In this document: in pieces, positions 1-32,384 of the stretch
How the letters are laid out: the number at the start of each line of letters is the position of its first letter
Numbering within the stretch: position 1 is the stretch's first letter
DNA from: a virus
Taxonomy: Duplodnaviria; Caudoviricetes
IMG/VR virus record: IMGVR_UViG_3300005805_000279
Coordinates: 1-32,384 of that record
Strand: one strand, 5' to 3'
DNA: 32,384 bases
Notes under the pieces: generated by a model
Told to the model about the DNA's origin: nothing
The model's database searches: none
Seen by the model: the letters and a program-made list of their open reading frames with translations, nothing else
Position numbers and translations under genes: made by a program

Positions 1-99
1 TTTGCTGGTTCTTCTATTGCGCTGTTTAGTTTTTTGCTTTTTGGATTACTCATTGTTGCTCCCTTTGTCTAATAGAAATGGATCATAAAACCACTGGAG
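1..99. repeat. Terminal direct repeat, copy 1 (circular assembly overlap)
   Basis: Bases 1-99 are identical to 32286-32384; the GNAT gene end and the start of the 99-aa ORF read continuously across the join. Confidence 0.95.
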
Positions 100-522
100 C
101 ATCTTATGATCTTCTTTTATTTTCTTCTCTTGCCAAATTTCGCTGCCTTTGTGTGTGTAAATTAGCGCGTCGTTTTCACCATTTATTGCTTGCACCAACG
201 ATGAGCCTATGCCCTGTCTACGGTAGGGAAACTTAACATAGATGTAGTGTAGGATGTTGTCTCCACCCCATAGGCTCCAACCATAAATCATCTCACGCAC
301 ATCGGGATCACTTGCTACAATGCAATAGTTTTGTGGATCTTCCAGTAGCCTGTCTAAACGCTTGCGAGCACCACGGTTGTAAAGGTCAAGGCTTATTGCT
401 CGCGCAAATGATGATTGTTGGAACGACCGCAGATAGGTGCTATAAAGGAACGCTTCATCTATGGACGGATCGTAGGGACGCATTGTCCACACGATTAGTT
501 TAGAGTTGTTGGTTGTTTCCAT
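46..522 (-). CDS. GNAT-family acetyltransferase
   Basis: Acetyl-CoA binding motif A: LHYIYVKFPYRRQGIGSSLVQ (V..xxRRxGIG); 158 aa is typical GNAT size. Confidence 0.8.
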   Translation of the reverse strand: METTNNSKLIVWTMRPYDPSIDEAFLYSTYLRSFQQSSFARAISLDLYNRGARKRLDRLLEDPQNYCIVASDPDVREMIYGWSLWGGDNILHYIYVKFPYRRQGIGSSLVQAINGENDALIYTHKGSEIWQEKKIKEDHKMLQWFYDPFLLDKGSNNE

Positions 523-1085
523 AGGTCGGGATGCTTTTTACGGATTTCATTAAAAAAGATTATTGCTGCTGCTATGCGCTTTTCTAACACTGCAAGGCTT
601 TTACCAAACTCAACATGTGCGTCCTGTAGTTTTAGATAAAAGGCACGAACATTTTCTTCTGTGCGGTCACTATCAAAGTAGGCTGTGGTGCTCCTACCAT
701 TGCGTGGATCTACACAGCGTAGTTGCACACCAAAGATTTTATCTTCTAACGCTTGTGCTTCGCCTTTTAGGCGGTCAATGTTAGCATTTAGATCTGCCCA
801 TCGTTTGCTGTGTAGCACATAGGTTTGGCGTGCTGTTTCCCAATTGTTGTTGCCCTTCACCTCCTTCTCAACATAAGGTTGTAGGATCTGGATAAGCATC
901 TCAGGTTGGATTTCATCAGCCTCTTTTAGTTCTGGAGGACGACCATCGTTCCAAATGCGATTAACTTCTTCTATCTTTTCGGTCATTAGACGAGCAAGGT
1001 CACCTGTTTCTTTTAGGCTGTTTTTTGCTGCTGCGATGTCGCCTTTCATCTTGTTCCAGAATTCTTTTTTACTAATCTTTTCCAT
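495..1085 (-). CDS. Hypothetical helical/coiled-coil protein (196 aa)
   Basis: Tightly packed between the HNH and GNAT genes; heptad-like charged helices; no recognised motif. Confidence 0.75.
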   Translation of the reverse strand: MEKISKKEFWNKMKGDIAAAKNSLKETGDLARLMTEKIEEVNRIWNDGRPPELKEADEIQPEMLIQILQPYVEKEVKGNNNWETARQTYVLHSKRWADLNANIDRLKGEAQALEDKIFGVQLRCVDPRNGRSTTAYFDSDRTEENVRAFYLKLQDAHVEFGKSLAVLEKRIAAAIIFFNEIRKKHPDLWKQPTTLN

Positions 1086-1086
1086 T

Positions 1087-1596
1087 TTAGACCACCTTCT
1101 TGTAGGTTTTGTTGTTTACAATCCCGCTGATTGTTATGCGGCTTACATTTAAATCTTCTGCTAACTCCATGATGCCTACGCCACCAGCCGACACCTTACG
1201 GATGTAGCGCACAAGGCTGTCTGGTAGGGGTTCTGCACGGGCTTTTCTTTCCTTGCCGCTTGCTTTAAAATCTGCTGCGTTGGCGGCGTAATCACCAATT
1301 TTTAAATGTGCAGGATTATAGCATGGAGGATTATTACATTTGTGTTGGACTTGCTCACGGGGGCTGAGATCTATTTGGTGAAACCACTCATAGAAAATTC
1401 TGTGGGTTTGACCTTTCTTTTGTAGAGCAGTTATTTTAGTGTGTCCGCACTCATTACCAACTGTGCCACGGAATTCCCAACAGCCACTCTCAGGATTGAT
1501 TGTTGTTTTCTGGATTAATCTGCTAACAAAAGACCTTAGTAGTTCATGTTCTGGACTTACATTTAGGGAGACACTTACATTTTTTACTTTACCCAT
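1087..1596 (-). CDS. HNH (His-Cys, HNH_3-like) endonuclease with C-terminal HTH
   Basis: GCWEFRG...THRIFYEW...VQHKCNNPPCYNPAHL...N, then IMELAEDLNVSRITISGIVNNKTY HTH. Start moved from 1773 to ATG 1596, which follows a GGAGG RBS. Confidence 0.85.
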   Translation of the reverse strand: MGKVKNVSVSLNVSPEHELLRSFVSRLIQKTTINPESGCWEFRGTVGNECGHTKITALQKKGQTHRIFYEWFHQIDLSPREQVQHKCNNPPCYNPAHLKIGDYAANAADFKASGKERKARAEPLPDSLVRYIRKVSAGGVGIMELAEDLNVSRITISGIVNNKTYKKVV

Positions 1597-1634
1597 CTGC
1601 TTATTCTCCTCCAGTTTTTTACTGGATGTTAGTG

Positions 1635-1671
1635 GAGAAGAAGACGCATCTAACCACCATTTCTTCTTCTC
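1635..1671 (-). promoter_or_regulatory. 5' leader hairpin of the HNH operon with UGGUGG in its loop
   Basis: 10-bp stem gagaagaaga (1635-1644)/tcttcttctc (1662-1671); ccacca at 1654-1659 in the loop; lies just downstream of a CTACTTA motif (1676-1682, minus). Confidence 0.5.
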
Positions 1672-1754
1672 ATAATAAGTAGATGATTGTAGAGCCAAAA
1701 GAAAATCTTTTTTACTATTATTGCAATTTTCTTTTTCGGTTTTGTAATTTGCTG

Positions 1755-1985
1755 AGATCTTTACACTTTTCATTTTGCTTTTTATCTTTCTGTCTATCTG
1801 CTAATCTTACTTTTAAAACTATCTTACTGTTTAGATTACTTATGTTGTCTCAGCATCCCGCTGTGTCTTACATTATTTTATCTTATCTTTACTGCCTTAC
1901 TGTTTCTTTTTCTTTATCTATCCAGAACTTTTAGTTGTTTAGACCACCCTGCCAAAAGAAAGAAATTATAATAAAGAAAGAAAAG
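1755..1985. other. AT-rich, strand-skewed non-coding tract with repeated TCTTAC-like words; candidate replication origin
   Basis: About 6 copies of (a)tctt(t)ac or ccttac between 1757 and 1900; pyrimidine-rich plus strand that flips to A-rich at about 1950; no credible ORF. Confidence 0.35.
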
Positions 1986-2011
1986 GTATCCCTCCAGATA
2001 AAACAATAGCG

Positions 2012-2112
2012 ATCCAACCAGCAGATGACCGCTGATTAGAGAAAATAAAAAGGCTGTTCTTCTACCACCATAGAAGTGAGAGTAGTGGTGGCTACTCTCA
2101 CAGCCTTTATTT
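2012..2112 (-). ncRNA. Structured element: three-way junction with complementary loops, plus an adjacent G-U-containing hairpin
   Basis: P1 2049-2056/2101-2108; P2 cttcta-CCACCA-tagaag 2059-2076; P3 tgagagtag-TGGTGG-ctactctca 2077-2100; hairpin 2013-2040 pairs fully only on the minus strand using G-U pairs. Confidence 0.55.
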
Positions 2113-2362
2113 GCCTTGCCTTACACTTGCTGTGTCGTTCCTCAGATTTAGAAAGCCACTATGTGGACTTATTTCCTCGTCACCAGTAATCGTGTTTCCC
2201 TTTACCCGACATTGCTGCCTGTAATTACAAACCCCGATTGAGATGCTTCTTACAATCTCAGACACAAACCCTATTCTACACTAACATTATTAATTAGTTC
2301 ACTCTTTTTTTTATTCCAAGAAAAAAATAAATCTTTTTCATTTTCTCAGACATAATTAGTTT

Positions 2363-2563
2363 GTGTATCGGATTATCTTAAAAAAAGATTTTAGTAAGTT
2401 TTATGTTCGCCATGTAAAAGAAAAAAGTGAGATGGTGATTGCCTATTGTATTCGTGATGCGCTTGGTGATTGGGTTGCTACAAACATCATCAGCGAGACA
2501 AACAATCTACACAAATTGCTATCCTATGTCAAGCGTTGTGAAGAACTTAATAAAAATGACTAA
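2363..2563 (+). CDS. Possible small hypothetical protein (66 aa)
   Basis: GTG-start ORF with protein-like composition in otherwise empty space; no clear RBS. Confidence 0.35.
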   Translation: MYRIILKKDFSKFYVRHVKEKSEMVIAYCIRDALGDWVATNIISETNNLHKLLSYVKRCEELNKND

Positions 2564-2600
2564 ACATTTCCTTTTACCTGTGGTAGTATCTAATTATAAA

Positions 2601-2688
2601 AAAGGACGGAAACCTGCTAAGGCAGTTCGCCATAATCTGCCGTTCTCCCTGTCCTTTCTGCCCCGCCACCACGGGGCAGTTTTATTTT
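2601..2688 (+). promoter_or_regulatory. Structured leader/attenuator upstream of the HTH-MTase operon
   Basis: aaaggacgg...ctgtccttt stem enclosing ctgc-taag-gcag, then terminator-like ctgccccg-CCACCA-cggggcag (2658-2679) with a ttttatttt tail; preceded by CTAATTA at 2590-2596 and followed by RBS aaggag. Confidence 0.55.
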
Positions 2689-2707
2689 AACCATAAGGAG
2701 CAAGACA

Positions 2708-2905
2708 ATGTGCAAAGGAATTTACAACATGCCCCGCAATTACAAACTAACACCAGAACAAGTTTTAGAAATCAAGATGGATGATCGTCGTCCTTATAGG
2801 TTAATTGCTGTTGACTATGGTGTTTCTATTGCTACTGTTTGGAGCATTATCAATGGAAAGAAATGGAAACACATGGGAGAAAATAGAAATGGAACAAACA
2901 ATTAA
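2708..2905 (+). CDS. Stand-alone HTH DNA-binding protein (HNH C-terminal HTH type)
   Basis: KLTPEQVLEIK...YRLIAVDYGVSIATVWSIINGKKWKH; strong RBS ataaggag; overlaps the MTase start. Confidence 0.75.
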   Translation: MCKGIYNMPRNYKLTPEQVLEIKMDDRRPYRLIAVDYGVSIATVWSIINGKKWKHMGENRNGTNN

Positions 2906-4151
2906 TCTACATAATGCCGACTGTTGGGAAACATTAAAAACTTTACCAGATGATAGTGTTCACACTATTATCACAGATCCACCCTACGACATTGGCTTTA
3001 TGGGTAAAGATTGGGATAAAAACAGCCTTATCACTAATGTTGATTTCTGGAAAGAGTGCCTACGAGTTCTAAAGAGCGGTGGTTATTTGCTTTCTTTTGG
3101 TCATAGTCGCACCAGCCATAAGATGGCTACTGCTATTGAGAACGCTGGCTTCCAGATCCGTGACACGATTATGTGGATCTACGGCAGTGGTTTCCCTAAG
3201 TCACATAATGTTGGTGCTAAAGTTGATGGTTGGGATGGTTGGGGCACAGCACTAAAACCAGCACATGAACCAATCGTAATGGCTCGTAAACCATTAGAGG
3301 GCACTGTTGCTGATAATGTTCTTAAGCATGAGGTAGGTGCTCTAAACATTGATGCTACACGCATTGGTAATGAAGTTCTACCAGCCATTAGCACTAAAAC
3401 AGAAACAACCGACATTGGTTGGGAAAAGGCTGGCTACACAACGGCTGAAAGAACTGGTCGTTGGGCATCAAATGTTATGTTTAATCATGCTGAAAATTGT
3501 GAACTTGTTGGTGAGAAAGAAGACATAAGACAAGGTGGAGAAAGAACAAAAACTTTTGGTAGTGAAGAAGAACCAGTATCTGGCGGTGAAGGAACTGGCG
3601 GCACAATGAAAGAAATAACAAAAATCCCTGTTTGGAAATGTGCTGATGGTTGTCCTGTAAAAGCGTTAGATGAACAAGCACCAAACAAAGGCAACCTATT
3701 CAAGAAAAAAAGAAATAAAGGCACAAGCGGCGGTAGTGGTGATAGTTGGACTAATGGCGGCAAGGCGGCTGGCGAGGACAATGGTTTCTATGACGCACCA
3801 AGTGGAGCAAGCAAGTTTTTTTATTGTTCCAAGGTAGGCAAGAAGGAACGCAATGCTGGTTTAGATGGAAAACCAGAAACCACAACTGATGATGGAAGAG
3901 AAAAGTCAATAGACAATCCATTTCAAAGAGGTCAAACACTACGAAAGAATAATCATCCAACCGTAAAACCAATTGCTGTAATGGAGTGGTTGATTAAACT
4001 TGTTAGCCGTGAAGGGCAAACTGTTCTTGATCCATTTATGGGAAGCGGCACAACTGGAATAGCAGCAAAGCGTTTAGGTCGCAACTTTATTGGCTGTGAG
4101 CGTGAAAAAGATTTTTATGAAATAGCAAGCGCAAGGATTGAGCACGGCTAA
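2889..4151 (+). CDS. DNA N6-adenine/N4-cytosine methyltransferase, beta class (orphan)
   Basis: Catalytic IITDPPY near the N-terminus; HPTVKP and SAM-binding VLDPFMGSGTTG near the C-terminus (beta order). Likely start is ATG 2889 (MEQTINLHNAD). Confidence 0.93.
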   Translation: MEQTINLHNADCWETLKTLPDDSVHTIITDPPYDIGFMGKDWDKNSLITNVDFWKECLRVLKSGGYLLSFGHSRTSHKMATAIENAGFQIRDTIMWIYGSGFPKSHNVGAKVDGWDGWGTALKPAHEPIVMARKPLEGTVADNVLKHEVGALNIDATRIGNEVLPAISTKTETTDIGWEKAGYTTAERTGRWASNVMFNHAENCELVGEKEDIRQGGERTKTFGSEEEPVSGGEGTGGTMKEITKIPVWKCADGCPVKALDEQAPNKGNLFKKKRNKGTSGGSGDSWTNGGKAAGEDNGFYDAPSGASKFFYCSKVGKKERNAGLDGKPETTTDDGREKSIDNPFQRGQTLRKNNHPTVKPIAVMEWLIKLVSREGQTVLDPFMGSGTTGIAAKRLGRNFIGCEREKDFYEIASARIEHG

Positions 4152-4158
4152 TTACTTT

Positions 4159-4284
4159 ATGGAACTACCACTTCCGTTAGGTGAGGAGAAGGAAGAAACG
4201 CCAGCAACCGTAGAGGAGGCTGGCGTTTTTATTTGCGACATAAGTGAAGACAGTCGCGAAGCCTTTGTTGTAAACCCTCAATAA
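4159..4284 (+). CDS. Possible 41-aa acidic peptide (MELPLPLGEEKEETPATVEEAGVFICDISEDSREAFVVNPQ)
   Basis: Open frame below the ORF-track cutoff, 4 nt after a CTAATTA motif; overlaps a hairpin, so may be spurious. Confidence 0.25.
   Translation: MELPLPLGEEKEETPATVEEAGVFICDISEDSREAFVVNPQ
4196..4230. terminator. Hairpin/terminator between convergent operons
   Basis: aaacgccagc-N13-gctggcgttt followed by a T-run on plus and a pyrimidine tail on minus. Confidence 0.6.
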
Positions 4285-4318
4285 AGCCACGCTAATGCCC
4301 CTACAAGCGACGATCTCC

Positions 4319-4621
4319 CTATTCAACGCAGAAACGCTTATCTTGACGGCACAGCAAATAACCAACGCGTTTATCAATTTTATTTAGAACTTCTTTTTGT
4401 TCACGCATTTGTTGTGCGAGTTCGTTATTCTGGATCTCTAAGCCATCAACTTTTTTTTGTAGATTACGGGTTTGCTCCGTGCCGTCACGCTCAATAGCGA
4501 CAACTTTGTTTGATAGCAACGCTACTTGGTCACCCAATCGCGCAGCACTAACAGCCCCACCGCCAGCCATAAGCAGCATGGAAACAATAAACGGGACATT
4601 GCCCTTCATCCACTCAACCAT
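4319..4621 (-). CDS. Small membrane-anchored coiled-coil protein (holin/XhlA-like candidate)
   Basis: N-terminal hydrophobic segment VPFIVSMLLMAGGGAVSAA followed by a coiled coil; last gene of the late operon. Confidence 0.55.
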   Translation of the reverse strand: MVEWMKGNVPFIVSMLLMAGGGAVSAARLGDQVALLSNKVVAIERDGTEQTRNLQKKVDGLEIQNNELAQQMREQKEVLNKIDKRVGYLLCRQDKRFCVE

Positions 4622-4632
4622 GCCACTATCCT

Positions 4633-5034
4633 CTATTGTTGTAGTGTTAAGTTAATAAACACGCTACCAGTGGTGGTTGGGGTGCTGCCGCTGGTTGCTT
4701 CAAATGTTAGATACATCCATTTTGCTGAGAACGGGACTGTAGAACTTGTGGTTGGGCTATCAACGCCAATTTGTGCTTCGGGCACATCCATTGTAAAAAG
4801 AAGATTTGCTGGTGTGTAAGGTTGGCTATTTTTAATAGCACTACCAGTTGGCGAACCACCCCACCAAGGTAATGAAGCAACATAAACACTCGCAGTGCCT
4901 GCTATGCCGTCTGCCGCAATAGCCTGCATTTGGACTGTTTTGTAGGGCGAGACATCCCAAATGTCAGCCGCAACAGCAATAGAACCGCTTGGAACGCTAC
5001 CACTTTCAAAGATTGGACTTGTTGATAGAAACAT
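4633..5034 (-). CDS. Hypothetical Ser/Thr/Gly-rich beta-sandwich virion protein (133 aa)
   Basis: RBS agagga; preceded by CTAATTA; beta-strand pattern ending KWMYLTF...GSVFINL. Confidence 0.6.
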   Translation of the reverse strand: MFLSTSPIFESGSVPSGSIAVAADIWDVSPYKTVQMQAIAADGIAGTASVYVASLPWWGGSPTGSAIKNSQPYTPANLLFTMDVPEAQIGVDSPTTSSTVPFSAKWMYLTFEATSGSTPTTTGSVFINLTLQQ

Positions 5035-5061
5035 TTTTATTTTCCTCTTTTGTTAATTAGA

Positions 5062-7899
5062 TTATTGCCCGAGAGATTGCCTACCTTCTTGCGCTTTTTT
5101 TGTAAACTTAGGAACAACAGTTGCTTTCTCGCCTTCTATTGCTCTACGATTTAGTTCTATTTGTTGCTGTTCTACTGGTGTTGCGCGATCCATGCCCATA
5201 AATGTTTTATAAATTTTCATTTTAGTTGGATCTATGACTTGTTTAGCCGCTAATGCTTTTGCGTATTCCTCAGTAAGGCTGCTTTGGATTTCTAATAGGG
5301 TAGCAGGATAAACGCTGCGTAGCACATCAATGCCTTCTGGAGCAACAAAGTTTTTTTCTTGTGCGTCTGCCATCACTAAATCTGGACGCAGTATGTAGCG
5401 GTTCTTGCGACCATAAGATGATAAATCTTGTGGTGAAGGTTTGCCTTGTGGTCCCTCTTTTGGTAGGTTATTTTTTAAGTAGCCTAATGCTAAAATTGTA
5501 GTTCTACCAGAAACATCTGCTAAGTTTTTATTGAACTCATCAAGACCAGCATTTTTACCAGCCAAGTAATCCGCAATTGCTTCTGGATTTACATTTTCTA
5601 ATGCTGCTTTGTTTTGTCCATAAACTGTTTCATCGTTCTTTAAACTCATTGGATCTCTGCCACCAATAGTAGGTCTATCGTGGAAGAGTGTAATCTTTGT
5701 TGGTGTTGCGCGTTGTTTGCTAAAAATAGCAGTAGCAAAGCCATCAATAGCAGCACTCATGCGAATAGCGGTGTTATCAACAGTGTTTATTGTTTTTATA
5801 ACGCCAGCAGGGTTTAGGACGGCAGCACCACCATAAGTTAGTGGCATTGCTGCTGCTGCTAATAGTGGATTGTTTGTTAGGGCACCGATACCAGCGCCAC
5901 CGCCAAGGACACCAGCGATTTGTCCGAGTGGACCAAACTTACTTTCTAATGCTCCTGCTTCTATTCCTTTTCTACCAACCTCTGCGGCTCTGCCTTCTTG
6001 GAAACCAATGATTGCCGCTTCTGGTGTAGCAAAATCAAAAGGTAATGGGATTGGTGGAACAACTTCGCCTAATCTTCCAGTTGGAGATGATAATGCTTGT
6101 TCCATAACATAAGCATTGCGTAGTAATCTTGCGGGCATCTTAGTAGCGTCTAAGGCAACTGCCCCGCCCGCCGCTGCCGTATTACGCACAGCATCAATTG
6201 TGTCTGCTAAATTTTCATGAAGCGAACGAAAAGCCTCAAACTCTGCTGGTAAATCATTTGTTGTTGTTGACGCATAATGTGCTGCTAATTTATCAGGATC
6301 AAAAACAAATCTTTCGCGTCTGGCTGTTCCAACATTTTTCATAAATTTAGTTCTTAAATTAATAGCAGCCTGAGTTGTTCTTCTACGAAAACTATCAGCC
6401 ATTTGTTGAGCGCCGCGTGCTGCGTCGGCATCTGTTAAACCTCTTAGTAATAATTCTTGACGCTTTAATTCATAAAGGTCACCAATAAGGTTCATGGGTT
6501 CGTTAGCATCTGCGCTTCTTGCGAATGCTTGGTATTCGTTATCTAATGCTTCGGCTAATTTTTTTGTGCTACTGGTGATTGTTTTAGCACCACCCCTTGC
6601 GGCTCCACTGCCACCCCTTGCGGCTTCACTGGCTACTTCTGCTTGACGCATAACATCAAGAATTTCTTGCTTGGTTGCATCGCCAGCAAGAGAACCAAGC
6701 GTTGGAACACCAACAACTGGTGTTTCACGGGCTAAAAAGCGTAATGCCTTATTTGTTGCTGCCATAGCACCTTTGATGCCCATTGCTGCCGTGTCTATGG
6801 TTGGTGGTAAAAGAGCACTTATCGCAGCCGACTCCGCTGCTTTAAAACCAGCATTTGCGAGTGTTCCACCAATAAATTCGCCAGTGTTAACAGCGCCTTC
6901 GTATTCGGCAGAGGCATCCATAGAAACTCTTTTTGCTTCATCTGTAAGACCAGAAACAGCACCTGCTAATCCCGCAATTGGCGCAGCACCCAATCCCATG
7001 CGTAGCAGAGTGATAACACGGTCGCTATAACCTTGTGTTTTTAATTTTTGTTCTATTGTTTTTTGTGCTAATTCGCTTTCTAAAACTTTTGCTGTTTTTT
7101 GAAAAGCACCTTTCTCAACAACTTTACCAGTGCGAACAGCACCCTCTACTGTTGCTTTGATAACATTTTTTTCTGCTTGTGTAAGTGCTGCCTTTGCGCC
7201 AGCGTTTGCGATTGTGTTAGCAACTAAATCTGTTTTGCCGATAGCGGTTCCTGCACCAGATAAAATCTTTGGAACCGTTTCTAAACCTAACTTGCCTAAA
7301 ACTTTACCTAAACCCTTGATTGCTAAACCAACACCCGCTGGACCAATCAAACCTAATGCTTTACCAGCGGTTGCCGCAACTGGATTTTCTTCTTCGCGTC
7401 TTGCTTGATTTTGATAAGTTTCGCCAGTGACATCTTCTAAAAAGTTTGTAGCACCAAAGGTCTGCATCCCAAGATAGTTTTCTAAAAAAGTAGTAGCAAA
7501 TTCTCCTGCGACAGTTTGTGGATAGCCGCTCGCAGTTCGTTTATCATTAAATTTTAATGCTTCGTTTACAAACTTGTATTCTTTTTGTGCTTGTCGGACA
7601 GCCTCTTCTGGCTTCTTGCCTTCACCAACAAAACGATCACGCATCGCAGGATCATAAGGCGCTAATGCCTCTACTGTTTCGCCAGTGCTCTTTTTCTCTG
7701 CTCCAACAATGTCCTGTAAAAGTGGTTGCCTTGGTTCTTCACCAAGACGAATTTGTTGCTTTGCTACCTCAATGTCAGCATCATCTTCTATTGGATTATA
7801 ACCTTGATTATAAGTTGCTTCCGCTTCGGCTTCTGGAACATAAAATGGTGTCCCATCGCCACTACGAAAATAAACTACATTGTTTGCTTTATCTGCCAT
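5062..7899 (-). CDS. Large internal virion/ejection protein (945 aa)
   Basis: Ala/Gly-rich helical protein with hydrophobic Gly-rich segments; third large ORF after the nozzle, matching the podovirus ejection-protein position. Confidence 0.7.
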   Translation of the reverse strand: MADKANNVVYFRSGDGTPFYVPEAEAEATYNQGYNPIEDDADIEVAKQQIRLGEEPRQPLLQDIVGAEKKSTGETVEALAPYDPAMRDRFVGEGKKPEEAVRQAQKEYKFVNEALKFNDKRTASGYPQTVAGEFATTFLENYLGMQTFGATNFLEDVTGETYQNQARREEENPVAATAGKALGLIGPAGVGLAIKGLGKVLGKLGLETVPKILSGAGTAIGKTDLVANTIANAGAKAALTQAEKNVIKATVEGAVRTGKVVEKGAFQKTAKVLESELAQKTIEQKLKTQGYSDRVITLLRMGLGAAPIAGLAGAVSGLTDEAKRVSMDASAEYEGAVNTGEFIGGTLANAGFKAAESAAISALLPPTIDTAAMGIKGAMAATNKALRFLARETPVVGVPTLGSLAGDATKQEILDVMRQAEVASEAARGGSGAARGGAKTITSSTKKLAEALDNEYQAFARSADANEPMNLIGDLYELKRQELLLRGLTDADAARGAQQMADSFRRRTTQAAINLRTKFMKNVGTARRERFVFDPDKLAAHYASTTTNDLPAEFEAFRSLHENLADTIDAVRNTAAAGGAVALDATKMPARLLRNAYVMEQALSSPTGRLGEVVPPIPLPFDFATPEAAIIGFQEGRAAEVGRKGIEAGALESKFGPLGQIAGVLGGGAGIGALTNNPLLAAAAMPLTYGGAAVLNPAGVIKTINTVDNTAIRMSAAIDGFATAIFSKQRATPTKITLFHDRPTIGGRDPMSLKNDETVYGQNKAALENVNPEAIADYLAGKNAGLDEFNKNLADVSGRTTILALGYLKNNLPKEGPQGKPSPQDLSSYGRKNRYILRPDLVMADAQEKNFVAPEGIDVLRSVYPATLLEIQSSLTEEYAKALAAKQVIDPTKMKIYKTFMGMDRATPVEQQQIELNRRAIEGEKATVVPKFTKKAQEGRQSLGQ

Positions 7900-7908
7900 G
7901 CTTTTCTC

Positions 7909-10900
7909 CTACGGAGCAGAACTTGATTTAAATTTAGGTGGTTTGGCTGGCGCTGATGGTCTTCCACCCGCCGCTCCCCCTGCTCCGCTTGGAATTACTC
8001 GCGGTGGGATTGGGATAGGCTGTGGCATCGCTGGTGCCGCAGGCACTGGCGTTGGGGTAAATGCTGGTGCCGTTGGGAGTGTTCCCGCTGGTGATGGTGT
8101 GTAATCTGTCTTAGCCAAGTATTGTTCACGATTATTTCTAATTGCTTGTTCTAAGAAAGTTTTAAACTTTATGACCGCTGCTTGTTTTGTAGACGCCAGT
8201 TCATAAGTTGTAAGATCTGGTATCATTAGTGATAGCGTGTCCACATCGCTTTTTTGAACTACACCTAACTCAAACAGTTGTGCGAGTTGGTAGAGTAATT
8301 GTAATTGAACTGTTTGGGCACCCTTGTATTCTGATGGCGAAGCAGTTGAACTCCAACCAGCAAAACCAGTTGGTCCAGTTGAAGCCTTGATTTGTCCCTC
8401 TAAATCGGTTAGTAGAGGCACGATTGTTTTATTTACAAGTTGTGCGCCTTCAAGTGCTGTTTTACCTTTTGGACTATTTGCTGCTTGGAAATAACCAGTT
8501 GGTCTGCCTTGATCGTCAAAGACAGGCACCATGTATTCATCACGAACTTTCTTTGGAACATCATTTAGTTGTAGTGCTGTTAATGGTTGACCTGCCATAA
8601 ATCTTTGTGTTGTTTCATTTGTTTGCTTACCAATTTGTTCGCGGATTGCTTGATCGCGTAAACGATTTTCTCTTTGATAGGCAAGAAAGATTTTATCCGC
8701 AGCATAGGGATCACTCTTTGCTAAACGGGCTTCTTTACTGGAATTAAATTCTAATTTAGCAAGTTCTACTATTTGGTCTACACTCATGCCCTCTAACTTA
8801 TTTTGTAGTAGGACTTCTTTAAAGTTTAGATCTGCGTCCTTCTTAGCAAAATCAAGTTCTGTTTTTAGAGCATCTTGACGCAACTTATTTACAGTAATTC
8901 TACCTTGTTGTTGAGTAAGTGGATCTTGTAATGGGCGTAATGCTTGCTCTAATTTTGTAGCATAAATTTCTTTTAGTGTTGCTTTAGCAAGATTATAGGC
9001 TTGATCTACTTCATTGCCTTCTTGGATGTATTGACCTAATAAGTTTTGTTTTTTTGATAGTTCGTTTCTTTGGCGTTGTAAATCTTTTTCTACAATGTTA
9101 TTAATCATTGCTTCGCCACGACCACCAAGACCAGCGATAACAGCAAGAATTTGGTATTCTAATTTTTCACCTTCACTTAGTGATGAGAAAAATCTTCTTG
9201 GATCTTCTTTAAAGTTTGCTATGTCGTTGCGTAGTGCTTCACGCTTTTGTCCTAACACTCTGCTACGCATAACAGCATTTTGTGCTTTGCGTTCTAAGAT
9301 TTGTGCTTCTTGATCGGCAATTCTTGTGCGTGCTTCGGTAGCAGCAAGTTCTAACTTTGTTTTAAACTCTTGTTCTTTTACTGCTTCATCAGCAAGAACG
9401 CGTAATTGTTCTTGACGCTTTTCATCATCACTGCGTAAATCTAATGTGCGCGTTTGATAAACTTTAAGAGCATAGTTTTTTGCTAATGCTTTTGCTTCTT
9501 CATCACTCGCACCGTTCTTTTTCATAACACGGAAAAAACCAACATACTCTGGTGATTGTAGTAAGTCACCTTCTGGAATTTGTGGTTCGCCAACCTGTGG
9601 TTTTACTGGAAGAACGGCATCTGCTTTTGCTTGGGCTGCATCCGCTGAGATTGGTTGTGGCATGCCCGCAGCAGGAACTTTGGCAGTCACTTCGCCAACA
9701 GCACCCCTTTCAGCAGGGGCAACAGCCTTGCCCTTCACTTGTGGTGCGGGAGTTGGTGCGCCACTTGGGACAACCGCTTGAACACGCTCCATAGAGGGTG
9801 TGACACGATAGTTGATTGGTTCACCGCTACGATCTAATTGACGAACAATAATTTCTGCTTCTTCTGGCGTTGCGCCTTGCGTTAGGGCATCCTTAAAAGC
9901 ATCGCTTGTAATGCGTCTATAAGAGCGTTCATCAGCAAGGGCACGACCAACAAAGCGAGCGGCAACATCGGCGGCAACACCAGCATCAATCATGTCTAAG
10001 CGGGCTGCTTCTACTGTTTTTTTCTTTTCATCAAAAGCACGCATCTCACGAAAGTTTGTTTCTACTGCCGCCACATCACCTTCTTCACTTTGAACTGGTT
10101 CTTCACCCGCTGCCGATAATGCAGGAGCAACTGGTTGGGCATCAATAATCTCAGGATTACGATTGCTTAATCTACCAAAAATTCTTGGAGCGGCTGGTGT
10201 TGGTTCTTTTACAGCCGCTATTGCTTCGGCTGCTTGTGGAGTTGGAGTTGGGGCAACCGCTGGTTCTTCGGGCGGTAGTGGAGGAGGTGGAAGTGATGCC
10301 TCATCTTTTAATGCTTTTAGTTTCTTTTTTTGATCCTCTGATAGTGTGGTGCCTTGTGCTTCCAGATTTTCATAATAGGTTATTTTTTCAGTTGTTGTAA
10401 AATCTTCTGGCGGATCTTCAATAACTCCACCGCTTCCATCTTGGAAAAATTGTGGTTCGGCTTCTACTTCGCCCCCTTCACTCCAAGTGGCGCGACTATA
10501 AGCACGGAAATGAGGATTATCTTTTAATGATTTAGCATGACGAGCATAGTAGGCTTTTTTAGCCTCTGGATTGTTTGGACGATTTTTTAGGTTAGGATCA
10601 CCAAAGTATTTTACGCTACCATCTGGACCAATAACTTTATGTGTTTTGCCCTTGCGTTCACTTGTGCGAATAACTTTATAACCACCACCATCAGCCATAA
10701 ATGTTGTGCTTGGAATAACACCATCATTTAAATCTGAGAATTGTGATGTTTCTTTTTCTTGATCTGCGTAATCTACATAGCCACCCATTTCATAGTTTTT
10801 AGCACGCTTGCGGATGCTTTCCATTTTATCTGGAGAAAGCGATCCCTTAGCAACACGAAATGGTTGTTCTTCACCATCATAGATAATGTCAAAAAAATCT

Positions 10901-10929
10901 TTATGCTCTACGGCAGAAAATCCCTTCAT
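7909..10929 (-). CDS. Large internal virion/ejection protein (1006 aa) with N-terminal xxxGG-delimited modules
   Basis: Long coiled coils with Pro/Ala-rich linkers; YEMGG, MADGG, WSEGG and FQDGSGG within the first 170 aa. Confidence 0.7.
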   Translation of the reverse strand: MKGFSAVEHKDFFDIIYDGEEQPFRVAKGSLSPDKMESIRKRAKNYEMGGYVDYADQEKETSQFSDLNDGVIPSTTFMADGGGYKVIRTSERKGKTHKVIGPDGSVKYFGDPNLKNRPNNPEAKKAYYARHAKSLKDNPHFRAYSRATWSEGGEVEAEPQFFQDGSGGVIEDPPEDFTTTEKITYYENLEAQGTTLSEDQKKKLKALKDEASLPPPPLPPEEPAVAPTPTPQAAEAIAAVKEPTPAAPRIFGRLSNRNPEIIDAQPVAPALSAAGEEPVQSEEGDVAAVETNFREMRAFDEKKKTVEAARLDMIDAGVAADVAARFVGRALADERSYRRITSDAFKDALTQGATPEEAEIIVRQLDRSGEPINYRVTPSMERVQAVVPSGAPTPAPQVKGKAVAPAERGAVGEVTAKVPAAGMPQPISADAAQAKADAVLPVKPQVGEPQIPEGDLLQSPEYVGFFRVMKKNGASDEEAKALAKNYALKVYQTRTLDLRSDDEKRQEQLRVLADEAVKEQEFKTKLELAATEARTRIADQEAQILERKAQNAVMRSRVLGQKREALRNDIANFKEDPRRFFSSLSEGEKLEYQILAVIAGLGGRGEAMINNIVEKDLQRQRNELSKKQNLLGQYIQEGNEVDQAYNLAKATLKEIYATKLEQALRPLQDPLTQQQGRITVNKLRQDALKTELDFAKKDADLNFKEVLLQNKLEGMSVDQIVELAKLEFNSSKEARLAKSDPYAADKIFLAYQRENRLRDQAIREQIGKQTNETTQRFMAGQPLTALQLNDVPKKVRDEYMVPVFDDQGRPTGYFQAANSPKGKTALEGAQLVNKTIVPLLTDLEGQIKASTGPTGFAGWSSTASPSEYKGAQTVQLQLLYQLAQLFELGVVQKSDVDTLSLMIPDLTTYELASTKQAAVIKFKTFLEQAIRNNREQYLAKTDYTPSPAGTLPTAPAFTPTPVPAAPAMPQPIPIPPRVIPSGAGGAAGGRPSAPAKPPKFKSSSAP

Positions 10930-10940
10930 TTAGAATTCTC

Positions 10941-12233
10941 CTATTTCTTCTTTGATTTTAATTTTGCTTCTAACTCGGCTATGCGTTTTTCTAATTCTAA
11001 CACATAAGCCATAGGACTTTCCCCTGAGAGGGCAACTTTCTTTGCTTCTTTTGGAGATTTATTTTTTTCTAATGCGGCAATAAATGCGGCACTGCGACCA
11101 GCAGGATCACTGCTTTTCATAATGCTGCGTGGAATAACCGCTTCGCCTTCACTTAACATAGCAGGGATAACATCATTTTTTCTATTATCAAGGCGTGCTA
11201 ATTTCATTTCGCCGCCATCTGCTTTGCCTTCTTTTTCTCTCGCCATAGCAGTTGCGTAGGCAACGCTTTCTGCTTCTTTACCATAACGCTTGCGGAAGTC
11301 ACCTTTTTTTAGCAGTTCTTTCGCCATCTTGTGAGCAGCAGTAATCTTGCTCTTAGGCATTTTACCGCCATCCGCCATTGCTAAATCTTGTGGCATGCGT
11401 CCACCATCAAAACCCGCGCCAGCCCCTTTTGCCGCACCCGCACCGCTTGCAGCGCCCGCTGCCGTCTCTGCGATTTTAAAAATGTTGCCTTCTGTGTAAG
11501 GTTGATTAGCACTTACTTGTATTCTTTGACGATCTAATTCTGCTGCTTGATTTAGGCGTGCTCTTTCTAAATCACGGGCAGTTGCCTCAAACGCGCCCTT
11601 GCGTTCTTCTACCTCTTGACCACGAACACCAGCCAATAGGGAGGCAAGTGCTGTTTGAGCATCCTGTTGTTCTTTTGCACGAAGTAGAGCGCCTTCACGG
11701 GCAGCGGATTGTTGCATCCGCGCACCTGCTTGTGTTATCAATCTGCGTTGTAAATCTGGTGATAAACCACGGGTGCCTGATAAACCACCAGCAATGCGGC
11801 GTTGATTATCCTCAAGTGTTTTTTGTAATTGTAGTTCTGCGAGGCTTTGTCCTTCACCACGCACTCTTGCGCCTAAAATGTCGGCTAAACCCATTTGGCG
11901 ACCACGGATGTCACCAATGCCACTCATAGCCGCTTTTAGGGCTGCTTCCGCATCATAACCACGAATAGCACCTACATCACCACGAATAAATGGCGCAGTA
12001 GCCTGCATCCGCTCTATTCCAAATAGATAATCGGCAAGATTATCACCACTTGGATCAACTGGAGGTCCACCAGTTAAACCAGCCGATGCTCTATCAGCCG
12101 CCATTTGATTATAAAATGCTCGCATTTGTTCATTATAATCAGCATTTTCCTGCATTTCTCTTTGTTCTTGTTCTGAAACGCCAAATGGAAACGCTAAACC
12201 TAATTTGCTTGATAAACTATCACCATTAGCCAT
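10941..12233 (-). CDS. Internal virion/DNA-transfer protein (430 aa)
   Basis: Gln/Ala/Arg-rich helices, Gly/Ala stretch, FDGG/MADGG/KADGG motifs and DVIPAMLSEGEAVIP; directly follows the nozzle. Confidence 0.7.
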   Translation of the reverse strand: MANGDSLSSKLGLAFPFGVSEQEQREMQENADYNEQMRAFYNQMAADRASAGLTGGPPVDPSGDNLADYLFGIERMQATAPFIRGDVGAIRGYDAEAALKAAMSGIGDIRGRQMGLADILGARVRGEGQSLAELQLQKTLEDNQRRIAGGLSGTRGLSPDLQRRLITQAGARMQQSAAREGALLRAKEQQDAQTALASLLAGVRGQEVEERKGAFEATARDLERARLNQAAELDRQRIQVSANQPYTEGNIFKIAETAAGAASGAGAAKGAGAGFDGGRMPQDLAMADGGKMPKSKITAAHKMAKELLKKGDFRKRYGKEAESVAYATAMAREKEGKADGGEMKLARLDNRKNDVIPAMLSEGEAVIPRSIMKSSDPAGRSAAFIAALEKNKSPKEAKKVALSGESPMAYVLELEKRIAELEAKLKSKKK

Positions 12234-12292
12234 GTGTTTTACCTCTACCCTTTAAATAGTGCTGAAAGAGCGATAATGAAAGAAAAACTTTA

Positions 12293-15200
12293 TTAGCCAG
12301 CCAACTTTGTGTCTGGTAAACGATTGCCTTTCTTTTGGATGCCGTATTCTAAGCGTAAATTGCTTATTTCTAAACCAGCACCAAATGATCCGCTAACATC
12401 TGGTAAATCTCTAAATGTTATTCTGGAACTCATACATTTTTGTCTTGCTGGATTGATTTGGTATTGATAGATGTCGTAGTTGCCACCATAAACGCTACCG
12501 CTTGGATAACCGTAAACATCTTCTCCATAAAGTGGTGGAGTTGTTGGGTTTACTGTTATTTCTTGTTCGTAAGCATCGTTATAATCATAGGCTATTTTTA
12601 CTGATAAGCGATGTGGAGATAACCACTTGCCTAATAGATAACATTTCCACCATCGTTGGAAACCTTGGATACCAGCAAAGTTTAACCAAGTTGTTGTTAT
12701 TTTTAGATGGATGTTTGAATTATCATCTTTAAACACACCATCAGTTTGCTTCATTGCTAAACCGTTGCTACGAATAAGTGTGTGTTTATCTTGCCAAATA
12801 ACGCTGTCTTGTGCGCTTAGATTTGTAAAGATGCTCCAAGCACCAACGAAATAATCATAAACAAGGCATTTATCATTTTCTAATGTAAAACGAACTTGAT
12901 TGCGATCTTCTAATAACACAGCACTGGTTATTTCGTATTGGTTCCAATCTTCTACAGGCGCACCAATGTAAGACACTTGTAAGCCACGACCAAGCATGTA
13001 AATGCCTTTCTTGGACTTAAAGAATAAACCTTCTGGCGTCACAACAATTGATCGCGTGTTTACACAACCAGCATCGGTTGTAATAAGGATGCTGTCCCCA
13101 AAGTCACCATTTTCACCGTTATTATCTGGACCTTGACCGCTAATGTAGCGGATGCTTGTTTCTTTAAAGATTATTAGTTTATCATCAAGTGAAGCAAGTC
13201 CAGTGACGGGACCACCCGTTGGATCAATGTTTATGCGTTGTGCTTTATTAAACTCAACTGGAACGCCTACAGAAACTTCTTTGCTTGGATAAATAACAAG
13301 TGGATTGACGCTATCCAGAACAAATAGCCTATTACGATGAACGGTCATAGCACCAACGGCAGGGGCTTGATCGGCTTCTAATTCACCACCGTCTGTGTAA
13401 AGCGGCACGCCATCTATTAAAGCACTATCCGTTGTGTTATCTGTAATAAGCATTTGGACTGTTGCTTGTGGACCAGTTGCTTTATTGATGTTAGCGTTTG
13501 TTATTGGTAGCCTGTAAAATAATTCACCGTTTAGTTCTGTGCGATAAACAGCAACAATAACAGGACTACGACCGTCTTCATTTGTTTTTTGTGTTAGCAC
13601 TAATGGTAAAATGTTTAGTTGTGTTGTGCTACCGCTAACACCAATTGGTTGTGCTACTAATCTTGTTTTTACTTCGCTTGGTGGTGAACGGGTTAGATTG
13701 CCTTGTTGGTCTATCCACTCATAAACAGCAGCATACTGGTAGGAGCCTGTGCCGCTACCACTTGTTGCTGTGATTTGGATTATTTCTGGTTTGTAATTAA
13801 AACCATTTTCTACAAATGAAACGCCATCATACTGATAAAGTATACCGCTACCAAGCATAAGGTTATCGCTTATTTGAGCGTTAGAATAACTTTTAATAGG
13901 CTCAAAGAAATCAAACCTTATTGAACTAACACCCGTAATGTCTTTGCCGTTTATTTGACCGAAGTTATTTTTTTCTATTAATGATAAATCCCACTCACTT
14001 TCGCTTATGCGATTTGTTTTTGGTGTCCAGAAATAATAAGGAGTTGTAGCAAACTGAAAATAAGCACCACCTGCTTTTTCATCCGCCCATTTACCAAATG
14101 TTTGTGCATCTTCATCTGTTAGATAAAATGAAACAATAGATGTGTCTGCACTATAACCTGAAACAACAGGTAAATAACTGCGACCACCATAAGCAAAAGC
14201 ACTACCTGCTATTGATGTAAAAGTTTTATCATAAGCGAATTCATTGTTTGGATTGTATTGATTAATGTTAAATGCTTGATTATGATTTGATAAACCAAAT
14301 GGTCCTATGCCACCAACAGAAGCGTTTGTTAGATTAACTCTGCGTGTGTAAGGAGCAAACGAATAAGTTGTAAAATAAATGTCTAAATCAAGTTGCGTAG
14401 AACTTTTGCTAACACCAGTAAGTAAAACTGGAAGTTCTGGAAAAAAACCAGTTTGTTCTTCGTTATAAATCTGGCTCCACCAAACGATAACTTGGTCATC
14501 ATTAGCATCAAGGATTAGTGGATCAAAGATGCGAACATAGATTGGTCCATCTTCACCGCTAACAAAAACAGGGGCATCGTAATAATCATCTTTAAAGATT
14601 GTTAGATAACGCGCACCTTCTGTTAGAGTTGTTTGTGCTGTTGCGTTGCCTTGTGGAGATGAATACATCCTTATTGTTGCTTTTGTTGGTGTCTCACGAT
14701 TATTAAAAATCATGTAAAGTTTTTCACCACCAGTGGCAGTCGTCATAGTGTAGACATAAAAAGCAGGCACGCTTAGATCTAAACCGTTTTCATCAGCACT
14801 ATCTGCTGTGATTGGGCTAAATGTTATTGTGCTTTTTAATGAACCTAATGGTAGGACACCACGAAAGATTTGTGTGGCATCGCTATCGTAATAAAAAATA
14901 CAAAATGTGTTTTTAAAAGCAACAACTTTTGGAGCAAGAGCAAATTCATTTGCTACAAGCGTTGGGGCAACAACTGTTTGCCCTGTGGTTGTATCCAGAA
15001 CCGTGTAATAAAGCGCATCATCTCCATTTGCGTCTTGTCTTACGAAAACATAACACTCAACGCCATTTGGATGGATTGCGCTATCATTAGCATAATCTCT
15101 ATTTGTAGAGTTGGTGACATTTTTTCCTGTTAGATAGGCTGAGACAAAGTTGCCTTTATCGTTCCATTTATCGGTGCCATCAACAAAAGAATAAGCGGTT

Positions 15201-15445
15201 GTTTCATCAAACGCAATAAGTTCTTCTTGGTAGTTAGCAATTGCTTGACCGTTGGTGATAAGTCCGCCACCAATCTTTGTTCTTGGTAAACCAACATAAC
15301 CATTGCGTTTATTTATTCTTCCTGCTTTTAGGAACTCAACATTTTCAGCGTTTAGCAGTTTACCAATTGGCGTTTGTCTACTATCGGTCTTAGTATCCAC
15401 GCCTTTTAGCAGAGGAATTTCTAAGTATTGTGGTTGTAAAGCCAT
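12293..15445 (-). CDS. Tail nozzle / packaged-DNA stabilisation protein (tubular protein B, P22 gp10-like)
   Basis: N-terminal KGVD...NAENVEF...GRINKRNG; beta-propeller-like blades (HRNRLFV, KLIIFKE, LVYDYFVGAWSIF); 1050 aa; position after the fibres. Confidence 0.8.
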   Translation of the reverse strand: MALQPQYLEIPLLKGVDTKTDSRQTPIGKLLNAENVEFLKAGRINKRNGYVGLPRTKIGGGLITNGQAIANYQEELIAFDETTAYSFVDGTDKWNDKGNFVSAYLTGKNVTNSTNRDYANDSAIHPNGVECYVFVRQDANGDDALYYTVLDTTTGQTVVAPTLVANEFALAPKVVAFKNTFCIFYYDSDATQIFRGVLPLGSLKSTITFSPITADSADENGLDLSVPAFYVYTMTTATGGEKLYMIFNNRETPTKATIRMYSSPQGNATAQTTLTEGARYLTIFKDDYYDAPVFVSGEDGPIYVRIFDPLILDANDDQVIVWWSQIYNEEQTGFFPELPVLLTGVSKSSTQLDLDIYFTTYSFAPYTRRVNLTNASVGGIGPFGLSNHNQAFNINQYNPNNEFAYDKTFTSIAGSAFAYGGRSYLPVVSGYSADTSIVSFYLTDEDAQTFGKWADEKAGGAYFQFATTPYYFWTPKTNRISESEWDLSLIEKNNFGQINGKDITGVSSIRFDFFEPIKSYSNAQISDNLMLGSGILYQYDGVSFVENGFNYKPEIIQITATSGSGTGSYQYAAVYEWIDQQGNLTRSPPSEVKTRLVAQPIGVSGSTTQLNILPLVLTQKTNEDGRSPVIVAVYRTELNGELFYRLPITNANINKATGPQATVQMLITDNTTDSALIDGVPLYTDGGELEADQAPAVGAMTVHRNRLFVLDSVNPLVIYPSKEVSVGVPVEFNKAQRINIDPTGGPVTGLASLDDKLIIFKETSIRYISGQGPDNNGENGDFGDSILITTDAGCVNTRSIVVTPEGLFFKSKKGIYMLGRGLQVSYIGAPVEDWNQYEITSAVLLEDRNQVRFTLENDKCLVYDYFVGAWSIFTNLSAQDSVIWQDKHTLIRSNGLAMKQTDGVFKDDNSNIHLKITTTWLNFAGIQGFQRWWKCYLLGKWLSPHRLSVKIAYDYNDAYEQEITVNPTTPPLYGEDVYGYPSGSVYGGNYDIYQYQINPARQKCMSSRITFRDLPDVSGSFGAGLEISNLRLEYGIQKKGNRLPDTKLAG

Positions 15446-15460
15446 AAAATGCCTCTCCTA

Positions 15461-16531
15461 TTAGAGTTCGTAAGCAACAAGCCAAACATTTGATAACGCA
15501 ACGCTGGTTGCGGACACTTGATCGTATTGTAATTTTATAGTGTGACTACCTGCGCTAACACCAAGTAAAAGTTGATGAAGAGGATAATAAAAACTATTTG
15601 TGCCGCTACCAGCAAAAGTGTATGCTGTGTAAGGCACACCATCAACTACAACTCGGATTTGCATAAAGGTTGATGGTGATGCGGGACCAACTTTTGTAAA
15701 AACCATAGCAGAAGATGGAAACGCAGGACCAGCATTTGGATTGCTTTGTATAGAAAGAAAAACAGGGCGACCAGCAATGCTTGTAAATGAAAAAGATGAG
15801 TTTGGCACATCAAGCCAACCACCAGTTAAACCGCTTATTGTTGGAATTTGATGAGTTGATTGACCTACCGCAGCCATGTTATTGCGTGTAATGCCGTTTG
15901 TTGTTAGGATTGAAGTCCCAATTGTTCCATTTAATGCAAGCGTCATAAACGCTGGCGTTGATGGAGTTTGGGATGGTAGCGTTAAATCGTATGATGCTGG
16001 TAAACCTTGAGGTGCTTTTATTGTAATGCCCGTTGCTGGTGCGGTGTCTGCGCTGCTACGGATTTTATGATCACCAGTATCCATAATCGCATAATCTGTT
16101 GAACTTTTCTTAAATGTGTAGGTGTCGTTAGCATAACCAACTTGGGCTGTGCCGTTAGGCAAACCGTTAATGCCACCAAATGAGGTTGCGGCTAAACTGC
16201 CACCCGCTGTAATAGGCACTTGGTCGCCATCACCGCTATTATAATAAAGATCGCCATTGACCTCATAAAGACAACCAACATCATCCTGAGAACCAATAGC
16301 AGATGCTTGGTCTTGTAAACGCACGCTGCGAACACTTGTAAGATTATTTTCTTGTAGGTCTACATCACTATTAAGATTTAACGCAGCAGGAGTAATCTGC
16401 ACACCTTTATTTGTAGTGTGATCGTGTTCTGCTATGTTATCTGTTAGGATGTCGTTAATTTGTTCTGCCCACGCTGGTCCTTCTGTGACCTCTGGTGTTG
16501 GCGGGGTGATGTTCATGGGATTATTAGGCAT
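15461..16531 (-). CDS. Tail fibre/spike-like protein (356 aa)
   Basis: N-terminal EHDH anchor-like segment; C-terminal beta-sandwich ending GSHTIKLQY...WLVAYEL; preceded by CTAATTA. Confidence 0.6.
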   Translation of the reverse strand: MPNNPMNITPPTPEVTEGPAWAEQINDILTDNIAEHDHTTNKGVQITPAALNLNSDVDLQENNLTSVRSVRLQDQASAIGSQDDVGCLYEVNGDLYYNSGDGDQVPITAGGSLAATSFGGINGLPNGTAQVGYANDTYTFKKSSTDYAIMDTGDHKIRSSADTAPATGITIKAPQGLPASYDLTLPSQTPSTPAFMTLALNGTIGTSILTTNGITRNNMAAVGQSTHQIPTISGLTGGWLDVPNSSFSFTSIAGRPVFLSIQSNPNAGPAFPSSAMVFTKVGPASPSTFMQIRVVVDGVPYTAYTFAGSGTNSFYYPLHQLLLGVSAGSHTIKLQYDQVSATSVALSNVWLVAYEL

Positions 16532-16567
16532 TTTTTTTCCTCTATTTAATTAGATTTGCTGCGGGCA

Positions 16568-18616
16568 TTAGACCTGCGAAACGCTTAAAATAACGCTTGG
16601 AACTTCTGGTCGGTCTGGACTGCTGGCGCTTGGATAGGTAATCAACTCAACATCGGTGTCGCTTGTTCGCCACATTATTTCAGCATAACTTCCACTTGGA
16701 AATGTTCTCACCCAATTCCACGCTGCTACGCTGCTTGCGTTATTGCCTTGGATGAAAACTTCTGTGTTGCTGCGTGGAACATTACTTCCGCTTTCACGCA
16801 ACCAAATGTCTATTTCAGCAGACGAAGCGTTTGTTTTTGTTATTTGTGAGGAGAACTGGATGTTGTAGGTTCCATCATAAGCAAATGTTATGCGACTTCC
16901 GCTTACAATAGAAATTCCTATGGCTTCCTCTGTTGTATCAAAAGTCATAGGATAGGCAGCGGTGGTTGCGCTTGCTGTTTGTGTTGTTAGGTCGCAAGCA
17001 GCAAGATAAGGTCTAACTATGCGGTTGCCCCAACCAATAAAGTTGCTGCTGCTTATCTCGCTGCCCGTTATTGCGGGTGAGATAATGTTGCTGCTTGCGG
17101 TTATTACGCTGGCTGTTAGGTTAGTAAAATAACCATTATCATAAGTTAGGCTGCTGCCGCTTATGTTAGAACCTGTTAGTGTAGTAAAGTTTCCATTACC
17201 ATAAGTTAGGTTGCTGCCGCTTGCGTTAGAAGCAGTGAGGTTAGTTATTGTGCCGTTTGTGTAGGTAAGGTTTGTGCCGCCAAGTGTAGTTATTTGTCCG
17301 TTGCTTGCTGTTAGTTGGTTGCCTATTAGTTGGCTTGCGCTTACAGCACTACTGGCTGTTAGGCTTGTAATAGAAACATTTTGGTTTAGTGAGAACTGAC
17401 GAGCGCAATTATCCACAACAAGAGTAGCCACGCCAGCATAATTGCCAAAAGAAGCCGTTGCTGGTGTGTATGATGCTGTGTAAAGGGCAACATCACTAAA
17501 ACGCATTTCATCATAAAAACCTTCGGCACTACCAAAGAACGGAGCCATGTCGCTGGTGTAGCCAAGAATAAGCGTGTTTGCTCCGCTTCCCAAGTTTAGT
17601 AGCGGAGTTGTGTAAACAAGTGTGCCATCAACAAATAAACGAATAGTGCTGCCGCTACGGCAAATAGCAATAGCCTGCCACACACCAGCAGTTAGAAAAA
17701 CGCCAGTAGCAACCGCCCCGCCAGTTAAACCAAAATGTAATTCTCCTAAATACATCCATAGCGATAAGTTAGGGGAGGTTGGACCTGCTATTTGTGCTAA
17801 ACCTTGAAAGCCAAAAGTTGTTGTGTAGGTGGGTTTTACCCAAAACTCAAATGTAAAATCACCAGTAAGCCCATCAGCATTTTGAAAGTAAGGCGTTCCT
17901 AACGCACCAGTTGCGGCAAGCGTTTGAACTTGTAAACCATTGTTGCCACCAACATTGCCGATAGAACCCATAGAACCGCTGCCAAACTTGCTTTGTGTGC
18001 CATCAAAGCCAATGCCAACACCTGTGTAATAACCTATGCCACCATAAACACCAACCATCCCGCTATCATTTGTAAATGTTGGAGCACTATCAAAATGTCC
18101 AAGGACTATTGTGTTTGGGTTGCCGCCAACAATAACAATTTGCTGTGGGATCTGGATTGTTAGGTTGCTGCTGCCTGTTGCTGTAAATTCACAAGGGGCA
18201 CTTGAAGAAATAATAAGTGTGTCGCTGCCGCTTGTTTCTGTGTGAATACAGCAACCTTCTGCGATAATGTTAAATGTGCTACCACTAATGCTGCCTGTTT
18301 GTGCTATTAGTTCTATTGATTGTGGCGGTGGTGGCGATTGGATAATTGTTATTGTGTCTGTAAACGCATTGCTTGCAAATGTAATGCCACCAGCACCTTC
18401 TAAATTAAATCTATTGCTTGTGACGGCAGCAGCACCCTGTGGATCAATTGTTATTGGGGCACCGCTTGTCTCAATAGAATTTACAGCATCAATTATTTCG
18501 CTTTGTGTGTTATTAAGATTATCAATAATGTTATCTAATGCTCTGTTTATTGTAGGAGCATCAACATTAGTTTTATCAAAGCGTATTTTTCCTATGCGTT
18601 TATTGCGGATTGGCAT
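16568..18616 (-). CDS. Tail fibre/receptor-binding protein with LamG domain, 20-aa repeats and C1q/BclA-like C-terminus
   Basis: LamG: DFTFEFWVKP...WQAIAICRSGSTIRLFVDG...GFYDEMRFSD; repeats NLTYxNGxxTxLTxSNxSGS; C-terminal MTFDT...DGTYNIQFSSQ. Confidence 0.75.
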   Translation of the reverse strand: MPIRNKRIGKIRFDKTNVDAPTINRALDNIIDNLNNTQSEIIDAVNSIETSGAPITIDPQGAAAVTSNRFNLEGAGGITFASNAFTDTITIIQSPPPPQSIELIAQTGSISGSTFNIIAEGCCIHTETSGSDTLIISSSAPCEFTATGSSNLTIQIPQQIVIVGGNPNTIVLGHFDSAPTFTNDSGMVGVYGGIGYYTGVGIGFDGTQSKFGSGSMGSIGNVGGNNGLQVQTLAATGALGTPYFQNADGLTGDFTFEFWVKPTYTTTFGFQGLAQIAGPTSPNLSLWMYLGELHFGLTGGAVATGVFLTAGVWQAIAICRSGSTIRLFVDGTLVYTTPLLNLGSGANTLILGYTSDMAPFFGSAEGFYDEMRFSDVALYTASYTPATASFGNYAGVATLVVDNCARQFSLNQNVSITSLTASSAVSASQLIGNQLTASNGQITTLGGTNLTYTNGTITNLTASNASGSNLTYGNGNFTTLTGSNISGSSLTYDNGYFTNLTASVITASSNIISPAITGSEISSSNFIGWGNRIVRPYLAACDLTTQTASATTAAYPMTFDTTEEAIGISIVSGSRITFAYDGTYNIQFSSQITKTNASSAEIDIWLRESGSNVPRSNTEVFIQGNNASSVAAWNWVRTFPSGSYAEIMWRTSDTDVELITYPSASSPDRPEVPSVILSVSQV
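17095..17275 (-). repeat. Degenerate 60-bp (20-aa) tandem repeat inside the fibre gene
   Basis: ataagttagg(c/t)tgctgccgctt recurs 60 bp apart (17141, 17201); protein NLTYTNGTITNLTASNASGS / NLTYGNGNFTTLTGSNISGS / SLTYDNGYFTNLTASVITAS. Confidence 0.7.
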
Positions 18617-18631
18617 GTGCTGCTCCTATTT

Positions 18632-19357
18632 TTACCAACCCCAACGACCATAGTTAGAACCCCATCCAGTAGCATCGTGAACGGTTCCATCAGCATAAAC
18701 ATCGCTAACAGTTTGTGGAATACCAGCATCACGGTTTTGACTTTCAGCGGTTATTCTACGAACAAGATCGCTTTTTTGTTTTACAAAGCCATCATACTCG
18801 GTTTCTTCTTTTTGTTTACATTTGATACAAACATCAACAATAACATACTCTAACCAACCGCTAATGCTATCATTTACAGAAATTTCGTCTGTTAGGGCAA
18901 CAAGTTGTGGAGCGTCTGGATAATACCAAACTCTTAGCGTCACGCCACCTGTTGCGGCGGGTGTTAACACTATTTGACGATTACGCACACGATAACGATA
19001 GTTTGTAAAATTGCCGCTTGCTTGTCCTTGAACGCTTAGAGCAGAAGCACGATTACGCTCATTAAAATTAAAAGGTTGTAGGGTTAGATACTTGCCGCCA
19101 ACCTGTAAATCAACACCAGCGATTTTTAAGCAATCTTCTGGAAGAGAACCGCTCATAACTTCGGCACCAGCATTTACATTTACGGTTGTGTTATCTAAAA
19201 AATAATCACCACCCCATGAGTTGATAAGCAAACCATGTAGTTCTTTTAGTGAATAATTTATGTAAGAAGTCATCTCGGTATCTGTGATGAATTCGCTATT
19301 ATTTAAATCGGATCTATTACGAACCTCTAAGATTATGTCGGCTAAGGTGTAGGTCAT
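18632..19357 (-). CDS. Head-tail adaptor (tail tubular protein A-like)
   Basis: MTYTLADIILEVRNRSD...FITDTEMTSYINYSLKELH...LPEDCLKI...LTP...LRVWYY is typical of podovirus adaptors. Start moved to ATG 19357 after RBS agaggag. Confidence 0.8.
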   Translation of the reverse strand: MTYTLADIILEVRNRSDLNNSEFITDTEMTSYINYSLKELHGLLINSWGGDYFLDNTTVNVNAGAEVMSGSLPEDCLKIAGVDLQVGGKYLTLQPFNFNERNRASALSVQGQASGNFTNYRYRVRNRQIVLTPAATGGVTLRVWYYPDAPQLVALTDEISVNDSISGWLEYVIVDVCIKCKQKEETEYDGFVKQKSDLVRRITAESQNRDAGIPQTVSDVYADGTVHDATGWGSNYGRWGW

Positions 19358-19371
19358 GCTATCTCCTCTGT

Positions 19372-19404
19372 AAAAAGGGGCTGGCTGATCGCTCAACCAG
19401 CCCC
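19372..19404 (-). terminator. Intrinsic terminator after the head-accessory genes
   Basis: Minus strand ggggctggttga-gcga-tcagccagcccc followed by ttttt. Confidence 0.75.
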
Positions 19405-19425
19405 CATTATTCTATTGGCGGTGGA

Positions 19426-19893
19426 TTACAGTTTGCCTTCGCGTTTCTTTTTCATGTAAACATTTGACCACAAACCACGCTTTGTTTCTTTGCCTTCTTT
19501 TGTGATGTAGGTGTCGGGATCACCTTTTTTTAATTTTCCACCTTGCGCCATCATGCCTTCCCGCTTCATTTCCATTTCGTCTTCGCTTACCATGCCGCCT
19601 TCCGCATAGCCACACGCTGACATAAAGTTTTCTAACGCACCAGCAAAGGCTTCTTTATCGCCGCTTTTTAGTGCGGACATGACCTCTTCGGCTGCTGCCA
19701 GTTTGGCTTCCTTACTGGCGTCCATGTCCATCTCACTTTCTTCTTCTTCTCCAACATCTTCTGACATGCCCTCTTCTTCTTGTTCTTTTGGACCTTTTAG
19801 TTTAGCAAGGATGCCAATCATGACGCCTTTTTTGCCTTTGCCGCCATCAGCCATCTTTGCCATCCCACCGCCCATCATTTTTTTATCATACAT
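19426..19893 (-). CDS. Small Met-rich acidic/basic protein with xxxGG motifs (probable internal head protein)
   Basis: MADGG, YAEGG and MAQGG; acidic middle; basic tail RGLWSNVYMKKKREGK. Confidence 0.7.
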   Translation of the reverse strand: MYDKKMMGGGMAKMADGGKGKKGVMIGILAKLKGPKEQEEEGMSEDVGEEEESEMDMDASKEAKLAAAEEVMSALKSGDKEAFAGALENFMSACGYAEGGMVSEDEMEMKREGMMAQGGKLKKGDPDTYITKEGKETKRGLWSNVYMKKKREGKL

Positions 19894-19895
19894 TT

Positions 19896-20522
19896 TTATG
19901 TCTCCACTTCTTCGGTTAGTTTAACATCAACCCAATAAGTTTGTGCTGTTCCCGCAGCATTTAAGTCATTTGATAAAATAAAATACTGGCTTGTGCCACG
20001 GAGAACCATTGCTTGACCGCCATCATCACCAAATGTCCACACTTTGGTTTGTAGTGAACCGCTTGCAGCATCTGTAAAGTTTCCAATGTAAATTGGACCT
20101 TTGCTTTGAACACCAGCGGCAGTTGGTTCGCTTGTTGCCACGCCGCTAATTGTGTAAACTTTTGCGGTTGGTGCTTGGGCTGCTTCATGGCTTACAGGAT
20201 CGGTCACTTCAGTCCAAGTTGCGCTACCAGTTGTGCCCGTTGCACTTGCTCTAAAATTCTTATAAAGAGTAAAAGCAGGAGGATCGCTGCTGTAGCCTGT
20301 TAGTTTTATTTCTCTTAGACGCACTGTTTTAGTAGCAGAGCCTTGGATAGCAACATAAGCGCCCTGTAGCGTTGTTAAAACAGCGTTAGTTGTGTAAGAG
20401 AAAGTGCTAACATTTGTGTCAGGTGAACTATTAAATGTGAAGGAGCCATCTGTTCCCAAATGACCATTAACAGTTTTTAGTTGCGCCTGTCCGTCTCTAA
20501 AATTAATTTCTGGAACAGCCAT
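19896..20522 (-). CDS. Virion structural protein (208 aa, Thr/Ser-rich beta protein)
   Basis: Within the head operon; beta-rich composition. Confidence 0.65.
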   Translation of the reverse strand: MAVPEINFRDGQAQLKTVNGHLGTDGSFTFNSSPDTNVSTFSYTTNAVLTTLQGAYVAIQGSATKTVRLREIKLTGYSSDPPAFTLYKNFRASATGTTGSATWTEVTDPVSHEAAQAPTAKVYTISGVATSEPTAAGVQSKGPIYIGNFTDAASGSLQTKVWTFGDDGGQAMVLRGTSQYFILSNDLNAAGTAQTYWVDVKLTEEVET

Positions 20523-20525
20523 AGA

Positions 20526-21725
20526 TTAATCTCCAATCGTAATAGTTGTGCTTGCCTCTACGCTACCAGTTAAGCCAGCAATAATGTTTGGCGACCACTT
20601 AGCACGGATAACACTCTTTTGACCTGTGGTGCCTACTACTGAGACAACACCGTTTGCTGAAACAGAGGCAACGCTTGTGTCGCCTGAAACCCAAGTAATG
20701 CCTTGGGCGCTTGACGAAACAACAGCAACTTCACCGCTGCTTTTAACAGTGCGAACTTTTAATTGCGCTGCTTGATTTGGTGAAGCATTTAGTGAACTGG
20801 ATGGGATTGTAATGTTCCTTGGGAACACTTCTGCGCTTACTGGTAGATAAGGAACAACTGCTAATCTAATAGAACCAGATGAAGCACCAAAGACACCATA
20901 AGAGCAAGAAACGAAACCATTGGATGCTGTTGAGACATAATCCCAAGACGCTAAACTTGCTGCACCGAAACCGCCGCTTATTTGTGGATTGCCTACGCTG
21001 CCTGTGTAAACACCCCAAGCACCACTATCTGGTGAAAGAATTGATAGGATGTCTGTGTTTGATGAAACCCAATTACCGACAGGAGTTGCTGGACCGACTT
21101 GGTTAGGAATAACAGCGCCAACAAGATCGCCTTGTGGCATGTTTAATTGTAGAACACCAGCCTCAAAATCATAAGTCCAGTTTGGATTGCGGTGTTGAGT
21201 AGAGCGATCATAAATTAGATAGGCTGGTTGACCTATTTGAAAGCCTTGTGTTGCGTTAGCATTATAAACAGCAACGATGTCAAGGTTGGTGCTTGCTGTC
21301 ACATAGGAACCCGTGACAGAACCGCTTACAAGATTACCAACGCCTTCATCTGGTTGAACCTGAGCGTTTACATTAAATGTAAAGTAAGGACCGTTTAGCG
21401 GATCGCTGTTTCTATTAAAAACAACGCTTGTGTAATAAGAACCTGTTTCGCCAGCCTCAATAAATTGTGGGTTGACTTGTGGATAGGCACCAGCCGAACC
21501 GCTTGCAAATGAACCTGATGGGGCTAATGAAATGTCGCCAAGTTCAAGACCACTTTGTGGGACTTCACCAGAACCATTAAAGAATAATTTAATGCCAAGC
21601 AGATTTACTCTTTCTGCCCCATGATTTTCTACCTCAATGCGTAAAGGTAGTGGGACATGAGGATAAGCCTCTGCCGCAAGCGTGTTTGGATGCGTTTCTA
21701 TCGCAGAAATGACTAAATCTGCCAT
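20526..21725 (-). CDS. Virion surface protein with Ig-like (Big_2) domain(s)
   Basis: ITWVSGDTSVASVSANGVVSVVG...SVIRAKW Big_2 signature; a second WVSSNTDILSI copy. Confidence 0.75.
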   Translation of the reverse strand: MADLVISAIETHPNTLAAEAYPHVPLPLRIEVENHGAERVNLLGIKLFFNGSGEVPQSGLELGDISLAPSGSFASGSAGAYPQVNPQFIEAGETGSYYTSVVFNRNSDPLNGPYFTFNVNAQVQPDEGVGNLVSGSVTGSYVTASTNLDIVAVYNANATQGFQIGQPAYLIYDRSTQHRNPNWTYDFEAGVLQLNMPQGDLVGAVIPNQVGPATPVGNWVSSNTDILSILSPDSGAWGVYTGSVGNPQISGGFGAASLASWDYVSTASNGFVSCSYGVFGASSGSIRLAVVPYLPVSAEVFPRNITIPSSSLNASPNQAAQLKVRTVKSSGEVAVVSSSAQGITWVSGDTSVASVSANGVVSVVGTTGQKSVIRAKWSPNIIAGLTGSVEASTTITIGD

Positions 21726-21748
21726 GTGTTTTCCTCTCGTTGTAAGAA

Positions 21749-21779
21749 GGGGAGGGATAGTTTTTTTCTATCCCTCCCC
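21749..21779 (-). terminator. Strong hairpin after the decoration gene
   Basis: ggggagggatag-ttttttt-ctatccctcccc, 12-bp perfect stem. Confidence 0.65.
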
Positions 21780-21786
21780 CGTGTTT

Positions 21787-22203
21787 TTAGAACACTGGTG
21801 AAGTTGAAGCAATACCTGTGATTAGTAATTTAGAACCGTTAGGAGGATTTACAGGATCAGCCTCCGTTGAACCGCTTACACGGAACACTTGGAAAGAGAA
21901 ACCAGAAGCAGGTTCGCTGTTGTATGATGTAAATGTTGATAGCACTTGGGATGAGTAAAGATCACCGCTCGCGCTTGCTGCATTTACAACAACGGCTGAT
22001 GGGGCACCAAGGTTTACTTGGGCTGGTAGTTCCCAATAAACATTGTATTTACCAGTTGCCACTTTTTCTATTGAACCAAGTTTAGAAACGCCGTTGGTTG
22101 TGACTTTAGTGACGGCACCAGTTGCGCCAACATTTGCTTCAAGAAATAGGGTGTAAACTTCATTTTTCATGGTCTTTTGAACCATAGTTGCTGTTTGTGA
22201 CAT
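21787..22203 (-). CDS. Capsid decoration/cement protein candidate (138 aa)
   Basis: Immediately after the major capsid gene with the same RBS context (aaaggataaaataa); SIEKVATGKYNVYW beta motif. Confidence 0.6.
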   Translation of the reverse strand: MSQTATMVQKTMKNEVYTLFLEANVGATGAVTKVTTNGVSKLGSIEKVATGKYNVYWELPAQVNLGAPSAVVVNAASASGDLYSSQVLSTFTSYNSEPASGFSFQVFRVSGSTEADPVNPPNGSKLLITGIASTSPVF

Positions 22204-22228
22204 TTTTATTTTATCCTTTTAGGTTAGT

Positions 22229-22351
22229 GTTAGATTTCTTTTTTTCCTTCTAAACAACATTGGTAGTTCTGCTACTATGGACTTGTGAGAGGAGAAAGAA
22301 GGAAGGGAGCCGCAACCGCAGAAAGGGCTACGGCTCCCAACACAATCTAAC
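22229..22351 (-). promoter_or_regulatory. Multi-stem structured RNA between the major capsid and decoration genes
   Basis: P1 22229-22236/22344-22351; P2 13-bp GGGAGCCGUAGCC/GGUUGCGGCUCCC (22305-22338, G-U pairs on minus); P3 22244-22251/22297-22304. Confidence 0.55.
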
Positions 22352-22360
22352 TGCTACAAA

Positions 22361-23596
22361 CTACTGTGATAATAGGACGCGAGCGTTAAAACCTGGAGCC
22401 GAGCAGGCAAGGTTTAGGTATGCTTTAATTCTGCACTCCACGCCATCAAAGTTATCTACGGTGCGTAGAACATTGCCGTATTGGTTTTCATCAAGGAACA
22501 CAACCGCGCCTTCGTTAGCGTGGAAGATGGACCATGTGTCGCTTTGAATAACGAAAGCGGTCTTTGGTGGGCAGTCAGGATCGGCAATAACGGTTGCTTC
22601 GCCACCGCTTGACATAAACTTAAAGCCACTAAAAGAAACTTTCGCACCAGCAGGACCAGCGTCCATAGTGGTGTAAAGAACATTTGAACCAAGGTCTTGT
22701 GCGAGAGCAACATAACTATCGTTGTTTACGATAACAATGTCTGGTTTGCCACCTTCGCGTTGGACGCGGTTGATTGATTTGATGATCGCATCTTTGACGC
22801 TTAGTGAGGAACCATCAATGTAAACACCTGATAAACGAACTTTATCGGTGCTACGATCAACACCAAAGAAGGGGTTGCTGTCTGGAGCAGTGGTTAACCA
22901 TGCTTGTAGACCGCTGATTTGTAGACCTTTGGTGCCGTAGATTACAAGGTGGTCACCGTTGCTCCAACCTGATGGATCGGCTGGTGAACCGCCAAGTGAG
23001 GTAGAAACCTCAAAGGTGCCGCTATCACGATCAATTGAAACAATGTAGCCAACACCAGCACGGAGAACGCCTGTGCTTGGGTTGTAGGCTTGTAGAGCAA
23101 GATTTAGATCAAATTGAACGATGTCTGCTTCTTCGGTTAGTGTCACGGTTCCAGATGAAAGCGCACCGCTGATTACACCGATTGTGCCGCTACCATCGCG
23201 GAATAAACCAGATGAAATCATGTTTGATAGACGAACAACGGCGTTATCTACAACAGCCTTTGCGCCAGTGATGAACGCTTGTTTGCTGTTAGCAGAAGCC
23301 TCTAAGGTAAGACCGCTGATGCGACCTAACGCTAATAGAGTGATTGGGGTGACGGTAAACGCAGGAACATCTGGAGCAGCGAGAGTTGCTTGCGCGGCAG
23401 CAACCGAGGTGCTTGCGCCAGCAGATGGAGAAATGGTTAGAGGTTGAACTGCGCCTTTACCACCCATGCCACCCTTCTTTGGTAGAAGAGCCATGAAAGC
23501 ATGTGATTTTAAAGTTAGATTTTGTAGCGTAAGGGTGTCATACATTTCCTTAAGCATGCCTGAGAAAGACGATTGGTCTATGTTTACAGAAGCCAT
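22361..23596 (-). CDS. Major capsid protein (HK97 fold)
   Basis: 411 aa after the scaffold; SGMLKEMY...LFRDGSG...GLQAW...FFGVDRS...GKPDIVIVN...ADPDCP...YLNLACSAPGFN pattern typical of podovirus coat proteins. Confidence 0.85.
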   Translation of the reverse strand: MASVNIDQSSFSGMLKEMYDTLTLQNLTLKSHAFMALLPKKGGMGGKGAVQPLTISPSAGASTSVAAAQATLAAPDVPAFTVTPITLLALGRISGLTLEASANSKQAFITGAKAVVDNAVVRLSNMISSGLFRDGSGTIGVISGALSSGTVTLTEEADIVQFDLNLALQAYNPSTGVLRAGVGYIVSIDRDSGTFEVSTSLGGSPADPSGWSNGDHLVIYGTKGLQISGLQAWLTTAPDSNPFFGVDRSTDKVRLSGVYIDGSSLSVKDAIIKSINRVQREGGKPDIVIVNNDSYVALAQDLGSNVLYTTMDAGPAGAKVSFSGFKFMSSGGEATVIADPDCPPKTAFVIQSDTWSIFHANEGAVVFLDENQYGNVLRTVDNFDGVECRIKAYLNLACSAPGFNARVLLSQ

Positions 23597-23740
23597 GTTA
23601 TTTTATCCTTTGTTGGGTGCCCAAATAGGGGCAGGTTAAATGTTATTGCTGAGAACTACTACGAACTATGGCTTGTATGCTTGGTGCCCTTACGATTTTT
23701 GCTCTGTTCATTAAATAGAACATAAAAATAGATTGCGCTT

Positions 23741-24706
23741 TTATTTTTTTGCTGCTGCTGCTTTTTCGTATTTTTCTAAAATCTCTAATGCTCGCGCTTC
23801 ACCAAATTTTCGTGCGTCATAGGAGCGATTAGGATCAAAACTTTGTTTTACAGTGTTTAGTTTATTTGTAATTGTAAAATCATTACTTGTTTGTTTTGGT
23901 AATTCTTTTTTGTATTGGTCTATTACTTCACGGTTTACTGGCTTGGTTGGTTCTTCAGCAACCGCAGCCTTTACTGCCTCACCACGATCTGCGACTTGTG
24001 CCGCTTCCGCTGCGGTGGCTGTGCCGTTTGCTAATTTAGCATTAATGCGTCCCCACTCTTCACGAAAGTATTCTTCTATTGTTTCGGCTACTTTTTTGTA
24101 TTCAATAACTTCGCCAGTTTCGGCGTAGTGTTCTTCCATAGCAGTCCAAATCATTTGTTCTGGACTTTCAGCACCGCCAAGTGAAGAATAAAGTTCGCTG
24201 ATGTGTGGTAATGCTTTGCTATTATCTTTTACATAGGTGCTAATTTCGCTTTGCCAACGATCAACCATCGCTGCTTTTTCTTCTTCTAACCGCGCCAGTT
24301 CATAAACTTCTAATTGACGCTTGACTTCTGCTTGAACATCAACTGGACCGCTACGCGCTTTTTCATTAGCATCTAAGATTGCTTCGGTTAGGTCTTCATA
24401 GGTAATGCCTAACTTTTGTAAAACGCCGTGTGGATCGGCTTTATAAATGTCCTTAGCCTTAGTAAAAAATTCTGCTTGCTCGCGGATCTTCTGGAACTCT
24501 TCAGTTATTTTTTCTAATTCTTTTTTACGAGCAACCTCTGCCTTAGCAAATTGCGCTTCACGACGAGCAAGTTCTAATAAGCGTTTGCTATCAGCAGTGG
24601 GTGCTGCGGGTGGCGTTTCGGCAGGTTGTGTTTTAACCTCCGCAACTTGTGCCTCCTCTTTGGGAGTTTCTACTGGTTTGGTTTCAGCGGTTCCTTCGCT
24701 CATCAT
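23741..24706 (-). CDS. Capsid scaffolding protein
   Basis: Acidic Pro/Glu N-terminus and long charged coiled coil; lies between portal and major capsid. Confidence 0.75.
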   Translation of the reverse strand: MMSEGTAETKPVETPKEEAQVAEVKTQPAETPPAAPTADSKRLLELARREAQFAKAEVARKKELEKITEEFQKIREQAEFFTKAKDIYKADPHGVLQKLGITYEDLTEAILDANEKARSGPVDVQAEVKRQLEVYELARLEEEKAAMVDRWQSEISTYVKDNSKALPHISELYSSLGGAESPEQMIWTAMEEHYAETGEVIEYKKVAETIEEYFREEWGRINAKLANGTATAAEAAQVADRGEAVKAAVAEEPTKPVNREVIDQYKKELPKQTSNDFTITNKLNTVKQSFDPNRSYDARKFGEARALEILEKYEKAAAAKK

Positions 24707-25044
24707 TATGCTTTCCCTTTCTTCTTTTTAATAGGCAACGCTTCAATGTGATCGCCGTTGATGCAATTTTCAGTTCCACAAACACGGCGTGTGCGTTGAC
24801 GCTTTTTTAATTTCTTACCACTCGCACGCTCATAAGCATAGCGATGTGCTTTTACTATACCACCTGCTTCATTTGGTTTTTCACCAAAAACAGGTTGATT
24901 AAACCTATCAAATGATGCTAACCAAAAGTGGCATGGTTCTTCCATGCCGTCTACATGTGGTCCATCACGATCAACATAACGCTCAAATCTTTCTGCTGGC
25001 GGGGTTGCTTTTGGTCCGCGCTTACCTTTTCGTTTTTTAGTCAT
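24706..25044 (-). CDS. HNH_3-like Zn-binding protein, probably catalytically degenerate
   Basis: PCHFW...KAHRYAYE...RRVCGTENCINGDHI; the HxC of the active site reads RVC; very basic termini. Confidence 0.7.
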   Translation of the reverse strand: MTKKRKGKRGPKATPPAERFERYVDRDGPHVDGMEEPCHFWLASFDRFNQPVFGEKPNEAGGIVKAHRYAYERASGKKLKKRQRTRRVCGTENCINGDHIEALPIKKKKGKA

Positions 25045-25111
25045 TTACTTATCCTCACTACAATAAGTAGATGCCTCCGCAGAAAAAGAAATAAAATAAT
25101 GCGTTATTATT

Positions 25112-27064
25112 TTAAGCCTCTGGACTTGTTGCTAATGTCTCCTCTATGTTTGGTAATGGAGCAGAACCTGCTTGTAGCGATAATTGTTGTGCTTCAGCAG
25201 GGGCAAGCATAGCGCCAAGTTCTGGTGCTGGTAGATTTGGAATAACTGGTGAAGGCGCTTCAAGGGCATCTAATTCGCGGATGTATTGACGAATAAGTTC
25301 TAATTTTTCTTCACCCTCTTCCAGTTTTTTACCAAGAGCGTAGTATTGTAGGGCTAACTTACGGGCAAGTAGTAAATTATCTTGTGGTTCTGGAGCGGTG
25401 TAAACACTCTCTTCTAACATTTTCTCAAAAACCATTTTAAGGTATTCGTCCTGCGCTGTTGTTAGCAATTGGGCTTCTTGGATGTCGGGGAAGTTTAATA
25501 ATTCGCGTTGTTCATTAACATCTATTAGCCCGCGTTGGACTAACTCATCAATTGCTTGAATTCTACCAGCAACATCGTTTGGTAAGGATGAAGCAGGGAA
25601 AACACCAATGGTGTAATCTTCTTCATTTACTTTTATTGCTTTTAGATCAATTTTATTTAGTGATTTAGGTGATTGATGATTTACTGGATAATGACCAGCA
25701 TTGCTTTCAGCAATCCGTGTAGCACACTTCATAGCAACGCGAGCAGTGTTAACAAAGAAATTCTCAAAGTCCATAGAGAAATGTGTAAAGCGTTCGGTTT
25801 CTATGTCGTTTAGTTCGCGTAGGGCAACTGCTGCCGTAATGCCGCTTGGTTTGACGGATGCAGCACTTAGTTGTGAGATGCCGCTAATTTGATAACCGCG
25901 TTGAACGAGGCGGTCTATTTGGGCATAAAACTCTGGTGGTAAGATTGGTGGCGTGATGTAGGTAGGTGGAGCACCAACATAGCGCACAACGGTTCCTATT
26001 GCGTTATTGAGGCTTTCCTGTGGCACTTGTGAACCAGCAGCAAGCAAGATTTTAAATGAACCAGCAAGGTGATAGGAGCGTTGTAAGACAGCAAGTAATT
26101 TGTTTAGTTCCAATTGTGTTGGTTTAATTTGTTCTGCAAGGCTTTGGCTCCAGTAGCCTGTAAAAGCGGAGGTCCAAGATAGGCGCACAATTGGGAAGTC
26201 GCTGCTTGTCCATGCGCTTTCGCTTAGGAGGCAGTTAGGCACAGCAACGATGTGGCGACCATCCCCACTTTCACTGCTTGACGGCAAACGCCATGCTTCA
26301 AGCACTTCTATTTGGTCTGTAATGTTGCTGGTTTGGTGGATGTCTACAGTAAACAATTGGGATGAAGCAGCAATCTTTTCCCGTTTGTCTGGAAACGCTT
26401 CCATTAATTGTCCACGATCAACTAACTTAATGCGATACATGTGGGTTGGAGTGCTACCCATGCACTCATTTTCATCAACAAGAATTTCGTAGGGTAAAAC
26501 ACGCTCCATCCTGACACGGGCATCAGCATCCTCATAAATGTGTAGGAAACCATCACCAAACACAAGCGCATCGCGTAGGATAAGGCGTGATAGTGGATAA
26601 ATGCTGTTTTCAGCAAAGATGCCGTCTGCAAAATAGGAAAGTTTTTTACTTGCTGCTTGAGCACGAAATCCACCAAGGGTTGTTAAGAATTTAACACGGG
26701 GACGGATTTTAGACATTTTTGCTACAAGTGTGTCGCAGCAACTTTGAACGAGATTAAATGATAAGCGATCTGGAACAGTTAGGCTGTTGTTGTAGTAGGC
26801 ATTGTTGTAGGTTTTGTAGTAATTTAAAAAATTGTCTGTAATGCCATAGAGGCGGCTATCAACACGGTAGCGACCAATGCGGTTTTGTAGATCGGGTGAA
26901 AGCATGCCGATCATTTGCTTGACGCTTTCTAAAACAGCGTATTCGCCATCCATCTTCCACCAAACAGCAGCAGGATTATAATCTTGTGTTTCGTTTGTGT
27001 TTGTGCGAAGTGCTGCGTCACCACTACGGGTGCGGAAACTTTTAAATTCTATGCTTTGTGGCAT
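25112..27064 (-). CDS. Portal protein
   Basis: 650 aa after terL; FNLVQSCCDTLVAK...DALVFGDG...MERVLPYEILVD...SLAEQIKPTQLELNK...ISGISQLS. Confidence 0.88.
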   Translation of the reverse strand: MPQSIEFKSFRTRSGDAALRTNTNETQDYNPAAVWWKMDGEYAVLESVKQMIGMLSPDLQNRIGRYRVDSRLYGITDNFLNYYKTYNNAYYNNSLTVPDRLSFNLVQSCCDTLVAKMSKIRPRVKFLTTLGGFRAQAASKKLSYFADGIFAENSIYPLSRLILRDALVFGDGFLHIYEDADARVRMERVLPYEILVDENECMGSTPTHMYRIKLVDRGQLMEAFPDKREKIAASSQLFTVDIHQTSNITDQIEVLEAWRLPSSSESGDGRHIVAVPNCLLSESAWTSSDFPIVRLSWTSAFTGYWSQSLAEQIKPTQLELNKLLAVLQRSYHLAGSFKILLAAGSQVPQESLNNAIGTVVRYVGAPPTYITPPILPPEFYAQIDRLVQRGYQISGISQLSAASVKPSGITAAVALRELNDIETERFTHFSMDFENFFVNTARVAMKCATRIAESNAGHYPVNHQSPKSLNKIDLKAIKVNEEDYTIGVFPASSLPNDVAGRIQAIDELVQRGLIDVNEQRELLNFPDIQEAQLLTTAQDEYLKMVFEKMLEESVYTAPEPQDNLLLARKLALQYYALGKKLEEGEEKLELIRQYIRELDALEAPSPVIPNLPAPELGAMLAPAEAQQLSLQAGSAPLPNIEETLATSPEA

Positions 27065-27336
27065 TAGTTTATGACCTCATTGTTAATTGGTAAGCAGCCG
27101 TGAAGACATAAACCATCATCATTAACATCTGTGTATGGGTGTCCGCATGGTGCTAAACTTTCTACTGGACTTTCATTTGGTGGTGTGGTAATCTCACGGG
27201 CTGTGAGTGCTGGTGCTGGACCAAGAGAAAAAGAAAAAGCACCATTGCTAATGCTGCTAATGCCCCACTCACGCATTGTAGGGATCAACATTTCTAATGG
27301 TAGTGCCATCAACTCTGCTAATTTCATGTTATTCAT
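27064..27336 (-). CDS. Small hypothetical protein with Cys/His cluster (start may be 27327)
   Basis: PCGH...CLHGC possible Zn site; translationally coupled to the portal gene. Confidence 0.6.
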   Translation of the reverse strand: MNNMKLAELMALPLEMLIPTMREWGISSISNGAFSFSLGPAPALTAREITTPPNESPVESLAPCGHPYTDVNDDGLCLHGCLPINNEVIN

Positions 27337-27347
27337 CCCCTAATTAG

Positions 27348-28838
27348 TTAATAAAAAAGGTATTCGCTGCCTTCAAATGCTTCTTCACGCAACCTTTTAC
27401 CCTCTTCCAGATCCCGTGCCCATGCTTCTGCCTCACGACGGGCAAGGATTTCATGTGGTAAACCTTGTGGATTTGGTTGATGTGCGTAGGCATAAGTAAA
27501 ACGGTAGCCATAAAGAGCAGCATCACAAAGATCACCGTGGAAAGCACCCTCACGATAAAGATTTTTTTCTAATGCTCGCTTGTCCCAAACAAGTTGATCC
27601 CACTCATCAATTAAATCTTTACAGCCCACACGGTCAACGCGGATCTTACCACTAATAAAATCGGAGTTCATAATGCGAATAAAAGAAACTTTATCACTCT
27701 TCTCAGCCGCTTGTAGTGGTAGCGCATGGTGTTTAACCATTTCTTGAACTGCTTGTTTGTTGGCACCATCAACAACCATTGCTTCAAATGGGTAATAACC
27801 GTTCCACTCCTTGATCCAATCGGCAACTTCGCTGATTGTTTTACCAACACGCTTCTCACCACGAAGGATGTAAACGCATGGATCATAATCATGGTAGGCA
27901 AGCACAACAAGTGCTGTGGCATCCGCAAAGCCTAAATCTATGCCGAGTGTGTAATGATAGGGCGACCGTTGTTCTGGAAGACGCCCATCCCAACCATTGC
28001 GTTCGGCACTATAACGATAAATCTTTGCGCTATCGTCAATAGTCCATTTGCCGAGGTAATGCTGTTGGAACCACGGCTGTTCGTCAACATGTGGATCATC
28101 AACACGCAACTTGTTAATTGTTTCTTCCCATTGCTTACAAGTAAAAGGATTATCCCATGTGCTCCATGTGTGGATGCTCCAACCCTGACGATCTGTTCGT
28201 GTAGGTGGTTGGCAGGGAACATCGCGTGTTAGATCATAAAATAATCCACGCTTTAGGTTATCTGGCGTGCCTATCAGGCAGCATGTGCCGCCCAAGTCGG
28301 CAAGTGCTGGTAATAAGATTTTATAAACAAGATTGTGTAGATCTATGGTGTAGGATGCTGCTTCGTCAATAACAGCAAGGGCAAATTTCTTACCAAGTAA
28401 TTTATCTACTTCACTATCGCTATCATTAACACCAAGAACATAGATAATACTACCATTAGGCAGCGTGGCTGTCAACTCTGTTTCGTTCCACTTGACGCCT
28501 TCTATCTTATGTTTTTTAACTATGCTCTTTAGAACATCGTTCCAGACAATGCGCTTGGCTGTGTCGCGTGTTAGACCTAAATAAACGCTGCTGGTGTTTG
28601 GACGGTCAAGAGCAGTTTTTAGCAAGTAAAGACCAGCACTATAGGTCTTAGCCATGCGGCGTGTTCCAAGTAATGCCTTTAGTCGGCATGGATCTTGGAT
28701 AAACGCAGTTTGCTGAGAGAAACTATTCTTTAAAAGATTAGGTTGGACGCTGCTTTTTAGCAAGGCATCCAACCTACTCCGTTCTTGAGGTGTTAGATAG
28801 CGTAGCGCACTACGCATCTCATCAGCATCAATCTTCAT
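27348..28838 (-). CDS. terL: Terminase large subunit
   Basis: Walker A GTRRMAKT, Walker B AVIDEA, coupling motif IGTP, RNase H nuclease LGIDLG...D and GDLCDA. Confidence 0.93.
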   Translation of the reverse strand: MKIDADEMRSALRYLTPQERSRLDALLKSSVQPNLLKNSFSQQTAFIQDPCRLKALLGTRRMAKTYSAGLYLLKTALDRPNTSSVYLGLTRDTAKRIVWNDVLKSIVKKHKIEGVKWNETELTATLPNGSIIYVLGVNDSDSEVDKLLGKKFALAVIDEAASYTIDLHNLVYKILLPALADLGGTCCLIGTPDNLKRGLFYDLTRDVPCQPPTRTDRQGWSIHTWSTWDNPFTCKQWEETINKLRVDDPHVDEQPWFQQHYLGKWTIDDSAKIYRYSAERNGWDGRLPEQRSPYHYTLGIDLGFADATALVVLAYHDYDPCVYILRGEKRVGKTISEVADWIKEWNGYYPFEAMVVDGANKQAVQEMVKHHALPLQAAEKSDKVSFIRIMNSDFISGKIRVDRVGCKDLIDEWDQLVWDKRALEKNLYREGAFHGDLCDAALYGYRFTYAYAHQPNPQGLPHEILARREAEAWARDLEEGKRLREEAFEGSEYLFY

Positions 28839-28874
28839 AACAATAAATAGAGCAGTTGCTCCAAAGAGATAAGA

Positions 28875-29345
28875 TTATTTTTTCTTACCACCTTTAATAG
28901 CCTCATGGTGTTCAATGAATTCTTTAATCATGGCGTGTTTATCTGCGGACAGCCAGCCTTCTGGAACATAGTTCCAATAAAAATCACCAAATGGAACCCA
29001 TTGCCGTTCGCCTTTCTCATCCAAGAAATCATTACAACGCAATAATCCATCTTTGCGTAGCCAACTTTTCTTTTCTTCTCTTTCCCATGTAGCATAACGG
29101 CGGCTATTCTTGCGAACATTAAAAATAAATTCCTCTACTGCGAATAAAACAGTGCCAGCCAATTCATCAATAGCAAGCACTTCTAAAAACTGGAGATTAT
29201 CAGAATTAAGATTAAGACCGCCGCTGTAATAACCACCAATTGGTGTTCGCTCAAGATGCTTTGCGCCGCGCTCAACAAACCGCATACCAACTTCTAACTT
29301 ACCGTCCCAACCGCCATACTCTGCCCTAATTTGTGCTTTATCCAT
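28875..29345 (-). CDS. Hypothetical early protein (156 aa)
   Basis: Start at ATG 29345 (MDKAQIRAEY) after RBS aggagaa; Trp/charged-rich. Confidence 0.7.
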   Translation of the reverse strand: MDKAQIRAEYGGWDGKLEVGMRFVERGAKHLERTPIGGYYSGGLNLNSDNLQFLEVLAIDELAGTVLFAVEEFIFNVRKNSRRYATWEREEKKSWLRKDGLLRCNDFLDEKGERQWVPFGDFYWNYVPEGWLSADKHAMIKEFIEHHEAIKGGKKK

Positions 29346-29374
29346 TTGTGTTCTCCTGCCACCTGCCGTGGCGT

Positions 29375-29674
29375 TTAATAAACCAGTAATGTTTCCTTTA
29401 TCCATTTTGGTAGTGCCTTGTAGGTCTTACCATCAGCACGCCAGACACCGCCATAGCGTCTGCGTAGCCCTTCGCATAGATGAATAAAAGAATTGCTTAC
29501 AATTTCTTCCTCTACTCCTTCAGCAAACTTGTAAAGAATTTTCTTTTTGCCTTGGACACGGAGGTTCTGGACGACAGCCCAACAGCCATCTGCCCCTTGG
29601 TCACACTCTATTGTGTTGTCCATAAGGTCAATAAAAATCGTGTCAGCCAGTAGGTCTATTTGTGTGCCTGTCAT
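29375..29674 (-). CDS. Hypothetical early protein (99 aa)
   Basis: RBS gaggag; own sigma70-type promoter at 29699-29727. Confidence 0.7.
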   Translation of the reverse strand: MTGTQIDLLADTIFIDLMDNTIECDQGADGCWAVVQNLRVQGKKKILYKFAEGVEEEIVSNSFIHLCEGLRRRYGGVWRADGKTYKALPKWIKETLLVY

Positions 29675-29698
29675 CCGCTCTCCTCACTTTCTACTACT

Positions 29699-29727
29699 AT
29701 TCTACCACCAATGCCCTTGCGTGTCAA
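29699..29727 (-). promoter_or_regulatory. Sigma70-type promoter TTGACA-17-TAGAAT
   Basis: Near-consensus boxes with exact 17-bp spacing. Confidence 0.75.
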
Positions 29728-29773
29728 GCGACAAAGGGTTTCAGCCATTGTGGCTTACCGCCCCTATTCGCTT
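29726..29773 (-). repeat. 3' hairpin repeat, copy 1 (loop-E-like internal loop)
   Basis: AAGCGA AUAGGG GCGGUA AGCCA-CAA-UGGCU GAAA CCCUUUG UCGCUU. Confidence 0.65.
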
Positions 29774-30230
29774 ATTTAGCCTCGCTTAGTCCTTGGATTA
29801 TTAGTGCTTCTTTTTTATAATAGAGCGTTGTGCGCCGTCCGCTTGCTAAGTGTAATAGGTTTATTGCTAAGGCTTTATAACTATCAAAGTTTAACACGCC
29901 GCTTAGGCTGCCGTCGCGCTCATAACTACCCTGAAACAAGAAAACATTTTCTTTACCGTTATGGGTGAGTGGTGATAAAGCGCAGGCGTTGCCGTGAGGT
30001 TGTGCGTCACTACCAGACCGACACCATTTACGATAGTGGTGTGGAGACATTTTTACGAGTGTCCCTGCTGGTAGTTTATCCTCTAACAAGTTGCCTACGA
30101 AATAGGCGGCGTGGAGCCTGCCTGTGTAGTGTAAACCGTGTGTTGCGGCTATGCTCTTTATTGCCCTATCTATGTCGTCTTGTAGTGCTTGATTACTTGT
30201 AAAAAACTTTATCCAACCGTTGTGCGCCAT
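29772..30230 (-). CDS. Hypothetical early protein (152 aa)
   Basis: Start at ATG 30230 (MAHNGW) after RBS aggagaa and a stem-loop. Confidence 0.7.
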   Translation of the reverse strand: MAHNGWIKFFTSNQALQDDIDRAIKSIAATHGLHYTGRLHAAYFVGNLLEDKLPAGTLVKMSPHHYRKWCRSGSDAQPHGNACALSPLTHNGKENVFLFQGSYERDGSLSGVLNFDSYKALAINLLHLASGRRTTLYYKKEALIIQGLSEAK

Positions 30231-30232
30231 CT

Positions 30233-30320
30233 TGTTCTCCTGCGGGCTGCTAAACCCGTTCATCAACTTACAAGAACAGTTTACTACAGTTTTTTACTTT
30301 TGTAAAGCACTTTCTTTTAC
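30233..30320 (-). repeat. Promoter + stem-loop + RBS repeat, copy 1 (TTTACA-17-TAAACT at 30278-30306)
   Basis: Highly similar to 30950-31035. Confidence 0.8.
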
Positions 30321-30374
30321 GGATGAGTAAGATTTTTTTCTGCGTCTATCGCGGCACTCTTCTCCATCCTAAGC

Positions 30375-30403
30375 ATAGTAGCACGGTGCTGTCTGCGAGT
30401 CAA
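30375..30403 (-). promoter_or_regulatory. Sigma70-type promoter TTGACT-17-TACTAT
   Basis: 17-bp spacing; sits in the same position relative to the 3' hairpin as the 29699 promoter. Confidence 0.6.
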
Positions 30404-30450
30404 GCGTGAAGGGGTTTCAGCCGTGACGGCTTACTCCCCCCACTTCGCTT
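30402..30450 (-). repeat. 3' hairpin repeat, copy 2 (loop-E-like internal loop)
   Basis: AAGCG AAGUG GGGG GAGUA AGCCG-UCA-CGGCU GAAA CCCC UUCA CGCUU. Confidence 0.65.
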
Positions 30451-30452
30451 AT

Positions 30453-30944
30453 TTACGCAACCTTTTCCCAATAATGATGTTGTCCTTCTTCCCAACGAAC
30501 CGTACCGCCTGTCAGTTTACCATTTACATGAACAAGGCGGTCAGGCGCTTCCCACTTACTCCAGTTGCTACAGCCAATAAATTTTTTAAATCTTTCTGGA
30601 TTGGGGTGTTCTTCCTTCCACCATTGGTCATCCTCATCCCACTCTTTTCTATCATAGAGGGAGATGCGAGGTTCTGGATCTGGTGTCCAGTCCATGTCTT
30701 GTGCGGGGATGAGTAGTCGTCTCTCCCCATCATTTTCTAAACACTGGAGTAGGGAATAATTTCTTTTGCTGTAGTAGCCATAATCGGCAGGGTTGAAGCC
30801 GTGACCTTTTATTACTTTAGAACTCAATTTGCCTTCAGCCAACACCAGCCAGTTCTTTTCACAAATGGTGTTCATTACTACAAACTGTTCTTTTTTTTCT
30901 TTTACTGTTTGTTTCCAGATGTCGCCAACTTTTATTTTTACCAT
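30453..30944 (-). CDS. Hypothetical early protein (163 aa, Trp-rich)
   Basis: RBS aaggagaa; starts IKVGDIWK (KOW/SH3-like start). Confidence 0.7.
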   Translation of the reverse strand: MVKIKVGDIWKQTVKEKKEQFVVMNTICEKNWLVLAEGKLSSKVIKGHGFNPADYGYYSKRNYSLLQCLENDGERRLLIPAQDMDWTPDPEPRISLYDRKEWDEDDQWWKEEHPNPERFKKFIGCSNWSKWEAPDRLVHVNGKLTGGTVRWEEGQHHYWEKVA

Positions 30945-30949
30945 CGTGC

Positions 30950-31035
30950 GTTCTCCTTGGGGCTGCTAATCCCCTCATCAACTTACAAAGACAGTTTACT
31001 ACACTTTTTTACTCTTGTAAAGGACTTTCTTTTAC
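30950..31035 (-). repeat. Promoter + stem-loop + RBS repeat, copy 2 (TTTACA-17-TAAACT at 30993-31021)
   Basis: Highly similar to 30233-30320. Confidence 0.8.
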
Positions 31036-31087
31036 TTCCTCCCTGTTGTTGCTCCAGTAGGCTGTTTACCTCACGAGCAGTGGTTCA

Positions 31088-31212
31088 ATGGTAGCATGCT
31101 TTTTTTTCTTTGTAAAGACAACCCCCCCCCTATGTTGTAGGGGTGCCCCTTGCGTTCTACGCGCATAGACACCCCCATCTTACATTGTAGGGGGGTTTTT
31201 TTTCTTTGTAAA
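31088..31212 (-). promoter_or_regulatory. Two further tandem sigma70-type promoters (TTTACA-17-TACCAT 31088-31116; TTTACA-17-TACAAT 31184-31212)
   Basis: Both share CTTTACAAAGAAAAAAAA and exact 17-bp spacers. Confidence 0.65.
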
Positions 31213-31231
31213 GGGGTTTTTTTACTTTTAC

Positions 31232-31273
31232 CTATGACAGGATTGTCATAGTAGGTGTGACATCCATGTCATA
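31232..31273. promoter_or_regulatory. Tandem palindromic operators TGACA-N4-TGTCA
   Basis: ctatgaca-ggat-tgtcatag (31232-31251) and tgtgaca-tcca-tgtcata (31256-31273), centres 23 bp apart. Confidence 0.6.
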
Positions 31274-31287
31274 GGGATAGGCGTGCG

Positions 31288-31303
31288 TTGGCACACTTCT
31301 TGC
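31288..31303 (+). promoter_or_regulatory. Sigma54 (RpoN) -24/-12 site
   Basis: TTGGCACACTTCTTGC matches YTGGCAC-N5-TTGC with GG-N10-GC spacing. Confidence 0.55.
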
Positions 31304-31372
31304 GGGATGGTAAAAGTGAACGCTGTTCACTATTTTTTTTTACTTTTACACTATTTTTTCCTAACAAAACGC

Positions 31373-31401
31373 TTTACAAGAGTAAAAAAATCGTGTAAAC
31401 T
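31373..31401 (+). promoter_or_regulatory. Rightward sigma70-type promoter TTTACA-17-TAAACT (inverted third copy of the early promoter)
   Basis: ctttacaagagtaaaaaaa...gtaaactg matches the minus-strand copy at 30993-31021. Confidence 0.6.
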
Positions 31402-31439
31402 GGAGAAAAGCCCCTCTGTCCACCCCTTATTTTTTTAGC

Positions 31440-32018
31440 CTACCCCTCCCCATCGGGTTCATCCCCCCCGTTCTTCATCGCCCTTTCTAACCCCACCTGA
31501 ATAATCTCAGCAACCTGTCTATCCCTGTCCTCCTCACGCATCACATTTATCTGTATTTTAGGGGCATCGGAGTGTAGATTGGCTGCTTTGCTTAGGATTT
31601 CAAGAGCACGCACACGACCATCTAATTTGTATTTTGTTGTGTTGCCACGAACTTCAAATTCTGTAATAGCCATCCTCAAGCCACGCGGTAATGCGGGTAT
31701 CGGCAAGGGTTTCCCTGTTGCGGGATCAAATGCCATCCCGACATCTGCGAAAGCAACAAGGAATAAATTTTCTATTGTTTTGTTTGTGACCTGATCTAAT
31801 GATTGGTTAAAACCAAGACGGTTGGTTATAAGATAGGCATAGCGTTTCTTTAGCACACTGCTCTTGCCCTTGGCTGTTGCTTTGCTTGCTGTTGGAAATG
31901 CTAACTGGTAGGCTTCTGTTGGTCCATGCCCTGCTATTACATTATTGATAAACTGCTTGTGACTATCTGGAATAGTTTCTGGATCTATGTTGCTTGGATC
32001 AAGTTTTTTTCTTCCCAT
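31440..32018 (-). CDS. terS: Terminase small subunit
   Basis: N-terminal HTH KQFINNVIAGHGPTEAYQLAF; AFADVGMAFD..GKPLPIPALP...AITEFEV...KYKLDGRVRALEILSK is typical of small terminases; RBS ggagga. Confidence 0.8.
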   Translation of the reverse strand: MGRKKLDPSNIDPETIPDSHKQFINNVIAGHGPTEAYQLAFPTASKATAKGKSSVLKKRYAYLITNRLGFNQSLDQVTNKTIENLFLVAFADVGMAFDPATGKPLPIPALPRGLRMAITEFEVRGNTTKYKLDGRVRALEILSKAANLHSDAPKIQINVMREEDRDRQVAEIIQVGLERAMKNGGDEPDGEG

Positions 32019-32038
32019 CCTTTTGCTCCTCCGCTACG

Positions 32039-32338
32039 CTATTCCAGTTGTAGCAATTTTATTTTGTCGTTCGGCACCCAATAGGTTGAACCTTCGCCTG
32101 TTTTTATTAGTATGCCGCCGCCCTCAAAGTTGATGCTTACAACAAGTGCTTCTACTTTTACATCTTTTATTTCTTCCCCCCGCGTTAGTAGCACAGCACG
32201 ATAGGTTGGTGGTGGGATTACGGTGCTTAGTTCTGCACGGACTATTTTCTTCTCTGCGGTTAGAAACGGGGTTAAACCTACCATCTTTGCTGGTTCTTCT
32301 ATTGCGCTGTTTAGTTTTTTGCTTTTTGGATTACTCAT
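32039..32338 (-). CDS. Hypothetical protein (99 aa), small beta-rich domain
   Basis: Start overlaps the GNAT stop across the circular join; RBS aaggga; ends YWVPNDKIKLLQLE. Confidence 0.7.
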   Translation of the reverse strand: MSNPKSKKLNSAIEEPAKMVGLTPFLTAEKKIVRAELSTVIPPPTYRAVLLTRGEEIKDVKVEALVVSINFEGGGILIKTGEGSTYWVPNDKIKLLQLE

Positions 32339-32384
32339 TGTTGCTCCCTTTGTCTAATAGAAATGGATCATAAAACCACTGGAG
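32286..32384. repeat. Terminal direct repeat, copy 2 (circular assembly overlap)
   Basis: Exact copy of 1-99; 99 is a common assembler k-mer length. Confidence 0.95.

What the first reader, a model, noticed from the sequence alone, without database searches (positions are those of the whole stretch)
1635..2688. Shared loop code across the divergent control region: a possible RNA-RNA kissing switch in place of a protein repressor
Seen: the same hexamer occupies hairpin loops four times in about 1 kb of largely non-coding DNA. It reads UGGUGG in the leftward leader of the HNH-GNAT-terS operon (stem 1635-1671), forms both loops of the central dumbbell, and reads CCACCA in the terminator-like hairpin (2658-2679, then ttttatttt) in the rightward leader of the HTH-MTase operon. 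The central RNA could thus pair with both leaders, and the two leaders with each other. Established: P4 CI RNA and P1 C4 RNA control immunity by pairing exposed loops with nascent leaders. Inference: this may be an analogous, undescribed system, since no CI-like repressor is seen. CCACCA is also the 3' end of tRNA-Ala and tmRNA, so tRNA-end sensing or mimicry, or one loop-binding protein, are alternatives.
Basis: partly seen in the sequence, partly recalled or inferred. Interest (0 to 1): 0.8.

Follow-up and report, generated by a model that had tools for sequence, protein, structure and literature searches.

The report
Kissing-loop code linking divergent phage leaders
In a small freshwater phage, two neighbouring hairpin loops in a non-coding region are exact complements and change their letters together between strains, and a distant stop-signal-like hairpin shows the same change, so the RNAs made from the two opposite directions likely control each other by loop-to-loop pairing, a twist on an RNA design that other phages place over the start of DNA-cutting and replication genes.

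Summary
The four loops exist and exceed chance (0 of 1500 shuffles). Strains of this 32-kb podophage carry a second allele: both central loops change together (CCACCA/UGGUGG to CCGACA/UGUCGG), with four compensatory stem pairs; another strain adds two more. The terminator-like hairpin at 2658-2679 shows the same two-letter change (one study, not linked to the centre on one contig). The hexamer in hairpin 1635-1671 was never seen to switch. [quoted passage not shown] Here no start codon follows; an outer stem closes a three-way junction followed by a U-tract on the leftward strand. Best reading: an internally kissing attenuator on the leftward leader, whose UG loop a short rightward RNA ending at 2658-2688 likely competes for. 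tRNA-end sensing is refuted. Immunity in place of a repressor is untested, as is expression.

The parts
2050..2107 (-). Three-way junction: outer stem P1 (2050-2057 with 2100-2107), CC-loop hairpin (2078-2099, loop CCACCA on the minus strand), UG-loop hairpin (2059-2076, loop UGGUGG on the minus strand); the loops are complementary
   Evidence: six compensatory pairs in X3 contig 11 and two in X12 contig 3 (checked)
2042..2051 (-). U-tract directly after P1 on the leftward strand (terminator-like)
   Evidence: sequence; no change listed in X3 contig 11 or X12 contig 3, whereas the plus-strand tail 2106-2116 is broken by deletions in X12
2658..2688 (+). H4: 8-bp terminator-like hairpin with loop CCACCA plus T-tract; loop reads CCGACA in other strains
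   Evidence: changes 2668 and 2669 in X4 contig 19 and X6 contig 27
2601..2688 (+). Predicted short rightward RNA (about 85 nt, two hairpins, ends at H4)
   Evidence: fold z -4.6; promoter and expression inferred, not shown
1635..1671 (-). H1: 10-bp hairpin whose 17-nt loop holds UGGUGG (1659-1654)
   Evidence: no switch of the hexamer seen
1593..1686 (-). Predicted junction that includes H1 and hairpin 1610-1626 and pairs up the Shine-Dalgarno region and AUG (1596-1594) of the HNH gene
   Evidence: fold z -4.0; no covariation data
1087..1596 (-). HNH endonuclease gene, first gene of the leftward run that goes on to GNAT, terS, terL, portal, capsid and tail genes
   Evidence: PHROGs HNH families
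2593..2620 (-). Candidate leftward sigma-70-type promoter (a second one at 2532-2504)
   Evidence: 10 of 12 matches; 7 sites found against 7.8 expected, so not evidence by itself
2708..2905 (+). 65-aa HTH protein like the DNA-binding end of HNH endonucleases
   Evidence: PHROGs phrog_59, E 1e-5
2805..4151 (+). N6/N4 DNA methyltransferase
   Evidence: Pfam PF01555

Best explanation
The two central loops are exact complements that change together between strains and so very likely kiss inside a three-way junction that is predicted to end or attenuate the leftward leader, while the short rightward RNA predicted to end at hairpin 2658-2688 carries a copy of the CC loop and likely competes for the UG loop, coupling the two divergent transcripts. 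Shown: the hairpins, the compensatory changes in stems and loops, the same change in H4, and a family of twin hairpins with the same loop pairs in unrelated phages. Inferred: that the leftward strand is the working RNA, that the U-tract terminates, that the short RNA is made, and that it pairs in trans. The UG loop of H1, part of the fold that hides the HNH start, would be a second target, but this link has no covariation support. The element would be a ribosome-site-locking leader that lost its gene and was re-used as a transcription switch.
For: X3 contig 11: all 15 changes lie in 2054-2106, none in the flanks; 12 form six compensatory pairs, two of them loop-to-loop. X12 contig 3: 13 changes in the flank 2014-2041, only two compensatory stem pairs shown in the core, loops unchanged (20 of 21 changes shown). 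A third stem version with the TGTCGG loop in X7. H4 changes at the same two loop positions to the same letters; chance about 2-3 in 10,000 at the local divergence; in X6 the junction contig seen at the CC loop and the H4 contig are both of the new type; in X1 both are of the old type. Matched loops pair at -8.4 and -7.8 kcal/mol, cross-allele loops at -1.2 and -1.5. Family: 8 of 103 contexts with both Watson-Crick stems of 4 or more against 0.025 expected; start codon plus long frame in 11 of 12 structured versus 2 of 87 unstructured; three further members with other loop letters found without fixing the loops. Strand: G-U pairs and the start codon fix the family's strand, which matches the window's minus strand; only the minus-strand U-tract is kept in X12.
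Against: No contig joins H4 to the junction; in X4 the only junction contig shown is old-type while the only H4 contig shown is new-type (a strain mix could explain it). The H4 change comes from one study, so it is one event. H1 did not switch in X6. With tight borders both strands of the junction fold equally well (z -4.4 and -4.5), and all eight compensatory pairs in the window's alleles are Watson-Crick with no G-U. A covariance model of 11 family members does not find the window's junction. In six member genomes no lone hairpin repeats a member's loop, and three copies in one genome use three different codes: the family as a rule acts alone in cis. A trans partner would have only a short time window at a terminator. 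Promoters are consensus guesses.
Confidence: 0.45

Rival explanations
1. The junction acts alone in cis (a kissing-stabilised terminator or RNA 3' end), and H4 shares the loop for another reason, such as a protein that binds the CC loop or copying between the two 8-nt inverted repeats.
For: Family members are self-contained; H1 did not switch and X4 shows mixed types.
Against: H4 changed by exactly the two letters that keep it complementary to the UG loop while its stem shows no listed change; no candidate RNA-binding protein was found.
Confidence: 0.2
2. One reading: a stable central RNA uses its two loops to pair with both nascent leaders, like P4 CI RNA, giving immunity without a repressor.
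For: On the minus strand the central RNA has a UG loop matching H4 and a CC loop matching H1; H4 covaries; no repressor found.
Against: The two central loops are each other's partners, so neither is free by default; H1 did not switch; no integrase or partition gene points to lysogeny; no C4 or related Rfam match even at E 10.
Confidence: 0.15
3. The pairing happens on one long plus-strand RNA or on single-stranded DNA (H3 with H2 or with H4, 580 nt away), for instance as an RNA-primed or hairpin origin in a phage without replication genes.
For: No polymerase, primase, helicase or initiator found; both strands fold equally; only Watson-Crick compensations; two family members precede replication initiators.
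Against: TerL relatives at 55-60% identity, including one complete genome, have no such element; the family's G-U pairs and start codons point to mRNA leaders; no rightward promoter left of the junction was found.
Confidence: 0.12
4. The loops sense or mimic the CCACCA 3' end of tRNA-Ala or tmRNA.
For: The window's hexamer equals that end (established knowledge, recalled).
Against: The second allele is CCGACA/UGUCGG, and family members use CCUAAU, CUGACA and CCAGUA: none ends in CCA or offers the UGG needed to pair with it. No tRNA or tmRNA gene in the window.
Confidence: 0.02
5. Chance placement of a common hexamer.
For: The hexamer occurs 45 times in the genome; H1 alone has a 5 in 1000 chance.
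Against: 0 of 1500 shuffles; compensatory changes.
Confidence: 0.02

Closest known systems
RBS-sequestering hairpins of T-even homing endonuclease genes (I-TevI, I-TevII, I-TevIII, segB, mobE; PMC2988022, passages read)
   Same: RNA structure in front of homing-endonuclease genes that hides the Shine-Dalgarno sequence; true of the wider family found here and of the predicted fold 1593-1686 before the window's HNH gene.
   Different: Those are single hairpins relieved by an internal late promoter; here two hairpins have complementary loops, and the window's copy has no start codon behind it and ends in a U-tract.
Phage P4 CI RNA and P1 C4 RNA (P4 described in PMC4825925, passages read; C4 recalled)
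   Same: RNA-only control by exposed loops pairing with complementary leader sequences, acting on termination.
   Different: CI is processed from the same transcript as its targets seqA and seqC; here the matching H4 loop lies on the opposite, divergent transcript, the regulator's loops pair with each other, and there is no Rfam match and no sign of lysogeny.
Guanidine-IV riboswitch (PMC11611296, passages read)
   Same: A kissing loop between two hairpins decides whether an intrinsic terminator forms.
   Different: There the terminator's own loop kisses and a ligand drives it; here both kissing hairpins sit inside the terminator-like stem, loop letters vary freely, there is no Rfam match and no ligand-related gene.
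   Same: Three-way junction with two complementary loops that could also pair between molecules.
   Different: This phage has terS and terL genes and needs no pRNA; relatives of the element lie on mRNA leaders.
Uncatalogued twin-hairpin kissing-loop leaders before phage endonuclease and replication genes (found here; also in earlier AI notes e1-5919914, e1-5746399; possibly among unnamed candidates of PMC10690425)
   Same: CC-loop hairpin closed by G-C, then UG-loop hairpin with purine-rich 3' arm; six-base complementary loops; both of the window's loop pairs occur in the family.
   Different: The window's copy is closed by a third stem, has no start codon, and shares its code with a distant hairpin.

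Membership tests
Twin-hairpin kissing-loop leader family (uncatalogued) | Two adjacent hairpins with fully complementary six-base loops that covary | tested here: met
Twin-hairpin kissing-loop leader family (uncatalogued) | Shine-Dalgarno across the UG loop and a start codon 6-10 nt behind it | tested here: not met
   no start codon or ORF there; U-tract instead
Twin-hairpin kissing-loop leader family (uncatalogued) | Match to a covariance model of 11 CCGACA members | tested here: not met
   one search finds L201 (15 bits) but not the window; the model is biased to one loop pair and to the start-codon context
P4 CI / P1 C4 antisense immunity RNAs | Match to Rfam C4-type models | tested here: not met
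P4 CI / P1 C4 antisense immunity RNAs | Complementary targets up- and downstream on the same transcript, covarying with the regulator's loops | tested here: inconclusive
   H1 lies downstream on the same strand but did not switch; H4 switched but works on the other strand
P4 CI / P1 C4 antisense immunity RNAs | Processed RNA that causes termination and immunity in a lysogen | not testable with these tools
   needs RNA data and a host
T-box / tRNA-end-sensing RNAs | Invariant UGGN to pair with the tRNA NCCA end | tested here: not met
   second allele UGUCGG; no Rfam match
Guanidine-IV riboswitch | Rfam match and conserved loop letters | tested here: not met
   loop letters vary
T-even single-hairpin RBS locks of homing endonucleases | Stem that hides the RBS of the endonuclease gene | tested here: met
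   predicted for the fold 1593-1686 only, not for the central junction
T-even single-hairpin RBS locks of homing endonucleases | Late promoter inside the structure that frees the RBS | not tested
   the phage's late promoter type is unknown

The most novel reading that the evidence does not exclude
An RNA-only switch between two divergent phage transcripts: a short rightward RNA and the leftward leader compete for the same UG loops, deciding between methyltransferase expression and the nuclease-packaging-structural operon, with orthogonal six-letter loop codes that split the phage population into specificity (immunity-like) groups, in a genome with no repressor, integrase or replication gene.
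Probability: 0.25. Interest if true: 0.85.

Novelty: new variant of a known kind. Interest (0 to 1): 0.62.

Why it matters
If the coupling is real, a tiny phage would time a methyltransferase against a nuclease and its whole virion operon with nothing but swappable six-base RNA loops, and natural orthogonal alleles supply the control experiment. Even without it, the work shows a phage RNA family absent from Rfam that locks the start of homing-endonuclease and replication-initiator genes, and a case in which such a leader appears re-used as a terminator. The 60-nt junction is small enough for direct structure and termination tests.

Tried and rejected
Single-protein scans of viral contigs found no locus; the exact dumbbell pattern found none. 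TerL relatives L001-L061 and genomes G002, G003 hold no such element. The metagenome pattern scan gave 24 matches, none a true twin hairpin. BLAST of the region and of three family members against annotated phages gave only chance matches. A strict pattern was not found in 401 sampled genomes of one bacterial phylum, and the model found nothing in 3 bacterial genomes. Rfam: nothing for the window or 13 other loci apart from tRNAs. No RNA holder was listed among sequencing runs: no evidence either way on expression. X3 has no contig over 1148-1960: absence of cover only. L107 (CCAACA/TGTTGG, 4+4 bp, T-tract) is a marginal member, not found by the model. L167 (perfect palindrome), L292, L328, L347 and one A/T-rich hit in G412 were set aside as chance. 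A large RNA over 2140-2600 has no folding support (z between -2.4 and +2.0). The 13-of-14 inverted repeat 1626-1639 with 2274-2287 is within what chance can give by my estimate. Tandem Trp codons in H1, Chi sites, recombinase spacers and a hammerhead core were considered by eye and dropped: the hexamer changes, the arms covary as stems, and the putative core is mutated in X12. Pairing of the CC loop with the GGUGG site before the 196-aa gene was dropped: that site shows no listed change in X4 or X6. The 196-aa protein stayed unexplained.

Full report
Setting. The window is a complete 32.4-kb phage record with terminal repeats. Almost all genes run leftwards: HNH, a 196-aa orphan, GNAT, terS, terL, portal, capsid, adaptor, tail and internal virion genes; only a small HTH gene and a DNA methyltransferase run rightwards. 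No polymerase, primase, helicase, integrase or repressor was found among 31 proteins scanned (nine rescanned). Near-identical sequence lies in lake and freshwater DNA runs. The host is unknown; a terminase at 45% identity comes from a record named Myxococcaceae bacterium.

Observation. The four hairpins are present. H2, H3 and H4 have exact hexaloops; in H1 the hexamer is part of a 17-nt loop. No shuffle of 1500 reproduced four loop hits of one hexamer or even two identical hexaloops; H1 alone had 5 of 1000. An 8-bp outer stem closes H2 and H3 into a three-way junction.

Strain variation. Contigs of 8 of the 14 listed runs were laid. X3 contig 11 has 15 changes, all inside the junction. Twelve form six compensatory pairs: one in the outer stem, one in H2, two in H3, and two between the loops, which turn CCACCA/TGGTGG into CCGACA/TGTCGG; the other three lie beside gaps. 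X12 contig 3 has 13 changes in the flank 2014-2041 but in the core only two compensatory pairs in H2, loops unchanged (20 of 21 changes shown); its plus-strand tail is broken by deletions while the A-run that gives the minus-strand U-tract is kept. A loose end in X7 shows a third stem around the TGTCGG loop, and one in X6 shows the CCGACA loop. H4 carries the same two changes in X4 contig 19 and X6 contig 27 (same study); chance is about 2-3 in 10,000. Against a strict link: no contig joins H4 and the junction, and in X4 the junction contig shown is old-type while the H4 contig shown is new-type. H1: X6 contig 22 has 14 changes, 13 shown, none in the hexamer; a switch needs two, so H1 did not switch there. 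Contigs drop rare variants, so this leans against, without excluding, a link of H1.

A wider family. Pattern scans of viral contigs (the last two covered 46 of 64 parts) gave mostly chance matches but also true twin hairpins in unrelated phages. With both loops fixed, 8 of 103 contexts had both Watson-Crick stems of 4 or more, against 0.025 expected; several of these are related cassettes, so independent cases number about eight. A feature not used in selection separates them: a start codon 6-10 nt behind the UG loop opening 90 or more codons in 11 of 12 structured and 2 of 87 unstructured contexts (3 of 102 left out for short flanks). The GG of the loop and the AG of the stem form the Shine-Dalgarno sequence. 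Downstream genes are GIY-YIG or HNH-type endonucleases (L123, L358, L321, L363, L356, L291, L339 weak, L360), replication initiators (L336, L403) or unknown (L352, L201). Stems covary across 11 members (members were chosen for stems, so this is partly circular). A scan of six member genomes with free loop letters found three more members with loops CCTAAT, CTGACA and CCAGTA, each with its complement and each before an endonuclease VII gene. One genome holds three copies with three codes, and no genome repeats a member's loop in a lone hairpin (3.6 kb of two genomes unscanned; the L336 copy was missed by the descriptor). So the family normally works alone, in cis. I found it before reading earlier AI notes that describe the same design; they are not independent support.

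What is special here. Read on the minus strand, the window's pair has the family's order and arm composition, and both of its loop pairs occur in the family (L201, L123). But no start codon follows, a third stem closes it, a U-tract follows, and a model of 11 members does not find it. It is therefore filed as working like the family, not as a member. It alone has a distant hairpin with the same, co-changing loop. H4 ends a well-folded stretch of about 85 nt on the plus strand (z -4.6), and H1 is part of a fold that pairs up the HNH Shine-Dalgarno region and AUG on the minus strand (z -4.0). Folding energy does not fix the junction's strand: -4.9 against -2.4 in a wide window, equal in a tight one.

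Mechanism. Most likely the leftward leader folds the junction, the loops kiss, and the outer stem with its U-tract ends most transcripts before the nuclease and virion genes. The short rightward RNA offers an identical CC loop, so it can take the UG loop; matched loops pair at about -8 kcal/mol, cross-allele loops at about -1.5, so alleles would be orthogonal. Whether this raises or lowers read-through, or acts after termination on RNA decay, is open. The kiss is strongly supported (about 0.9), a pairing role of H4 moderately (about 0.6), the whole mechanism at 0.45.

Comparison. T-even endonuclease leaders are single RBS hairpins relieved by a late promoter (PMC2988022, passages). P4 CI RNA pairs with seqA and seqC on its own transcript (PMC4825925, passages). 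The guanidine-IV riboswitch uses a kiss to block a terminator (PMC11611296, passages). Terminator loops of small RNAs can regulate, likely without pairing (PMC11979758, abstract and outline). Rfam has no match. Ten paper searches (listings) showed no description of this motif; the library lacks most subscription papers. PMC5737381 has no passage on endonucleases or kissing loops in its main text and its supplement was unreadable. PMC10690425 lists unnamed candidate RNAs before HNH, GIY-YIG and endonuclease VII genes, such as the 51-nt freshwater DNAVirus_7989; its alignments were unreadable, so overlap with the family cannot be excluded. pRNA, C4, T-box and ColE1 details are recalled.

Verdict. 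A real, covarying kissing-loop element; a new variant of known RNA-pairing control, with one intriguing but single-event link between divergent leaders. Interest 0.62.

Noticed in passing
window 1086-1096 and 1938-1948: An exact 11-nt direct repeat (2 copies; 0 of 100 shuffles) brackets the HNH gene and H1; the left copy is the ribosome-binding region of the 196-aa gene. It may mark the borders of an inserted HNH cassette.
   Followed up: partly
window 25046-25069: Hairpin over the ribosome-binding site of a second HNH-like ORF (24706-25044) between portal and scaffold genes.
   Followed up: no
window 1721-1944 and 2190-2237: Replaced by other letters in X12 contig 3 (224 by 119) and X3 contig 13 (48 by 96): variable spacers on both sides of the junction.
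   Followed up: no
whole window: Complete podophage with no recognisable replication, integration or repressor gene; the 196-aa protein at 495-1085 has only three near-identical relatives.
   Followed up: partly
G412 (L419:17905, L420:9540, L421:7663): Three twin-hairpin leaders with three different loop codes before three endonuclease genes in one phage.
   Followed up: partly
L336 and L403: The same leader before phage replication-initiator genes; L336 appears to start at TTG.
   Followed up: partly
L058: A 5.5-kb contig with a relative of this terminase lies in a genome bin named Acidimicrobiaceae; host link or mis-binning not checked.
   Followed up: no
L038 about 1100-1170 and L041 about 420-510: Arrays of short GGATATCG/GGATTTCG-like repeats upstream of terminase genes in distant relatives.
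   Followed up: no
L167 1201-1236: A perfect 36-nt palindrome in a viral contig.
   Followed up: no

Follow-up and report, generated by a model that had tools for sequence, protein, structure and literature searches.

A dumbbell of complementary-loop hairpins in a freshwater phage genome suggests kissing-loop regulation of a new form

Gene setting of the dumbbell

The window, that is the whole stretch of 32,384 nucleotides analysed here, is a complete 32.3-kb phage genome with a 99-nt end overlap and direct terminal repeats, and its DNA was found in lake and freshwater sequencing runs. The ORF set comprises terminase, portal/connector, major head, adaptor and internal virion proteins, two HNH endonucleases and a DNA methyltransferase. 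A terL match (E 1e-39), a terS-like match (E 4e-4) and portal/head-tail connector matches are present, and the nearest named terminases are only 25-26% identical to the window terminase. No polymerase, primase, initiator, integrase or anti-repressor was found among the 31-32 ORFs scanned. At 32.3 kb the genome is podovirus-like with a recognisable replication or integration gene absent, and an initiator-like ORF is present in more distant relatives (L133).

The dumbbell occupies the intergenic gap where transcription diverges (Table 1). On the minus strand, about 450 nt separate it from the first clear downstream gene, which encodes an HNH endonuclease and is followed by a 196-aa unknown, a GNAT gene and, across the circular join, terS. 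On the plus strand, the gene at 2708-2905 is followed by the DNA methyltransferase gene (to 4151). The second HNH gene of the window (25044) carries a classic hairpin at 25046-25069 on the minus strand that buries its ribosome-binding site.

Table 1. Features in and around the dumbbell, in window coordinates
Feature	Positions	Strand	Description
HNH endonuclease gene	1087..1593	-	first clear gene downstream of the dumbbell; own GGAGGAG site
Neighbour hairpin	2013..2040	-	12 bp with three G-U pairs; predicted to be made only on read-through of the U-tract
U-tract	2036..2048	-	directly 3' of P1; no difference in 2000-2050 of the X3 variant contig
P1, 3' strand on minus-strand RNA	2049..2056	-	pairs with 2101-2108; would form the G+C core of an intrinsic terminator
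Hairpin B	2059..2076	-	6-bp stem (2059-2064/2071-2076); loop UGGUGG on the minus strand (2070-2065), CCACCA on the plus strand (2065-2070)
Hairpin A	2077..2100	-	9-10-bp stem (2077-2085/2092-2100); loop CCACCA on the minus strand (2091-2086), TGGTGG on the plus strand (2086-2091); would be transcribed first
P1, 5' strand on minus-strand RNA	2101..2108	-	evidence from sequence, folding and compensatory changes
CTAATTA	2291..2297	-	promoter-like motif directed at the dumbbell
Second CTAATTA	2353..2359	-	promoter-like motif directed at the dumbbell
CTAATTA	2590..2596	+	directed away from the dumbbell, ahead of the candidate partner RNA; absent from the earlier note
Candidate partner RNA/leader, about 90 nt	2597..2688	+	helix 2601-2609/2649-2657 abuts H3, then U-tract
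Third hairpin, H3	2658..2679	+	8 perfect pairs; loop CCACCA (2666-2671); terminator-like
65-aa gene after H3	2708..2905	+	resembles the C-terminal part of HNH endonucleases

Structure and natural variation of the loops

The earlier note on this DNA had described two perfect hairpins with complementary loops enclosed by a stem, P1, and this dumbbell is borne out by the sequence and by folding, which is stable on each strand (z = -5.85 on the plus and -5.32 on the minus strand, with 0 of 200 shuffles equally stable). The hairpins do abut with zero linker as it had stated, and the same holds between the 2077-2100 hairpin and P1; to be added to its description are two unpaired T residues (2057-2058) between P1 and the CCACCA-loop hairpin (2059-2076). 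No other adjacent pair of hairpins in the window has complementary loops, and adjacent perfect hairpins with 6-nt loop complementarity occurred in 0 of 60 simulated 32-kb windows. Further elements of the same description are also present: the U-rich tail after P1 on the minus strand, two leftward CTAATTA motifs (2297-2291 and 2359-2353) and the neighbour hairpin at 2013-2040, which depends on G-U pairs and is stable on the minus strand only (z -5.70 on the minus versus -1.57 on the plus strand). Branched stems, of which P1 is one, go unscored in a simple terminator scan.

About 600 nt from the dumbbell lies a third hairpin, H3, which spans 2658-2688 on the plus strand together with its U-tract and had been missed in the earlier note. 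It is a perfect 8-bp G+C hairpin (-15.6 kcal/mol). Of the 45 CCACCA sites in the window, only three, the two of the dumbbell and that of H3, lie within hairpin loops whose stems have three or more Watson-Crick pairs. The surrounding region (2590-2700, plus strand) folds with a z of -3.30 and contains the candidate partner RNA, whose complementarity to the dumbbell is confined to the 6-8-nt loop, longer duplexes being gappy and without a specific site.

To survey natural variation, contigs of eight runs (X labels) from five studies were aligned to the region. A contig of about 135-137 nt from X3, a different lake study, covers 2000-2136 and carries 15 substitutions and 4 indels, all of which (15/15 and 4/4) fall within 2051-2106 while every stem is kept. 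Its loops are exchanged jointly, from CCACCA/TGGTGG to CCGACA/TGTCGG (2067-68 together with 2088-89). Compensatory changes are found in P1 at 2054/2103, where in addition a G inserted behind 2051 meets the change at 2106, and in the stem of hairpin A at 2080-81/2096-97, with 2077 and 2100 both lost; in hairpin B, 2064/2071 is compensatory, and the changes at 2059-60 and the loss at 2074 re-register the stem to 5 bp. All these changes, and those of the loops, were hand-checked. The CCGACA/TGTCGG form also occurs as a loose end in X6, from a second study, and in X8 a loose end, of which 30 of 39 letters are visible, combines the variant loop with a third form of the stem. Both dumbbell loop forms co-occur within runs X3 and X8.

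The loop of H3 has the same two forms. Contigs of X4 and X6 carry a change at 2668-69 identical to that at 2067-68, which accounts for two of about 23-24 differences over 380-520 bases, and none of the differences listed is in the H3 stem. X1, perhaps the source sample, is of the window type at both dumbbell and H3, and X6 is variant at both. X4 has an unbroken contig with the window-type dumbbell and a separate contig with the variant H3 loop, a discordance that reflects a mixture, a recombinant, or an H3 that need not match; no contig spanning dumbbell and H3 was found among the runs surveyed. Because of the compensatory changes in the dumbbell and the look-alike leader family described below, we conclude that loop complementarity is selected, and the paired loop changes among co-existing close strains, together with the distant third site, argue for selection in the present day. 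The dumbbell is a real structure under selection.

We favour the minus strand for the dumbbell RNA because of the G-U hairpin, the U-tract left unchanged in the X3 variant, and the order of a long hairpin A followed by a short hairpin B, as in the leader family; on the plus side, the U-run after P1 is broken in the X8 stem form. A minus-strand RNA structure with selected loop complementarity is supported by the compensatory changes and the look-alike leaders. In minus-strand order, the loop of hairpin A folds before loop B is transcribed, and the computed energies of the loop duplex (-8.4 kcal/mol) and of hairpin B (-5.7 kcal/mol) are similar in size, so a transient A-B pseudoknot is possible before hairpin B closes. 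With both stems formed, tip-to-tip pairing of A and B inside one molecule looks sterically poor, given what is generally known of junction geometry and the zero-nucleotide junctions. Pairing in trans, which had been considered likelier than pairing within the molecule, is probably indeed so, since the third loop in H3 shows the same two-base change.

The CTAATTA motif is present 7 times in the 2,781 bases of non-coding DNA, where 0.77 copies are expected, and 8 copies against 6.0 expected in the whole window amount to no enrichment. It is absent from several relatives (L120, L128, L129). In the window and at L121, L125 and L127, several structural genes have the motif upstream on the coding strand, and because of this placement we read it as a putative promoter motif. 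Elsewhere in the window (29800-31400), there are 6 copies of repeated TTTACA/TGTAAA-type motifs, some 9 times the number expected of non-coding DNA, along with two near-identical intergenic blocks at about 30240-30320 and 30960-31030; by their look, these motifs and blocks resemble early promoters.

A 52-codon GTG frame runs from 2265 to 2107 on the minus strand, its stop codon at the edge of P1. Within it, 48 bases are replaced in frame by 96 in an X3 contig and X8 has a 1-base insertion at 2130; the exact sequence of this 52-aa ORF was absent from the protein collection searched.

A phage leader family with the same loop code

The exact dumbbell pattern had 0 matches in viral contigs, a metagenome pattern scan returned 7 loci with neither the fold nor a model match, blastn against annotated phages gave short chance matches only, and a GTDB scan with a terminase alignment found 1 distant locus. 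A looser pattern with the GTAG/CTAC closure of the window was rejected, none of the 119 loci it returned from 44 of 64 parts truly matching the two-hairpin form. Relatives identified by terL or GNAT showed no DNA similarity, and no model match in 37 loci or in G001, G002 and G010. The element is lineage-restricted, since related phages with a 54-60% identical terminase and the same packaging genes are without it. The suggested Rfam comparison yielded 0 matches at gathering score in the window and none relevant at E<=5 in 1700-2900. The int-alpA family (RF02996) had 0 matches at E<=10 in the genome and none near the element in 28 loci of the family pattern scans. Pairing of the UGGUGG loop with a tRNA 3'-CCA was dropped as a candidate, as the variant loop would need a non-CCA end.

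Look-alikes with other loop letters are widespread. A first loose scan for variant loops gave 120 loci from 9 of 64 parts with one real look-alike, seen twice, before a GIY-YIG-like gene, and 41 loci came from a tighter scan. In the decisive scan, any letter was allowed at the two middle positions of each loop; this returned 49 loci, 43 of them unique. Where stem A has at least 5 pairs, the loops are exactly complementary in 22 of 26 loci, with 8 different pairs, as against 0 of 17 weaker-stem controls. A start codon follows loop B by 4-14 nt in 20/26 hairpin-bearing loci versus 0/17 with weak stems. Loop B overlaps the ribosome-binding site, members having GGAG-type sites; the loop-to-loop gap is 17-25 nt in all 21 unique members, and a U-tract is found in 0/21. 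The stems covary in an alignment that was preselected for complementary loops, whose loop figure is therefore no test. Both loop forms of the window occur in the family (CCGACA in 9/22, CCACCA in 2/22).

The downstream proteins (n=17, near-duplicates and start-less loci left out) comprise 7 of replication-initiator and 7 of endonuclease families, 1 major head protein and 2 with no match. In seven unrelated loci (L353, L360, L365, L386, L388, L389 and L390, at about 880-960) the leader lies over the ribosome-binding site of an O-like/DnaD-like initiator. Rfam holds no family for the leader elements (28 pattern-scan loci), and no description of the dumbbell or of the leaders was found in the largely open-access literature searched. 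We conclude that the CCnnCA/UGnnGG leaders form a widespread, uncatalogued phage family. Among 41 unique pattern matches, 6 from unrelated phages (L312, L320, L328, L329, L330, L334) have CTAATTA or TTAATTA some 20-25 nt upstream of loop A, and the motif may be a late promoter shared across phages.

On its minus strand (2100-2059), the window shares with this family a long hairpin A with loop CCnnCA, then a short hairpin B with an exactly complementary loop; as the search patterns were taken from the window loops, this agreement is partly circular for loop identity, though not for stem lengths. The window differs from the family in the loop gap of 15 nt with zero linker, in the closing P1 with its U-tract, in the third loop on the other strand, and in what follows loop B, where no AUG, GUG or UUG occurs within 4-14 nt; neither a Shine-Dalgarno sequence nor a start codon was found after hairpin B on the minus strand. 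A covariance model of 22 family members has the dumbbell as its best match in the window, on the minus strand, at 16.4 bits (E 8e-5), compared with 51-61 bits for training members and 12-20 bits for pattern-bearing non-members. The window copy uses the kissing code of the family but falls outside its membership. The A/B module looks borrowed from the leader family, its start site gone and the module itself shortened and caged. A second start-less member is possibly the intergenic A/B pair at L341:1476-1563 (minus strand), which lacks a start codon and whose hairpin B is strong, with 9 bp.

A three-loop layout as in the window is seen in the unrelated provirus L322/G005, where a solo 16-bp hairpin with the module's own A loop and a U-tract lies 1.18 kb from the A/B module. 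In L322 this solo CCGACA-loop hairpin stands before a scaffold-like gene and the A/B module before the major head gene (2690-2743 and 1479-1561, minus strand). Such solo own-loop hairpins occur in 1/24 family loci versus 6/360 control loops or, counted by genome, in 1/7 (the one already seen) versus 1/105 controls. The three-loop layout is not general in the leader family.

A candidate kissing-loop attenuator and its alternatives

Three hairpins, P1 and U-tracts are present, the stems show compensatory changes, and one two-base loop change is shared by three sites. From these observations we infer kissing-loop regulation of a new form, and we tentatively prefer a reading, with somewhat less than an even chance of being right, in which the dumbbell forms the 3' portion of a leader RNA predicted on the minus strand and works as a kissing-loop transcription attenuator or terminator set by an RNA of about 90 nt. 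The leader, putatively started at CTAATTA, would end in P1 and the U-tract. The plus-strand RNA would offer a second loop A; this and the loop A of the leader would compete for loop B and so set whether P1 closes ahead of its U-tract; closure of P1 would stop transcription ahead of the HNH-GNAT-terminase genes, including that of the 196-aa protein. The two loop forms could then be strain-specific keys, as in heteroimmunity. The minus-strand signals, the leader family and the three-loop layout of L322/G005 also speak for this reading; against it count the X4 discordance, the loop-only match between the two RNAs, the rarity of solo own-loop hairpins in the family, the distance of about 450 nt to the first clear downstream gene, the lack of the element in related phages, and the absence of CTAATTA from several relatives and of its enrichment over the window. 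That a six-base A-B code by which many phages gate replication initiators and homing endonucleases has been rebuilt here into a two-RNA system without a protein repressor, whose strain keys would define RNA-only immunity groups among co-existing lake phages, is possible but doubtful. If the pairing is true, the phage would offer a compact kissing-loop system with natural alleles, its specificity set by two bases.

In the antisense attenuators of pT181 and pIP501, loop contacts start the pairing. These systems, which are named in PMC5415839, resemble the proposal, in which a small RNA would decide whether a terminator forms in a leader. They are unlike it in that their RNAs lie opposite the target and are fully complementary, whereas the window partner is 600 nt away and matches in the loop only. 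The C4 RNAs of P1/P7 and the CI RNA of P4 act through short matches to two sites. Like the proposed partner RNA they are trans-acting phage RNAs, with heteroimmunity set by 'minor nucleotide differences' (PMC6906374); they differ in fold, and the window has no corresponding Rfam match, anti-repressor or integrase. The homing endonuclease hairpins of T-even phages (PMC2988022) likewise tie RNA structure to nuclease genes and late promoters, although there a single hairpin covers a ribosome-binding site with no loop-loop pair, while the dumbbell covers no start site. A source on kissing topology (PMC7337929) is not decisive for the dumbbell.

Rather unlikely, in our estimate, is that the same two RNAs act in the reverse direction, the terminated minus-strand RNA diffusing so that its loop B binds the loop of H3 and tunes the HTH-methyltransferase genes at the level of read-through or translation, loop A self-pairing the RNA until needed. 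The 2708 gene has a ribosome-binding site whose GG follows H3 by 21 nt, within the 17-25 nt spacing of the leader family, and the hexamer at that site is not complementary to the H3 loop, so that the cis partner is missing; furthermore, the genes from 2708 on, the methyltransferase gene among them, are reached only by read-through of the H3 U-tract. Against this direction, the 8-bp G+C stem of H3 would hardly be opened by a 6-bp kiss, and the X4 discordance applies equally.

An identical change at three loops would also arise without RNA-RNA contact if the CCACCA hairpins (2065 and 2666 on the plus strand, 2091 on the minus strand) were sites for a protein, of the phage or of its host, that tells the loop alleles apart, which would leave the stems free to vary as they do. 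We consider this quite unlikely, since the second hexamer in the leader family is an exact complement over 8 pairs that overlaps the ribosome-binding site on the same strand, which points to base pairing, and since the ORFs scanned include no candidate RNA-binding protein.

A packaging RNA of the phi29 kind goes with a phi29-type motor in place of a large and small terminase. A structural RNA of the pRNA type, forming dimers or rings through intermolecular A-B kisses, had been raised in the earlier note and is not borne out: Rfam gives no match, terL/terS and portal/connector genes are present, relatives with the same packaging genes are without the element, and a homo-oligomer leaves the third loop in H3 unexplained. 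We hold this reading to be improbable, even with its attractions. The dumbbell does share with phi29 pRNA a three-way junction with two complementary loops, as described in PMC4201828, and six-pair CC/GG-rich kisses can be very stable (PMC4872101); the loop gap of 15 nt is also shorter than that of any of the 21 leader-family members. The arms are, however, much shorter than those of phi29 pRNA, and a third covarying loop lies in another predicted transcript. Oligomers may nevertheless form within the attenuator explanation.

The other suggestion made earlier, a DNA cruciform or priming signal at an origin, fares no better and seems very unlikely, as does a ColE1-like RNA primer. The absence of a polymerase, primase or initiator from this complete genome is in keeping with it, as are the Watson-Crick pairing of the dumbbell on both strands, which lets it fold as DNA (-18 kcal/mol), and the 7 of 17 family leaders that front initiators. 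Yet the G-U-dependent neighbour hairpin and the strand-specific, one-sided U-tract point to RNA, the look-alikes are mRNA leaders, and the skew changes near 2300-3000, just where gene direction switches. Barely credible is a relic of a ribosome-site leader that lost its gene and serves now as a terminator only, as the family-like A/B order without a start codon and the HNH gene and HNH remnant flanking the region might suggest, since the paired loop changes in co-existing strains and the third site need present-day selection.

Control of initiator dosage at the RNA level is known mainly from plasmids. The uncatalogued leaders before O-like/DnaD-like initiators and before nucleases (7/17 each) would extend RNA-level control of initiator dosage to many uncultured phages. 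At the syntenic spot in a related phage (L128:2447-2508, G002), two hairpins with the loops ATTGCC and GGCAATA, the second beside a gene's ribosome-binding site, make up another candidate kissing pair, with a fold z of only -1.67. Finally, in two relatives, at L128:3170-3310 (z -4.29) and L127:183-262, short sRNA-like units of a hairpin plus terminator directly precede the first of the small genes in the GNAT-terminase operon.
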